A stretch of 64,000 nucleotides of DNA from a virus. Lineage: Duplodnaviria; Caudoviricetes. Below, in pieces: positions 1 through 64,000 of this stretch; the stretch's first letter is position 1; the number at the start of each line of letters is the position of its first letter. The position numbers and the translations under genes were made by a program. Where the stretch lies: the IMG/VR virus record IMGVR_UViG_3300030376_006242. One strand, written 5' to 3'. The notes under the pieces are model-generated. The model searched no databases, was not told the DNA's origin, and saw only the letters and a program-made list of their open reading frames with translations.

Positions 1-1494
1 GTAATTGACTTGTCACACATTCATCACAAACTTCATGCCGCGTGTGCTTTTTATAGATCAGGATTTGATAAAGCAGTAGCAGTAATAGTAGACGGAGCAG
101 GAACTTTTATTCCAATTAATAACAGTGTGTCAGGACAAACAACTGTGTTTGAAGTAGAAAGTATTTTTAGTTGTGATTATCCAAATGATATCTACGCACT
201 GTACAAACATTATGGAACAGGTGAAGCAAGTCCAGGAGCATTTTATCCAGACTTTGCTTCTGATTCAATAGGTGAGCCAGGCAAAACACACCAAGCATTA
301 TTCACAGACAGAGCAGGAATTGTAAAAGTTTATGAAGCAGTAACACAGTATTGTGGATTCAGTGCCATTGAAGCAGGAAAGACAATGGGATTATTTCCTT
401 ATGGAAAAGAAAATGATATTATTCCACCATTGTTTAAGAAAGAAGGACACTATTCTTTATCTAATAGAAACTTAATTGTGCCAACATATCCTAATGCATC
501 GTTAGTAAACAGTGGATTATATCCATTTATAGATCAAAATCCTGAATCAGAAGACAAAGACGATTGGACAAAAATGCAAAATAGAAGAGATTTGGCATAT
601 GCTGTACAAAAAGAATCACAAAAAGAATGTTTAGACTTAATTTACAAAGCAGTACAGATGAGTGGATGTAAAAATGTTGTGTTTTCAGGAGGATATGGAT
701 TAAATTGTGTAGCAAATTATTATTATTTAGATAGTTTAAAGAAAGATGGCATAAAATTTTACGCAGAACCAGTTTCAAATGATGCGGGAACGGCTATGGG
801 TGCCGCAATGTTGTTCTATTACAGTCTAACACAAACAAAAGAAAAGAAAGTTGATGAACCTACACTATACTTAGGTCCAAAAAGAACATACACAGATGAA
901 CAAATACAAAATGTTTGTGCTCAAGATGGTGTAGAATTAACAGAAGCAACCAACGAAGAAGTTGTAAAAATTATTGCTGAAAGAAATATTGTTTCAATAT
1001 TCCAAGGAGCAAGTGAAAACGGTCCAAGAGCATTGGGTAACAGATCAATATTGTATGATCCAAGAGACCCTAATGGTAAAGACCACGTAAACAAAGTTAA
1101 ACATAGAGAATATTTCAGACCATTTGCCGGAACTATACTACATGAATTTGTACATGAATGGTTTGACTTGCGTGGTATGGAAGAAACACCACATATGATG
1201 TATGCTGTAAACTGTCAACCAGGCATAGAAGAAAAAATTCCAAGTATTATTCACGTTGATGGAACTTGTAGAATACAATCAGTTAAGAGAGAACAAAATC
1301 CTTTGTACTATGACTTAATCAAAGAGTTTCATAAACAAACAGATTGTCCTATTATATTCAATACTTCATTTAATTTAGGTGGTGAACCGTTAGTTGAAAC
1401 TTTAGAAGATGCTGTACGCACATTGATACACAGTGAAATTGAGTATTTGTACTTGCCTGAATATAACAAATTAATAAAGGTAGCAAATAAATGA
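1..1494 (+). CDS. Carbamoyltransferase, NodU/CmcH/TobZ family (5' end lies outside the window)
   Basis: HHKLHAACAFY, DGAG, GKTMGL, SGGYGLNCVAN, NDAGTAMGAA in the N-domain; GPRALGNRSIL, KHREYFRPFA, HVDGTCRIQ, NTSFNLGGEPLVET in the C-domain. The frame is open from the window edge. Confidence 0.93.
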   Translation, partial: VIDLSHIHHKLHAACAFYRSGFDKAVAVIVDGAGTFIPINNSVSGQTTVFEVESIFSCDYPNDIYALYKHYGTGEASPGAFYPDFASDSIGEPGKTHQALFTDRAGIVKVYEAVTQYCGFSAIEAGKTMGLFPYGKENDIIPPLFKKEGHYSLSNRNLIVPTYPNASLVNSGLYPFIDQNPESEDKDDWTKMQNRRDLAYAVQKESQKECLDLIYKAVQMSGCKNVVFSGGYGLNCVANYYYLDSLKKDGIKFYAEPVSNDAGTAMGAAMLFYYSLTQTKEKKVDEPTLYLGPKRTYTDEQIQNVCAQDGVELTEATNEEVVKIIAERNIVSIFQGASENGPRALGNRSILYDPRDPNGKDHVNKVKHREYFRPFAGTILHEFVHEWFDLRGMEETPHMMYAVNCQPGIEEKIPSIIHVDGTCRIQSVKREQNPLYYDLIKEFHKQTDCPIIFNTSFNLGGEPLVETLEDAVRTLIHSEIEYLYLPEYNKLIKVANK

Positions 1495-2468
1495 AAAAGA
1501 CAGCAATATTTTTAAATGGCGGAGCAGGTAGAATGATCAGTTCTATTCCAGCAGTAGAAAAATACCTAGAAGAAAACCCAGATAAAGATCCAATTTTAGT
1601 TTGTGAAGGTGGTACAGATGTATTCAAAGGTCATCCTAAATTTCATTTTAGAGCATATGACAGTTGGCACAAAAATTTGTTCCAAGAAATGCTTAAAGAT
1701 AGAGAATTAATTAGTCCAGAGCCTTATAGAATATGGGAATATTACAATCAAAAGTGTAGTCTTGCTCAAGCATATGATATTGCTATTAATAATAAAGGAA
1801 TAAGAGACCTACCTAAACCTACAATAAGATTAAGCAAAGAAGAATTACTGATGGCAAGACAAATGATTACTGAAGTAAAAGAAAAAACAGGCAAAGATAA
1901 AATTATAGTAGTTCAACCTTTTGGAAGAGGTGCTCAACCTGAGAAAATTACTGAAAAACAAATGGAAAAAGGTAAACAACCTGATATTTCAGATGTTACA
2001 GGTAGAAGTATTGAACTGAAAAACCTCTGGAGCATTGTAAGAAAATTATCTAAAAAGTATGGCGTTATGATGATGAGTGAATTTCCACTAGAATTTAAAA
2101 ATCATATGTCGGCACCAGTGGCTACACCTATGAATGTTCACATTAGAATATGGATGGCATTAATTAAACAGACCAATCATTTTGTTGGCTGTGATTCTGT
2201 AGGGCAACACCTTGCTTATGCATTTGATAAAACAGCCACAGTAATAATAGGTTCAACGTATCCTATAAACACATCATTTCCTGATGCTGAAAATATAGAT
2301 ATTATTGACCTTGGATCGGAAGATAGAGTATATTCACCAATTAGAATCACATCAGATGAGTTTAGCGATAGGCTGAATGAGGGAATAATGGCTATGGAAG
2401 ACCAAACTGAAGACAAGGTAGTGAAGTCAGTTGAAAAGATGCTTAAACAGAGCAAAAACAAGCAGTAA
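1491..2468 (+). CDS. GT9-like (ADP-heptose:LPS heptosyltransferase-like) GT-B glycosyltransferase
   Basis: N-terminal GGAGRMI loop and C-terminal FVGCDSVGQHLAYAFDKTATVIIG, resembling the GT9 'VGxDSGxxHLAxA' motif; ATGA overlap with the upstream gene. Confidence 0.65.
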   Translation: MKKTAIFLNGGAGRMISSIPAVEKYLEENPDKDPILVCEGGTDVFKGHPKFHFRAYDSWHKNLFQEMLKDRELISPEPYRIWEYYNQKCSLAQAYDIAINNKGIRDLPKPTIRLSKEELLMARQMITEVKEKTGKDKIIVVQPFGRGAQPEKITEKQMEKGKQPDISDVTGRSIELKNLWSIVRKLSKKYGVMMMSEFPLEFKNHMSAPVATPMNVHIRIWMALIKQTNHFVGCDSVGQHLAYAFDKTATVIIGSTYPINTSFPDAENIDIIDLGSEDRVYSPIRITSDEFSDRLNEGIMAMEDQTEDKVVKSVEKMLKQSKNKQ

Positions 2469-2508
2469 TACCCAAAATACAGTAGTAATACAATAGTTCT
2501 AAAATAGG

Positions 2509-2514
2509 TAAATA
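2509..2514 (+). promoter_or_regulatory. T4-late-like promoter core (TAAATA)
   Basis: GGTAAATAC in the intergenic gap before the structural genes; the same hexamer recurs before most structural genes. Confidence 0.55.
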
Positions 2515-2537
2515 CACTATAATAAGGATTATTCTAT

Positions 2538-2972
2538 ATGTTTGATGTATCAAGATTTTTTGGAAAAGGAGACAGAAATACTCTTCTAATGAAGAACGGG
2601 TTAAACCTGTCTTACAATGGGCCATATTCTGTAGTAGAAGATGGCATGATACTTGACCAATGGCACGTGAATACATTCACCACAGCAGAATATACAATCA
2701 GTGTAGATTACGACACAAACAATAAAGAAATTTTAAAAGTACTTGTAGCGGCAAGTCCTAATCAAAGCAGTTTATCAATATATGGTAGATCTAATCTAGG
2801 AAACAATTTAATAAAGATTGCAAGTGAAGTTAATAACTCATATGTAAGAATTAAAATTGATCCAGCAGATAAAAGTGCAACAGAAAAATATAGTGGTTCA
2901 AAAATTATATTTGGTGCTACTTATTTTGCCACGCAAAATGCTTTGGTAGGTGGAACGCAGGTAACAGAATAA
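2538..2972 (+). CDS. Hypothetical virion (tail/baseplate) protein
   Basis: 144-aa beta-rich ORF heading the fibre gene cluster, downstream of a TAAATA motif. Confidence 0.5.
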   Translation: MFDVSRFFGKGDRNTLLMKNGLNLSYNGPYSVVEDGMILDQWHVNTFTTAEYTISVDYDTNNKEILKVLVAASPNQSSLSIYGRSNLGNNLIKIASEVNNSYVRIKIDPADKSATEKYSGSKIIFGATYFATQNALVGGTQVTE

Positions 2973-2991
2973 TAAATATGGATGTAGCATA

Positions 2992-4854
2992 ATGGCAGTT
3001 GTTTTTAAACCTTTTGAAACGGATTACGGGTATAAGTCACCAGGATTTAGTGTTGACACAAATGGTAATGTTACTGTCCGTACCGTTACAACCACATACA
3101 TACCACCAGTAATTCCACCAGCACCTGATTTTAACGTAAATGAAACAGCAGGTGCATTTACTTTCTTAAACAAAGGTACTGCTGTGGCAGGAAATAATCC
3201 TCAAATCACAGTTGAAAGAGGAACAACTTATACGTTTGTTTTGAATACAAGCAGTTTGGCTTTCAATGTTTATAAACCAGATGTAGGAAATACAAGTGTT
3301 CCTGGTTTATTATACAGTGAAGGATTATCTCACGCAAATACAGTATCAGGTGAAAATTTAGCAACAGGTACAATAAGTTTTACACAAACGTGGCAACAAC
3401 AATCGTCAGGATTTAGTAGAACTGCTCAAGTGGTAGTGCCAGACACAACAGGCACAGCATTAGAAGGCAAAAAAATTCCTGTGGTTATTTCATTACATGA
3501 CGATGGATTTACTCAAGCAAACGGTATAACCAATGTTAATTTTATCACAGACAAAATTTTAATAGCACCTCAAGGTTACAACAATCAATGGAACATTGGT
3601 TATCAAACATCTAAAGCAGACGATATTGCTTTACTTGATTCAATTATTTCAAGTTTAAGTGACTATGACAATGTTGACACAAGAGAAATCACAATAATTG
3701 GTTACGGTAACGGTGGGCAATTAGCATTACAATATTCAAATTATTCTCAAAATGCTTCAGTAAAAAATATTATCGCATTTAATGGACTTTTAAATGTTGA
3801 TCAATATCAAACAGTAGATCACAGTTTTTACACATATGATTTAGATGATCAAGTACAAGACCAATCAACTATTATTAATTGGACAAGTGTTACTCCACTG
3901 GGTAGTAAAAATGTTTTAATGTTCAATGGTAAAGATGATTTAAATTTCCTTTACAATGGTGGCACAGTTGGTGCTCAAGAATTATACAGTGCTGAAAATT
4001 CTATATATGGAATGGCTAGAGCAGATGGCTCAACTGAAGATAAAATTACAACAGCAACATCTGAATCAGACGGCAGTGAAAGTTTCACATACGACAACGG
4101 CGCTATAAGATTATATGCCTTTCCAGGTGTAGCAAATAATTTTACAACGTATCAAAACGTTATTAGAACAAGAATAAACTCTACAATAGCAACAAGCACA
4201 TACTTAGATATTCCAGTTGCTACTACATTGACTGATGCAGAAGCACAAGGTAAACAATCAGGAACTTTAACATATGCTGTTCCTGTTGATGCTCCAGATA
4301 CACTTTACTACGGAGATACAGACGGTGTTCCTTATGGACAATTAACTGTTGCTCAACCAAGTATAATTGGTGCTGGTGTATTCAGTTCAATTTTAGATAC
4401 AGGCGATTTATTAGCAGAAGGACAAGATGCACAAATTAGGTTAAGTCCTTCAGGAACAGGTACAGTCACAATTAATCCTGCAACAACAGGTACTGTGAAC
4501 AACGTAAATGTAAACGCACAAAATTTATCAACAAGTGGAAATGTAAGTTTAACACCAAATGCTGATGTAACAATCAGTCCACAAGCGGGAGGCACACTTA
4601 CTATGAGACCTACTGACACTGGTCTTGTAGATAATGTATCAATAGGGTCTGTAATACCAAGAAATGGAACCTTTTCAACATTGAATTCTTCCCAAGGAAC
4701 GTTAAATAACACTACATTAGGATTAACAACGGCGGCACAGGCGGCTTTTACATCGGCTACTGTTTCAAGTAACCCAAGTAATGCTAATGATGTTACAAAG
4801 AAGCAATATGTTGATAACACAGCCACAGTGTTATCGATAGCATTAGGAGTATAG
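2992..4854 (+). CDS. Tail fibre-like structural protein with an inserted inactive alpha/beta-hydrolase domain
   Basis: NPQITVERGTTYTF...VPVDAPDTLYY module split by an esterase-like segment (PVVISLHD, IAPQG, DDIALL, IIGYGNGG); C-terminal fibre motifs DVTKKQYVDN and SIALGV. Confidence 0.65.
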   Translation: MAVVFKPFETDYGYKSPGFSVDTNGNVTVRTVTTTYIPPVIPPAPDFNVNETAGAFTFLNKGTAVAGNNPQITVERGTTYTFVLNTSSLAFNVYKPDVGNTSVPGLLYSEGLSHANTVSGENLATGTISFTQTWQQQSSGFSRTAQVVVPDTTGTALEGKKIPVVISLHDDGFTQANGITNVNFITDKILIAPQGYNNQWNIGYQTSKADDIALLDSIISSLSDYDNVDTREITIIGYGNGGQLALQYSNYSQNASVKNIIAFNGLLNVDQYQTVDHSFYTYDLDDQVQDQSTIINWTSVTPLGSKNVLMFNGKDDLNFLYNGGTVGAQELYSAENSIYGMARADGSTEDKITTATSESDGSESFTYDNGAIRLYAFPGVANNFTTYQNVIRTRINSTIATSTYLDIPVATTLTDAEAQGKQSGTLTYAVPVDAPDTLYYGDTDGVPYGQLTVAQPSIIGAGVFSSILDTGDLLAEGQDAQIRLSPSGTGTVTINPATTGTVNNVNVNAQNLSTSGNVSLTPNADVTISPQAGGTLTMRPTDTGLVDNVSIGSVIPRNGTFSTLNSSQGTLNNTTLGLTTAAQAAFTSATVSSNPSNANDVTKKQYVDNTATVLSIALGV

Positions 4855-4860
4855 AAAAGA

Positions 4861-7800
4861 ATGGCAAAGAAACGTATTAATACATACAAATTTACACCAG
4901 GAATACCACAAAGCGGAAATCTTTATCCTAACGCATGGGCTCAAATTAATGCCAACAAAGAATGGTTAAAAGATGAATCCAATGCTTACATAGATTATAA
5001 AATTACAGAAGACACAGCGGCTGATTTATTTCCAAGTGCATCATTAAGATATCTAAACAACAGAGAATATGTCAAAGCAGAAGTGGCGGCATGGGTAGCG
5101 GCACAAGTCGCAGGCAATATATCACCATTTGCTGGATACACAAAAACAGCAACACAGATTAAAAATGATGTTGAAAAAGTAATTAATGCGGCATATCTTG
5201 ATATGAGATATGGCGGTAATGAAAACGTAAGAACAGTATCTCAAAGTTATTATGTAGACGGAGTTCTACAATTAGCGGCGGCTGGTGAACCAGAATTAGC
5301 ATATTGGAATAAAGCAAAACAAATTATAGACTTATACATCTTCACAGGTTTAGCATACGGCACTATTAACGTAGAAGGTATATCACAAAATACGTCAGGT
5401 TCAAATGGTGAAGCAGGTGGTAAAACAAATTTTGCGGCTAACATGGCTGTAATAGACAATGTTGTTGACAACGGTATTTTAAATTTACCAGCACTTGTAA
5501 GTTCGGCTTATGTATTTGCTAACTTTACATATGAACCATATCTTTGTGAAAGAGATATGGGTTACAACATTGATGGTCTTTTAACAGATTTAAGATATGG
5601 TGGTAATGAACAGTCAAGATATAACGCATCAACTTATTGGGTTGGCACAGTTTCTGTATTGACTGGTGACAGACAACCTGAATTAGCAGTAAAAAATGAA
5701 ATTAGAAATATCATAAACAACTATGTAATACCAGGTATTGCTTTTACTTCAAAACAATCACCAGTTGTTACACAACAAACTATTTTAGGCACTCCTGGAG
5801 AAGCAGGTGCCACATCGAGAATAACTGCACTAGTAGGTATAATCACAGATGTAATTACAAATGGTTTAGATAATTTACCTACACAAATTAACAACGGTAT
5901 TTCAAGTGTTAAAATTCCAGAAAGAGTAGAACTATCAGAATTATTATTGATTACAAACACAACATCAAACAATGTGTTGTACACTTTCAATGATCCGGCA
6001 AAAGGAGCAACAGCAACTTATAGAAGAGAATACACAGATGACACTTCAAACCCAACTCCGTTTGTTGATCCTGATTTCCCTAAAGCATTCCATGGTAATG
6101 ATACAATCACTACTATATTTTTAAATGCTGATACATCTACAGATAATGCGTTAGATCAATTACAAATTTTTGTTGAAGATGATGAAATAAGAACACGTCC
6201 ATATGACTTTGGAACAGATGCAATTGAAAGAATGAGAGTTGCACAACCTGAGTCAATGCTTGATGCTGACTTTGAGTATGGATTACAGCCTACGAAGTGG
6301 CAAGCAATTGCAACACAAAGAGGTTATCCATCAATTTACGAAGTACCAGGTACAGACTTTGACATATCATCAGTAACATCAGATGCTTCAGCAGGTACAC
6401 AAGGTATTGGTTCTTCTTTAATTACAGTTACAACAATTGGTCCACACAATTTTGAAGCAGGACAACCTTTTACAATTACAGGATTTGACAACTCTGTGGC
6501 AGGAGCAAGTAGAGCCGCAGGTTCATTTGTAGTAAACACAGTTCCTACAACAACATCATTCACTTATTATGGAAAAGCAAAAGTTGGAACAGTTAATCCT
6601 ACAACAATTTCTACAAACTTTACTCAATTGAGAGAAGGAGACTTTTACACAGGTGCGGCAATTGGTTTCCCATCATTCAGTGTTGCTTCAAATGGATCTT
6701 CAGGAAATTTTGTAACAAGTTTGGCAACATTATCAGGTTCAACAATTTTACCTTACACAGGAGTACAACCAGAAATAGGTGCTCCTTTAACAGGAACAGG
6801 AATACAAACAGGTACACAAATTACTGCTGTTAATGGTTCAGGTGGTGCGTTAGCATCTCCAACTGTAACAGGTGATTACTCAGCAGGTGCAACAGAAATT
6901 ACTGTGGCAGATTCCGCTGGTATTATTCAAAACTCAGTGATTGACAGAGGTGATGGATTTGCTGTAACAATTATAAACGTGGCAGGAAATCAATTAACTT
7001 TAAGTGCTCCATTGAACCAAGACTTAATTGGTGACATCACACAATATACAAATTTAGCAGGTGTAAATTACACACCAGCAGGACAATTAGCAAGATTTGA
7101 TGTGTTTAGAGTAGGAGGAGCATATTCAGTTTCAATAGTAACAAATGGACAAGTTGGTTCAGGACAAGATTATGCTGTTGGAGATGCTATTATAGTAAGT
7201 GGTACAGACTTAGGCGGAGCAACACCTGCCAATGACGCTACAATACTTGTAGAATCTGTTGACACAGGTGGAGAAATTTTAACAGCATCAGTATCAGGTA
7301 CAGCATTCACAGGAACAGGTACAGCATCAGCAGTACAAACAGTGTTCCAAGGTGGTGTTGGTACAGGTGCACAAATAAACGTAACAAAAAATGCCGGCTC
7401 ATACACAGTGGCTCTTAATGCTCCATCATACACTAACGTAACATTAGGAACTTTCCCAGGCACAAACGGTAATGGTGGTATTTTTGATGTTGCTGTTGAT
7501 TCAGGTGTATACACAGTAACAATTGATACAGCAGGTACAGGGTATATTGAAAATGATGTTGTAAGAATAGCAGGTTCAGTTTTTGGTGGAACAGGTGCTA
7601 ACGATTTAGATATTAGAGTTACATCAGTTGGAGGTAGCGGAGAAATTCAAACAATTAATGCGGCAGGTACAGCACCAGATCAAACTGTACAATACGTAAG
7701 TCCAACATACACAACTGCAAGTGCAGGTGGCGTTACAGCGTCATTTACTGTTACAAGAACAGGAACAAGTTACTCAGCAGTAGTAACAACAATAGGAACT

Positions 7801-10800
7801 GGTTATTCAGCATCAGATCAATTAGTTTTTGCTGGTACACAATTAGGTGGAGCAACCACAGCCAATGACATGACATTAACTGTTGATTCAGTTGATGGTA
7901 ATGGTGGAATTTTAACATTCTCAGTAGCAGGTACATCTGTAAACACACAATCTTATCCAGGATTAACTTCAGGTTCAAATGTAACAGGTCAAAACGGAAC
8001 ATTTGATGTAGCGATATCAGGCACAAGTTACACTGTGACGTTAAACAATGCTGGTGACGATTATGGTGTAGGTCAAACACTTACAATTCCAGGAACAAGT
8101 TTAGGTGGTGCGACACCAGCCAACGATGTTTCAATAGTAGTTGATTCAGTTGCTGGCACAGGAGCAAGTGCAATAGCAACTTTCACAGCAACAGGTACAG
8201 CGGCTCTAGATGGTACTTCAGCATACAAAGTAGGTGATCAATTCTTTGTTAGTGGTACAGATTTAGGTGCGGCAACACCAACCAATGATGCTTATGTAAC
8301 AGTTTCAACTGTAAATGGCAATGGTGGAATAACAGGTTTATCAATAAACGGTACAGGTACAGACGCAAACGTAGATTACGCAAGTCCAACTTACACAACA
8401 TCAGCATCTGGTACAGCGGCTGTGTTCAGTGTGAATAGAACAGGCGCAGTTTATTCTGCAACATTTAGTAACAACGGTAGTGGATTTGTTGCCGCAGAGA
8501 CAATTGACATAGCAGGTACAGAATTAGGTGGCTTATCGCCAGCAAACGATTGTCAAATCACTGTTGACACAGTATCTGCAGGAGCAGTAGCAACTTACAC
8601 TGTAACAGGTACAGCAGTTAACACACAAACATTTACAAATGTTAATAAATCAGCAAGAACACCATCTGGATTAACATTAGATGTTACACTTAACGCAGGA
8701 GCATACACAATAGCAATAAACAATCCTGGAAGTGATTACGCTCCAGATCAAGAATTCAAAGTTTTAGGTACAAACTTATTTGGTTCATCTCCAGCAAATG
8801 ACATGACATTCACAGTTACAGGAATAGATGCTGTGGCAACTGGAGTAGTAACAGTTGTATCAGCGGCTTCAGGAACTGCTAACACTGGTACAGGTAATGC
8901 TTTAAATGTTGCTGGTACAAATAGAGTCCCACAAGGTGTTGGTGCACAATTTAGTGTAACAAGAACAAATGCTACAGATTCGTCAACAGACTACACAGAA
9001 GTAACAGTTGTTCAAGAAGGAAGTAATTATGAAATAGGAGACAAACTAACTATTTCTGGATCAAGTTTAGGTGGATCAACTCCAGCCAATGACATTGTTG
9101 TAAGAATACAAAGTGTTTCATCATTTGGTGGTGTTGTTTCAAATACACACTCAGGTACAGCAATAGGTGGAACAGGTTTAAGTGTTTACAGTTCAGTAAC
9201 AATTTCTGATCCAACAAGTCAAGCAATACCTTTAAGTTCAACAATTTCATATTCAGCATTGGCAACTATTAGAGTTGACTTTACAACTCCTCATGGATTA
9301 GTTCCAGGAAATGCTTTCTTGGTTGTTATTATATCAGATGATGGTGCTAACAATCACATATTGGCTTCAGGACCATTCCTAGCAACGGCTATACCATCGC
9401 CAACAAGTTTAACTTATCAAGTTAGATCACCAGGCGCTATAACAGACGCAGGTTGGCAAGGATCAATATATGGCAGACCAGATTCATTCTTTATACACAG
9501 ACCATTCGATGGTGGTGTACAATTAGGAACAGGTGGTCCGGCACACGGTGCACAGGCAATACGTCAATCTAAAAAATATATTAGATATCAATCAGGTAAA
9601 GGTTGTATGTACACAACTGGTGCCTTGTTTGCTCCAAGTTATGACATTTTAAATATAACATCAGATGGAATTGATGCAGGTTCAACAATTACAGTAACAA
9701 CAGATGATGTTGACCACAATTTACAGGTTGGTGCTGTAATAAGATTAGTAGGTGTAGCCACATCAGGTTATGATGGTGAATACACAATTACTTCAGTAAT
9801 TAACGAAAGATCATTTACTGTAATTGCACAGATTTCATTAGGTGGCACAACTCCAGAATTTACAGATCAACCACAAGTATCATTGTACAAATGGAATGGT
9901 GCTACTGTAAGATCAGGAATATTTGATGACCAAAACGGAATTTTCTGGGAGTATGATGGACAAAATACAAATGCTGTACAAAGAACTGCCACAAGACAAT
10001 TAGCAGGTACAGTCACAGTAACACCAAATTCAAATAATGTTACAGGTGTAGGAACAAGATTCAGAGAACAAATCAAAGCAGGTGACAGAGTTGTAATAAG
10101 AGGTATGACACACGTGGTATCAAGTGTTACAGACAACACAACAATGAGTATTACTCCAGATTATAGAGGTGTTAATGTATCAGCAGGTGTTAAAATGTGT
10201 GCTGTGGTTGACAAAAAAGCAAAACAATCAGAATTTAATAAAGACAAATTAGACGGTACAGGCCCAAGTGGTTATAAATGGGACGTGTCTAAGATGCAGA
10301 TGATTGGAATACAATTTTCATGGTATGGTGCTGGATTTATCGACTGGATGACAAGAGGTCAAAAAGGTAATTTCATATTTGTACACAGAATGAGAAATTC
10401 AAACGTAAACACAGAAGCATTTATGAGAACAGGTAACCAACCTGTGCGTTATGAAGTAACAAACGAAGGTCCTGGTGGAAGATTGATAGAAAACATAGAT
10501 GACACTCAGACAACTATTACATTAGAAGATGCTTCTTTCTTCCCATCAACAGGCGGAACTGTTTATATCGATAACGAAGTAATAACTTTTACAGGTATTA
10601 CAGGAGATACATTGACAGGTTGTACAAGAGCGGCACAACTTACAAACTTTGCGGCTGGTGCCACAAGAAACTATTCAGCGGGTACGGCGGCGGCTCACTT
10701 TAGAAATACTGGTGTTGTACTAATTTCTAACACAGCGTCTCCAATCATATCGCACTGGGGATCAGCATATCTAACAGATGGTAACTTTGATGAAGATAGA

Positions 10801-11895
10801 GGATATCTATTCAACTACTCAGGTCAAGGATTACAACTATCAACAATTAGACAAACTGTATTCTTAATGAGATTGGCTCCTTCAGTATCCAATGCCTTAA
10901 CAGGTGATTTGGGAGATAGAGATCTACTTAACAGAGCCCAGTTGCTACTAGACGGTATTGAGATTACAACAGAACCAGTTGCGGCAGGACAAACACAAGG
11001 TCAGTTAGTTGTACAAGGAATTATTAATCCACAAAACTATCCAATTGATCCAGCAGACATAGGTTGGACAGGACTACAAGGTACAGCACAAGGTGGTCAA
11101 CCAAGTTTCGCTCAGATTGCTCCGGGTGGTTCAGTTAACTGGAACGGTGGTGCATCAATCACAACTCAAACAGCAGATACTCAAGCAGAAATGACATCTT
11201 CATCCAATCACTGGTTTAACTTGAGTGGTAACAGAAACTATGCATACTTCCTTGAAGCACAATGGGAAGGCAAAGGTCACACAGTTGGTATGAAAGTAAC
11301 CTCAGGTCAATTCCCTGCCAACACAGTGGTTACACAGATTAGTGATAATGGTTCTTACTACTTTGTAAGATTTTCAAACAGACACTCAGGTATATCAGGT
11401 GGACAAGCAGTTGACTTCGCATTTGGTGGTGACTTTACTGGTACTAACTACTTGTTCTTTGATCCAACAACATGGGAAGCCTCAGGCGCAGTGGCAGGTA
11501 CTGAAGTAGATACAGCAACATCAACAGAATTTCCATCAGGTACAACAGTACAAAGTGTACAAGCAAAAGCAACATTTGGTTCAACAGAATACTATAGAGT
11601 TGACTTTAACCAAACATTTAACGGAACGATTTCGGCGGCAAGTAGCATATCATTCCAATTTGGTCAACCACCTTACGCACAACCAGGTGAAACAATTTTC
11701 TCTTTCATTGCCCAACCGGGAGAAAGAGCAACACTTGCCTTAGACAAGATCAAAGCCTTAACTAACACAACACTAGGTGGACGTGGTACGTTCCCTAATG
11801 GTCCAGACGTGTTAGCAATCAACGTATTTAGAACTGCTGGCTCAGGTGATGTAGCCGGCACAGTTACACTGCGTTGGTCAGAAGCACAGGCTTAA
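4861..11895 (+). CDS. Very large (2344 aa) Gly/Ser/Thr-rich virion protein (tail fibre/baseplate)
   Basis: Eight GxxLGGxTPAND-type repeats, several T-x-x-x-H-(N/G)-(L/F)-x-x-G beta-domains and two N-terminal DxRYGGN repeats. Confidence 0.75.
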   Translation: MAKKRINTYKFTPGIPQSGNLYPNAWAQINANKEWLKDESNAYIDYKITEDTAADLFPSASLRYLNNREYVKAEVAAWVAAQVAGNISPFAGYTKTATQIKNDVEKVINAAYLDMRYGGNENVRTVSQSYYVDGVLQLAAAGEPELAYWNKAKQIIDLYIFTGLAYGTINVEGISQNTSGSNGEAGGKTNFAANMAVIDNVVDNGILNLPALVSSAYVFANFTYEPYLCERDMGYNIDGLLTDLRYGGNEQSRYNASTYWVGTVSVLTGDRQPELAVKNEIRNIINNYVIPGIAFTSKQSPVVTQQTILGTPGEAGATSRITALVGIITDVITNGLDNLPTQINNGISSVKIPERVELSELLLITNTTSNNVLYTFNDPAKGATATYRREYTDDTSNPTPFVDPDFPKAFHGNDTITTIFLNADTSTDNALDQLQIFVEDDEIRTRPYDFGTDAIERMRVAQPESMLDADFEYGLQPTKWQAIATQRGYPSIYEVPGTDFDISSVTSDASAGTQGIGSSLITVTTIGPHNFEAGQPFTITGFDNSVAGASRAAGSFVVNTVPTTTSFTYYGKAKVGTVNPTTISTNFTQLREGDFYTGAAIGFPSFSVASNGSSGNFVTSLATLSGSTILPYTGVQPEIGAPLTGTGIQTGTQITAVNGSGGALASPTVTGDYSAGATEITVADSAGIIQNSVIDRGDGFAVTIINVAGNQLTLSAPLNQDLIGDITQYTNLAGVNYTPAGQLARFDVFRVGGAYSVSIVTNGQVGSGQDYAVGDAIIVSGTDLGGATPANDATILVESVDTGGEILTASVSGTAFTGTGTASAVQTVFQGGVGTGAQINVTKNAGSYTVALNAPSYTNVTLGTFPGTNGNGGIFDVAVDSGVYTVTIDTAGTGYIENDVVRIAGSVFGGTGANDLDIRVTSVGGSGEIQTINAAGTAPDQTVQYVSPTYTTASAGGVTASFTVTRTGTSYSAVVTTIGTGYSASDQLVFAGTQLGGATTANDMTLTVDSVDGNGGILTFSVAGTSVNTQSYPGLTSGSNVTGQNGTFDVAISGTSYTVTLNNAGDDYGVGQTLTIPGTSLGGATPANDVSIVVDSVAGTGASAIATFTATGTAALDGTSAYKVGDQFFVSGTDLGAATPTNDAYVTVSTVNGNGGITGLSINGTGTDANVDYASPTYTTSASGTAAVFSVNRTGAVYSATFSNNGSGFVAAETIDIAGTELGGLSPANDCQITVDTVSAGAVATYTVTGTAVNTQTFTNVNKSARTPSGLTLDVTLNAGAYTIAINNPGSDYAPDQEFKVLGTNLFGSSPANDMTFTVTGIDAVATGVVTVVSAASGTANTGTGNALNVAGTNRVPQGVGAQFSVTRTNATDSSTDYTEVTVVQEGSNYEIGDKLTISGSSLGGSTPANDIVVRIQSVSSFGGVVSNTHSGTAIGGTGLSVYSSVTISDPTSQAIPLSSTISYSALATIRVDFTTPHGLVPGNAFLVVIISDDGANNHILASGPFLATAIPSPTSLTYQVRSPGAITDAGWQGSIYGRPDSFFIHRPFDGGVQLGTGGPAHGAQAIRQSKKYIRYQSGKGCMYTTGALFAPSYDILNITSDGIDAGSTITVTTDDVDHNLQVGAVIRLVGVATSGYDGEYTITSVINERSFTVIAQISLGGTTPEFTDQPQVSLYKWNGATVRSGIFDDQNGIFWEYDGQNTNAVQRTATRQLAGTVTVTPNSNNVTGVGTRFREQIKAGDRVVIRGMTHVVSSVTDNTTMSITPDYRGVNVSAGVKMCAVVDKKAKQSEFNKDKLDGTGPSGYKWDVSKMQMIGIQFSWYGAGFIDWMTRGQKGNFIFVHRMRNSNVNTEAFMRTGNQPVRYEVTNEGPGGRLIENIDDTQTTITLEDASFFPSTGGTVYIDNEVITFTGITGDTLTGCTRAAQLTNFAAGATRNYSAGTAAAHFRNTGVVLISNTASPIISHWGSAYLTDGNFDEDRGYLFNYSGQGLQLSTIRQTVFLMRLAPSVSNALTGDLGDRDLLNRAQLLLDGIEITTEPVAAGQTQGQLVVQGIINPQNYPIDPADIGWTGLQGTAQGGQPSFAQIAPGGSVNWNGGASITTQTADTQAEMTSSSNHWFNLSGNRNYAYFLEAQWEGKGHTVGMKVTSGQFPANTVVTQISDNGSYYFVRFSNRHSGISGGQAVDFAFGGDFTGTNYLFFDPTTWEASGAVAGTEVDTATSTEFPSGTTVQSVQAKATFGSTEYYRVDFNQTFNGTISAASSISFQFGQPPYAQPGETIFSFIAQPGERATLALDKIKALTNTTLGGRGTFPNGPDVLAINVFRTAGSGDVAGTVTLRWSEAQA
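7150..9170 (+). repeat. Eight degenerate protein-level repeats (consensus G-x-x-Y-x-x-G-D-x-h-x-h-x-G-T-x-L-G-G-x-T-P-A-N-D) within the 2344-aa protein; boundaries approximate
   Basis: GTDLGGATPAND, GSVFGGTGAND, GTQLGGATTAND, GTSLGGATPAND, GTDLGAATPTND, GTELGGLSPAND, GTNLFGSSPAND, GSSLGGSTPAND. Confidence 0.85.
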
Positions 11896-12023
11896 TGGAT
11901 CAACTCATCAAATTTATATGTCCGCAATGTGGCTGTGAACAGCACTGTAAATCTTCATGCTCAGAATGTCAGGATTGTCCAGATTGTATGTGTGAGGAAT
12001 GTGTTCCTACAAAATCTAAATAA
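11895..12023 (+). CDS. Small Cys-rich metallothionein-like peptide (42 aa, not in the ORF track)
   Basis: Manual translation MDQLIKFICPQCGCEQHCKSSCSECQDCPDCMCEECVPTKSK (10 Cys, 1 His). The start overlaps the upstream stop (TAATG) and the ORF exactly fills the gap to the convergent gene. Confidence 0.75.
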   Translation: MDQLIKFICPQCGCEQHCKSSCSECQDCPDCMCEECVPTKSK

Positions 12024-12392
12024 TTATTTTTTTTGAGAATCTCCAGGAATGACTCTGTAATTGTCTTCTGGATCGTCAGCGGTGCTTACTTCTGTGATAC
12101 TTCCTCTATCAGTTAAACATTGTACTTGATGAGGCATTAAAGGTAAATTTCTCCAAGTTTCACCTTCTTTTATTTCTTTTGTTAAAAGTGTTGCTGTTTT
12201 AGTATCTATCCAACTTAAAAGGAATCTGCCTTCATTTACAAACCATGATTCATCTTTTGTTTTATGAAAGTGCATTGAAAATTTTGCACCTTTGCGTTCA
12301 AATACCATTATTTTTCCACAGTACTTGTCGTTGGAGGCCCATATTAATTCATAACCCCAACCTTTATCTACTTTTCCTTCTTTATTGATCAT
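12024..12392 (-). CDS. Cupin-fold protein (sugar isomerase-like)
   Basis: KGWGYELIW, SMHFHKTKDESW, PHQV and EVST cupin motifs. Confidence 0.75.
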   Translation of the reverse strand: MINKEGKVDKGWGYELIWASNDKYCGKIMVFERKGAKFSMHFHKTKDESWFVNEGRFLLSWIDTKTATLLTKEIKEGETWRNLPLMPHQVQCLTDRGSITEVSTADDPEDNYRVIPGDSQKK

Positions 12393-13200
12393 TTAAATAT
12401 TGCTCAACTGTTTTATAATTTATTGTAACATTTTTATTTAATTCTGTCAAATCTGCACAGGTGTAAGACTGGTATTGTCCTTTCAATGCTTGTGGCATTG
12501 GAATAGTTTCTATTTTGGCATTGTATTTTTTGGCTACAGACTCTGCTACTGATTGAAATGATGTTGCTTTGCCTGTTCCTATGTTAAAAATACCGCTTGT
12601 ATCTTTTCCAAGCATTTGACAATGTACGTTACAAATATCATCTACACATACAAAATCTCTTAAAAACTTGTCACTGTTTTCAAATACTTTAATTACTCCT
12701 GTATCTTTTGCTTGTTTAGAAAACTTTGTTACTGGAGATGCTTGGTCTCCTTTATGTTCTTCATTATTGCCATAAACATTAAAATATCTAAAACCTTGTA
12801 CTAAAATTTTAAATTCTCCCATTGCTTGTTGAACAAATCTGTCAAACAGATACTTGCTCCAAGCATATGGTGATTGTGGATACACTGGACCACTTTCAAC
12901 AAAACTGTTTGTGTTTCCATACACACTAGCAGAACTAGAATATTGAAAATTTACACCCATTGTATCACACATTTGTAATAATTTTAAACTGTATTCGTAA
13001 TTTTGATTCATTATTAATTCTACATTTCTTTCTGTTGTAGAACTAATAGCACCTAGATGTATAACCCAATCATACAAACTAGGATCAGGAAAACTATTTT
13101 CAGTATATTCAAATTCAGTTACATCATGGTTTTGATCTCTTAAATGTTTAATTAAATTTTTTCCTATAAAACCAGCAGATCCTGTTACAACAATTCTCAT
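12382..13200 (-). CDS. hldD: ADP-L-glycero-D-manno-heptose 6-epimerase
   Basis: VTGSAGFIG, HLGAISSTTE, YSSSASVYG, YAWSK, FRYFNVYG, EEHKGDQAS, RDFVCVDD and YQSYTCADL; start placed at MRIVVTG. Confidence 0.9.
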   Translation of the reverse strand: MRIVVTGSAGFIGKNLIKHLRDQNHDVTEFEYTENSFPDPSLYDWVIHLGAISSTTERNVELIMNQNYEYSLKLLQMCDTMGVNFQYSSSASVYGNTNSFVESGPVYPQSPYAWSKYLFDRFVQQAMGEFKILVQGFRYFNVYGNNEEHKGDQASPVTKFSKQAKDTGVIKVFENSDKFLRDFVCVDDICNVHCQMLGKDTSGIFNIGTGKATSFQSVAESVAKKYNAKIETIPMPQALKGQYQSYTCADLTELNKNVTINYKTVEQYLNDQ

Positions 13201-13799
13201 ACATGACTCCATAGTTTTACAATTTCTTCTGAATTTTTTGGAGCAATATCTTTTACAAGTTGGTCAGAATGATGTGTAACATAATTGATGTTTATATTCA
13301 CTCTAGACCTTGCGTTACTACAAGTACTTCCAGTATGTTCCATATAACTTGGAAATATAACCATTGAGTTTGCTTCGCTTACAATTTTATCTCCATCTTT
13401 AAATTCTGTATAGCCATTATTTGTATTACAATAAAAAATTGCTGTATAACTTAATGGCACACTTACATCACAATGCATACCGTGAGTAATAATTTTATCT
13501 TGTCCAGGAATATTGTTTGCTTTTACACGTAAAAAAGTATGAGGCTGTAACACAGCAAATATAGGTATTAACATATTCCATAGTTCTGGTCCTGTCACAA
13601 TATTACTAACTTCATGAAATTTGTGTACAAATTGAATTTGATATTTTTCTTCTGTGCTAGATTGTTCCGGATTAACCACATGGTCTTGATAAAACCAAGG
13701 AAATTTATCACTCAAAATAATATCTGTTAGTTGTTTAAAATGTTCATCAGATAAAACATTCTTTATAATAATTTTATTATTTTTTATTTCTTTGTTCAT
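13197..13799 (-). CDS. 2OG-Fe(II) oxygenase
   Basis: HCD (HxD), AIFYCNTNNGYT, MVIFPSYMEH and RVNININY. Confidence 0.8.
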   Translation of the reverse strand: MNKEIKNNKIIIKNVLSDEHFKQLTDIILSDKFPWFYQDHVVNPEQSSTEEKYQIQFVHKFHEVSNIVTGPELWNMLIPIFAVLQPHTFLRVKANNIPGQDKIITHGMHCDVSVPLSYTAIFYCNTNNGYTEFKDGDKIVSEANSMVIFPSYMEHTGSTCSNARSRVNININYVTHHSDQLVKDIAPKNSEEIVKLWSHV

Positions 13800-15036
13800 T
13801 TACTTTGTCCACTATATTAGATGTTGAAAAACCTTTCACTGTTGGAAATATTCTTACATCTGCTAATTCATTGCCTACTGTTGTTTCAACAGTATAATCT
13901 CCACCTTTTACTATTACGTTTGGTTGGTGTTCTTTAATTGCTTCAATAGGCGTGTCTTCTTCAAACACAACAACTTCATCTACCCATGGAAGTTCTAATA
14001 GTTGTTGCTTTCTTAAAATAGTATTATTCAATGGACGACCTTCTCCTTTTAATCTTTTGACACTTTCGTCTGAATTAATGCCAACAATTAATTTATCGCC
14101 CTGACTTTTTGAAAATTTTAATAATTCTAAATGTCCTTGATGTAATATATCAAAAACACCATTGGTCCAAACCACTGTATCTTCTATATCTGATAATTGT
14201 ACAACAGTTACTCCTCTGTGTTGAACAACAGCACTAGCACCTTTTAATGCTAATGTACAAGCATCAATCATATTTGTTCCCTGCTCAACATACTTTACAA
14301 TTATTGCTAGAACAGTGTCACCTGCACCACTGACATCTGCTAATTCAACAGCATCACCCGTGATGTGTTTATAAGTATTTTCACCAACAACATGAATACC
14401 ATTACCACCGTCAGTTATTACAAGCCACTCCCAAGCAAATTCTTTTCTAAATTGATCCGCATTTTCTTTTGTGAATTCACCAAACCATTGTTCATACTCT
14501 TTCATATTAGGTTTCACAAGATATGCACCTTTATAATTTGTAGGTTGTTGTTTCGGGTCAACATAAACTCTTTTTACAGAAGACACAATATCTTTGACTA
14601 AAGAATTATTAACAACTCCTTTATCGTAATCACTTATCAATACAATATCGTCTTTTTGTAAATTTTTAATTAAATTTTTGGTAGGTTCAGCATCAGTATA
14701 TTTGTCTTCCTTATCAAGTCTTAATAGGTGTTGACCATCACTACCAATCATTCTAGTCTTCACTGTGCTTGTTTTGGCATCGCTACTGATGAATGTTTTA
14801 ATGTTATTTTTCAACAATATTTCCTGTATTTTATGCCCTGGGGCATCGTTGCCCACCGAACTATAAAGATGCGTGTCTACGCCCAAGTTTGACAGGTTTA
14901 AAGCGAGATTTCCTGCCCCTCCTACGTTGTAATTACGTTTGCTTTCCTTAAGAACAAGTGCTGATGCTTCTGGAGATACTTTGGTACAATTCCCTTGTAC
15001 CCAGACATCCAACATAACATCGCCGATTATTTTCAT
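13777..15036 (-). CDS. hldE: Bifunctional heptose-7-phosphate kinase / heptose-1-phosphate adenylyltransferase
   Basis: PfkB-type GDVMLD, SPEA, GGAGN, SDYDKG, VDPK, KPNMKE and DVSGAGDT, fused to TNGVFDILHQGH, GINSDESVKRLKG and KGGDY. Confidence 0.93.
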   Translation of the reverse strand: MKIIGDVMLDVWVQGNCTKVSPEASALVLKESKRNYNVGGAGNLALNLSNLGVDTHLYSSVGNDAPGHKIQEILLKNNIKTFISSDAKTSTVKTRMIGSDGQHLLRLDKEDKYTDAEPTKNLIKNLQKDDIVLISDYDKGVVNNSLVKDIVSSVKRVYVDPKQQPTNYKGAYLVKPNMKEYEQWFGEFTKENADQFRKEFAWEWLVITDGGNGIHVVGENTYKHITGDAVELADVSGAGDTVLAIIVKYVEQGTNMIDACTLALKGASAVVQHRGVTVVQLSDIEDTVVWTNGVFDILHQGHLELLKFSKSQGDKLIVGINSDESVKRLKGEGRPLNNTILRKQQLLELPWVDEVVVFEEDTPIEAIKEHQPNVIVKGGDYTVETTVGNELADVRIFPTVKGFSTSNIVDKVNEQRNKK

Positions 15037-15467
15037 TTGATTAATTTTAACATCTTAAACACAGTGTCTAATTTAATTTGATTTGTTTTATTTTGAAAAG
15101 TCTTACGTAGACCTTGGTGTAATGGTTTGGGCCAATTGCCAAAACTTACCCAAGCATATCCATCGTGTTCTGTGTTTAATGAAGGAATAAATTCTTTTTC
15201 AACAACACACAAATAAGTGTGGTACAAAAAATTTTCATCATTACTGATGAACGTTTCCATTGGAATAGTTTTTTTAACTTTTTGTTCGCCTATTTCTTCT
15301 TTAATTTCTCTTTGTAGACCTTCCCACAAATTTTTATCTGTTGTGGTTGTACCACCTACTAGTCCCCAAACATTATTTTGTTTGCTTTGAGTTCTGTGTA
15401 GTAACAAAAATCTTTTGGTATCTAATGTGTAGAAGAGTGCTCCACACCCTACAATTTTACTGTTCAT
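15033..15467 (-). CDS. NUDIX hydrolase
   Basis: WGLVGG...EGLQREIKEEIG Nudix box, EHDGYAW; start placed at MNSKIV. Confidence 0.85.
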   Translation of the reverse strand: MNSKIVGCGALFYTLDTKRFLLLHRTQSKQNNVWGLVGGTTTTDKNLWEGLQREIKEEIGEQKVKKTIPMETFISNDENFLYHTYLCVVEKEFIPSLNTEHDGYAWVSFGNWPKPLHQGLRKTFQNKTNQIKLDTVFKMLKLIK

Positions 15468-15483
15468 GTAAGTAATTATATGA

Positions 15484-16893
15484 CTACTGGATCTTCCAAG
15501 TGCCTTTTCGATATTCACCTTCGAAAGACAATAACCATTCACTACCATTCCATTTGTATTGTACGCCTGTGTTTAAATTGGTAACGTGAGTGGTATTCGT
15601 TGTTGTGCTGGCATCAAAAATAACTTCCCAATTGGTACCGTTCCATTCTATGATGTCATTAGCACCAGCAACTAAATCTATATTGCTGTCACCTTTCCAA
15701 GCATCAGCACCATCTTCATTATCTGTTGAGCCAATACCTTTTAACAACAATAATCTTTTTCCATTCTGTTTAACTGTTGTTGGATCAAATTTTGTAGGGT
15801 CTACAATAAAATCAACTGAACCACTTGTAGTGATTGGTCCAACAATTACAGTGTCAGTTGGAATTGTGTCTTCATCCCAATCAATTAATAATTGATATGG
15901 GTTTGCTTCGTTTACTGCTACTGTACCAACTACTTGAGCATCAATGCCTTCTCTATTCAAATAAATTTTGCTCAATCCATTTTTAAAATTAGGTATTGTT
16001 AATACATTGCCTGTCCATACTTCGCCACCTATTACACCTTTAACAATAATTTGAGCAACACTATTCAATACATAGATGTCTACATTAATGCCTGTTGTTC
16101 CTTGTACTGAGTCTGTATCTTTTCTTATTGCTCTTCCTTTGTCATCTAATTTGATACTGTTTTCATATCCATCTTGGTATGCTTTTAGTTCAGGCATAGT
16201 TTGGCTTAAATCTATATTTCCAGTTTGTTCATTGAATATACTTGTTATAATGTGTGTGATTACTCCTAATTTTTTTACTTTTGTTGGCGGAGAAATGTAT
16301 ATAGGTGTTGTAAAACCTAAAGTCGCAACATCGACTTCTGTTTCCGTTCCTAATGGAATCGTTCTAGACGAAAAATTAATATTAGATAATTCTACTACAC
16401 TTAAACTTGTCCAGTCAACGTAGTTGTCTGTGGTTTGTATTTCTAGAGATGGATTAAACAACATCATTATTTGTTCCATTACTTGTAATTTTTGTTCTGT
16501 GTTTGATGTCCAAATATCAGCATTCAATGTTAATGTGTATGGTGTTGGCATTAATCTTTCAACTGTAACATTTTTACCTTGTGTATTCAAATATTCATTA
16601 TTGTTGGCATCATATGCTCTTTCTCTAACATGGACTTTACTAATGAAACTAGAATCTGCTAAACGAGTTCTGTCCATTTCTAAACCGGTAACATACACAC
16701 CCATTCTAGGCACAGACGGTAATTTATTTTCTGAATTATCTCTTATAATGTGTGATACTTGTCTTGTAATATCTCCATACATTACCGGAATAGTTCTTAA
16801 AGAACCATCTCCATCTTTGTATGAAAAATTACTCATCAGTCTAATTATTTGAGTAATATATCTTCTAATCTGTCCGTCGTAAAAAAATTGCAT
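15484..16893 (-). CDS. Tail sheath stabiliser / tail completion protein (T4 gp15-like) with C-terminal extension
   Basis: FFYDGQIRRY, IPVMYG, PRM, PTPYTLTLNADIW and QVMEQIMMLFNPS, as in gp15-like proteins. Confidence 0.7.
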   Translation of the reverse strand: MQFFYDGQIRRYITQIIRLMSNFSYKDGDGSLRTIPVMYGDITRQVSHIIRDNSENKLPSVPRMGVYVTGLEMDRTRLADSSFISKVHVRERAYDANNNEYLNTQGKNVTVERLMPTPYTLTLNADIWTSNTEQKLQVMEQIMMLFNPSLEIQTTDNYVDWTSLSVVELSNINFSSRTIPLGTETEVDVATLGFTTPIYISPPTKVKKLGVITHIITSIFNEQTGNIDLSQTMPELKAYQDGYENSIKLDDKGRAIRKDTDSVQGTTGINVDIYVLNSVAQIIVKGVIGGEVWTGNVLTIPNFKNGLSKIYLNREGIDAQVVGTVAVNEANPYQLLIDWDEDTIPTDTVIVGPITTSGSVDFIVDPTKFDPTTVKQNGKRLLLLKGIGSTDNEDGADAWKGDSNIDLVAGANDIIEWNGTNWEVIFDASTTTNTTHVTNLNTGVQYKWNGSEWLLSFEGEYRKGTWKIQ

Positions 16894-18050
16894 TAATTAT
16901 CTGCCTTTGGTCTGAGTGCTTTTGATAAACTTTGTCTTTCAGTTACTGATTCGCCAGCAATCGTTGATGTTTTAGTGTTATTAATAAATGTACCTTTTTG
17001 TGTACTTCTTGTATCAGTATTAGTTAGTGTCATACGTATGTTATCTTCCATTTTTACCCAACGTCCGCCATCAAATCTAAACAATCTATTTGGCAAAAAG
17101 TCAGTACGTAAAAAATAATCACCTTTGTCTGAAGCAGTTGGAAAACTAATACCAAATCCAAACTGTTCACCATTAGGTGCTATGCCATCACCAAGAATAT
17201 AACCATCATAACCTTCTTTACTAGGTGTTTGATTTACTCTATCGGCTAATGTGTTTTGTGTAGTTGTGTCTAATTGGCTTGTATCTGTTGTAACAAGTTC
17301 AGGTTTTCCTTGATCATCCACTTGTAGTGTATAAAAATGTGCTATGTCATATCCTGATTTAGGTGAATCTGCTTCTGCTTGTTGAACAACAGCATTATTG
17401 ATCTGCATTTCTTTTTCATAAGTTGAGAGCACATCTCTTAATGTTTTGCCATCGCCTGCTCCAGCATCTTTGTTTAGTATTTCTTTGAATTCTTGTGAGT
17501 CGTAAATTTGTTTTAACTTAACTCTGTATAAGTGAGGATACCAAGTTTGTGAAAAACCTTCTGCCGCTCTGTTGACGTCTTCAACCACATAAAATCTTTT
17601 CAGTGCTACACTAAAATCGTTCAGTGCGTATTCATCTTTTAAATGAGGTAATTCAAATACATCACCTGGCATAACTTTTCTACCCAAAGTTTTAACACTC
17701 GAAGTGATGGGTATTGTCATGAACAATGTGTCATTTTGTAAGAACAATCCAAATTGACTCATATCAAAGTCAATATCTTGAACGTTGTATATTCCTCTTA
17801 TGCTGTACACATCAGAACTGTATTTTCTATCCCTGTTTTCCAGGAACAACATATCTTGTATGTTGGTTTCTTTTACAGCATCATATCTAGGCTGTGTAGG
17901 AGTAGCATCTGCTTCTTCCGTATTCTTAGGTCCCAAGTATTTGTGTACAAATACGTCGGTTCCGCCCACAGTGAACATTTCAACCACTGTTTTGTCTAAG
18001 AATGTGTAATCGTTCCCTTTTTCTGGTTTATAAAGACTTAATCTAGGCAT
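16893..18050 (-). CDS. Neck / head-closure protein (T4 gp14-like)
   Basis: GGTDVFVHKY, LFLENRDRKY, SQFGLF and MPGDVFELPHL; adjacent to gp13- and gp15-like genes; start placed at MPRLSLYK. Confidence 0.6.
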   Translation of the reverse strand: MPRLSLYKPEKGNDYTFLDKTVVEMFTVGGTDVFVHKYLGPKNTEEADATPTQPRYDAVKETNIQDMLFLENRDRKYSSDVYSIRGIYNVQDIDFDMSQFGLFLQNDTLFMTIPITSSVKTLGRKVMPGDVFELPHLKDEYALNDFSVALKRFYVVEDVNRAAEGFSQTWYPHLYRVKLKQIYDSQEFKEILNKDAGAGDGKTLRDVLSTYEKEMQINNAVVQQAEADSPKSGYDIAHFYTLQVDDQGKPELVTTDTSQLDTTTQNTLADRVNQTPSKEGYDGYILGDGIAPNGEQFGFGISFPTASDKGDYFLRTDFLPNRLFRFDGGRWVKMEDNIRMTLTNTDTRSTQKGTFINNTKTSTIAGESVTERQSLSKALRPKADN

Positions 18051-18056
18051 ATACAT

Positions 18057-18078
18057 ATATTTATCGGACGATAAATAT
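18057..18078. promoter_or_regulatory. Back-to-back divergent late-type promoters forming a palindrome
   Basis: ATATTTATCG-GA-CGATAAATAT is a perfect 10-bp inverted repeat with TAAATA on each strand, between divergent neck genes. Confidence 0.7.
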
Positions 18079-18094
18079 GTATAAGGAAAACTGT

Positions 18095-18853
18095 ATGAGC
18101 GATTTGACCACACAAAAACAAGAAGTATTTGACTATGTACACGCCAGCCTAGGTGGTGGTATGGTTGATGTAGAATTAGACCCAGTACACTACGAAACAG
18201 CACTTAAAGATGCATTAGACAGATTTAGACAAAGATCAGACAATTCTGTGGAAGAAAGTTATATGTTTTTACCACTAGTATTGGATCAAAACGACTATAT
18301 CCTTCCTAATGAAGTGATAGAAGTAAGACAAATTTATAGAAGATCCATTGGTTCAAGATCCGGTGGTGGAGATGGTGGTACATTGTTCGAACCATTCAAT
18401 TTAGCATACACAAACACTTACCTATTAGCAAGTTCTAATATGGGTGGTGTAGCAACTTATAATATGTTTGCTCAATATCAAGAATTAGTAGGAAGAATGT
18501 TTGGTTCATTTATTGAATTCAAATGGAACACAACCACTAAAAAATTAACAATACTTCAAAGACCTAGACAAGGTGAAGAAGTATTATTAGAATGTTACAA
18601 TTACAGACCAGATTCAGAATTGCTGAAAGATTATTTGGCACAAAAATGGTTAAGAGATTACACTTTGGCAAAATGTAAGTATATGCTAGGTGAAGCAAGA
18701 AGCAAATTCAATACAATAGCAGGTCCACAAGGAGGTACATCATTAAATGGTGATGCTCTAAAACAAGAAGCACAGGCTGAAATGGAACGACTAGAAATAG
18801 AAGTCAAAACACAAACTGGTGGTGGACAAGGTTATTCTTTCGCAATTGGTTAA
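18095..18853 (+). CDS. Neck protein (T4 gp13-like head-tail adaptor)
   Basis: LGGGMVDVELD and WLRDYTLAKCKYMLGEARSKF...GPQGGTSLNG, typical of gp13 homologues; AAGGA SD before the ATG at 18095. Confidence 0.8.
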   Translation: MSDLTTQKQEVFDYVHASLGGGMVDVELDPVHYETALKDALDRFRQRSDNSVEESYMFLPLVLDQNDYILPNEVIEVRQIYRRSIGSRSGGGDGGTLFEPFNLAYTNTYLLASSNMGGVATYNMFAQYQELVGRMFGSFIEFKWNTTTKKLTILQRPRQGEEVLLECYNYRPDSELLKDYLAQKWLRDYTLAKCKYMLGEARSKFNTIAGPQGGTSLNGDALKQEAQAEMERLEIEVKTQTGGGQGYSFAIG

Positions 18854-18860
18854 TTCATAG

Positions 18861-18889
18861 TTGACAATTCAATAAACATATAGTAATAT
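18861..18889 (+). promoter_or_regulatory. Sigma70-type promoter
   Basis: TTGACA-17 nt-TAATAT; ATG follows 7 nt after the -10 box. Confidence 0.7.
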
Positions 18890-18896
18890 AAACTAT

Positions 18897-19535
18897 ATGA
18901 AACACCAAATTATTCCGATGTTTTCGGTTCCTCTATATCAGACAAATATTCCCTCTTTGGATCCTATAGAAGAATCTTGGATAAAAAATTTAAATTTTCC
19001 TCCACAAAGTGTTGGTTTATATGATGCTGAAAATGAAGAGCCAATTAATAAAGGAATGAAAGTTTTAGACCAACCACAACTTAAGAAATTAAGACAACAA
19101 ATTAAAGATGCTGTGGATAATTTTACACAAGATGTTTTAGACATAGAGCAAAAATTTGAATTTACAACAAGTTGGGTAAACAAATACGGTAAAGCAGATT
19201 TAAATCATCAGCATTCACATCCAAATTCAATGATCAGTGGTGTCTATTATATTGAGAGTGATGAAACATCATCACCTATCATTTTTAACAAACCATACTT
19301 TTTCACAAATTTATTTCATGAAACAATAAAACCAACTTTTAAAAATAAAAACAACAATCAATACAATCTTGATTACTATGGATTCAAGCCTAAAACAGGA
19401 GATTTATATCTTTTCCCATCTTGGTTAGAACACACAGTACCTCCACAAGAAGTTGACAAGGAAAGATGGAGTTTAGCATTCAACTGTTTTGCTAGAGGTA
19501 AGTTAGGATCAGGCACTAAACAATTACAATTATGA
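18897..19535 (+). CDS. Putative 2OG-Fe(II) oxygenase (phage TIGR02466-like)
   Basis: SWVN, HQHSHPNSMISGVYY, LFPSWLEHTV and RWSLAFN. Confidence 0.8.
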   Translation: MKHQIIPMFSVPLYQTNIPSLDPIEESWIKNLNFPPQSVGLYDAENEEPINKGMKVLDQPQLKKLRQQIKDAVDNFTQDVLDIEQKFEFTTSWVNKYGKADLNHQHSHPNSMISGVYYIESDETSSPIIFNKPYFFTNLFHETIKPTFKNKNNNQYNLDYYGFKPKTGDLYLFPSWLEHTVPPQEVDKERWSLAFNCFARGKLGSGTKQLQL

Positions 19536-20158
19536 TTATAGGAATATGCGGACTGATAGGTTCAGGCAAAGACACCATTGCTGACTTTTTAGTAAAAGAA
19601 CACAACTTTCAAAAATTATCTTTTGCTGACAAATTAAAAGACAGTGTGGCTGAAATGTTTGAATGGGACAGACAGTTGCTGGATGGTAAAACAGATGAAA
19701 GCAGAGCATGGCGTGAAAAGTCCGATGAATTTTGGAGTAAAGAAATGGGTAGAGACATCACTCCTAGATATGTGCTTCAAGTGTTTGGCACAGAATGTAT
19801 GCGTGATGGATTCTATGATGGAGTATGGGTAAGTTTAGCAAAAAAGAAAATTTTAGACAATCCTGATATCAACTGGGTAATACCAGATGTGCGTTTTGAA
19901 AATGAAGCAAACATGATTAAAGAAATCAACGGTGAAGTTTGGTGGGTAAAACGAGGACAAATTCCTATATGGTTTAAAATGTATCAGGATATAGGTCAAA
20001 AACCTAAAGACGTACATCCTTCAGAGTGGGCATGGGCAAATACTGATTTCACATCAGAATTGACTAATAATGGCACTATTGCTGAACTTAAAAATCAGGT
20101 ACAAGATCGCCTTGTTGCCAACGGATTCCTTCAAGGTGCAAGGATCTTTGGCAATTAG
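19532..20158 (+). CDS. Deoxynucleoside monophosphate kinase (T4 gp1-like)
   Basis: GICGLIGSGKDT P-loop, SFADKLKD, TPRYVLQVFGTE, IPDVRFENE and HPSE. Confidence 0.88.
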   Translation: MIIGICGLIGSGKDTIADFLVKEHNFQKLSFADKLKDSVAEMFEWDRQLLDGKTDESRAWREKSDEFWSKEMGRDITPRYVLQVFGTECMRDGFYDGVWVSLAKKKILDNPDINWVIPDVRFENEANMIKEINGEVWWVKRGQIPIWFKMYQDIGQKPKDVHPSEWAWANTDFTSELTNNGTIAELKNQVQDRLVANGFLQGARIFGN

Positions 20159-20429
20159 CACACACAGTTTTTAAATTATTGAACCTACAGTTGTGTAAAT
20201 TACCATCCACATGAAACACATTAAAATGCTGTTTGAATTTGCTTGAGTGTCCACACTTGTCACATTTTTGCTTTAATCTGTATCCTGCTATATACCATTT
20301 GGGTTGATAACCACTAGGTCCACCATACTTCAAGCACATCTCACATTGCTTTCTATAATATGTTTTGCCTGCCTTTTTATAGTTCACAGCAGAAGGTCTT
20401 TCTTTACATTTTGTACATAATGGTCTCAT
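20088..20429 (-). CDS. Zn-binding HNH-like protein
   Basis: CTKC...CEMC, CDKCG and HVDGNLHNCRFNNLKTVCANC; TAAATA lies 7 nt upstream of the ATG. Confidence 0.65.
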   Translation of the reverse strand: MRPLCTKCKERPSAVNYKKAGKTYYRKQCEMCLKYGGPSGYQPKWYIAGYRLKQKCDKCGHSSKFKQHFNVFHVDGNLHNCRFNNLKTVCANCQRSLHLEGIRWQQGDLVPDF

Positions 20430-20502
20430 ACGACAGTATTTACCTGCCCTTTCCTACCCCTTTTCTTGGTATAGTAATACAGCACGATTTGGGTATTCGT
20501 CA

Positions 20503-20508
20503 TAAATA
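20503..20508 (+). promoter_or_regulatory. T4-late-like promoter core for the tail sheath gene
   Basis: CATAAATAC upstream of an AGGAG SD and the sheath ATG. Confidence 0.6.
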
Positions 20509-20548
20509 CTAGCAATAAAGTTTTACACTTTAATAGGAGATAAAAAAA

Positions 20549-23500
20549 ATGGCATTAGTTTCACCAGGAGTACAGGTTAGTGTAATAGACGAAAGTTTCT
20601 ACACACCAGCAGAACCGGGCACAGTCCCAATGATATTTGTTGCTTCGGCACAAGATAAAACAAACAGTTCCGGAACAGGAACAGCAGAAGGTACAAAAGC
20701 GGCAAACGCCGGCAAAGCGTACTTAATGACTTCACAAAGAGAATTAGCAGAAACATTCGGTGATCCAGTATTTAAAACTGACGCAAATAATAATCCTATC
20801 AATGGTGGTGAAACAAATGAATACGGATTACAAGCGGCTTATTCATACTTGGGTGTTGCCAACAGAGCATATGTTGTAAGAGCAGATGTTGACTTAGGTC
20901 AATTAGAAGCATCAGCAACAGCACCAGCGGCAAATCCAGAATCAGGAACTTACTGGTTTGACACAGCAACTTCTAAATTCGGAATATTTGAATGGAATGG
21001 TGCTTCAGCATCAACAACTGGTGGACAAAGTTTTAGCAATAAAGTTCCACACGTAATTACAGATTCAACACTATTAGTAACTGGTACAGATCGTCCTAAG
21101 ACTTCTTTTGGACAAGCAGGAGATTATGCAATCTCGGCTACAACAGATGCTAACACAATGTGGTTTAAAAAATACGATGGTACTTGGAAAGGCGTAGGAA
21201 CAGCAGATTGGACTGCTTCGAACCCAACAGCATCAGGTAACACAGCAACAGCAGGTTACACAGGTGTAATTGGTTCAGGAACGAATTTCCAAATCACTAT
21301 AAACGGCGGCGCAACTACAATTACAACATCGGGTACAACGGTAGCAGATGTGGCGTCAGATATTACAGGAGCAGGTGTTTCAGGTTTATCAGCAAGAGCA
21401 GTTGGTGGTTTACTTCAAGTTTACTACGATGGCTCAAATGATCAAGACATTATCTTTACAGATGGAACACTAGACACAGGTGTAGCACTAGGTATTGAAG
21501 CAGGTACATATTACGTACCATCATTATCTGTTGCTCCACATACTTCAGTTCCAGAATTTAAATCAACTGACACAAACCCAAGACCAACAGGTTCTTTATG
21601 GGTTAAAACAACAACACCTAACGCAGGTGCTAGTTGGATGGTTAAAAAATTCAATGGTACAACTAAATTATGGGAAGAAGTACCAGCACCAATTTACGAA
21701 AGTAATGAACAAGCACTTTACAATTTAGACAGAGTGGGTGGTGGTTTAAATCTTGCTGTAGGCAGTTTATACATTGACTGGCAACAAGAATCAAGTGGAC
21801 TAATTCAAACAATTATGAGAAGAGAGTCTACAGGCTCAACAAAAATTACAGGTACAGCAGTAGCAACTGGTATTACAGCAGGTAGTAAAACATTTACGAT
21901 TGCTGAATCAATTGTTGGTCAAGCGGCTTTAAATTCTGCTGTAACAGTTTCAGTTTCACCAACAGGTGCGGCAACTGATGCTGATTTAATAGCAGGTGCT
22001 ATTAACGGTTCAGGATTCACAAACATTGTAGCAAGTGTTGATTCTTCAAACAGAATCGTAATAGAACACAACGATGGTGGTGAGTTTGTAATTACTGACA
22101 CAAACGGAACATTAGGCGAAGCAGGTTTCACTGCTTACAATTACACAACAAAAGCAGGTACAGCCAACTTATACGCAGATGGTTCAAACCTAAGAGCAAG
22201 TAATTGGAAAATTTTAACTTATACAGCAAGTGCCAACGCAGTAACAACAACTGCGGCAGATGGTCAATTATGGTACAGTTCAATTGTTGATGAAGTTGAT
22301 ATTATGTATCACAACGGTACAGACTGGAAAGGTTATTCAGCAGTATCAAGTTCAGACCCAGCAGGTCCACAAGTTTCAGCAACTGCTCCGACTACACAAT
22401 CAGATGGAACAGCACTTGTTGAAGGCGACTTATGGATTTCAACAGCAGATTTAGAAAACTATCCATTAGTTTACAAATGGAACGCAACATCTTTAAGTTG
22501 GATACAAGTTGACACAACTGATCAAACAACAGAAAATGGAATGCTATTTGCTGATGCTAGATTCGGTACAACGGGTGGTTCAACAACAGTTGCTCCATCA
22601 AGCACAATAGCAGAATTATTAGCAAGTGATTACTTAGACCCAGATGCTCCAGATCCAGCATTATATCCAAAAGGTATGTTGTTATGGAACACAAGACGTT
22701 CAGGTTTCAATGTTAAGAAATTTGTAAGAAACAGCATAGATGTTACAGCAAAAAACACTAGAGGTACAGATGCTGATACATTAATGACAAATTACTATCC
22801 ACATAGATGGGTAACTGAATCGGCTAACCAAGCAGATGGTTCAGGTTCATTTGGTAGAAAAGCACAACGTAAAGTTATTGTACAATCTTTACAAGCAATG
22901 TTAAACTCTAATCAAGAAATTAGAGATGACGAATCAAGATTGTTTAACTTAATGGCAACACCAGGTTATCCAGAATTGATTGGTGAAATGATTTCATTAA
23001 ACAATGACAGAGGCTTGTCAGCATTTATACTAGGTGACTCACCAATGAGATTAACACCAGATGCAACAAGTTTACAAAACTGGGCAACAAACGTTAACCA
23101 AGCAGTTGAAGACAATGACAAAGGTTTAGTAAGCACAGATGAATATCTTGGTGTGTTTTATCCATCAGGATTTACTTCAGACAACTTTGGAAACAATGTT
23201 GTAGTTCCAGCATCACACATGATGTTAAGAACTATTGCTTTAAGTGACCAAGTTTCTTTCCCATGGTTTGCTCCAGCAGGAACAAGAAGAGGTGGTATAA
23301 CTAACGCAACATCAACAGGTTACATCAACAACGAAGGCGAATTTGAAGCAACAGCATTAAACGAAGGTCAAAGAGACACATTGTACACAAACAATGTAAA
23401 CCCAATCACTTTCATTACAGGTGCTGGTTTAGTAAACTACGGACAAAAAACTAGATTTGCTGGAAGTTCTGCACTAGACAGAATCAACGTTGCTAGATTA

Positions 23501-23794
23501 GTAATTTACTTAAGAAGTCAGTTAAACAAACTAGCAAGACCATATGTGTTTGAACCAAATGATAAAATCACAAGAGATGAAATCAAGGCTCAAGCAGAAA
23601 GTTTATTACTTGAACTAGTTGGTAACAGAGCGATTTTTGATTTCTTAGTTGTGTGTGATGAATCAAACAACACACCTACAAGAATAGACAGAAACGAGTT
23701 GTACTTGGATATTGCTATTGAACCAGTCAAAGCAGTAGAGTTCATCTACGTACCATTAAGATTGAAAAACACTGGTGAAATAGCAGGATTATAA
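20549..23794 (+). CDS. Contractile tail sheath protein (gp18-like), 1081 aa
   Basis: MALVSPGVQVSVIDES N-terminus; PWFAPAGTRRG, RDTLYTNNVNPI, GQKT, ALDRINVARL, FEPND, VVCDESNNT and IEPVKAVEFIYVP. Confidence 0.95.
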   Translation: MALVSPGVQVSVIDESFYTPAEPGTVPMIFVASAQDKTNSSGTGTAEGTKAANAGKAYLMTSQRELAETFGDPVFKTDANNNPINGGETNEYGLQAAYSYLGVANRAYVVRADVDLGQLEASATAPAANPESGTYWFDTATSKFGIFEWNGASASTTGGQSFSNKVPHVITDSTLLVTGTDRPKTSFGQAGDYAISATTDANTMWFKKYDGTWKGVGTADWTASNPTASGNTATAGYTGVIGSGTNFQITINGGATTITTSGTTVADVASDITGAGVSGLSARAVGGLLQVYYDGSNDQDIIFTDGTLDTGVALGIEAGTYYVPSLSVAPHTSVPEFKSTDTNPRPTGSLWVKTTTPNAGASWMVKKFNGTTKLWEEVPAPIYESNEQALYNLDRVGGGLNLAVGSLYIDWQQESSGLIQTIMRRESTGSTKITGTAVATGITAGSKTFTIAESIVGQAALNSAVTVSVSPTGAATDADLIAGAINGSGFTNIVASVDSSNRIVIEHNDGGEFVITDTNGTLGEAGFTAYNYTTKAGTANLYADGSNLRASNWKILTYTASANAVTTTAADGQLWYSSIVDEVDIMYHNGTDWKGYSAVSSSDPAGPQVSATAPTTQSDGTALVEGDLWISTADLENYPLVYKWNATSLSWIQVDTTDQTTENGMLFADARFGTTGGSTTVAPSSTIAELLASDYLDPDAPDPALYPKGMLLWNTRRSGFNVKKFVRNSIDVTAKNTRGTDADTLMTNYYPHRWVTESANQADGSGSFGRKAQRKVIVQSLQAMLNSNQEIRDDESRLFNLMATPGYPELIGEMISLNNDRGLSAFILGDSPMRLTPDATSLQNWATNVNQAVEDNDKGLVSTDEYLGVFYPSGFTSDNFGNNVVVPASHMMLRTIALSDQVSFPWFAPAGTRRGGITNATSTGYINNEGEFEATALNEGQRDTLYTNNVNPITFITGAGLVNYGQKTRFAGSSALDRINVARLVIYLRSQLNKLARPYVFEPNDKITRDEIKAQAESLLLELVGNRAIFDFLVVCDESNNTPTRIDRNELYLDIAIEPVKAVEFIYVPLRLKNTGEIAGL

Positions 23795-23798
23795 TAGA

Positions 23799-23804
23799 TA
23801 AATA
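23799..23804 (+). promoter_or_regulatory. T4-late-like promoter core for the tail tube gene
   Basis: GATAAATAT followed by an AGGAG SD. Confidence 0.6.
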
Positions 23805-23819
23805 TTATAGGAGAAACAA

Positions 23820-24446
23820 ATGAGTATATCTACACTATCAAAAATTACAGTACCTTTAGACAGTAACCAATCTGCTTCTAACCAAGGTCTGTTAATGCCA
23901 AAGTTACAGTATCGTTTTAGAGTATCACTTGAAAACTTTGGTGTATCTACACCGACTACTGAACTTACAAAACAAGTTGTAGATATCACAAGACCTAATT
24001 TAAGTTTTGAAACAACAACTATTGATGTTTACAACTCTAAAGTATATCTAGCAGGTAAACACACATGGGAAACTGTTACACTAACATTAAGAGAAGATGT
24101 CAGCAACAACGTACAAAAACTTGTTGGTGAACAATTACAGAAACAATTTGACTTCTTTGAAATGAGTGCGGCGGCTTCAGGTTCAGACTACAAATTCGTA
24201 ACAAGAATAGAAATTACAGACGGCGCAAACGGTGCCAACACAGTGAATGTTTTAGAAACATTTGAACTGTATGGTTGCTACATTGAATCAGCAAACTACA
24301 ATCAATTAGCATATCAAACAAGTGAACCTGTGACTGTAACGTTAGCATTAAGATACGACAATGCTATCCAAACTCCACAAGGAACAGGTGTTGGAACTGC
24401 TGTAGGCAGAACTGTAAACACTTTAATTACAGGCGGCGGCGCTTAA
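23820..24446 (+). CDS. Tail tube protein (gp19-like)
   Basis: PKLQYRFRV, YLAGKHTWETVTLTLRED and VTLALRYDNA; directly follows the sheath gene. Confidence 0.85.
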   Translation: MSISTLSKITVPLDSNQSASNQGLLMPKLQYRFRVSLENFGVSTPTTELTKQVVDITRPNLSFETTTIDVYNSKVYLAGKHTWETVTLTLREDVSNNVQKLVGEQLQKQFDFFEMSAAASGSDYKFVTRIEITDGANGANTVNVLETFELYGCYIESANYNQLAYQTSEPVTVTLALRYDNAIQTPQGTGVGTAVGRTVNTLITGGGA

Positions 24447-24472
24447 TAATCATTAGCAATTATAAATTCAGG

Positions 24473-24495
24473 AAGGGGGCTCAGGCCCCTTTTTT
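24473..24495 (+). terminator. Rho-independent terminator
   Basis: GGGGC-TCAG-GCCCC stem followed by T6. Confidence 0.85.
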
Positions 24496-24520
24496 GTTAT
24501 AACCAAGGAGGATAACCCCC

Positions 24521-24640
24521 ATGAAGAAAATGTTGAAAAACAAAAAACTATGGATCGGTATTGCGGTTCTAGTAATCGTGATTGGTGTGGCAATGTTAAC
24601 TGGCGATTCAACACCAGTTGATGCTACTACACAAGGCTAA
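24521..24640 (+). CDS. Small single-pass membrane peptide (39 aa, not in the ORF track)
   Basis: MKKMLKNKKLWIGIAVLVIVIGVAMLTGDSTPVDATTQG, with a strong AAGGAGG SD upstream. Confidence 0.75.
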   Translation: MKKMLKNKKLWIGIAVLVIVIGVAMLTGDSTPVDATTQG

Positions 24641-24656
24641 TCCTAATATAACAGTG

Positions 24657-24689
24657 CTTAAGGCGGCTTTATAGTTGCCTTAAGTTTTT
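24657..24689 (+). terminator. Rho-independent terminator
   Basis: CTTAAGGCGGCT-TTAT-AGTTGCCTTAAG stem (with G-U pairs) followed by T5. Confidence 0.75.
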
Positions 24690-24713
24690 AATACTACCGC
24701 TTTTTCCCTTACA

Positions 24714-24719
24714 TAAATA
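24714..24719 (+). promoter_or_regulatory. T4-late-like promoter core
   Basis: CATAAATAC; ATG 6 nt downstream, no SD. Confidence 0.6.
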
Positions 24720-24725
24720 CTGTAT

Positions 24726-25859
24726 ATGGCAAATTTACTAAAAGGTTTTTTAGACAATGTGTTCAAAGGAACACTAAATCCCAAAGGAAATCTAGCAGAT
24801 TTCAGCCATGCTTCTAGGCTTTATGTTGATGACAGTTTTAGATTAGCACCCAAACAAAAATTTTTATATCATGTGGTTTTCAATATTAATCCACAAGCGG
24901 CAATTACAGATCCGCCATTAAGTAATCATCAAAGAGAATTGAATATGCTTGTAAAAGCAGTAGACTTACCACAATACACTGTGGATATGATCACTGCACA
25001 ACAATACAACATTAAAAGAAAAGTACAAACTAAAATTTCATATGATCCTATAAACATTACATTTCATGATGATAATTATGGCGTCACAACAGCATTATGG
25101 GAAACATACTATAGGTATTACTTCAATGACGGAAATTATGGTTCTAAAGATACAGTAGGAAATCAGTCTAGCAGTACAGAAAGACCTTACAGTAAAATAG
25201 GTGGACTACACAATAGTAAAAATACAAAAAATAGATTTGGTTTAGATAATGATGCCAATATTCCTTTTTTTACAAGCATTCAAATTTATCAGATGGCAAG
25301 AAAAACTTATACTTGTTACACATTGGTAAATCCTATTATTCAAAGATGGCAACATGATTCAATGAACAATCAAGAAAATGCTCCTGTACAAAATCAAATG
25401 GTTGTAGAATATGAAGCAGTATTTTATTCAAGAGGTAGAGTACAAGCCAATGGTGCTCCAGCAGGTTTTGGAAAAGAACATTACGACAAAACTCCTTCAC
25501 CTAATTCATTATCAGGTGGTGGCTCTACAAGTTTATTAGGCACAGGCGGTGTGTTATCAGGATTGTTCGGTGAGAATGATGGCCCATATACTTACATTGG
25601 AAGTCAACTTGGTTCTAGCAGAGGAAAAATAACTTTAGGATCAATAATAAGAACAGCAAACAGATTAAAAAATGCTAAAAATTTATCTAAAGAAGGTTTG
25701 AGGCAAGAAGGTTTCAACATTCTTACAGGTGCAATAGGAAGAATTGGAAACACTTCTGATCAAGCATATGGAGTACCAAATACGTTTATAGGTAGAAGTG
25801 CTTCAAATATTGGATCAGGATTAAAAGCAGTAACAAAAGCATTAATAAAAAGGAACTAA
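24726..25859 (+). CDS. Tail-tube-fold baseplate/tube initiator protein (gp54/gp48-like)
   Basis: PKQKFLYHVVF, VKAVDLP, YDPINITFHDD and LVNPIIQRW tube-like motifs; follows the tube gene. Confidence 0.55.
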   Translation: MANLLKGFLDNVFKGTLNPKGNLADFSHASRLYVDDSFRLAPKQKFLYHVVFNINPQAAITDPPLSNHQRELNMLVKAVDLPQYTVDMITAQQYNIKRKVQTKISYDPINITFHDDNYGVTTALWETYYRYYFNDGNYGSKDTVGNQSSSTERPYSKIGGLHNSKNTKNRFGLDNDANIPFFTSIQIYQMARKTYTCYTLVNPIIQRWQHDSMNNQENAPVQNQMVVEYEAVFYSRGRVQANGAPAGFGKEHYDKTPSPNSLSGGGSTSLLGTGGVLSGLFGENDGPYTYIGSQLGSSRGKITLGSIIRTANRLKNAKNLSKEGLRQEGFNILTGAIGRIGNTSDQAYGVPNTFIGRSASNIGSGLKAVTKALIKRN

Positions 25860-26221
25860 TGAGTAATTTACCTAAACAAAACAATGACAGCAATCAACCT
25901 GTAAAAGAATTTTTTAATAATTATTTTAACGAAACAATTTCTTTTCCAAGTAATGATGTTGACGCAGTCGTAGGTTATTTTGAATCACGAGGATTTGATA
26001 GAACTGCTAGTATATCAACAGCAACAGTAATATTACAACAGGCTAAAATTGACGGAGTAAAAGTATTTGAATTATTGGATACTTTGAAAGGCATGGACAA
26101 AGTTCAATTAAGTTATATCGTTACAGAAATTTTAAACCACAATAGGTCCAACACATCATCACTTGGATACAAAGTTAAAACTGAAAACAGCCTTTCAGAA
26201 AAACGTAACATAGTGGTATAA
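25859..26221 (+). CDS. Hypothetical protein
   Basis: 120-aa ORF coupled to the upstream gene (TAATG). Confidence 0.6.
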   Translation: MSNLPKQNNDSNQPVKEFFNNYFNETISFPSNDVDAVVGYFESRGFDRTASISTATVILQQAKIDGVKVFELLDTLKGMDKVQLSYIVTEILNHNRSNTSSLGYKVKTENSLSEKRNIVV

Positions 26222-26225
26222 TCCA

Positions 26226-26657
26226 ATGGCGAAGTTCGCTCAAGGAAGATTTCAAATAAAAAATCCTGACAAGTATGTTGGTGGTAGAACACCTTTATAT
26301 CGAAGTAGTTGGGAATTTGCTTTTATGAGATTTTGTGATGAAAGTCCTAGTATATCTAAATGGGCAAACGAATCAATACGTATTCCTTACAAACATCCAC
26401 TCACAGGAAAATTTACAATATATGTGCCAGATTTTTTTATTGCTTACACAGATAAAAATGGAAGACCCCATGCAGAAGTAATTGAGATTAAACCAGAAAA
26501 TCAAACATTGACCGAAAAGGTTGGCAAAAACAAATACAATCAAGCACAACTGATTATTAACAAAGCAAAATGGATGAGTGCTCAAATGTGGTGCAAGAAT
26601 AAAGGATTCAGATTTAGAGTAATAAACGAAAAAGACATTTTCCACGGTACCAAATAA
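26226..26657 (+). CDS. Head completion nuclease (T4 gp4-like, TnsA-type PD-(D/E)xK)
   Basis: KNPDKYVG, YRSSWE, WANE, YVPDF, IEIKP, NKAKW and FRVINE. Confidence 0.85.
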   Translation: MAKFAQGRFQIKNPDKYVGGRTPLYRSSWEFAFMRFCDESPSISKWANESIRIPYKHPLTGKFTIYVPDFFIAYTDKNGRPHAEVIEIKPENQTLTEKVGKNKYNQAQLIINKAKWMSAQMWCKNKGFRFRVINEKDIFHGTK

Positions 26658-26699
26658 GTTTTTCGGTGACCATGGGGTACACTAAATAAAATTACATTT

Positions 26700-27251
26700 A
26701 TGACCAAAAAATTAGAAGAACTACTCAACCTTCCAGAGTCGCAGGAAATAGTAAAAGAAGAACAAGCGAAATCTAAGGCTGAAGACGAAAAAGCACAAAA
26801 GAAATCTCAAAGTATTGACCAACAAAAAAGCACAATGAGAGATATTGCTGAGTTTGATAAAATTGCCGCGGCATTACCAAAAGTTGAAGGCTTAGGAGAA
26901 ATGGGTGATTCTGAATTGGATGATGTGGGTACTAGAGCAATCAATGCCTATGAGGACTTAATGGATTTAGGAATGAATGTAGAAAGTAGATACTCTGCTC
27001 GTATATTTGAAGTAGCAGGCAATATGTTGAAGACAACACTTGACGCCAAAGTCGCAAAAATGGATAAAAAGTTGAAGATGGTTGATTTACAACTTAAAAA
27101 GCAAAAACAAGACCAAAAAGCGGGAGATTCCGACACTAATGTGGTACAAGGCGAGGGATATGTGATATCAGACCGTAACAGTTTATTGGAAAAACTTAAA
27201 AAGATGGATAAATACAACAAAGCAGAAAAAGATGACAAAAATGACAAGTAA
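26700..27251 (+). CDS. Putative terminase small subunit (gp16-like)
   Basis: Helical DLMDLGMNVESRYSARIFEVAGNMLK...DRNSLLEKLK pattern; lies upstream of the large terminase. Confidence 0.55.
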   Translation: MTKKLEELLNLPESQEIVKEEQAKSKAEDEKAQKKSQSIDQQKSTMRDIAEFDKIAAALPKVEGLGEMGDSELDDVGTRAINAYEDLMDLGMNVESRYSARIFEVAGNMLKTTLDAKVAKMDKKLKMVDLQLKKQKQDQKAGDSDTNVVQGEGYVISDRNSLLEKLKKMDKYNKAEKDDKNDK

Positions 27252-27825
27252 ATTTGAACAATATCTAGCAGAAAGCACAAAAACGTACCCATTCAAAATT
27301 GGGGTAGCGGGTGATTTGCCAGAAGGTTTCGCTGACACTTTAGAATCAGCACTAGCAAAATTCGTAGTTGTTAAAATGAGCAACGGTAAAAAAACTCCAA
27401 TACAAAAAAGACCATTGGATTTTCCTGCTTTAGAAAACGAAAGAACAACCTACTTTGAAACAGAATTACAATACCCAACAACAACACAAGTTCTACAACA
27501 ATACATCAAAACATACACTGATCTTCCTGAAAGTCATATTATTGTGAGAAATCCAAATGAGCCTCAAGAAGAGTACCAAGCAGAAAAAGATGATGCTCCA
27601 TACGAAGCAAAATTAAATTCAGCATATGAAGACAGCAAAGACGAACAAAAGTCAGCAGGTACAAGCAGAGTAATGGATTTATTAAAGGAATTAGAAAAAG
27701 AAAGAAAAGAAAGATCAGCACCAGATGCCGCAGGTGATATCAAACCAGGCGGTAACGTTATGCCAAATGAAGGCGACAGCAAAAACAAAATGTCACCTAT
27801 TTCAGGCAAGTCGAAAGGTAAATAA
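27241..27825 (+). CDS. Hypothetical head-internal/prohead protein
   Basis: N-terminus MTSKFEQYLAE resembles T4 capsid-targeting leaders; the remainder is acidic. Confidence 0.5.
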   Translation: MTSKFEQYLAESTKTYPFKIGVAGDLPEGFADTLESALAKFVVVKMSNGKKTPIQKRPLDFPALENERTTYFETELQYPTTTQVLQQYIKTYTDLPESHIIVRNPNEPQEEYQAEKDDAPYEAKLNSAYEDSKDEQKSAGTSRVMDLLKELEKERKERSAPDAAGDIKPGGNVMPNEGDSKNKMSPISGKSKGK

Positions 27826-27829
27826 TAAC

Positions 27830-28285
27830 ATGGACATAAGAGATTTTTTAACAAAAATTGATGCTATTCAAAATAAAGAGCAAATGAAAGAAGATGTAAA
27901 GAAAATACATCTTAACGAAGCATCACAAGTAATGTTGTATGGAGATACTCCAGAAGACATGAATGCTATCGCACAAATTTTCAAAAACGCAGGAGTAACT
28001 CCTCCAGCACCAGTTGAAGGTCCAAAGCCAGAAGAAGCAGAAGCAGAAGAAGTTTCAGCAACTGAAGAAGTTCCAGGCAAAGCAACAACAACACCTAATC
28101 CTGAGTACAAAGACACACAGTACATGACTAAAGATTTATCAGGTGGTCCAAACAGAATTCAAAAAACTTATCCAAAAGTTGCAGGTGGAGATAATCCAAT
28201 GGCAATTAAAACGGATGAAGAAATTGAATCTTCAATTAAAGAAGCACTAGTTCAAGCATACCAAGACTTCAAAAAAAAAGACTAG
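27830..28285 (+). CDS. Hypothetical acidic head-internal/scaffold-like protein; possible frameshift extension to 28437
   Basis: TAAATA 5 nt before the ATG at 27830; ends in TTC AAA AAA AAA GAC TAG with an open -1 frame beyond. Confidence 0.6.
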   Translation: MDIRDFLTKIDAIQNKEQMKEDVKKIHLNEASQVMLYGDTPEDMNAIAQIFKNAGVTPPAPVEGPKPEEAEAEEVSATEEVPGKATTTPNPEYKDTQYMTKDLSGGPNRIQKTYPKVAGGDNPMAIKTDEEIESSIKEALVQAYQDFKKKD

Positions 28286-28437
28286 AACGTAGCCTTACAA
28301 AACCAGAAGAAAAAGCAAAAGAAAAATACGTCAAAGGTATGAAAAAAGCCAAAGGCGATTTTAAAGACCGTTATGGTGACGATGCTGAGGCAGTAATGTA
28401 TGCGACTGCTACCAAAATGGCAAAGAAAAACGCATAA
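28279..28437 (+). other. -1 frame extension (52 aa) reachable by slippage at the A9 run 28271-28279
   Basis: RLERSLTKPEEKAKEKYVKGMKKAKGDFKDRYGDDAEAVMYATATKMAKKNA; no start codon or SD at its 5' end. Confidence 0.6.
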
Positions 28438-28480
28438 TCAAAAAGCAATACACCACCAATTTTCAGCATAAGTATTATAT

Positions 28481-30064
28481 ATGAGTAATAAAAGTTTAGA
28501 CGGTGTCCTTACCAAAAAAGCACACCAACGTGAAAGGTTTACAGAAGAACAAATAGCAGATTTAGTTGCCTGCTCAAACGAAAAAACTGGCTTCGAAGCA
28601 TTTGCTAAAAAGTTTTTCTTTATACAACATCCTGTAAAAGGAAAATGTATTTTTGAACCTTTTGATTATCAAACAAGATTACTTCACAGTTATCACGATT
28701 TTAGATTTAATATTAATATGCTACCAAGACAAAGTGGTAAGACAACAACTGCCGCTTGTTATCTTTTATGGTATGCTATGTTCCACCCTGACCAAACAAT
28801 TCTAATTGCGGCACACAAATACACAGGTGCTCAAGAAATTATGCAACGTATAAGATATGGATATGAACTGTGTCCTGATTTTGTCAGAGCAGGTGTTACA
28901 AACTACAATAAAGGTTCAATGGAATTTGAAAATGGATCACGTATTGTATCAGCAACTACCACAGGTAACACAGGTAGAGGTATGTCTATATCATTATTAT
29001 ACTGTGATGAGTTTGCGTTTGTAAATCCAGGAATAGCACAAGAGTTTTGGACTTCTATTTCTCCAACACTAGCAACAGGTGGACGAGCGATTATTACTTC
29101 CACACCTAACTCAGATGAAGATGTATTTGCGACTATTTGGCGAGAAAGTCAAAACAAATTTGATGAACACGGCAACGAACAAGAATTAGGAATCAACGGT
29201 TTTCATGGATACACAGCAAGTTGGGACGAACATCCTGAGCGAGATGAAGAATGGAAAAAACAAGAATTAGGACGTATTGGTGAAGAAAGATTTAGACGTG
29301 AGTACGGTTGTGAATTTTTAGTTTACGATGAAACATTAGTCAACAGTTTAGTATTAACAACTTTAGAAGGTGCAGATCCTGTTTTAAATATGGGACAAAC
29401 ACGTTGGTACAAAAAACTTGATCCCCATGCCACTTACGTTGTCGCATTGGATCCAGCAATGGGTACAGGTGGAGACAATGCCGCAATTGAAGTATTTGAA
29501 TTGCCTACATACAAACAAGTAGCAGAATGGAAACACAACACAACGCCTATTCCACAGCAAATTAGAATAATGCGTGACATATGTAACTACATAAAAGAAG
29601 AAACAAAATCATCAGGCTCAAACATATATTGGAGTGTTGAAAACAATACCATAGGAGAATCAGCACTGTTAGTTATAAACGACTTTGGTGAAGACTCTAT
29701 ACCCGGTCTATTTGTATCAGAACCAATCAGAAAAGGACACATAAGAAAATTTAGAAAAGGATTTAATACCACACATAAAACAAAAATCACTGCTTGTTCA
29801 AGATTAAAAAATATGATTGAAAAAGAAAAATTAAAAATTTATAGCAAGCCACTAATTAGTGAACTTAAAAGTTTCATTGCCGCAGGTTCATCATTCAAAG
29901 CAAAATCAGGTCAAACAGATGATTTAGTGAGTGCTACACTGTTAATCATGCGTATTATTAGTGTGCTTAAAGACTGGGATCCAAAAATATACTCGTCTTT
30001 TAGCCAGGCTGATGAAGACACCCAAGACAAGGTGATGCCAATGCCTATATTTGTAAGCCACTAA
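28481..30064 (+). CDS. terL: Terminase large subunit (gp17-like)
   Basis: FIQHPVKG, LPRQSGKTT (Walker A), LLYCDEFAF (Walker B), ITSTPN, FRREYGCEF, ALDPAMG, VENN and DDLVSA. Confidence 0.95.
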   Translation: MSNKSLDGVLTKKAHQRERFTEEQIADLVACSNEKTGFEAFAKKFFFIQHPVKGKCIFEPFDYQTRLLHSYHDFRFNINMLPRQSGKTTTAACYLLWYAMFHPDQTILIAAHKYTGAQEIMQRIRYGYELCPDFVRAGVTNYNKGSMEFENGSRIVSATTTGNTGRGMSISLLYCDEFAFVNPGIAQEFWTSISPTLATGGRAIITSTPNSDEDVFATIWRESQNKFDEHGNEQELGINGFHGYTASWDEHPERDEEWKKQELGRIGEERFRREYGCEFLVYDETLVNSLVLTTLEGADPVLNMGQTRWYKKLDPHATYVVALDPAMGTGGDNAAIEVFELPTYKQVAEWKHNTTPIPQQIRIMRDICNYIKEETKSSGSNIYWSVENNTIGESALLVINDFGEDSIPGLFVSEPIRKGHIRKFRKGFNTTHKTKITACSRLKNMIEKEKLKIYSKPLISELKSFIAAGSSFKAKSGQTDDLVSATLLIMRIISVLKDWDPKIYSSFSQADEDTQDKVMPMPIFVSH

Positions 30065-30080
30065 CAGATAAATACACTAT

Positions 30081-32357
30081 ATGAACTTAAATGTTATAGC
30101 AAAAGACCTTTTTAACAAGATTAGAGGGCAATTTCCTCAGGTTACATTGGGTGATTCACAGGGTAAAGCAACCACTGAACCCACTGAAGCAAGGTTCTTT
30201 GACTTCGATTTCAAAGAGGGCGGAAACACTCTAGGAAAGGTAAGTATTAGCATAAGTGAAGAAGATGGCTTGGTTGTAATGCACAGCAAAGACTTTGTAG
30301 AACAGTCAGATGAGCCATTAAAACACGGTTGGTACAACTTTTTAAAAGAATTAAGAAGTTTTGCTAAAGCAAGAGTGCTTGGGTTTGATACAAGAGATAT
30401 CACAAAAAGCAATCTTGAAAAAAGAGACTACGATTTTTTAGGACAAGGAAAAGAGGTAGAAAAAGTGAGCGAATCAAATTTATACGGTACAACAAAAACA
30501 AGTTTTCAATCTGTGGGCGAAGCACGTTTAGTAATTAAACATTCTGCTCCAGTAAATCCAACAGTAGCAGGTGGTAGAACACACAGAATAGAATCTCTTT
30601 TCATAGAAAACAATGCAGGCGAAAGATTCAAATATCCATTTAAACATTTAAACGGTGCTAGAGCAATGGCACGTCACGTATCAGAGGGCGGCAATCCATT
30701 TGACGACTTTGGTAAGCACATTTCTGAAATGAGTTCAGAATTAAATCAATTAAGAAAATTCAAAACATACATGAACAGATCAAGTGTGATGGCAGAAGGT
30801 CTTAAACAATATCAATCTGTTGTAGATGAAAGAATTGAAGAAATTAAATCAAATTGTTTAAAATTACAAAAACAATCAGCATACAAAGAATCATTTGAAA
30901 GTTACAGTAAATCAGAATTAGCAGAAGTTCCAGAAGATGTGAAACAATCTTGGATAGACGAATTAACTATTAAAACATTCAACGAAGAATTACAAGATGT
31001 GTTTCCTTACATCTACAAACTTGTTTCTGAAAGAACAGCAATAGAAGAATTAGGTCCAACATCATTTGAAGCACATGGATACCAAGGTGGAACAGAACCA
31101 AGAACATTAAAATATGATTTAGTTGGCGACTTTGATCCTGAGAATCCAGTTGGAGACATGGATGTAGATAATATTCAAAACTTATTATCCAAAGCAGGAA
31201 TATCAGCAGATGTACAACCAGATGAATCTAGATTCCAGGGCGTAGTTGTACACACAGATACAAATCCAGAAGAAGTTGAAAAAGTTTTAGGCGGAATGAT
31301 TGAGACTGTGGATAACTTTCATGAATTTGAATCAGCAATGGATGATATTGTAAGAGAAGACAATGGTTTATTTTCAGATGATGCTGAAGAACAACAACAA
31401 GCATTAGAACAATTAAACAAATTAATGGCTAAACATTTTCCTGTAGGTATCAATGGTACAAACGGTATTGAAAGTCTAGCAGGTATAATTGATGATCAAG
31501 AATTAAATTCACAAATTCAAAAAGCGGCTAAAGAAAATTCAGATGCTTGTATGCGTCCAATGATAATGGATTATGTATCACAAAAAGATCCTACACTGGT
31601 TTCAAAAATTGACACAGGTGATATGAATAATGAACCTAAAGAAGATGAAGCAATTACATTTGAAGACATCAAACCTTATGTGTCTATGTATCAAGGCAAA
31701 GATGGTAAAATGGTATATGATGTGTTAGGTAAAGATGGCGAGTCAGTAGAAAAATTTGGTGATGCCAAAGCGGCAATGGCTTATTTAAAACAGAATTTCG
31801 ACAAATTAAGAAACAAAGGTGTAAAAGAAAAAACAACAGCACACGATCTAGATACAGATTACGAAGGATCATTTGATTATGAACTTACAGGTGATGATGG
31901 AGAAATGGCTCACGGTACAATCAAATACAAAGCAATCAACGGACAAGTTGATCCTAACAGTTTAGAAGGTGAATACACATACGATGGCAATCATAAAATT
32001 GACGACGATACAGCAGATGAAATGATTAAGCCAGGTGGCTCAGAACATGAAGAAGCATTGAAAGCCGCACAAGAAGATTATGATCACGTATCAGACAAGA
32101 TGCGTTCAAAGTTTGGTATGGAAGACAAAGAAGATAAAGCATTCAACAACAAAGAAGAAACTGTAGAAGACTTCGTAAAAAGTTTCTTTGACTACACTTC
32201 AAATCAATTTCCTAAAGGTGAAACAGCAGTACTAACTTCAGTAGAAAAGAAGTTTGGTGACAGTGCTGTGGCAACTGCACAGGAAACAATCAAAGACTTA
32301 ATGGCAAATAAAGATCCCGAGATTGCCAAAATCAAAAGATTAGCAGGCGTTCAGTAA
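30081..32357 (+). CDS. Hypothetical large acidic virion-associated protein
   Basis: TAAATA 6 nt before the ATG; GERFKYPF...GARAMARHV core and IAKIKRLAGVQ C-terminus. Confidence 0.55.
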   Translation: MNLNVIAKDLFNKIRGQFPQVTLGDSQGKATTEPTEARFFDFDFKEGGNTLGKVSISISEEDGLVVMHSKDFVEQSDEPLKHGWYNFLKELRSFAKARVLGFDTRDITKSNLEKRDYDFLGQGKEVEKVSESNLYGTTKTSFQSVGEARLVIKHSAPVNPTVAGGRTHRIESLFIENNAGERFKYPFKHLNGARAMARHVSEGGNPFDDFGKHISEMSSELNQLRKFKTYMNRSSVMAEGLKQYQSVVDERIEEIKSNCLKLQKQSAYKESFESYSKSELAEVPEDVKQSWIDELTIKTFNEELQDVFPYIYKLVSERTAIEELGPTSFEAHGYQGGTEPRTLKYDLVGDFDPENPVGDMDVDNIQNLLSKAGISADVQPDESRFQGVVVHTDTNPEEVEKVLGGMIETVDNFHEFESAMDDIVREDNGLFSDDAEEQQQALEQLNKLMAKHFPVGINGTNGIESLAGIIDDQELNSQIQKAAKENSDACMRPMIMDYVSQKDPTLVSKIDTGDMNNEPKEDEAITFEDIKPYVSMYQGKDGKMVYDVLGKDGESVEKFGDAKAAMAYLKQNFDKLRNKGVKEKTTAHDLDTDYEGSFDYELTGDDGEMAHGTIKYKAINGQVDPNSLEGEYTYDGNHKIDDDTADEMIKPGGSEHEEALKAAQEDYDHVSDKMRSKFGMEDKEDKAFNNKEETVEDFVKSFFDYTSNQFPKGETAVLTSVEKKFGDSAVATAQETIKDLMANKDPEIAKIKRLAGVQ

Positions 32358-32376
32358 TAAACTTTACCAATTCAGG

Positions 32377-32433
32377 TTGACTAAATAGTAATATTAGTAT
32401 ATATTTGACAATATGTTTGTCTTGTGCTATACT
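32377..32433 (+). promoter_or_regulatory. Tandem sigma70-type promoters for the SSB gene
   Basis: TTGACT-17-TATATT (32377-32405) and TTGACA-17-TATACT (32405-32433). Confidence 0.75.
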
Positions 32434-32488
32434 AATATTTTAAAGGCACATAATATAATAATAACAGGCAATAAAGGAGGCTTAAATT

Positions 32489-33451
32489 ATGGCAACACTA
32501 CAAGAGATAAGAGCAAAACTGAAAGAACAAGAATCTAAATCAGGTGGCTCTAATTCAAGAACAGGCGGAGACAACGCCATTTACCCATTTTGGAATCTAA
32601 AAGAAGGAGAGCAGGCAACTGTTCGTTTCTTGCCAGATGGTGACAAAGAAAACACTTTTTTCTGGAAAGAAAGGTTAATGATCAAATTACCTTTCGCAGG
32701 AATTAAAGGTGAAACTGATTCAAGACCAGTCCAAGTACAAGTTCCATGTATGGAAATGTACGGCGAGTCTTGTAATATCTTATCCGAAGTAAGAGGATGG
32801 TTCAAAGATCCTAAATTAGAAGATTTGGGGAGAAAATATTGGAAGAAAAGAAGTTACATTTTCCAAGGTTTTGTAAAAGACGATCCAATCGGTGAAGAAA
32901 ACACTCCAGAGAATCCAATTAGAAGATTCATAATTGGTCCACAAATATTCCAAATAATTAAAGGAGCATTGATGGATCCAGATATGGAAGACCTTCCAAC
33001 TGATTCTGTGAACGGTGTTGATTTTAGAATTATCAAAACATCCAAAGGCGGATATGCTGATTATTCAACATCAACATGGTCTAGAAAATCTACTCCATTA
33101 ACAGAAGAAGAAAACAAAGCGATTGAAAGCAATACTCTTTTCAATCTTAATGATTTCCTTCCGAAAAAACCTAGCGAAGTAGAAGTTAAGGTTATGAAGG
33201 AGATGTTTGAAGCATCTGTTGACGGTGAAGCATATGATCAAGATAAATTTGGTCAATACTTTAGACCGGCAGGCTTGTCATCAAGAACTGGTGATCCAGT
33301 AACTCCGAAAGCAGAAACTCCAGCACCAGCGGCTGAAGTGAAAGCACAACCGGTTGCTGAAACAAAGCAAGAAGCACCAAAGCCAACTGCTGAATCAAGC
33401 GGAAAAGCAGAGGACATCTTAGCAATGATAAGAGCAAGACAACAAAAATAA
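32489..33451 (+). CDS. Single-stranded DNA-binding protein (T4 gp32-like)
   Basis: VRFLPD, YWKKRSY, IIGPQIF, GVDFRIIKT and GYADYSTS; AGGAGG SD. Confidence 0.85.
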   Translation: MATLQEIRAKLKEQESKSGGSNSRTGGDNAIYPFWNLKEGEQATVRFLPDGDKENTFFWKERLMIKLPFAGIKGETDSRPVQVQVPCMEMYGESCNILSEVRGWFKDPKLEDLGRKYWKKRSYIFQGFVKDDPIGEENTPENPIRRFIIGPQIFQIIKGALMDPDMEDLPTDSVNGVDFRIIKTSKGGYADYSTSTWSRKSTPLTEEENKAIESNTLFNLNDFLPKKPSEVEVKVMKEMFEASVDGEAYDQDKFGQYFRPAGLSSRTGDPVTPKAETPAPAAEVKAQPVAETKQEAPKPTAESSGKAEDILAMIRARQQK

Positions 33452-33463
33452 TAATAAGCACAT

Positions 33464-33485
33464 TGTGGGGAGGCAACTCCCCACA
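33464..33485 (+). other. GNRA-capped hairpin between the SSB and UvsX genes
   Basis: TGTGGGGAG-GCAA-CTCCCCACA is a perfect 9-bp stem with no U-tract. Confidence 0.7.
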
Positions 33486-33505
33486 CAACTTAAAGGTAAA
33501 AAATT

Positions 33506-34567
33506 ATGGTAAAGGCATTTGACGTTAGTAAGTTTAGAAAAACTTTAACAAAATCCATCACTGGAATGAGTGCTGGGTTTCATGATCCAACAGATTGGAT
33601 CTCTACAGGCAATTACGCACTTAACTATTTGGTAAGTGGTGATTTTAACAAAGGTATTCCATTAGGAAAAGTAACTGTATTCGCAGGTGAATCAGGAGCA
33701 GGTAAGTCATATATTTGTTCTGGTAACATTGTAAAAGCGGCACAGGATCAAGGTATCTTTGTAGTATTAATTGATTCAGAGAACGCACTAGATGAAACTT
33801 GGTTACAAGCATTAAACGTAGACACTGATGAGAAAAAATTATTAAAATTAAACATGAGTATGATTGATGATGTTGCTAAAACAGTATCAACATTTATGGA
33901 TGATTATAAAGCAATGAGTGACGAAGACAGACCAAAAGTATTATTTGTTATTGATAGTTTGGGTATGTTGTTAACTCCAACAGATGTAGATCAGTTTACA
34001 AAAGGTGATATGAAAGGTGACATGGGTAGAAAACCTAAGGCACTTACAGCACTTGTAAGAAACTGTGTTAATATGTTTGGTAGTCATAATGTAGGACTTG
34101 TTGCTACAAACCACACATACGCATCGCAAGATATGTTTGATCCAGATGATAAGATATCAGGTGGACAAGGATTTATCTATGCTTCTTCAATTGTAGTAGC
34201 AATGAAAAAATTGAAACTAAAAGAAGATGAAGATGGTAACAAAGTTACTGATGTAAGAGGTATCAGAGCCGGCTGTAAAGTTATGAAAACTAGATATGCT
34301 AAACCTTTTGAAGGCGTACAAGTAAAAATTCCATATGAAACTGGAATGAATCCTTACTCAGGACTTGTAGATCTTTTTGAGAAAAAAGGTATATTAGTAA
34401 AAGACGGTAACAGACTTAAATATGTTGATTCAAAAGGAACAGAAACAAAAGAATATCGTAAAGTTTGGGAAAGCGGTGGAGAATTGCTGGACAATATTAT
34501 GAAGGAATTTGTTGATACTGATTCTAATGAAACTGAAAAAGAAACCGTTAACGCAGTTGAGGAATAA
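33506..34567 (+). CDS. uvsX: RecA-like recombinase (UvsX)
   Basis: ISTGNYALN, AGESGAGKS, IDSENALD, VIDSLG, TNHTY and SGGQG. Confidence 0.9.
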   Translation: MVKAFDVSKFRKTLTKSITGMSAGFHDPTDWISTGNYALNYLVSGDFNKGIPLGKVTVFAGESGAGKSYICSGNIVKAAQDQGIFVVLIDSENALDETWLQALNVDTDEKKLLKLNMSMIDDVAKTVSTFMDDYKAMSDEDRPKVLFVIDSLGMLLTPTDVDQFTKGDMKGDMGRKPKALTALVRNCVNMFGSHNVGLVATNHTYASQDMFDPDDKISGGQGFIYASSIVVAMKKLKLKEDEDGNKVTDVRGIRAGCKVMKTRYAKPFEGVQVKIPYETGMNPYSGLVDLFEKKGILVKDGNRLKYVDSKGTETKEYRKVWESGGELLDNIMKEFVDTDSNETEKETVNAVEE

Positions 34568-34786
34568 ATGATTGAAGGAACTCAAGTAGTTGAAATTTGG
34601 CAATTTTTTAGAGAGTACATGGATAGAAAACAACCTGTCGAAGTAGTTGCTGAAAAATTTGTAGATTTGATGGCAGACTATGGTGTTGGAGATGAAGATT
34701 TTCAAGATGCCTTAGGAGCAGATGACGATCTAGACAAAGCAATTCAATATTATTTAGATACAGATTCCGAAGAAGAGGATTATTAA
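34568..34786 (+). CDS. Hypothetical acidic protein
   Basis: 72-aa ORF abutting uvsX, with a GAGGA SD. Confidence 0.6.
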   Translation: MIEGTQVVEIWQFFREYMDRKQPVEVVAEKFVDLMADYGVGDEDFQDALGADDDLDKAIQYYLDTDSEEEDY

Positions 34787-35244
34787 TGGCTGGGTGGTAT
34801 CAGAAAATAGCAAAAGATATTGGTGTTATTCCTGATGCCATCAGACATTATGAAAACGAATTAGAACAAGCAAAATCAGAAATAAGAATTAGAGGCAATA
34901 TTGAAAAAGCATCAGCAGATATGCCTGGTATTGTAGAACAAAGATTTAATCAATTACAAGAAATTGAAGCAATACTACAATACATGAACATAGAATTACG
35001 TAGATTACGTTCAAAACATTTCAAAAAATATTTAGAAAATTATCAAAGAGCATTATCCAGCAGAGACGTTGAAAAATATGTAGACGGTGAGTCTGATGTT
35101 GTTGATTATGAAAAAATTATCAATGAATTCGCACTGTTAAGAAATAAATGGTTAGGTATTACAAAAGGACTTGACCAAAAGCAATGGCAAATGACTAACA
35201 TAGTCAAGTTGAGAGTTGCTGGTATGGAAGACGCTTCTATATAA
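34786..35244 (+). CDS. uvsY: Recombination mediator (UvsY-like)
   Basis: Helical protein with YLENYQRALSSRDVEKYVDGE...KGLDQKQWQMTNIVKLRVAG, downstream of uvsX. Confidence 0.75.
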   Translation: MAGWYQKIAKDIGVIPDAIRHYENELEQAKSEIRIRGNIEKASADMPGIVEQRFNQLQEIEAILQYMNIELRRLRSKHFKKYLENYQRALSSRDVEKYVDGESDVVDYEKIINEFALLRNKWLGITKGLDQKQWQMTNIVKLRVAGMEDASI

Positions 35245-35267
35245 CATATCACCAAAAAACATTCCAA

Positions 35268-35273
35268 TAAATA
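35268..35273 (+). promoter_or_regulatory. T4-late-like promoter core at the head of the glycosyltransferase island
   Basis: AATAAATAT; ATG 6 nt downstream. Confidence 0.55.
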
Positions 35274-35279
35274 TTCAAA

Positions 35280-36020
35280 ATGAACTTGAATATTCCATCA
35301 TACATAATCACAATGCAGGGAAATACTGTCAGCGAAACATTAGCAAAAGAATGTATGGACTCTGCTAAAAAATTTGGATTGAATCCTGAAATATTTCCTG
35401 CTGTACATGGAAATCAAATTGATTCAGCATGGCGAGAGCACAATTTAAAATATTTTAAATTTAATCAACGTATAAAAAAATTAAATCAAGGCACGATTGG
35501 TTGCTTAATATCACATCTGTTATTATGGAAAAAATGTATTGCTATTAAGAAGCCTATTTTAGTCCTTGAACACGATGCCGTTGTAATTCGTCCTATACCT
35601 AGTGTAATTACAGAAAAATTTACTGAAGTCTGCAACTTAGATTGGTTAAGCAGATTAACATCAAACTACGATGAGGAAGTACAAGAAGATAGAGGCGATG
35701 ATGTCACAATTTTTATGAAAAAACGTCCATCTGCATCAGGTTTAGAACTTTATAATAAAACACACATCAAAGGTTCCCATTCATATATTGTTAAACCTCA
35801 AGGTGCACAAAGATTAATAGATTGGGTTTGGGCCGCAGGTGCTTTGTCTCCTGATGTTGTTATGAATAGTATCAGTTGTTCCCTAACGTATTCAAATACA
35901 AGTTATTGTAGAATAAATCCTAAATTTTGGGACTCTAAAAGGATGAAAGGTACTCGTTCTTTTTGTAGACCAACTGCAGAAGAGAAAATACAAATGAAAG
36001 AGACAAGAAATGCTGTTTGA
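35280..36020 (+). CDS. Glycosyltransferase, GT25-like
   Basis: YIITM, FPAVHG, GCLISHLLLWKKC, LVLEHDA and GSHSYIVKP. Confidence 0.8.
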   Translation: MNLNIPSYIITMQGNTVSETLAKECMDSAKKFGLNPEIFPAVHGNQIDSAWREHNLKYFKFNQRIKKLNQGTIGCLISHLLLWKKCIAIKKPILVLEHDAVVIRPIPSVITEKFTEVCNLDWLSRLTSNYDEEVQEDRGDDVTIFMKKRPSASGLELYNKTHIKGSHSYIVKPQGAQRLIDWVWAAGALSPDVVMNSISCSLTYSNTSYCRINPKFWDSKRMKGTRSFCRPTAEEKIQMKETRNAV

Positions 36021-36861
36021 CCATCAAGAAATTAAAGGAGACTTACCGGTAAACAAATCACACGTGTTGTTTTTTAGTTGTGACCCAAAATACTGGGCTG
36101 AACATGGTCAATATTTGGCAAAAAGTACTTTAACTTTGAATAAACAAAATCATATACACGTACACGTCCACATGATTTATGAATATGATCAAACACATAA
36201 ATTAAAAAATTTGATAGACGATGAAAATATTACATACACCTACGAGATTCATGATAAAGGTTTTTATGACCAATTCACGCTGGCAAAAGACCATCCAATG
36301 TTCGGTAGAGGTCCAGAAATTTGTAACACAACCACTGATGATGAATTAAAACGAAAAATTTATCTTTCTAGTGCAAGATTTTTTTACTTTGATAAATTTT
36401 TTACTAAAAATCAACACGTATTACAATTAGATGCCGACGGACTTGCTAGAGTAAGAGTACCATTGCAGGAATTTAAAGAGATTACCACAGAGCCTGCGGC
36501 AATGCGTAAACCTAAAGACCCAAAAGTGTACATTGCTAGTTGTGTAACACCTGGAATAGGTGATCTTGGAGATAAATTTAAAAAAGAATTATCGAGTAGT
36601 ATGATCGAAGCATTCAAAAAACCAATTTACTGGTTTGTTGATCAACATATACTGAAAGAACTTTTAGATGCACGGGAGTTTGTTTCAATACCATACAAAT
36701 GGAACAGTTGGGGACTTAAATCAGGAGGTGAAATTTTCAGTACAGCAAAAGGCACAAAAAAATATGGATTTAGATACAAGTCATTAAAATACGCTTGGTT
36801 CAAAGATAAAGAAAAATTAAAATTTCACAAAGAAATGGCAAAAAAACATGACAAATCCTAA
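36010..36861 (+). CDS. Putative GT-A nucleotide-sugar transferase
   Basis: SARFF, LQLDAD (DxD) and WFVDQ. Confidence 0.6.
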   Translation: MLFDHQEIKGDLPVNKSHVLFFSCDPKYWAEHGQYLAKSTLTLNKQNHIHVHVHMIYEYDQTHKLKNLIDDENITYTYEIHDKGFYDQFTLAKDHPMFGRGPEICNTTTDDELKRKIYLSSARFFYFDKFFTKNQHVLQLDADGLARVRVPLQEFKEITTEPAAMRKPKDPKVYIASCVTPGIGDLGDKFKKELSSSMIEAFKKPIYWFVDQHILKELLDAREFVSIPYKWNSWGLKSGGEIFSTAKGTKKYGFRYKSLKYAWFKDKEKLKFHKEMAKKHDKS

Positions 36862-37429
36862 AGGTTATATTATACATTTAAAAAATCATGGAAACTCTAT
36901 AGAATGGGCCAATCATGCTTTGGACACTGGTACAAAACTTGAATGGCAATTAGAATTGTATGACGGAGTAGACGGCACAAAAGAAAATTTAGACGACTAT
37001 GGAGTAAAAATTTTCCCGCACAACAAAAAATGTGTAAGATTATTATCTCGACCAGGTACACAAGGATGTTTTCTAAGTCAATACAAATTATGGAATAAAT
37101 GTGTGGAAGAAAATCAAGAAATTTGTATATTTGAACATGATGTTGTTTTCAAAAAAACATTTTCGATAGACCAAAGTTTTAATGATGTTTTAAAATTTGA
37201 AGGATTTAAACCTGCTAAACCAATGCCAGTAGGACAATGGTGGGAAGGTGCTAGAGCATACTGTTTGAAGCCGGAAGGTGCAAAAAAATTGATTAATTTT
37301 GTAAAAACACAAGGTGCCATGCCAGCAGATTGGTGTCTGAACTCAGGCATCTTGGACGTTGTTTTTGATAAATCTAATAAAGTAACATTTGATCAGAAAA
37401 AATTCAGTTTTACAAAGGATTTAAAATGA
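36848..37429 (+). CDS. Glycosyltransferase, GT25-like
   Basis: YIIHL, DGVDG, GCFLSQYKLW, IFEHDV and GARAYCLKP. Confidence 0.8.
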   Translation: MTNPKGYIIHLKNHGNSIEWANHALDTGTKLEWQLELYDGVDGTKENLDDYGVKIFPHNKKCVRLLSRPGTQGCFLSQYKLWNKCVEENQEICIFEHDVVFKKTFSIDQSFNDVLKFEGFKPAKPMPVGQWWEGARAYCLKPEGAKKLINFVKTQGAMPADWCLNSGILDVVFDKSNKVTFDQKKFSFTKDLK

Positions 37430-38205
37430 AAAAGTTAATATTTCAAGTTAGTGTGGGTAAACCAAGCAAACTTTATACAACTTGTATTGATAGTGTAGCA
37501 AAATATTGTAAAAAATATAGTATAGATCACATTGTTCTGACTGAACCCAAACTAAGAATACGTCCTGACTTGAATAGAACAGGTAGAAGCAAACAAGCAG
37601 TAGAAAAATTAGGTTATTTGCCTATCTACGAGAAAGAAAATGCTTTTGAATATTTCGATAGATACGATCAGATAGCCATAGTGGACAGCGACATATACAT
37701 AAAGTCAACTGCACCTGATATATTTTTAGACTTACCACAAGAATATGACTTCGGTGGTGTTGCTGAAAGAGAATTACCATTAACACCTAAATATCAAAAC
37801 AAAATTACCAAATATTCACGTAGTGCTTTTACAAATCTGAAAGATGTTGACTGGCGTTGGAATAATTTAGGAGCAGAATTTTATAACATGGGTCTAATGG
37901 TGATGAATAAATCATTCGCTACATATTTGAAAGGACAAACCCCTAAAGAATTTATTTCAAGACCTGAATTTAAGGATTTTGTTGATGGCGTTGGATTTTA
38001 CAAATGGAGCACAGATCAGATGTTGTTGAACTGGTTTGTAAAAAAAGAAAAAATGAAATGTAAAAACATGGACTGGCGTTGGAACTCATTATACACAGCA
38101 GTAACGAAGGATAGACAACAAGAAAGTTTCTTCACACACTTCTTTTTAAGAGATCATTTACCCAACCGCGGTGAAAACATAGAAGAATTATTAGGAAAAA
38201 TATGA
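37426..38205 (+). CDS. Putative GT-A glycosyltransferase (GT8/GT34-like)
   Basis: YEKEN, IVDSDIYI, YNMGLMV, DQMLLN and WRWN. Confidence 0.7.
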   Translation: MKKLIFQVSVGKPSKLYTTCIDSVAKYCKKYSIDHIVLTEPKLRIRPDLNRTGRSKQAVEKLGYLPIYEKENAFEYFDRYDQIAIVDSDIYIKSTAPDIFLDLPQEYDFGGVAERELPLTPKYQNKITKYSRSAFTNLKDVDWRWNNLGAEFYNMGLMVMNKSFATYLKGQTPKEFISRPEFKDFVDGVGFYKWSTDQMLLNWFVKKEKMKCKNMDWRWNSLYTAVTKDRQQESFFTHFFLRDHLPNRGENIEELLGKI

Positions 38206-38864
38206 AAAATATAATATTACAACATTGGTCAGGAGAACTAGGACCTCTAGAATTGGCATCTAAAGCAAATATGGAAAAATATGCCAAACATTGTGGTGCT
38301 GAATATCAATTAATTTTAGGAAACCAGTTTCATCCAAAGTTACATTCATGTTATCAAAAATTAATAATGTTAGACAAAAGATTTGACAAATATCAAGATA
38401 CATTAATGGTAGATTTAGATATGTTTGTGGTAAAAAATGTTAAAGAAAATGTGTTCCATGTACCAGGAGTTGGATTAAATTCAAAAGTACAAAAAGATAT
38501 TTTCAAGGCTATGTGTAAAGGTAAAAAATATCGATCAGTTACAGATAAAAATGGTCCTTTTTGGGGTGGAGCATTTTGGAAATTTACCAATGAGCAAAGA
38601 AAACAATTAAGAAAATTTATAGTGGATAAAGAACTGAAAATATTCAATAAAAATTTTAATGATGAGGGAGCAATTCACAGATTAGCAACTCTAGCCGGTT
38701 TAAAACAAATAGATGTGCCAGAAGAATGGTGTTGGGGAAATTGTTTTCCTGGATATGAAAACGCAAAAATGATACATATCAGACACAAATTTAAATACGC
38801 AGGACCAAAAGTTCCTAAATTAGAAGTTTTTGAACAACTGAAAAAAGAAGGAATTTTTGAGTAA
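38202..38864 (+). CDS. Putative GT-A glycosyltransferase
   Basis: QKLIML, MVDLDMF and NDEG; paralog-like to its neighbours. Confidence 0.6.
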   Translation: MKNIILQHWSGELGPLELASKANMEKYAKHCGAEYQLILGNQFHPKLHSCYQKLIMLDKRFDKYQDTLMVDLDMFVVKNVKENVFHVPGVGLNSKVQKDIFKAMCKGKKYRSVTDKNGPFWGGAFWKFTNEQRKQLRKFIVDKELKIFNKNFNDEGAIHRLATLAGLKQIDVPEEWCWGNCFPGYENAKMIHIRHKFKYAGPKVPKLEVFEQLKKEGIFE

Positions 38865-38897
38865 TCAGTTGTGCCGATGATGTCAAATAGTGGCACA

Positions 38898-38903
38898 TAA
38901 ATA
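38898..38903 (+). promoter_or_regulatory. T4-late-like promoter core
   Basis: CATAAATAT followed by an AAGGAG SD; preceded by a TGTGCC/GGCACA inverted repeat. Confidence 0.55.
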
Positions 38904-38923
38904 TTTTCCAACAAGGAGATATA

Positions 38924-39778
38924 ATGAAAATATTGGTAACAGGTGCAACCGGATACATCGGTGCCCACTATGTTAAAGTTGCGGCAGAACATGGTCATGA
39001 AGTAGTCGCTACTGATTTTAATTTTAATCAAAATAACATAGAAAAATATTCATCACAAATTATTGATTGGGACTTTCGTAAACCTTCGCCAATGAAGATG
39101 TCGTTTGACAAAGTAGTGCATATTGGAGCAATGGGTTCAGTGCCTTTGTCAGTAAAAAATCCTTGGTTATATTATGAAACGAATGTAGTTGGTACAAAGA
39201 ACGTAATTGACTTTGCTGAATGTGATCACTTTGTTTATTGTTCTACAGGTTCAGCATTTGACCCTGCGGCATCACCATATGCTACTACAAAGTATGGTGG
39301 CGAATTACTTACAAAACAGTTTAAAGAGAATTACAGTCTCGTTCGATTCTACAATGTGTGTGGTAATGACGGCTTTAATAAATTTGACACCAAATATTCT
39401 CATCTAATAAGAAAAGCCGCGGCAGTGGCAAACGGAAAATTTGATACACTTGAAATCTTTGGTACTGATTATGATACTCGCGATGGAACTTGTATTAGGA
39501 ATTATACTCATGTAGTAGACATTGTTGATTCTCTACAAAAAGTTGTAGAAAATAAACCAACCGGAGTTATAGATTGTCTTGGATCGCCAGAAGGTGTATC
39601 TGTGAGAGAAGTTATTGATACAATGTGTAACGTATCAAAGAAAAATCTACATATCGTTGAAAAAGGAAGAAGACTAGGTGATATTGCTATATCAACTGTA
39701 CCAGATAAATCAATTTACTTTAAGCAAACTAAATCAGTTGCTGATATGTGTATAGATGCTCTGGAGCATGAAGTATGA
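38924..39778 (+). CDS. galE: NAD-dependent nucleotide-sugar epimerase (UDP-glucose 4-epimerase-like)
   Basis: VTGATGYIG, YYETNVVGT, YATTK, RFYNVCG and IFGTDYDTRDGTCIRNYTHV. Confidence 0.8.
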   Translation: MKILVTGATGYIGAHYVKVAAEHGHEVVATDFNFNQNNIEKYSSQIIDWDFRKPSPMKMSFDKVVHIGAMGSVPLSVKNPWLYYETNVVGTKNVIDFAECDHFVYCSTGSAFDPAASPYATTKYGGELLTKQFKENYSLVRFYNVCGNDGFNKFDTKYSHLIRKAAAVANGKFDTLEIFGTDYDTRDGTCIRNYTHVVDIVDSLQKVVENKPTGVIDCLGSPEGVSVREVIDTMCNVSKKNLHIVEKGRRLGDIAISTVPDKSIYFKQTKSVADMCIDALEHEV

Positions 39779-40500
39779 CCTTATGGGAAAGGATGTTAAC
39801 AAGTATTCAATTTGAATTTAGAAATAAAGAAAACTTCCTACAGCATAAAACTATTTCAAAAACAATCAGTCCAAATCAAAGAAAAAATACATTAATTCAT
39901 TTAAATTACGTTAAGAAAGACAAATATTTTTTGAATGAAGTCTTACCTAAAGTTCTTGATTCAACAGTTGGTGGCCCAAAACTATTCCAAGGAGTCAGTC
40001 AAGGAACTGCTCAGCATTGTCATTACTTAATGGTGATGCTAGAACATCTTGGTTTAAAGATAACAGACTTTAATCATATATCCGATATTGGAGGCGGGTA
40101 TGGTAATTTCTATAGAATGGCAAAGTTGTTAGGATACAAAGGAAATTTTGATATAGCCGATTTTCCAGTGATGCATGAAATACAAGAATATTATATAAAG
40201 CAACATAATCTTGATATGCCAAATTTTATCGGCATTAGAGATTTAAATCCAGTTAGTAAAAGCATTCTTTTTGGATTTCATAGTATTAATGAAATGCCTC
40301 TTTCTGATAGAAATATTCTTGAAAAAAAGTATTATCTTTATGACCATGTAATGATACTTTACAATAGTATATTTGACGGTATTGACAACTTTGAATATTT
40401 TAGTAGTTTAAAAGAACGCATGAGTAAAGATTTCACAGTAAACATAATTCAAGCACCACTGAAATCTAACGGTGCTTTTTTTATAGGATCAAAAAAATGA
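39775..40500 (+). CDS. Putative sugar O-methyltransferase
   Basis: DIGGGYG SAM motif, ADFP and HSINEMP. Confidence 0.65.
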   Translation: MTLWERMLTSIQFEFRNKENFLQHKTISKTISPNQRKNTLIHLNYVKKDKYFLNEVLPKVLDSTVGGPKLFQGVSQGTAQHCHYLMVMLEHLGLKITDFNHISDIGGGYGNFYRMAKLLGYKGNFDIADFPVMHEIQEYYIKQHNLDMPNFIGIRDLNPVSKSILFGFHSINEMPLSDRNILEKKYYLYDHVMILYNSIFDGIDNFEYFSSLKERMSKDFTVNIIQAPLKSNGAFFIGSKK

Positions 40501-41651
40501 ACCCAAATGATTTGTTAACGCACAAACGATTTGACGTCGTTGTCAAATATATGTATGCGAAGAATCTATCAAGTGAATTTTATAAAAGTGTCTACAAAGA
40601 ACATCTCAGAATTTGGAATGGCTTTAAGGAAGGAAACCCAAAAAAGAATGGGTTTGAAGAATTTGACAATGCCTTTAAATCAATTATTAATAACACAGTC
40701 GATGAACCAGTTCCAGTAAATCCTGACGGACATATTGCCAATGGTGCTCATAGATTAGCCGCCGCATTATATCATCAAAGACCTATTAATACTAGAAGTA
40801 CAAATTCAGATGAAAATTATCCCATTGAAGCCGATTATAGAGTCTTTTTAAATAAAGGGTTACATAAGCATATGTTACAAAGAACTGCACTGGAGTATGC
40901 TAAACTAAAATCCAATACTCATGTTATATGTTTGTTTCCTATTGCCCATTCACGCTTTGATGAAGTAATCAATATAATTAAGAAACATTCTAATATATTT
41001 TACAAATCATCAGAAGTAATAAATCGCACAGGACAACTTGGTTTAATAAAAGAAATATATCTTTCTGATGGTTGGGCAAGTGAAAAAGGAATAATGAAAA
41101 AATGTAAACAGTGTTTCAGAGGAAATAACAATGTAACCTTTCTGTTAATAGATGCACAAAATCTTGAAATTGTAAAAGAAATGAAAAAAGAGATAAGAGC
41201 ATTATTCAAAGTTGGTAATCATTCTGTTCACATTAATGACTATCATGAAGACACAATTCGCATAGCAAAAACAGTATTCAATGACAATAGCCTACATTTT
41301 CTTAATAATAGGAAAAACGTTTTGTTTCCCAATTACAAAAAACTAATGACTAACATTAAACCAAATGACAATGAAATAATCACAGGTTCAACAGTCCTAT
41401 CATTATATGGATTACGAGACTGTAAAGATATAGACAAAATTTATTACAATAATCCACCTGCTGACTCTCATAATCAATATGTGGGAACACTGTATAAATT
41501 GACTCTAGATGATATTTTTAATAATCCAAAGCATCATCTATATTACAATGGATTTAAATATGTTTCTCTTGAAGTTATAAAAAATATGAAGCAAATACGG
41601 AATGAACCAAAAGATATTATAGACGTAAGATTAGCAGAGCAAATAAAATGA
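40497..41651 (+). CDS. Hypothetical protein with a ParB/Srx-like N-terminal motif and a nucleotidyltransferase-like C-terminal motif
   Basis: IANGAHRLAAA; HSVHIND; IITGSTVLSLYGLRDCKDID. Confidence 0.55.
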   Translation: MNPNDLLTHKRFDVVVKYMYAKNLSSEFYKSVYKEHLRIWNGFKEGNPKKNGFEEFDNAFKSIINNTVDEPVPVNPDGHIANGAHRLAAALYHQRPINTRSTNSDENYPIEADYRVFLNKGLHKHMLQRTALEYAKLKSNTHVICLFPIAHSRFDEVINIIKKHSNIFYKSSEVINRTGQLGLIKEIYLSDGWASEKGIMKKCKQCFRGNNNVTFLLIDAQNLEIVKEMKKEIRALFKVGNHSVHINDYHEDTIRIAKTVFNDNSLHFLNNRKNVLFPNYKKLMTNIKPNDNEIITGSTVLSLYGLRDCKDIDKIYYNNPPADSHNQYVGTLYKLTLDDIFNNPKHHLYYNGFKYVSLEVIKNMKQIRNEPKDIIDVRLAEQIK

Positions 41652-42466
41652 AAAATTTAATTTATCAAGTGTGGGCTGGTGAGATGAGACCTGGTTGTAG
41701 ATACAGTGAAAAACTTTTTAGACAATATGCACAAAGCATTGGAGCAGATTACAGATTAGATATAGATCCTAATATTGCCAGCAAGTATGTTAAAGGTAAA
41801 AACGGTATGTACTTTGAATGGTTGAACCCTATGTTAGATGATTCATTTTTAGAATACGACAAAGTCTGTGTAATTGATTTAGATGTTTTTCCAGTCGAGA
41901 ATTTGACAGCAAATATTTTTGACGAGCCAATTAAAGACTTTGGCATCTGTACTGAACCCTTCCAAGGCAAGTATCGCGAATCTACAACTATAGGTAAAAA
42001 CATAAACAAGAAAAGTGATGAACGTTGGGCTCAAGCAATTAAATCAAAATACGGTGCGACTATGCCTCGAGATTCCGACGGTCATCTCAAAGTATATAAT
42101 GCTGGTATGGTGATGTTCACAAAGAAAGGTATGCAACTCGCTAGAGAAAAATTTGTACCCTTTAAAGAATATATGCATTATATTAAATCTTGTGGCTTAG
42201 GTAGATTCTATAGAGTGGATCAAAATTATTTTCATGCCATGATGGTGACGCATAGTGAATACACTGAAATGCATAATGGATGGAATAATTATATCCACGG
42301 TGTTTGTGGTCCTTTAGCATTACAAGATACAATTAATGATAGTAGGGACACATCTACTAAATTTGTTCATGTTCAATTGCGTGGTGCAGATTATTTTAGT
42401 GACGAACAACTATATCATATTACAAATTCAGCAAGATCAAAATGGAACGTGGAAGGTATATCATGA
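41648..42466 (+). CDS. Putative GT-A glycosyltransferase
   Basis: VIDLDVF, YNAGMVMF, DQNYF and WNN. Confidence 0.7.
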   Translation: MKNLIYQVWAGEMRPGCRYSEKLFRQYAQSIGADYRLDIDPNIASKYVKGKNGMYFEWLNPMLDDSFLEYDKVCVIDLDVFPVENLTANIFDEPIKDFGICTEPFQGKYRESTTIGKNINKKSDERWAQAIKSKYGATMPRDSDGHLKVYNAGMVMFTKKGMQLAREKFVPFKEYMHYIKSCGLGRFYRVDQNYFHAMMVTHSEYTEMHNGWNNYIHGVCGPLALQDTINDSRDTSTKFVHVQLRGADYFSDEQLYHITNSARSKWNVEGIS

Positions 42467-43023
42467 TAGTAGCAAATCTTAAAGAAGCAACAAACATCAC
42501 TGAGTATCAAACTTCGTTAAAACAACAATTACAAAAAGCACATGGCGAACAATACACAGATTATCTAGACGAAATTTCTAGATTAACAAAAAATTGTAAA
42601 TCTTATAGAGAAATAGGTACGTTTCAGGGTGCTTCTACATCTACAGCATTGATGAACAATATCCCATATGTTGAAACTATTGACCTTGACTTTGTTCATA
42701 TTAATCCACATAAACATATTTTTGAAACACACGCACAACAAAATCAAATCGAATTTAAAATGATTCAGACTGATTCACTGAAATACAACATAGATAAAAA
42801 AACTGAAGTGCTTTTAGTAGACGGATATCATAACGCAAAACACGTGGCAAAAGAATTAAACAAGTATGCTCCGTGGACAGCACACACTATTGTTCTACAT
42901 GATACGACACTATTTCCAAGATTATGGAAAACTGTAAATAATTTTTTATCGTCTAATCAAGACTGGAAACTTGTTTATAGGCACACAGTGAATGCAGGCT
43001 ACACGGTATTAGGAAAGAAATAA
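42463..43023 (+). CDS. Class I SAM-dependent methyltransferase (Methyltransf_24-like)
   Basis: EIGTFQGAS, LLVDGYH and IVLHDT. Confidence 0.8.
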   Translation: MIVANLKEATNITEYQTSLKQQLQKAHGEQYTDYLDEISRLTKNCKSYREIGTFQGASTSTALMNNIPYVETIDLDFVHINPHKHIFETHAQQNQIEFKMIQTDSLKYNIDKKTEVLLVDGYHNAKHVAKELNKYAPWTAHTIVLHDTTLFPRLWKTVNNFLSSNQDWKLVYRHTVNAGYTVLGKK

Positions 43024-43024
43024 A

Positions 43025-43627
43025 ATGAGTTTAAAAGAAATTTTTATAAAAAACAAATGCGATAAAGCAACAAAGCATAGATATTATGAATTGTATCAAC
43101 AAGATTTTGACAAATTTAAAAATGATCAAATTAACATATTAGAAATTGGCACTTTCAAAGGTGAAAGCACTCAATCCTGGCTTGATTATTTTTCCCAAGC
43201 AAAAATTTACACAGCAGACACATTTGAAAGAGTGGCTCCAGAGAAAGTTCCTGCTTTAAAAAATAATCGTGTAAAATGGTTCAAGGTTGATAGTACTTCA
43301 ACAAACTGTAAAGCAAATTTTAAAAATCTAAATATTCAATTCGATTTGATCATTGATGATGGACTACACACACCTGAAGGTCAGAGATTGACCTTTGAAA
43401 ATTTGATTGACTTTTTAAAACCTACAGGTTCATATTATATTGAAGATGTATGGATGCTGGACAAAGGAAACAATATGTCACACTGGTGGGTTAAAAAACA
43501 TCCAAAAGACTTTACCATAGAAAAATATAACCAATTAATACAATCAATTAATAAGTTCAAAGTTACAGAATATGATTATAGCAGTAAAAAAATTCCTGAC
43601 AGTTTTATTTTAAAAATTAACAAATGA
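43025..43627 (+). CDS. Class I SAM-dependent (sugar O-) methyltransferase
   Basis: DKATKHRY, ILEIGTFKGES, DLIIDDGLH and YYIEDV. Confidence 0.8.
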   Translation: MSLKEIFIKNKCDKATKHRYYELYQQDFDKFKNDQINILEIGTFKGESTQSWLDYFSQAKIYTADTFERVAPEKVPALKNNRVKWFKVDSTSTNCKANFKNLNIQFDLIIDDGLHTPEGQRLTFENLIDFLKPTGSYYIEDVWMLDKGNNMSHWWVKKHPKDFTIEKYNQLIQSINKFKVTEYDYSSKKIPDSFILKINK

Positions 43628-44292
43628 AAGCATTTATAATAACATTAATGAATGACGCATGGAGTTTATCCTATGCTGAACGCTGTTTACAGAGTATACA
43701 AGACACAGAAAGTGATATAGAAGCCACACTATTCGACGCCACTACTCCACAAACAATTTTTCCTGTTGCGTGGACTTGGCCCACAGGCAAAAAAATTACT
43801 TGTCCTAAAACAAATTTATTTCTAAAACCATACAAAACTTATGACAATAACAAACGCATAGCCGCGGCACAAAGTCATTTTAGATTATGGCAAATGTGTG
43901 CGTCTATGAACGAACCTATTATGATATTAGAACATGACGCTTTATTCACACGTAAATTTACAGCACAAGAAACGTCTGCTAAAGTTGTAGGAGCATACAG
44001 TATAAATGACCCAAAAGGTGCAACGTTTAAATCAAAAGATTATTCAAACAAATTAAAAGAAGGATTTAATGAGGTGCCTTGGGTTGCACCTGAAAATATT
44101 CCGCAAGGACTGCCAGGTCATTCTGCTTATGTAATAACTCCTTGGGCGGCAAGAGACATAATACAAAAGCAAGACAGTATAGGTTGGTGGCCCAACGACG
44201 CCATAATGTGTAAGCAGTTGTGTAATTGGTTGTATGTTTACAAACCATTCTTTACCAAAACACAAGGCATCAAATCTACTACTTCCTTATAA
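43624..44292 (+). CDS. Glycosyltransferase, GT25-like
   Basis: AFIITL, SHFRLW, MILEHDA and GHSAYVITP. Confidence 0.75.
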   Translation: MKAFIITLMNDAWSLSYAERCLQSIQDTESDIEATLFDATTPQTIFPVAWTWPTGKKITCPKTNLFLKPYKTYDNNKRIAAAQSHFRLWQMCASMNEPIMILEHDALFTRKFTAQETSAKVVGAYSINDPKGATFKSKDYSNKLKEGFNEVPWVAPENIPQGLPGHSAYVITPWAARDIIQKQDSIGWWPNDAIMCKQLCNWLYVYKPFFTKTQGIKSTTSL

Positions 44293-44323
44293 ATTTACCA
44301 ATAAATATTTCAAACAAAACACC

Positions 44324-45004
44324 ATGAAAATATACGTAGGATATGACACAAGAGAAGACATTGCCTATCAAGTGTGTGAACATTCAATATACAGCAATTC
44401 TTCAGATGCTCAAGTTGTTCCATTGAATCAACAATCATTGCGACAAGATAAATGGTATTGGAGAGAATTAGACAAACTAGCCTCAACAGAATTTACATTC
44501 ACAAGATTTTTAATACCAGCACTAGAAAATTATAAAGGTTGGGCATTGTTTTGTGATTCCGATATAGTTTTTACAACTGATATAAAAGAGTTATTTGACC
44601 AAGCAGATGACAAGTATGCTGTAATGTGTGTCAAACATGACTACACACCCAAGCCAGGAATCAAAATGGACGGACAAAAACAAACTGTGTATCCAAGAAA
44701 AAATTGGAGTTCTGTTGTGCTATACAACTGTGGACACAAATCAAATGAAAAATTATCAGTAGATTTAGTAAACAATCCAAACTATGATGGAGCATATTTT
44801 CACAGATTTAGTTGGTTAAAAGATGAAGAAATAGGCACACTGTCGCATGAATGGAATTGGCTTGTGGGTTGGTACAAAGAGCCACAAGATGGTGAGCCGA
44901 AAGCCTTACACTACACTGAAGGCGGCCCGTGGTTCAAAAATTATCGTAATTGCGAATACGGTGATGTTTGGAAAAAATATCTCAACACCATGATGAGCAA
45001 ATGA
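44324..45004 (+). CDS. GT-A glycosyltransferase (GT8-like)
   Basis: YVGYDTRE, STEFTFTRF, FCDSD, RKNWSS, WNWLVG and HYTEGGPW; TAAATA at 44302-44307. Confidence 0.8.
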   Translation: MKIYVGYDTREDIAYQVCEHSIYSNSSDAQVVPLNQQSLRQDKWYWRELDKLASTEFTFTRFLIPALENYKGWALFCDSDIVFTTDIKELFDQADDKYAVMCVKHDYTPKPGIKMDGQKQTVYPRKNWSSVVLYNCGHKSNEKLSVDLVNNPNYDGAYFHRFSWLKDEEIGTLSHEWNWLVGWYKEPQDGEPKALHYTEGGPWFKNYRNCEYGDVWKKYLNTMMSK

Positions 45005-45005
45005 T

Positions 45006-45803
45006 ATGCACTACTATTTTGATGGGGAAGATCAGATATTACAACATTGGAACCAAGGATTAGGTAGCCATTATCTTCCTTACGAAGAAATAAAGAAAAC
45101 ATCACTAGATAACACAGTAAGTTTTAGAAGTTTAGCCAAAAGAAAAATAATAAGAGACTGTAAACAATCCGGTAGAACTTTTTATTATATTGATACAGGA
45201 TATGTTGGAAATCTTATTAAAACAAAATTATATCATAGAGTAGTTAAAAATGACGTACAACATAGCACAGTGTTTGACGCCCCAGACGATCGTTGGCGTA
45301 AAATACAATCACGAAGTCCGGAATTGGAATTTGTAGAGTGGCGTAAAAATCATAAAGGCAAAATTTTACTTGTAACTCCAAGTGAAAAGCCTTGCAAGTT
45401 TTATAACATAGACAGAGATCGTTGGGTCGCAGATACAATAGAAACATTGAAGAAACACACTGATAGAGAAATAATTGTAAGAGACAAAGGTAAAAGGCAT
45501 GAAAGAGTTGGCGAAGGTAGTGTGCCTAAATATCTAATAAAAGAAAAAATATATGCAACTGTAACTTATCAATCTATTGCGGCAATAGAGAGTGTGTGCG
45601 TAGGAGTACCTGCTTTTACAATGGAAAAAACTGCGGCTGACAGTGTTACATCTAAAGATTTAAGTAAAATAGAAACACCTTTTTATCCAGATAGAGATCA
45701 AGTACACAAATGGCAACATTGGTTAGCATACTGCCAATATCATGTAAGTGAACTTGGTTCCGGAGAAGCAAGTAGGATTATGGAGAGATACAAATTGTTA
45801 TGA
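45006..45803 (+). CDS. Capsule-synthesis (KpsS/KpsC-like) GT-B protein
   Basis: YIDTGY, IIVRDK and VTYQSIAAIESVCVGVPAF. Confidence 0.5.
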   Translation: MHYYFDGEDQILQHWNQGLGSHYLPYEEIKKTSLDNTVSFRSLAKRKIIRDCKQSGRTFYYIDTGYVGNLIKTKLYHRVVKNDVQHSTVFDAPDDRWRKIQSRSPELEFVEWRKNHKGKILLVTPSEKPCKFYNIDRDRWVADTIETLKKHTDREIIVRDKGKRHERVGEGSVPKYLIKEKIYATVTYQSIAAIESVCVGVPAFTMEKTAADSVTSKDLSKIETPFYPDRDQVHKWQHWLAYCQYHVSELGSGEASRIMERYKLL

Positions 45804-46747
45804 TAAATGTTGTAGCCTACATGAAGGTTATTCCTCCTGGGAATAAAAAACCACAAAAGCCTTTAATAATAAAAAACTTTATCGATGGTGTTAATGCCTG
45901 CGGAGACAAAGGAGTAATAAGCAATTCTTGGCAGTTAATACCTGCAGATGTTTCTGTATTACAAGGATTTGTACATCAGCAACCTCAAAAACATAGACAT
46001 CTTATGTTAAGAAAAACTGTGTTTGAACAACAGCAAAAACGAAACAAACGCACTATGATTGTAGACTCTAGTTTATTTTTGTATGCTGATCCCAAGCAAT
46101 CAAAAAATTATTTACGATATGGTTATGATGGAATTTTTCCTAACACAGCAGAATATTGTTGGGACAATCCAGATCCACAACGTTGGGAAGTAATTAAAAA
46201 AGATTTAGGTATAGATTTAAAACCATGGAGATTGAGTGGAGGAAAATATATTTTAGTTTGTTGTCAAAGAGATGGTGGCTGGAGCATGGACGGCTTAAAA
46301 GTAAATGTTTGGTTACAACACGTGATTGAACAAATTAGAAAATTTACAAAAAAAGAAATAAGAATTAGATTTCACCCTGGTGACAAAGCATCATCGCAAT
46401 GGGCATCACTTGTGAGACAATGGATAAACAGTGGACAGCCAAAATATCAAAATATTGAAATAAGTGGTGCAAAAAATCTTATAGATGAATTTGCACTTGC
46501 TCATGCGGTAGTTGGTCATAACTCTAGTCCTACTGTTGCTTCTGTGATTGAAGGTATCCCAACACTAGTTACTGATCCAGAGAGAGCACAGATAAACGGA
46601 GTCAATCAAGTTAAATGGGAAGACTTAGATTCACCTACTCCGTATGACAGAGAATTATGGATTAGAAGACTTGCACAAATACATTGGACACTAGATGAAG
46701 TAAAATCAGGATTGGCATGGAAACATTTAAGGAAGTATGTCAAATGA
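45800..46747 (+). CDS. Capsule-synthesis (KpsS/KpsC-like) GT-B protein
   Basis: ILVCCQ, IRIRFHPG and VVGHNSSPTVASVIEGIP. Confidence 0.55.
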   Translation: MINVVAYMKVIPPGNKKPQKPLIIKNFIDGVNACGDKGVISNSWQLIPADVSVLQGFVHQQPQKHRHLMLRKTVFEQQQKRNKRTMIVDSSLFLYADPKQSKNYLRYGYDGIFPNTAEYCWDNPDPQRWEVIKKDLGIDLKPWRLSGGKYILVCCQRDGGWSMDGLKVNVWLQHVIEQIRKFTKKEIRIRFHPGDKASSQWASLVRQWINSGQPKYQNIEISGAKNLIDEFALAHAVVGHNSSPTVASVIEGIPTLVTDPERAQINGVNQVKWEDLDSPTPYDRELWIRRLAQIHWTLDEVKSGLAWKHLRKYVK

Positions 46748-47580
46748 TTACAACACTTACAACTTTTCATAAACCTGGATTAGACTTATATGGACAAAGA
46801 TTCATAGATAGTTTTGCTAAAAATGTAGATAAAAAGATTAAATTATTGGTGTACGCAGAAAACTGTACACCTGTAAATCCAGATAATAAACAAATAACAA
46901 TAATAGATGCTAAAGAACTTATAAAATTAAATCAATTTAAATCACGTTGGGGTAATGTTCCTAAAGCAAATGGTAAATGTCCTTTCCCAGAAAAGCGACC
47001 AAGAGATCATCATAAAGAATTTAAATGGGACGCAATAAGATTTGCCAACAAAGTTTATGCTGTGTTTGATGCTGTAACAAGAACAGATGATCAGTGGACA
47101 GTATGGATTGATGCAGATACATTTGTACATAGTCCTATATCTTACGAACAATTTGAAAATTTACTCCCAAATGATAAATGGATAACTTTTGTAGGTAGAG
47201 GTAAAGGTTCACAAACATGGCCCGAGTGCGGTTTCTATGGTTTAAACACGCAGACCGAAACTTGTAAAAGATTCTTATCTGAATTTGAACGTATGTATGA
47301 AGATGCTGACAACGGTATTTTTAAATTAGACGAATGGCATGATAGTTTTGTGTTTGGAAAAATATTAAATCAACTAACTCCTTTAGATAAAAATTTTTAT
47401 GATTATTCAACAGGCATATACAACAAAACTGCTAAAACAGGAGGCGGTGGTCATCCTTTAATTAATTCAGTATTGGGAAATTATTTTGATCACATGAAAG
47501 GAGCACGTAAAACAAAAGGTAAAAGTCAAAAAAAAGATTTGATATCCAATCGTGCTGAATCTTACTGGAATGAAGTTTAG
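46744..47580 (+). CDS. Putative GT-A glycosyltransferase
   Basis: RFANKVYA, WIDADT, ECGF, EWHDS and DHMKG. Confidence 0.65.
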   Translation: MITTLTTFHKPGLDLYGQRFIDSFAKNVDKKIKLLVYAENCTPVNPDNKQITIIDAKELIKLNQFKSRWGNVPKANGKCPFPEKRPRDHHKEFKWDAIRFANKVYAVFDAVTRTDDQWTVWIDADTFVHSPISYEQFENLLPNDKWITFVGRGKGSQTWPECGFYGLNTQTETCKRFLSEFERMYEDADNGIFKLDEWHDSFVFGKILNQLTPLDKNFYDYSTGIYNKTAKTGGGGHPLINSVLGNYFDHMKGARKTKGKSQKKDLISNRAESYWNEV

Positions 47581-48406
47581 TCTATTCACAAACAATGGTC
47601 CTCTGAACAGTCCTTTAGTCTGGGAGGCAGTCAAAGCAGGTCTTAATAGATTAGGACACAGTGTTGATGAAAATAATTTAGATACAGATATACCTGTAAT
47701 CTGGTCACTGCTATGGAATGGCAGAATGATGAAAAACAAATCTATTTGGAACACATTTAGACAACAACATAGAAAAGTGCTTGTTATAGAAGTAGGTGGC
47801 ATCAAAAGAAATATAACATGGAAAGTAGGAATAAACGGAATCAACAGAGCAGGAGAGTTTGGTCCGTTGAATAATAATGACTCAAGAGTAAAACAGTTTG
47901 AATTATCATTGCGTCCTTGGCGTACTGAAGGAGATCATATATTATTGTGTTTACAACACGACAAAAGCGAACAGTGGGCAAGTATGCCTCCTTTAGAAAA
48001 ATACGTCAAAGACACTGTTGAAAAAATACGACAATATACAGATAGAAAAATTGTTGTGAGACCTCATCCTAGATGTCCTTTAAAAAATATGCCTGTGTTA
48101 GACAACGTAGGTTATGAAATACCAAGACAGATTAAGAATACATATGATGATTTTGACCTAAATTTTGCCAATGCTTGGGCAGTGATAAGTCACAGCAGTA
48201 ACCCAGGAATTCATGCTGTATTGAATGGAATACCTGCTTTTGTCAGTGAAGAAAGCCTAGCATATGATGTAGGAAACTCTGATTTCAGCACCATTGCCAG
48301 CCCAAAGACCCCCGATAGACAGCAATGGCTGAATGATTACACACATACTGAGTGGACTATTGAAGAAATAGCACAAGGCATTCCTTTTTCCAGATTGACT
48401 TTTTAA
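47570..48406 (+). CDS. Capsule-synthesis (KpsS/KpsC-like) GT-B protein
   Basis: IEVG, LLCLQ, VVRPHPR and VISHSSNPGIHAVLNGIP. Confidence 0.55.
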   Translation: MKFSLFTNNGPLNSPLVWEAVKAGLNRLGHSVDENNLDTDIPVIWSLLWNGRMMKNKSIWNTFRQQHRKVLVIEVGGIKRNITWKVGINGINRAGEFGPLNNNDSRVKQFELSLRPWRTEGDHILLCLQHDKSEQWASMPPLEKYVKDTVEKIRQYTDRKIVVRPHPRCPLKNMPVLDNVGYEIPRQIKNTYDDFDLNFANAWAVISHSSNPGIHAVLNGIPAFVSEESLAYDVGNSDFSTIASPKTPDRQQWLNDYTHTEWTIEEIAQGIPFSRLTF

Positions 48407-48423
48407 CCAAAATCTATTATAAT
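48395..48423 (+). promoter_or_regulatory. Sigma70-type promoter
   Basis: TTGACT-17-TATAAT; ATG 6 nt downstream. Confidence 0.8.
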
Positions 48424-48429
48424 AATGGT

Positions 48430-49713
48430 ATGCGTTCAATTACCATAGAAGAGTGTTTAGAATTAATGGCAGGGTTTTCTGCCAAAGCGGTTACGCCAGC
48501 ATTTATTCTATTAGACCGTGATAAAAAAATTATTACAGATATTGCTAAAAAAGTTTATAAAGGCACAGCATTAACTGATAGACAACTAGATGCTGTAAAA
48601 AAAATATTAATTACCAGATATAAATCACAATTTAGAATGAGGGGAATTGATTTAGAAAACAGTGTTAACAATCTAAGACAACCTTTAAGACATTTAGACA
48701 GAAGCGAATACATAAGAATTGAAGAAGGATCTAATTATTTAGAACCGTATTGGTCAGGGTTTACTCCAAGCAAAGTTGTGGTAACAAGATTTCCATTCAA
48801 CATGACTTACTCAAAACAGATTACCGAAGTAAGAAAATTACTAGGACCTTTAAACAGTAGATTTTATTCACAAAAATTAAAAGACAAATATATTTTGCCT
48901 TACACAGAAAAAATTGTACATAGACTGATTGGTAAATTTAAAAATAAAATAAAAGACATTGATCCTATTTTATTAGATGTATACAATGAATGTGAAAAAA
49001 TTTACAAAAAAGAAAGTGAATACGTTCCAGGAATCTACAATTACAAAATACAAAATAGTTCAGAAACAGTTACAAATTACTATCAAGAATATTTTGGTGA
49101 TCCAGTAAATGAAAATTTATATCTTTATTTTGACAGAAAAGAAAAAATGGGATTGAAATATTTTGATAAGGATATGTTAAAAGAATCAAGTAAAGATTTA
49201 TCTCCTTTGAGTACCGCAATATTACACAGAACATATGCCCGAATTAATTTAGATACAAAAAAATGGCCCTACGAACAAATTATTAATACAATAAGTGAAC
49301 TACGACGTTTTCCTTTATTGGTGGTATTATCTGGTACAACCGAAAAAGATAGTTTGAAAGATTTACACAAAACACATAAACTGTTTAAAAATATTGTTGA
49401 TGATAAAGATGTTAGTGTATTAGTAAGATGTAAAAATGGAACGACTTTTGGTAAAGAATTTAACGATTACATTAAAGACAACAGATTAAATAATTCACTT
49501 GCGAAAAGTACAAAAATAGTGTATATTACAAGTAAGAAGATTCCAAAGCCTTTGCTAACATCTGAATGGGAACCTGAAGCAGTACTAATTGGAGACAGTA
49601 CCAGAAGTTATACAAAGGTTGACAAATATATTGGCACCATTGATTTACAATTACAAATTAATGGACAAGACAGTTATTGGAATCAAATCCATGTTGGAGC
49701 AGACACTATATGA
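48430..49713 (+). CDS. Hypothetical protein
   Basis: 427-aa ORF coupled to the UvsW-like helicase. Confidence 0.6.
   Translation: MRSITIEECLELMAGFSAKAVTPAFILLDRDKKIITDIAKKVYKGTALTDRQLDAVKKILITRYKSQFRMRGIDLENSVNNLRQPLRHLDRSEYIRIEEGSNYLEPYWSGFTPSKVVVTRFPFNMTYSKQITEVRKLLGPLNSRFYSQKLKDKYILPYTEKIVHRLIGKFKNKIKDIDPILLDVYNECEKIYKKESEYVPGIYNYKIQNSSETVTNYYQEYFGDPVNENLYLYFDRKEKMGLKYFDKDMLKESSKDLSPLSTAILHRTYARINLDTKKWPYEQIINTISELRRFPLLVVLSGTTEKDSLKDLHKTHKLFKNIVDDKDVSVLVRCKNGTTFGKEFNDYIKDNRLNNSLAKSTKIVYITSKKIPKPLLTSEWEPEAVLIGDSTRSYTKVDKYIGTIDLQLQINGQDSYWNQIHVGADTI
49499..49527 (+). promoter_or_regulatory. Possible internal sigma70-type promoter for the helicase
   Basis: TTGCGA-17-TATATT inside the upstream CDS. 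Confidence 0.35.
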
Positions 49714-51167
49714 GATGTAAAATTGTAATCACAGATGAAGTCAATGTAAAGATTGAAGGATTACCTGTGGATGTCCGCAGAAAAATTGCTAACAAATTTA
49801 AATTTGCTGTTCCTTATGCTCGTTATCTTCCTCAATATAAACTAGGACGCTGGGATGGTAAAGTTGGTTTCTTTGGTTTAGGTGGTAACGGTTATGTGAA
49901 TCATTTAGATAAGATTATAGAATATCTTCACGAATCTGGAGTTGAGATAGAAGAAGTTAATGATAAAAGAGAAAAATTTGACTTAACATTTGATCAAGTA
50001 GACAAAAATTATTTTAGTGCTAAGACTTGGCCCAAAGGACATTTATGCGAAGGTCAACCAATTGAACTGCGTGATTATCAAGTCGATGTTATCAACAATT
50101 TTATTAAAGAACCACAAAGTTTACAAGAAGTTGCCACAGGCGCTGGAAAAACTATTATCACAGCGGCACTGAGTAGCATTTGCGAAAAGTTCGGACGTAC
50201 TTTAGTAATTGTTCCAAACAAAGGACTTGTAACTCAAACTGAAGAAGACTATATTAACGTAGGATTAGATGTTGGTGTTTACTTTGGAGATAGAAAAGAA
50301 TTAAATCGTACACACACAATTTGTACTTGGCAAAGTTTAAACGTGTTAGATAAAAAAGGTAAAGCAGGTGAATCTGTTTTTACATTAACAGATTTTTTAG
50401 ATGGTGTTAAAACTGTTATCATTGACGAAGTACACCAAGCAAAAGCAGAAGTATTGAAAAAATTATTAACACAGCATCTTAAAAATGCTCCGGTTAGATG
50501 GGGATTAACGGGCACTATTCCAAAAGAACAATTTGAATTTCAAAGTATATTAGCAAGTATTGGTCCTGTTGTAAATCAAATTTCAGCAAAAGAATTACAA
50601 GATAAAGGCGTATTATCTAAATGTCATGTGAATGTTGTACAATTAATAGACACAGAAGTTTATAAAAATTATCAAGAAGAATTAAAATATCTTGTGACCA
50701 ACGACAAAAGATTAGAATACCTTGGCAAATTAATTAACAAAATAAAAGACAGCGGAAATACTCTTGTGTTAATAGATAGACTTACAGCGGGTAAACGACT
50801 TGCTGAGATCATTGATGACAGTGTCTTCATACAAGGAGAAACAAAGTTAGCAGATAGAAAAGAACAATATGATGAGATAAGCGATTCAGATAACAAAGTG
50901 ATTATAGCAACTTATGGTGTAGCATCAGTTGGTATAAACATACCAAGAATATTCAATTTAATTTTGATAGAGCCGGGCAAGTCATTTGTACGTGTTATAC
51001 AATCAATTGGAAGAGGTATACGTAAAGCCAAAGACAAAGACTTTGTTCAAATATGGGACTTAACATCTAGTTGTAAATTTGCTAAAAGACATTTAACGCA
51101 TAGAAAAAAATTTTACAAAGAAGCAAACTATCCGTTTACGATAGAGAAAGTAGATTGGACGAAATGA
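49710..51167 (+). CDS. uvsW: SF2 DNA helicase (UvsW-like)
   Basis: LRDYQ, ATGAGKT, IIDEVH, GLTGT, GINIP and QSIGRGIR. Confidence 0.88.
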   Translation: MRCKIVITDEVNVKIEGLPVDVRRKIANKFKFAVPYARYLPQYKLGRWDGKVGFFGLGGNGYVNHLDKIIEYLHESGVEIEEVNDKREKFDLTFDQVDKNYFSAKTWPKGHLCEGQPIELRDYQVDVINNFIKEPQSLQEVATGAGKTIITAALSSICEKFGRTLVIVPNKGLVTQTEEDYINVGLDVGVYFGDRKELNRTHTICTWQSLNVLDKKGKAGESVFTLTDFLDGVKTVIIDEVHQAKAEVLKKLLTQHLKNAPVRWGLTGTIPKEQFEFQSILASIGPVVNQISAKELQDKGVLSKCHVNVVQLIDTEVYKNYQEELKYLVTNDKRLEYLGKLINKIKDSGNTLVLIDRLTAGKRLAEIIDDSVFIQGETKLADRKEQYDEISDSDNKVIIATYGVASVGINIPRIFNLILIEPGKSFVRVIQSIGRGIRKAKDKDFVQIWDLTSSCKFAKRHLTHRKKFYKEANYPFTIEKVDWTK

Positions 51168-51499
51168 ACTGTTTAGGATTATTTTTAGCAATGTCAATGC
51201 ACGTTGGTTTAGAAGCAAATTATAATAATGTACACCCACACGCAAGATGCACTGTAGACAATAATATAGCAGGAGTATTTTACAACTCCGAAGATAGAAT
51301 CAGCACATACATCGGTAAGGAGTTTGAATTAGACGAGTATTGGAATATTGAATTAGGACTTGTAACAGGATATAAATCTGAGGATATACTACCAATGATT
51401 AGATACAAAGCAGGAGGCTTATTTGTTTCTCCTGCATATGAAAAACATAACGGCGAAGAAAACTACGGTGTAGTAATAGGTTGGGAGATAGGAAAATGA
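51164..51499 (+). CDS. Hypothetical small beta-strand protein, possibly exported
   Basis: Hydrophobic N-terminus, FYNSEDRISTY and LGLVTGY. Confidence 0.55.
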   Translation: MNCLGLFLAMSMHVGLEANYNNVHPHARCTVDNNIAGVFYNSEDRISTYIGKEFELDEYWNIELGLVTGYKSEDILPMIRYKAGGLFVSPAYEKHNGEENYGVVIGWEIGK

Positions 51500-52320
51500 G
51501 AATAGCAGGAGCACAAATACCGGTCACAAATGACGTAGGTAAGAACTATGAAGCAATTAAAAAGGCTTGTGATTGGGCAATAGAAAATAATGTAGATTAT
51601 TTGTTCACACCAGAAAATGCGTTGAGTGGTTACGTTGCCGAATCCTTCAACATCAATACTTGTAAAGAAACAGAAGAAGCAATGGCAAAATTAGTAGAAT
51701 ATGCTTCAAGCAACAAGTTAGGTTTAATAGTAGGCACACTATGGTTAGATGATAAAGATAAAATTAACGGTCCTTTCTTTGGATTTAAATCTAATCAATT
51801 AAGATTTTATAACCAAGAAGGAGAATATATTGGTTCAACAAAGAAAACAAAGTTAGTAAGTTTTGATGCTGATTGTGAAAAAGAAACAAAAGCACCAGTG
51901 ATTACTTTGACCAACGGCGAAGCAAAGTTAAAAGTTGGAGCATTAATATGTAACGATCTTGTAGGCAATTACTATGGGGGCGGTGACAATCTTGCTTCTA
52001 AACTAAAAGATGAACAGGTTGCTCTTATAATTCATGCCAGCAATACACAAAAAGATCAAGGCCCGCATATTAAATTGTTACACGATAACTTCCATGATGC
52101 TTGTACTCAATTTATTACATATGCTACTAATATTCCAATATTAAGTGTGGACAATCCGTGGCACTTACATGGAGTAGAAAGCAAAGACGGAACATCATTT
52201 ACATCAGGCATATATTTCCCATTAGAGGCAAAATACCAAGCACCAAAGACAGGCACTCAATATTTTTACTATGATCATAGTGATATAACTTATTCATTCT
52301 CGGAAGGAACAGACAAATGA
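51496..52320 (+). CDS. Carbon-nitrogen hydrolase (nitrilase superfamily)
   Basis: IAGAQIP, FTPENALSGY (Glu), KTKL (Lys) and ALICNDL (Cys) triad. Confidence 0.85.
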   Translation: MRIAGAQIPVTNDVGKNYEAIKKACDWAIENNVDYLFTPENALSGYVAESFNINTCKETEEAMAKLVEYASSNKLGLIVGTLWLDDKDKINGPFFGFKSNQLRFYNQEGEYIGSTKKTKLVSFDADCEKETKAPVITLTNGEAKLKVGALICNDLVGNYYGGGDNLASKLKDEQVALIIHASNTQKDQGPHIKLLHDNFHDACTQFITYATNIPILSVDNPWHLHGVESKDGTSFTSGIYFPLEAKYQAPKTGTQYFYYDHSDITYSFSEGTDK

Positions 52321-52823
52321 AAATATTAACAGTGGAAAATATTCCATATGATCTAAACAAAATGCCTCAAACAGTTTCAGACGACATGGCATTTAGTGTA
52401 TTAGATAACAGTAATCCAAAAGAACCTGATTTCTTTTTCTTGCCATTAATTTACATTGAATCATTCAATGCTCCGGCAATAGTTTTAGAAATAGGAGGCA
52501 AAGAAGTAACTATGCCGCTTGATTGGAGCATAGCAGTAGGAGACAAAGAAGACAGTAACACAGTTGAAGTTGTACCATTAACTAGTATAGCAGACAGAGG
52601 ATTTTCAGCATTTATTTTTAATCCGTTAAATGGATTCAAAGCAGACTTTTACGAAGTAAATGTTGTTAATTTTTATAATGACGTGAAATGGTACTTTCCA
52701 AAAATTAAAAACAATCAACTTTTATCTACACCTTTGACTGATAACAAAAGTCCAGATTGTGCATTTTTTGTAAAAGATATTTCTAGACAGTGTGAAAGTA
52801 TAGAATACACTAATTTGCTCTAA
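52317..52823 (+). CDS. Hypothetical protein
   Basis: 168-aa ORF in the operon with an ATGA overlap. Confidence 0.6.
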   Translation: MKILTVENIPYDLNKMPQTVSDDMAFSVLDNSNPKEPDFFFLPLIYIESFNAPAIVLEIGGKEVTMPLDWSIAVGDKEDSNTVEVVPLTSIADRGFSAFIFNPLNGFKADFYEVNVVNFYNDVKWYFPKIKNNQLLSTPLTDNKSPDCAFFVKDISRQCESIEYTNLL

Positions 52824-53074
52824 TGCCAAAAAAGAAAAAAGAAACAGCAATGATTTATGAAAGTCCAGATGGTGGGGCGACTGTGTACGCAAGACCTATT
52901 GATGGGAAAGGTGAACGTGTTTTAATTGAACAACCAAATTTTCCGGATTGGTATTTAAATGAAGTAGAAATTTCCGAAATAGTAGATTATGCAAACGAAG
53001 GAAACAAGTCTTTACAAATACAATTAAAGAAGTTAAAATTAATGTATGATTTAATAAAGGACAATAGATGGTAA
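52823..53074 (+). CDS. Hypothetical protein
   Basis: 83 aa, IYESPDGGATVYAR motif. Confidence 0.6.
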   Translation: MPKKKKETAMIYESPDGGATVYARPIDGKGERVLIEQPNFPDWYLNEVEISEIVDYANEGNKSLQIQLKKLKLMYDLIKDNRW

Positions 53075-53550
53075 CAAAAACAAACAAACTACCTTTAAAA
53101 GACATATTAGCGGCTATCGATATGAATGCCAAGAACGTGTGGGACGAATTGTCAGATGATGAACGCAAACAAGTTTCATTCTATTTGTTGAATAGATACG
53201 TAAGTGCTATAAAAGGTAAAACAGAAGACAAGCAATTACAGATATTCAAAACAAATCAATATTATAATAAAAACTTTTTTACACTATCTTCTAAACACAA
53301 AAAATTACTTTGGTATCTTTTGTGTATGACTGCTAATACTTCTAAAAGCATTAGATATCATGAATGGATTGGTTACAAACAGAAAGTAAGCAATAGCACA
53401 GCAAAAGCAATAAAATTTTTAGAAAAACTGTATCCAACTAAAAAGCAAGATGAATTAAAATTATTAGCAACTATAAACACAACAAAAGAATTAAAACAAT
53501 TAGCAGAAGATATGGGTATGCCCAAAGAACAAATTAAGAAAACATTTTAA
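53068..53550 (+). CDS. Putative clamp-loader small subunit (T4 gp62-like)
   Basis: LKDILAAID...FYLLNRYVS...HKKLLWYLL...EWI pattern. Confidence 0.5.
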   Translation: MVTKTNKLPLKDILAAIDMNAKNVWDELSDDERKQVSFYLLNRYVSAIKGKTEDKQLQIFKTNQYYNKNFFTLSSKHKKLLWYLLCMTANTSKSIRYHEWIGYKQKVSNSTAKAIKFLEKLYPTKKQDELKLLATINTTKELKQLAEDMGMPKEQIKKTF

Positions 53551-53996
53551 TGAGTAACAGATTTCATTTAGCCATTGAGGCCGGCAATTTAAAAACAGCA
53601 GTAGACTTTTATGTCAATGTGCTAGGGTGTACAAAACATAACAGTGAATTTAAGTATCCAGATGCTTGGGTAGATATAAACTTTTGGGGCAACGAATTGA
53701 CACTACACGGCTCAGATCCTACAAAGAAAAAGCAAGGAGAAAGACACAATGTGGACATGGGCAATGTCAGTGTACCACACTTTGGTGTACACTTGTCTAG
53801 AGAAGCATTTGATGAAGTAAAGAGAAGATGTATTGAACACAATGTAGAATTCATAGACAAGCCGTACTTAAGATTCGAAGGCACTGATCTAGAACAAGAA
53901 ACAATGTTCATTGCTGATCCACACGGCAACGCAATGGAAATTAAAACAATGAAAAATCCTGAGGAGTTATGGAAGATACAATCCAAACAAAATTAA
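53550..53996 (+). CDS. VOC/glyoxalase family protein
   Basis: FHLAI, FYVNVLGC, WVDINFWGNELTLH, VPHFGV and QETMFIADPHGNAMEIK. Confidence 0.85.
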   Translation: MSNRFHLAIEAGNLKTAVDFYVNVLGCTKHNSEFKYPDAWVDINFWGNELTLHGSDPTKKKQGERHNVDMGNVSVPHFGVHLSREAFDEVKRRCIEHNVEFIDKPYLRFEGTDLEQETMFIADPHGNAMEIKTMKNPEELWKIQSKQN

Positions 53997-54385
53997 ACGA
54001 ATACAAAGAGCATATAGAAACTCTTAAAAGCATAGATGAACTTGAAGTTTACAATTGGATGATGAGTCTGGGTGCAAAATTAAATGATGATGCTTTGTCC
54101 GAAGACAAGCGAATAATTGATAACAAAATAAAACAATGTCAATTTGACCTTTACGTTGACAGAGAAGATAATAAATTTAAAGCATGGAGCAACGGAATGA
54201 TTGCGGCTGGATATGCCTATATCCTATTAGATATTTTTAATTCTTTACCCGCAGAAGAATCTAAAAAGATTACTGAAGAACATTTTCAAACGATCAAATT
54301 GGATGAAATGTTAACTATGAATAGAAAAACAGGATTCTATGAAATGGTGGGTCTGATGATTAACAAAGTAAAGGAAGTAAAATGA
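53969..54385 (+). CDS. SufE/CsdE-like sulfur-acceptor protein
   Basis: YNWMMSLG, NKIKQCQFDLYV (conserved Cys), SNGMIAAG and LTMNRKTG. Confidence 0.6.
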   Translation: MEDTIQTKLNEYKEHIETLKSIDELEVYNWMMSLGAKLNDDALSEDKRIIDNKIKQCQFDLYVDREDNKFKAWSNGMIAAGYAYILLDIFNSLPAEESKKITEEHFQTIKLDEMLTMNRKTGFYEMVGLMINKVKEVK

Positions 54386-55065
54386 TTGAAAAACTTTACA
54401 CGTGCAAATACTGTGGAGCAAAATTCGCCAAAGAAAAAACTTTAACTGTACATATGTGTGAACAAAAAAGAAGATTTACACAAAAAGATGAACGTAGAGT
54501 GCAACTAGGATATCAAACATTTGTAAGATTCTATGAACTATGTCAAAAGTCTAGCAAACCAAAAACATACGAAGACTTTTGTAAATCTCCATATTATACA
54601 GCATTTGTTAAGTTTGGTAGTTTTATCAGCAATGTAAAACCATTATATCCTCACAAATATATTGACTATGTGGTAACATCGGGTGTAAAATTAGATCACT
54701 GGTGTAGAGAAGAAATGTATTTGAAATATGCAGGTGATTTAATATTAAGAGAAAAAGTAGAAACAGCAATGGAACGTTCTATAAAAACTATGATGGATTG
54801 GGGAGATGAAAAAGAAGCACCGTGGAGTGATTATTTTAGATATGCTAGTTTGAATAGAGCAGTTATTGATATTAAAGATGGCAAAATAAGTCCTTGGTTA
54901 ATATTAAATTGTAAGAGCGGAAAAGAGATGATGAAAAAATTTAATGACGAACAATTACAGATTGTGTATCCGGTTATGGATCCATCTCATTGGGCATTAA
55001 GATTTAAAAGACTGCCAGCAGATATTGAAATGGTCAAAGAAATTGTAAAGGAGGCAAAATTATGA
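54382..55065 (+). CDS. Hypothetical protein with an N-terminal Zn finger
   Basis: CKYC...HMC; GKISPW. Confidence 0.6.
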   Translation: MIEKLYTCKYCGAKFAKEKTLTVHMCEQKRRFTQKDERRVQLGYQTFVRFYELCQKSSKPKTYEDFCKSPYYTAFVKFGSFISNVKPLYPHKYIDYVVTSGVKLDHWCREEMYLKYAGDLILREKVETAMERSIKTMMDWGDEKEAPWSDYFRYASLNRAVIDIKDGKISPWLILNCKSGKEMMKKFNDEQLQIVYPVMDPSHWALRFKRLPADIEMVKEIVKEAKL

Positions 55066-55712
55066 TTACAGAAAACAATGTTGTTCCATTATTTGGTATA
55101 CCACTATGTAAAACAAAGATAAGACCTTATGAAGAAAGTGAAGACTTTATCAAAACAAAATTAGAATATGAAGAAAGGTCACACAAAGTTTCTTTTATAT
55201 CTAAAGATGATTATGTATTAGACAAAGAAAACTTGCTACCATTGAAAACCGAGATAATGAATCAAGTTAGTGAATTTATGCATGGATATTTGGATATACA
55301 CCCAAAACATCAATTTGTAATGACAACAAGTTGGTGTAATAGATATGAACAAAATCATTTCATACAAGAGCATTATCATAGCAACAGTTTAGTATCAGGA
55401 GTATTGTTTTTAACAGATTGTAAAGATACAGCAGATATTGTGTTTCATAAAGACAAGAATCACACTAACATATGTACAGACACAGTTAGATTAGATCACA
55501 AAGATAATTTCGATGTGTCACAAAAGAGAAGTTATCTTTATCATCAATCGCAGATAGGTATATCTCCTGAGAAATGGGATTTGATAATGTTTCCAAGTTT
55601 TTTAAATCACAGTGTAAATGTAAACCAATCCAACAATATAAGATATACATTGTCATTTAATGTTTGGGTAAAAGGTGAAGTAGGTGGAGGACATAGTAAA
55701 CTTGTTTTATAA
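55062..55712 (+). CDS. Putative 2OG-Fe(II) oxygenase (paralog of 18897-19535)
   Basis: SWCN, HYHSNSLVSGV, MFPSFLNHSV and RYTLSFN. Confidence 0.8.
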   Translation: MITENNVVPLFGIPLCKTKIRPYEESEDFIKTKLEYEERSHKVSFISKDDYVLDKENLLPLKTEIMNQVSEFMHGYLDIHPKHQFVMTTSWCNRYEQNHFIQEHYHSNSLVSGVLFLTDCKDTADIVFHKDKNHTNICTDTVRLDHKDNFDVSQKRSYLYHQSQIGISPEKWDLIMFPSFLNHSVNVNQSNNIRYTLSFNVWVKGEVGGGHSKLVL

Positions 55713-55714
55713 AA

Positions 55715-56272
55715 ATGTTTGATATAGATATAGATTTTGCTGATAGAAATGTGTTGTTAGAAAAACTAAAGCACAGAATTGCTAAATTAGAAAATGGCAA
55801 GAAGCATAATACAGGCGTATACTTCACAGAGATTCCGCATGATCCAGCAACAAACTTATCTACTTTAGATTATGAAACTGCTGAAGATAGAAACTATTTT
55901 AAGATTGACTGCTTAAATGTAAGCATATACAAAGATGTTAAAGACCACGATCATTTGAATAAACTTATGACAACAAAGCCTATGTGGGAATTACTTGAAG
56001 CAAAAGATTTCAGTGACCAAGTGTTTCATTTAAATGGACACAATGAAATACTGAAGAAACTTAAACCCAAGAATATAGAACAATTGGCGGCTGTTTTGGC
56101 AATCATAAGACCTAGCAAAAGATATCTACTGAATAAAGATTGGGATACAATAATGAAAGAAGTTTGGGTTAAACCAACTGATGACAAATACTTCTTTAAG
56201 AAATCACACGCAACATCATACGCATTCGCAGTTGTGGTACACATGAATCTTATTTGCGAACAACTAACTTGA
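55715..56272 (+). CDS. Minimal DnaE (DNA polymerase III alpha)-like protein, 185 aa
   Basis: DIDIDF, KHNTGVY, FKIDCL, VFHL, LAIIRP and FKKSHATSYA occur in DnaE order. Confidence 0.75.
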   Translation: MFDIDIDFADRNVLLEKLKHRIAKLENGKKHNTGVYFTEIPHDPATNLSTLDYETAEDRNYFKIDCLNVSIYKDVKDHDHLNKLMTTKPMWELLEAKDFSDQVFHLNGHNEILKKLKPKNIEQLAAVLAIIRPSKRYLLNKDWDTIMKEVWVKPTDDKYFFKKSHATSYAFAVVVHMNLICEQLT

Positions 56273-56638
56273 TTACTTAGGTTTTCGGACTAATTGAACT
56301 GATTTTCTCTTGCTTCTTTTCATAGCAAGATTGTTAAGACTTGTTACAGGACCTATTTTTACACTGACATCTTTGGTATTCATCATCATTAAAACGTCCT
56401 TGAATTTCATTAATTCTTTCCTTAGAAAGATGCCAATTGGGATCATTCTGTTGCTTTCCCACCACCACGTTTGACATAAACCCATAAATTTTTCTCTAGC
56501 ATTCACATGAATGTCTTCATATACATACATCGAGGTAATGGAGTTGTCTTGGTTGTTAATCACACCAACGTACTCTTTTCCACCGTATTCGACGACCGAT
56601 ATGAACGGGAAGTTCTTTTCTATGTCGTTTAACAGCAT
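56273..56638 (-). CDS. Hypothetical protein
   Basis: 121 aa, YVGVINNQD and WWWESNRMIPI. Confidence 0.6.
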   Translation of the reverse strand: MLLNDIEKNFPFISVVEYGGKEYVGVINNQDNSITSMYVYEDIHVNAREKFMGLCQTWWWESNRMIPIGIFLRKELMKFKDVLMMMNTKDVSVKIGPVTSLNNLAMKRSKRKSVQLVRKPK

Positions 56639-56664
56639 TTTAATATCAATAAATACATAAGATT

Positions 56665-57450
56665 ATGCAACTTGTGCCAAAATATTTATTAAATAACAAT
56701 GTATCTCTTACCGCGAATCTGGCAGGAGAAATAACGGAGTATAGATCAGTGTATCAAAGAAATTTAAATGTAGTCAGAGGAATAGACAACACAATACAGT
56801 TCAACGTGCTAAACGCAGATCAAAAACCGGTGTCTATATTGAACACATACACACCAAAGTTTCAATTGTATGACGAATCAAACAGATTGATTGTTGAAAA
56901 GGACGGCACAGTCATAGAAACATCAACACCAAGTAAAGTAGGACATTTCACTGTCACAATTAGCGAAAATGATTTACTAAATGTTAAATCACAATATATG
57001 CATTACACTGTATATCTTTCAAAAGATTCTGATGCTTCTAAAACTATCCTACATAGTGGTACAAATTTTACAAACAAAGGCATAATATATGTCAGTACAG
57101 AAGAATTTCCAGGACCTTTAAATTCATATTCAATCACAACGTTCACAGAAGATAATCCAAGTTCTGGTATATTTTTATCTGAAACAGTAACAGCAGAACC
57201 AACAATTAATGGTAATTCTGCTTTACACACTGTGGCTTATTATCTAGATGAAGCAATAGGTGACATTGTTGTACAAGGCACACTTGATAATCAAATAAAC
57301 GGAGCAACATATTGGTCAGATATCAATACTTTCACAGCAACTGATTCTGATACAATCAAGTATGTAAATTTTAATGGCGTGTTCAGTCATTTAAGATTCA
57401 AACATACATTAAGTTCTGGTAGTGTTACCAAAATATTAGTTCGAAACTAA
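56665..57450 (+). CDS. Hypothetical beta-rich virion protein
   Basis: RGIDNTIQFNVLNADQKPV; TAAATA 9 nt upstream. Confidence 0.5.
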   Translation: MQLVPKYLLNNNVSLTANLAGEITEYRSVYQRNLNVVRGIDNTIQFNVLNADQKPVSILNTYTPKFQLYDESNRLIVEKDGTVIETSTPSKVGHFTVTISENDLLNVKSQYMHYTVYLSKDSDASKTILHSGTNFTNKGIIYVSTEEFPGPLNSYSITTFTEDNPSSGIFLSETVTAEPTINGNSALHTVAYYLDEAIGDIVVQGTLDNQINGATYWSDINTFTATDSDTIKYVNFNGVFSHLRFKHTLSSGSVTKILVRN

Positions 57451-57479
57451 TTGACTTTTTCATTATTTTAAATTATAAT
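57451..57479 (+). promoter_or_regulatory. Sigma70-type promoter for the primase gene
   Basis: TTGACT-17-TATAAT; ATG 6 nt downstream. Confidence 0.8.
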
Positions 57480-57485
57480 ACAAGC

Positions 57486-58490
57486 ATGAATATTGTGCTT
57501 GACGTTTTACAAACTTATCTTCCTTCCAAAAGAAAACAAACTCCTAGCGGTTGGTTGGCTTTTAATGCTCCTTGTTGTGAGCATAATGGTACAACACCAG
57601 ATACAAGACAAAGAGGCGGACTGATAGCAAAAGCAGATGAAAGTGTAAGTTTTCATTGCTTTAATTGTGGATTCAAAACAAGTTGGAGATTAGGAAGAAA
57701 CTTATCTTATAAAATGAAAAAATTTATGAGATGGTTAAATGTTCCCGATGATGTAATAACAAAACTAGCATTACAAGTTTTACAACACAAAACAGACGAC
57801 AGTGGTTTTAAATCTATTGTTACACTGCCAAAATTTGTAATGAAACAGTTGCCACCTAAAGCAAAGCCAATACATGAATGGGCAACTTATAAAGATTTGG
57901 AACCAGGTGGTGTTGATAAAGATTTATTTTCTGTAATGGAATACATTGCTAAAAGAAAATTAACACTAGATGATTATGATTTTTATTGGAGTCCTGAAGC
58001 AGGTTATAGAGATAGATTAATAATTCCATTTACGTATCAATCCAAAGTTGTTGGCTATACAGCAAGAAAAGTTGTTGAAAGCAAAGTAAAGTATTTGTCA
58101 GAGCAACAACCAGGATATGTTTTTAACACAGACGCTCAAGATGATGATAGAAAATACATTGTGGCTGTAGAAGGTCCCATTGATGCTATTGCCATAGATG
58201 GTGTAGCACTTTTAGGAAGTGAGGTCAAAGACCAACAAACAGCACTTGTAAACAGTTTAGGTAAACACGTGATTGTGGTTCCTGATAGAGATGAAGCAGG
58301 ACAAAAATTAGTTTATGATGCGATGGAATCAGGCTGGAGTGTGAGTATGCCTGAATGGAGTCAAGATATCGGAGATGTAAACGATGCTGTGTGTAAATAT
58401 GGTAGGCTTCACACATTATACACAATAATTAAAAATGCTGAAGATTCACAACTTAAAACTAAACTGAGGATGAAAAAATGGTTCGCATAA
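57486..58490 (+). CDS. DNA primase (T4 gp61-like; Zn ribbon + TOPRIM)
   Basis: PCC...FHCFNCG, RLIIPF, GYTAR, KYL, VEGPIDA, PDRDEAG and DVND. Confidence 0.88.
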   Translation: MNIVLDVLQTYLPSKRKQTPSGWLAFNAPCCEHNGTTPDTRQRGGLIAKADESVSFHCFNCGFKTSWRLGRNLSYKMKKFMRWLNVPDDVITKLALQVLQHKTDDSGFKSIVTLPKFVMKQLPPKAKPIHEWATYKDLEPGGVDKDLFSVMEYIAKRKLTLDDYDFYWSPEAGYRDRLIIPFTYQSKVVGYTARKVVESKVKYLSEQQPGYVFNTDAQDDDRKYIVAVEGPIDAIAIDGVALLGSEVKDQQTALVNSLGKHVIVVPDRDEAGQKLVYDAMESGWSVSMPEWSQDIGDVNDAVCKYGRLHTLYTIIKNAEDSQLKTKLRMKKWFA

Positions 58491-58612
58491 AGATTTTTTT
58501 AAAAAAAGCGATTTCTATTTTGTTTTTTCCTATCACTAAACTTGTAAACTACATCAAGTATAAGAAAAAGATAAGAGAATTACAGAAGAGAGACCCGTTT
58601 ATATACAAATAG
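58478..58612 (+). CDS. Small basic peptide ending in DPFIYK (44 aa, not in the ORF track)
   Basis: MVRIKIFLKKAISILFFPITKLVNYIKYKKKIRELQKRDPFIYK; GAGGA upstream; fills the primase-carbamoyltransferase gap. Confidence 0.65.
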   Translation: MVRIKIFLKKAISILFFPITKLVNYIKYKKKIRELQKRDPFIYK

Positions 58613-58619
58613 GAGAGAC

Positions 58620-59630
58620 ATGATAATTTGGGGAGTAACAGGAAACAATCACGATGCCAGTCTGGCTGTCATGGAATGGCGAGTAGCAGGACTAACAGAT
58701 CACTATCATTTGAAATTAAAATGGGCAGGAATGTCTAAGGACTTCAGCGGTATACCTGGAGACCCTACACTTTGTCCTAAACTGATGGCAGAAGTAAGAG
58801 CAAATCCTAAATGGGCCTTCCCTGCCAAGATATATTTTTATGAAAAACCTTTCAAAAAAACTATGCGTCAATTGATAGCGGGTCAAGGTTGGAAATGGAA
58901 AGAAAACAATATTAAAAAGTTTTTAAGTAAAGCAGGAATACACAATGTACCAATTGAATACATAAATCATCATGAAAGTCATGCCGCATATGGATATTAT
59001 ACTTCTCCATATAGAAATGCCGCAGTGGTTGTATTAGATAGTATAGGAGAGTTTGAAACTTTTACTATATGGCATGGACACGGTAACAAATTAGAAAAGA
59101 AATACACACAAAGTTATCCGCACAGCATTGGTCTATTTTATTCAGCAATGACACAAAGAGTTGGTCTAAAAGCAAATGCAGAAGAACATAAGTTTGAACA
59201 ACTTGCCAAAAAAGGCAATTGGAGAAAGTATTACAGAATGTTTATGGAAGAATTAGTTGATACAAGAATGCCTTTCAAAACAAGAATTAATTTACACAGA
59301 GGTTGTAATTGGTGGAGACCAGAATTAAACACAGAACAAGATATGGCAGACATTGCCGCAACTACACAACACATTTTTGAACAAGTGTTGATGTGTGCTA
59401 GTTCATGGATACAAATGAATATCAAAACATCAAACATAATTTTGGTTGGTGGTTGTGCGTTAAACAAAACAGCAGTCACTAAATTGGAATCAGTTTGGGA
59501 TGACATATGGGTGCCAAAAAATCCTGGAGATCCAGGAAGTTGTATAGGTGCTGTTCTTGCCAAATATCATAAGCACATTGACAATTCAAACGAAATGTGG
59601 TATAATAAGGACAATGGTAAAACAAAATAA
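58620..59630 (+). CDS. Carbamoyltransferase N-terminal (Kae1-like) domain only
   Basis: NHDASLA, HHESHAA, DSIGE, SIGLFYSAMT, GGCALN and PGDPGSCIGA; no C-terminal GPRALG/RPFA domain. Confidence 0.85.
   Translation: MIIWGVTGNNHDASLAVMEWRVAGLTDHYHLKLKWAGMSKDFSGIPGDPTLCPKLMAEVRANPKWAFPAKIYFYEKPFKKTMRQLIAGQGWKWKENNIKKFLSKAGIHNVPIEYINHHESHAAYGYYTSPYRNAAVVVLDSIGEFETFTIWHGHGNKLEKKYTQSYPHSIGLFYSAMTQRVGLKANAEEHKFEQLAKKGNWRKYYRMFMEELVDTRMPFKTRINLHRGCNWWRPELNTEQDMADIAATTQHIFEQVLMCASSWIQMNIKTSNIILVGGCALNKTAVTKLESVWDDIWVPKNPGDPGSCIGAVLAKYHKHIDNSNEMWYNKDNGKTK
59578..59606 (+). promoter_or_regulatory. Consensus sigma70 promoter with extended -10 for the helicase gene
   Basis: TTGACA-17-TATAAT with TG at the extended -10 position; ATG 7 nt downstream (59614). 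Confidence 0.85.
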
Positions 59631-61062
59631 AGATTATGGATATGAGATACAAAAACTGTATCTCGAAATGATGTTGGGTGACGCAGAAACGTTTGTGCGT
59701 TGTCAATCTATATTTGATCATTCATTGTTTGATAGAAAACTTCAAGAGACAGCAGACTTTGTTAACAAGTATGTGGCAGAATATAATTCATTGCCGACAT
59801 ATGATATTGTAAACAAATCTTGTAATGTTAATTTAAAACAAGCAGAAAATTTAACAGAAGAGCATTTTACTTGGTTGTTAGATGATTTTGAAACTTTTGT
59901 TAGACATAAAAGTTTAGAAAGAGCAATATTGAAATCTGCTGATATGCTTGAAAAAGGTGAATATGGTCCAGTAGAAGAGTTGGTTAAAAAGGCTGTACAA
60001 ATAGGACTACACAAAGACATAGGTACAGATTACTTTGATGATCCAAAAGCAAGACTTATGGGACTGAAAAATCAAAATGGACAAGTCAGCACAGGCTGGG
60101 CAACACTAGATAAAAAATTGTTTGGTGGATTCAACAAAGGTGAGTTGAATATATTTGCTGGTGGATCTGGTGCTGGTAAAAGTTTATTTCTTGCTAACTT
60201 AGGTTGTAATTGGGTGCTAAATGGATTGAATGTTGCTTATGTTTCATTTGAATTAAGTGAAGCACTTGTATCAATGAGATTAGATTCAATGCTAACAGAT
60301 GTTCCTGCTAGAGAAATTTTCAAAGATTTAGATGGTGTAGAAATGAAAGTTAAATTGCTTGGTAAAAAAGCAGGTAAGTTTCAAATCAAATACATGGCAA
60401 GTGGTAAAAACGCAAACGACTTGAGAAGTTATATCAAAGAATATGAAATAAAAACAGGCACAAAATTAGATGTGATACTTGTAGATTATTTGGATCTTAT
60501 GATGCCTATCAGTAGAAAAGTATCGCCAAGTGATTTGTTTGTTAAAGACAAATTTGTATCTGAAGAATTAAGAAACTTATCAATGGAATTGAATGTTATC
60601 TTTGTTACAGCATCACAGTTGAATAGAGGTGCTGTTGAAGAAATAGAATTTGATCACTCGCATATATCTGGTGGTTTAAGTAAAATACAAACTGCTGACA
60701 ATGTGTTTGGTATATTCACAAGTAGAGCAATGAGAGAACGTGGTAGATATCAAATACAATTAATGAAAACAAGAAGTTCTAGCGGAGTTGGTCAAAAGAT
60801 TGATTTAGAATTTGATGTGGACAGTTTGAGAATAAGAGATCTTGCTGAAGATTCTGAATATCAAGAGTTTGATAAACGTAAGAGTACAATATATAATTCA
60901 CTAAAAAAGACATCAACAGTTACTGAAAACGATGCTGAAGAACCAAAAGAACTTAAAGCACCAGACCCAACAAAAGGCGACACTGTTGGTCGTATCGAAA
61001 CAGGCAACACTGACCAAACAAAGTTGAGGGACTTTTTAAAGAACCTTGATGGCGATGAATAA
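59614..61062 (+). CDS. Replicative DnaB-like helicase (T4 gp41-like)
   Basis: STGWATLD, AGGSGAGKS, SFELSE, VDYLDLM, TASQLNR and MKTR. Confidence 0.9.
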   Translation: MVKQNKDYGYEIQKLYLEMMLGDAETFVRCQSIFDHSLFDRKLQETADFVNKYVAEYNSLPTYDIVNKSCNVNLKQAENLTEEHFTWLLDDFETFVRHKSLERAILKSADMLEKGEYGPVEELVKKAVQIGLHKDIGTDYFDDPKARLMGLKNQNGQVSTGWATLDKKLFGGFNKGELNIFAGGSGAGKSLFLANLGCNWVLNGLNVAYVSFELSEALVSMRLDSMLTDVPAREIFKDLDGVEMKVKLLGKKAGKFQIKYMASGKNANDLRSYIKEYEIKTGTKLDVILVDYLDLMMPISRKVSPSDLFVKDKFVSEELRNLSMELNVIFVTASQLNRGAVEEIEFDHSHISGGLSKIQTADNVFGIFTSRAMRERGRYQIQLMKTRSSSGVGQKIDLEFDVDSLRIRDLAEDSEYQEFDKRKSTIYNSLKKTSTVTENDAEEPKELKAPDPTKGDTVGRIETGNTDQTKLRDFLKNLDGDE

Positions 61063-61885
61063 ACAATACAAAAGAATAGTAATTCCAAAAGGTTTAGATT
61101 TAGGAACCAGCAGACGTACTTGTACTCAGTTGGCAAACACAATCAGTATAAGTTCTGGTTTAGAAATATTTTCAGATGTTGAACATATTCAACAAGGAGA
61201 TTTAGTAATACTTGGCGGTGTTGGTGGACACGATGGTTTTCAAAAGTATCATGAGTCTTTTCAAGAGAAAAATATCGATTATGTGAATGTTGAAAAAGGA
61301 TATTGTAATTGGTGGAAACCTGTTTTCTGGAGAGTTACATTCAATGAAAATCAAATTTCAGATATTAAAGGTGAATGGACAAATGAACGTTTTGTAAAAT
61401 TTAATATGACAATTAAGCCTTGGCAGATGGGGGATCAAGTTTATATTGTTGCTCCTAGTCAAAACGGTTTAGAAGTATATGGTATCAAACAAAATGTGGA
61501 TCAATGGATAGAATCCACCACACAAGAAATTAAAAAATACACAAATAGACCAATAAAGGTTAGAAAAAAGATGCCTAAGAAAGCAAGAGGTTCGAGAGGA
61601 TTCTGTGATTCATTAGAAAATATATACTGTGTGGTCAGTTTACACACAATGGCAATGACAGAAGCATTGCGAGAAGGATGTCCTGTAATCAGTCTTGTTC
61701 CAGGATGTTTAAAAGATTACAGTGTGAACTCAATTGATAAGATTAATAATTTGTACTACCCAGAAAATAGACAATATCTGTTTAACTGTTTAACCAATTT
61801 ACAATTCAACTCTGACGAATTAATATCCGGCTTTGCGTGGAACACCATTAGCAAATACTACGGAATCAATATTACCAAAATTTAA
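61055..61885 (+). CDS. Capsule-synthesis (KpsS/KpsC-like) GT-B protein, paralog of 45006-45803
   Basis: VEKGY, IVAPS, IKVRKK and VVSLHTMAMTEALREGCPV. Confidence 0.5.
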   Translation: MNKQYKRIVIPKGLDLGTSRRTCTQLANTISISSGLEIFSDVEHIQQGDLVILGGVGGHDGFQKYHESFQEKNIDYVNVEKGYCNWWKPVFWRVTFNENQISDIKGEWTNERFVKFNMTIKPWQMGDQVYIVAPSQNGLEVYGIKQNVDQWIESTTQEIKKYTNRPIKVRKKMPKKARGSRGFCDSLENIYCVVSLHTMAMTEALREGCPVISLVPGCLKDYSVNSIDKINNLYYPENRQYLFNCLTNLQFNSDELISGFAWNTISKYYGINITKI

Positions 61886-61935
61886 TCACCACACAATCAG
61901 ATATAATAAATATTGTTTTAGGCAGAAAGGCAATA

Positions 61936-63588
61936 ATGACTGATTTAGAAAATATACAAAGGCTCACTGAACGTTTTAAAAGGCAAATGCCCAACGGTGA
62001 AGTGTACCAACAAAGACTCGCAGAAGAATTTGAACTAATTCTTAAACAAAGATTCACAGAATACTTTTTAAAAATTTGTGACATCATAGACATCACATCA
62101 GATTTAAAACACATGACAAGAGGTTCGGCAGGATCCAGTCTTGTATGCTATCTGTTAGGAATAACTGATGTAGATCCAGTTAAATGGAATATACCTGTAG
62201 CACGTTTTATGAATCCATTGCGTGATGATTTACCTGATGTTGACATAGACTTTGAACATCACAAACAAGCAGAAGTTATGAATCGCATTTTCAAAAAGTG
62301 GCCCGGCAAGACAGCAAGAATATCTAACTATGTGAAGTATCAACCCAAGTCAGCAAAACGTGAAGCGGCAAAACGTTTAGGTGCCAAAGGCAAACTGCCA
62401 CGCAAATTTAAATATGAAGATTATAATATCGATCCTGTTGAAGCAAAACGCATAGAACAAAAACTGTTAGGTAAGAAAAGATGTATATCTAAACACTGTG
62501 GTGGAATCATAATGTTTGATAGACAATTGCCTAAAAGTTTAATTTCTGCTGATAATCAAATACTGCTGGACAAATATGAAGTTGAAGACTTAGAACATTT
62601 GAAAGTTGATATACTTGCCAATAGAGGTTTGAGTCAGTTATTAGAAATAGATCCTGATATGAACTTAACAGATTATCCTATAGAAGATGAAGCAACTTCA
62701 AACTTATTAAGCAGAGGAGATGTGTTAGGAGTAACACAAGGTGAGTCACCGGCAATGCGTAGATTGTTTAGAGCAATACAACCTAAAAGTGTATACGACT
62801 GTGTGTTCGCAACTGCTATGATACGACCGGTAGCAATGACAGGTAGACAAAAAGCATCCATGTTCAATGACTGGACTAAAGAAGGTGTACAAGATTCAAT
62901 TGTGTTTGAAGATGATGCTATTGAAATTATTTCTGAGATTATAGGTATAGATATGTATGAAGCAGATATGTATCGTAGAGCATTTGCTAAAAAGAACGAT
63001 GAAAAAATTATAGAGTTTGTAGATAGATTAGGTAATCATCCACGCAAACAAGAAGCAATTGACACACTGATGACACTGTCTGGATTTGGTTTATGTAGAG
63101 CCCATGCGGTCAACTTGGGCAGATTGATTTGGGCACTGGCATATCAAAAGGCACACAATCCTAAAAAGTTTTGGGCGGCTTGTTTAAAACATTGCGAAGG
63201 ATCTTACAGACGTTGGGTGTACAACACAGAAGCAGAACGTTGGGGAATTGACAATGAACCTGGTTGGTGGAGAAGAGGATTTATTCCTAAATGTCATGTA
63301 CAACAACAGTATCTAGATTATGTTCAGTTTGCTGGAGTTATTGCCAATGGTAGAGTTTTCAAAGGTAAAAATGGCAAGTATGTAACATTTGTCACACTAG
63401 GAATAGGTCCTGGCGAATACATAGACATCACAGTTAAGAAACCGTTCAGTCACAAAGATGGTGATGTTATTGTGGGTAGAGGCAAAATCAAACATCATAA
63501 TAATTCAGACTATGTGGAATGTCAAGATGTGGAACTGCTTTCATTCCAGCAATGGCTGGCGGACAGCAAAAATTCCGCGAAGCGGTAA
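61936..63588 (+). CDS. dnaE: DNA polymerase III alpha-like (DnaE) lacking the PHP domain
   Basis: RGSAGSSLVCYLLGITDVDP, RFMNP, PDVDIDF, KHCGG, KVDIL, GVTQGES, AMIRP and GLCRAHA, plus an OB-like C-terminus. Confidence 0.88.
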   Translation: MTDLENIQRLTERFKRQMPNGEVYQQRLAEEFELILKQRFTEYFLKICDIIDITSDLKHMTRGSAGSSLVCYLLGITDVDPVKWNIPVARFMNPLRDDLPDVDIDFEHHKQAEVMNRIFKKWPGKTARISNYVKYQPKSAKREAAKRLGAKGKLPRKFKYEDYNIDPVEAKRIEQKLLGKKRCISKHCGGIIMFDRQLPKSLISADNQILLDKYEVEDLEHLKVDILANRGLSQLLEIDPDMNLTDYPIEDEATSNLLSRGDVLGVTQGESPAMRRLFRAIQPKSVYDCVFATAMIRPVAMTGRQKASMFNDWTKEGVQDSIVFEDDAIEIISEIIGIDMYEADMYRRAFAKKNDEKIIEFVDRLGNHPRKQEAIDTLMTLSGFGLCRAHAVNLGRLIWALAYQKAHNPKKFWAACLKHCEGSYRRWVYNTEAERWGIDNEPGWWRRGFIPKCHVQQQYLDYVQFAGVIANGRVFKGKNGKYVTFVTLGIGPGEYIDITVKKPFSHKDGDVIVGRGKIKHHNNSDYVECQDVELLSFQQWLADSKNSAKR

Positions 63589-63640
63589 AGCAGAAATTTC
63601 AAATCCGCGTAGCGGTCAGCACAGCGAAATCGGTAAGCAA
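63575..63640. repeat. Tandem GC-rich mini-hairpins CCGC-GNA-GCGG, 30-nt period
   Basis: CCGCGAAGCGG (63575-63585), CCGCGTAGCGG (63605-63615) and a degenerate third copy GCGAAATCGGTAAGCA. Confidence 0.7.
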
Positions 63641-63642
63641 TT

Positions 63643-64000
63643 TTAATCTATGATTTTTCTTTTGGCGCCTTTACGTTTGACGTCTAGTGTGCTACAATGT
63701 ATTCCACCGTCCCAAAACAAATAGTGTCTTTGTGGCACAACGTGGCAGTCTATGTGTAAGGACTTCAGTTTAGCAAACAGTTTAGGTATGTGTCTAGCAA
63801 ACACAATGTTGTGTCTATCTATGATCAACACATTAAGATCAAAACATACTTCTTGATTGTAACCTCTCCAATTCTCCAAGTATTTGTCTATCCAGTCAAT
63901 GTCCATTTTGTTTTTGGCTTCTGCGTAATCTTGTACATATCTATCCATTTTTAATTCAGGCAAACAGTCGCTGACATCTATCAATTGTTTTTTGTGTAAG
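63643..64000 (-). CDS. Amidinotransferase (glycine/inosamine-phosphate amidinotransferase-like), C-terminal part
   Basis: FDLNVLII and the catalytic GGIHCSTLD motif; the gene begins beyond the window edge. Confidence 0.75.
   Translation of the reverse strand, partial: LHKKQLIDVSDCLPELKMDRYVQDYAEAKNKMDIDWIDKYLENWRGYNQEVCFDLNVLIIDRHNIVFARHIPKLFAKLKSLHIDCHVVPQRHYLFWDGGIHCSTLDVKRKGAKRKIID

Follow-up and report, generated by a model that had tools for sequence, protein, structure and literature searches.

The open reading frame (ORF) under study occupies positions 55715-56272 of a 64,000-nucleotide stretch of viral DNA, which is called the window from here on. The features of the window that bear on this ORF are the following:

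54382-55065, + strand: protein of 227 aa with an N-terminal C2H2-like zinc finger (phrog_11058)
55715-56272, + strand: protein of 185 aa matching phrog_11778, very probably the C-terminal (Mg2+-binding, template/fingers) unit of a split minimal Pol III alpha (C unit)
56273-56638, - strand: convergent ORF of 121 aa (phrog_11637)
57486-58490, + strand: DnaG-type primase with zinc ribbon and Toprim, part of a conserved replication block
59548-61062, + strand: DnaB/gp41-like replicative helicase, in the same conserved replication block, with an uncertain annotated start
61936-63588, + strand: distinct PHP-less DnaE of 550 aa that does not belong to the split enzyme; accessory gene, found in some strains only

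The C-unit ORF is open throughout and its product has 185 aa. The gene starts 2 nt past the stop codon of the preceding 2OG-Fe(II) oxygenase gene, and its 3' end lies back to back with the convergent 121-aa ORF. Comparison with the phages 121Q, PA5oct and Phosso and with metagenomic relatives has revealed a collinear block of nine genes, which comprises the uvsW helicase, orf168, orf160, the zinc-finger gene, the C unit, the convergent ORF of about 120 aa, a virion structural protein, the primase and the DnaB helicase. In all of these genomes the zinc-finger gene is kept just upstream of the C unit, with 24-43% identity between its product and those of distant relatives. All lineages examined keep the 121-aa ORF in this position and orientation, with a product that is 38-48% identical in distant phages, and the synteny of the C unit with the zinc-finger gene and the primase was likewise found conserved in every lineage examined.

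Accessory genes interrupt the conserved replication block at positions 51481-52320, 53550-54385, 55062-55712 and 58620-59630 of the window. The interrupting genes are a CN hydrolase, a 148-aa ORF, a SufE-like gene, the 2OG-Fe(II) oxygenase and a carbamoyltransferase N-terminal domain, and they vary among close relatives (the 2OG oxygenase, for example, is missing in loci L031 and L056). The longest helicase ORF (59548-61062) shares about 80 nt with the end of the carbamoyltransferase gene. Since the gene callers used for other contigs place the beginning of the helicase further downstream (464 or 482 aa), it is uncertain where this gene truly starts.

The C unit begins MFDIDIDF and carries five collinear motifs: DIDIDF (residues 3-8), KHNTGVY (30-36), FKIDCL (62-67), LAIIRP (128-133) and FKKSHATSYA (161-170). 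The key residues within them are D3 and D5 (DIDIDF), K63 and D65 (KID), R132-P133, and K162, H165 and Y169 (FKKSH..Y). An earlier reading of this DNA, made from the sequence only, had noticed DnaE motifs in this order, and the translation, the family profile and the fold match described below all bear this out. The match of the C unit to its family is, at the level of sequence profiles, far beyond chance: residues 2-183 align with positions 7-194 of phrog_11778, a family of 197 positions annotated as 'DNA polymerase', with an E-value of 8.1e-59, which amounts to a full-length match at 8e-59. The only Pfam match was to the Pol III finger domain and fell under the threshold, and PF07733 likewise remained below significance on this ORF. 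When the profile of alignment A3, built from 83 diverse family members, was compared with the PDB, only Pol III alpha chains were retrieved (E-values from 2e-5 to 2e-4). In this alignment the E. coli Pol III alpha contributes 399-MPDFDVDF (D401, D403), GLVKFDFLGL (K553, D555), ALFRPG (636-641) and FNKSHSAAYA (755-765). A direct BLASTP comparison of the C unit with the 550-aa DnaE of the window was barely significant (E-value 0.095), so that profiles and structure were needed to establish the relationship.

The AlphaFold2 model of the C unit reached a pLDDT of 96.6 and a pTM of 0.88. Pol III alpha chains alone ranked at the top of the Foldseek search, with scores (E-value about 1e-3, TM about 0.45) that were weak because of the large deletions in the C unit, and the match was resolved by re-alignment with VIA. 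Against residues 461-837 of the Taq Pol III alpha (3e0d_A), the re-alignment gave a Z of 9.9 and an rmsd of 3.6 over 183 of the 185 residues, and comparable values were obtained for Mtb DnaE1 (419-807), PolC (971-1295) and E. coli alpha (400-780). The top 15 VIA matches were all Pol III alpha or PolC chains; such chains (2hnh, 3e0d, 5lew and 3f2c, for example) gave Z values of 9.3-9.9 over about 183 residues, and the first unrelated chain followed at a Z of 3.5. According to the predicted structure, about 380 DnaE residues (400-780 of E. coli alpha) are compressed to 185 in the C unit; the thumb and the greater part of the fingers are gone, and no sequence precedes or follows this region.

The C unit therefore resembles bacterial Pol III alpha (DnaE) and PolC in the fold of the second palm half and the finger base, in the catalytic carboxylates and in the finger motifs, and it differs from bacterial DnaE in its length (about 185 aa versus more than 1000) and in that its palm is incomplete within the chain. 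The PHP domain, the GRGS half of the palm, the thumb, most of the fingers, the clamp-binding/HhH part and the OB fold are absent; the sequence-only reading had correctly described the PHP domain, GRGS motif, thumb, most of the fingers and OB fold as missing from an intact ORF. With regard to the Pol-beta-like core, the DxD and the third aspartate are present and the G[GS] loop is absent. An RGS-type motif was found nowhere in the C-unit ORF, and within the window it occurs only in the 550-aa DnaE.

A tblastn search found the C unit in 96 phage records, all of them of jumbo-phage lineages. Its identity to the proteins of cultured phages is 52% for Phosso, 51% for the PA5oct group, 50% for Atu_ph07 and about 37% for Xoo-sp13 and the 121Q/PBECO4/Rak2 group. 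An identical protein is encoded on 79 marine metagenome contigs, and the relatives form at least 7972 sequence clusters with a uniform length of 184-194 aa; grouped at 50% identity, 416 clusters are related to it. Across the 81 representatives of full length, D3, D5 and D7 are retained in 97%, with gaps in the others, K63, D65, R132 and P133 in 100% and H165 in 97%. The retention of all three catalytic aspartates, already claimed from the sequence, thus holds for the family as well as for this protein (97-100%). The start, M-[PF]-DIDID, places the first aspartate two residues behind it and is constant across lineages. The dN/dS values, computed against relatives with unsaturated synonymous sites, were 0.01-0.04. 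Judged from its sequence and those of its relatives, the C-unit gene is real, intact and strongly conserved under selection.

A split minimal Pol III alpha consisting of two units has been described, from genome comparison, in T4-like-core jumbo phages of group 2.2 (Iyer et al. 2021, Viruses 13:63, PMC7824862). It is presented there as a phage-specific minimal enzyme found alongside the family B polymerase (sections 3.4.1 and 3.5, Fig. 3b). The C-unit family is therefore already known: it was described in 2021, has its own PHROGs entry and carries an annotation in phage records of recent date. The C unit of the window is 37-52% identical to those of the described split enzymes (Phosso XYS97594.1, PA5oct gp264 and 121Q gp16), and it shares with them the length, the DxDxD start, the conserved residues and the gene block. 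Unlike the described phages, the phage of the window belongs to an uncultured marine jumbo lineage, the genome of which is estimated at about 350 kb, and carries in addition the 550-aa PHP-less DnaE. A family B polymerase of about 895 aa is present in the IMG/VR relatives G007 and G008, and such a polymerase is expected for group 2.2; none was found within the 64-kb window.

The other unit of the split enzyme, the N unit, corresponds to phrog_11127 and has about 170-187 aa. Its hallmarks are an invariant WGxGRGSSxxS loop (WGVGRGSS in the relatives) and an end that is invariably EFL[KR] followed by the stop codon. In Phosso, it is an ORF of about 176 aa at 97.2 kb, with the C unit at 321.3 kb, and it was the sole PF07733 match when this genome was searched whole. 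The IMG/VR relatives G003, G004, G007 and G008 also contain an N unit distant from the C unit, so that it is present in all five relatives with records that reach far enough. The N-to-C distance on the records of Phosso and these four relatives is about 96-226 kb, which corresponds to an N unit about 96-125 kb downstream of the C unit on a circularly permuted reading of the genome of about 350 kb. Among cultured phages, the listed tallies of N and C units by genus are equal for Escherichia (34 each), Erwinia (8), Salmonella (8), Xanthomonas (4), Yersinia (4), Agrobacterium (2) and Serratia (2), and unequal for Klebsiella (11 C versus 10 N) and Pseudomonas (11 C versus 17 N); the surplus N-unit matches listed include ordinary full-length DnaE genes. 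In abundance the N-unit family matches the C family: it comprises at least 8000 clusters, in which the proteins have 170-187 aa.

The two units divide the polymerase sequence between them. In G007, the N unit covers positions of about 19-95 of PF07733 and the C unit positions 96-196. On the 550-aa DnaE of the window, which contains both parts in one chain, the N profile matches residues 24-97, ending in ARFMNPLRD, and the C unit starts at about residue 100, at PDVDIDF; the boundaries adjoin, so that the two units complement each other exactly but for a few missing linker residues. A natural N-then-C fusion was also found, P0370 (375 aa; L172:1066-2193), on one 2.4-kb metagenomic contig only, in which the order of the sequence is GVGRGSS, IKEFIKDNKEGIYNIADFDIDT, MKIDLL, AIIRPGK and YKKTHSISYA. 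No other fused form occurred among the 150 best representatives of the family, and the single-sequence AlphaFold2 model of P0370 was unusable (pLDDT 35.7).

Within the 64-kb window, neither the regular expression [RK]G[ST]..[GSANC][SCT] nor a tblastn search with the N unit of Phosso found an N unit, and an HMM built from three N units gave, over all window ORFs of at least 50 aa, only a weak match to the 550-aa DnaE. The closest IMG/VR relatives were estimated by CheckV to be 26% (91.7 kb) and 24% (84.3 kb) complete, from which a genome of about 350 kb is deduced, and the window represents less than one fifth of it. From the relatives, we infer that the phage of the window encodes its N unit outside the window.

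Most contigs that bear the C-unit gene or relatives of it at 80-99% identity (loci L004-L067 and L175-L221) end about 5-30 kb downstream of this gene, irrespective of their total length and with up to 199 kb on the upstream side. In the relatives, the N unit lies farther downstream, at about 96-125 kb. These clustered contig ends point to a region, hypervariable or repeated, at which assemblies break.

The interaction between the two units was modelled by co-folding P0001, the C unit of the window, with an N unit taken from G007, a marine relative in which the C unit is 67% identical to P0001; alignments A3 and A4 served for the C and the N unit, respectively. The pair obtained a score of 0.92, with 0.38 for the best of three controls. 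Among solved complexes, 58 of 80 attained the mark applied to such scores, as did 2 of 110 mismatched pairs; these counts serve only as a rough calibration here because custom alignments were used. The runs agreed in at least 96% of the contacts, and the pLDDT of the partner was at least 91. In the model, residues 146-159 of the N unit (VWGVGRGSS...) pack on residues 2-9 of the C unit, which form the DxD strand, and the N-unit strand and loop complete the Pol-beta-like sheet. This arrangement mirrors the intramolecular contacts of DnaE in solved structures, so the pass may reflect this likeness. With the support of the co-fold, the N and C chains are predicted to bind each other.

Taken with the family match, the fold and the distribution of both units, these results indicate that the ORF at 55715-56272 very probably specifies one of the two subunits, the C-terminal one, of a minimal polymerase of family C (Pol III alpha-like) that is specific to phages. 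The partner of the C unit is most probably the dedicated N unit (phrog_11127) and not the nearby 550-aa DnaE. The sequence-only reading had argued that the ORF is not half of a split gene, on the grounds that it duplicates the motifs of the 550-aa DnaE. The duplication itself is true, as GRGS, DxD and KxD are all present in the 550-aa protein, but this protein is not the partner, and the duplication gives no argument against a split gene: the missing half is the N unit with the GRGS loop, of about 170-185 aa, which is encoded far away in the relatives.

The same reading had proposed instead a stand-alone 185-aa C-family nucleotidyltransferase with a new role, such as priming, protein priming or nucleotide signalling, perhaps in association with the zinc-finger protein. 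The conservation of the three carboxylates and the finger motifs would suit such an enzyme, as would the zinc-finger gene upstream and the primase and helicase downstream in every lineage, and no N unit was seen within the 64-kb window. Nevertheless, a self-sufficient enzyme of this kind is very unlikely, since the G[GS] loop and the elements with which the Pol-beta-like fold begins (positions 19-95 of PF07733) are missing from the C unit and sit on the separate N unit. The N unit also co-occurs with the C unit in the relatives searched, with near-matching patterns by genus, both units are joined in the fusion P0370, and the co-fold model sets the GRGS strand of the N unit on residues 2-9 of the C unit. 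As for the zinc-finger protein, its gene does lie just upstream of the C unit in all lineages, but the nine-gene block is collinear as a whole, so this adjacency is not specific evidence of a partnership. The suggested link to the primase and helicase fares in the same way: the synteny is conserved, but so is that of the whole block, and the adjacency is unspecific.

Apart from the missing PHP domain, the 550-aa DnaE is complete by its own sequence, with GRGS, DxD and KxD motifs, fingers and an OB-like end, and its best match in the phage collection was to the uncultured 484-kb phage LR756508.1 (36%). Its distribution is irregular. The loci L012 and L031 lack it at the same position and keep the C unit (95% and 89% identity) with the flanking genes, and L039, L045, L050, L051 and L054-L057 contain it with 87-96% identity. 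In L054-L057, the DnaE is 96% identical to the copy of the window, in comparison with 80% for the C unit, and this decoupling suggests exchange between strains. It was not found in Phosso, where the whole genome was searched and the N unit was the only PF07733 match, and it is absent from the PA5oct and 121Q regions examined; in G003, G007 and G008, PF07733 matched the split units only, and G006 gave no match. The 550-aa DnaE is thus a strain-variable accessory gene. As Iyer et al. 2021 (PMC7824862) stated that the phages with the split enzyme contain no other Pol III domains, the strain of the window, with both a split unit and the 550-aa DnaE, is a small exception to this statement.

That the C unit works with the 550-aa DnaE or regulates it, as an alternative palm/fingers module or as an inhibitor, is suggested by the proximity of both genes, which are 5.7 kb apart or less in this strain and in several relatives. 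This association seems most improbable, because the 550-aa protein already has its own GRGS, DxD, KxD and fingers, because L012 and L031 keep the C unit and lack the DnaE gene at the same position, because this gene was not found in Phosso, in the PA5oct and 121Q regions examined or in G003, G006, G007 and G008, and because the identities of the two proteins are decoupled in L054-L057. Finally, a decaying fragment (pseudogene) of a full-length DnaE, to which the short length and the many lost domains could point, is refuted by the conservation data and has practically no probability left, given the uniform 184-194 aa in at least 7972 clusters, the constant start across lineages, the dN/dS of 0.01-0.04, the catalytic positions kept in 97-100% and the pLDDT of 96.6.

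In the two-subunit polymerase that is preferred here, the C subunit would supply the DxD strand (D3 and D5) and the third carboxylate, D65, with K63, which would form a two-metal site, and also a heavily trimmed fingers module (R132-P133, K162, H165 and Y169). The N subunit would supply the preceding helices and the WGVGRGSS loop, which would hold the triphosphate of the incoming nucleotide as in DnaE. The two chains would assemble in this way into one Pol-beta-like palm with a single family-C active site. The resulting enzyme lacks the PHP domain and epsilon proofreading, the thumb, the clamp-binding part and the OB fold, and it would therefore be distributive. From these features, it would work alongside the family B replicase as a short-patch DNA polymerase that extends primers, fills gaps or carries out repair, a role that was suggested by Iyer et al. 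2021 (PMC7824862). In the literature, no biochemical or bench test of any member of the split mini Pol III was found.

A more specific and rather unlikely role is that of a primer-extension or hand-off polymerase, with the two-piece mini Pol III recruited to the fork by the syntenic primase-helicase. In Firmicutes, DnaE extends the RNA primers and PolC takes over afterwards, which offers an analogy for such a hand-off. The zinc-finger protein or the convergent 121-aa protein might then act as an accessory subunit, and, if this role were true, the extra 550-aa DnaE would give this phage three polymerase systems.

A catalytic core likewise divided between separately encoded polypeptides in a large phage is that of the split family B polymerase of chimalliviruses (bioRxiv 2026, PMC13648687). 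That enzyme differs in belonging to family B rather than family C and in being found in another phage group.

With respect to annotation, the C unit should not be labelled as a complete 'mini-DnaE', and the adjacent full DnaE should not be taken for its partner. The split mini Pol III is a family very abundant in metagenomes in both of its halves (at least 8000 N-unit clusters and at least 7972 C-unit clusters). To our knowledge, it represents the smallest known family-C polymerase core, and therefore a natural model of the minimal requirements of a C-family palm.
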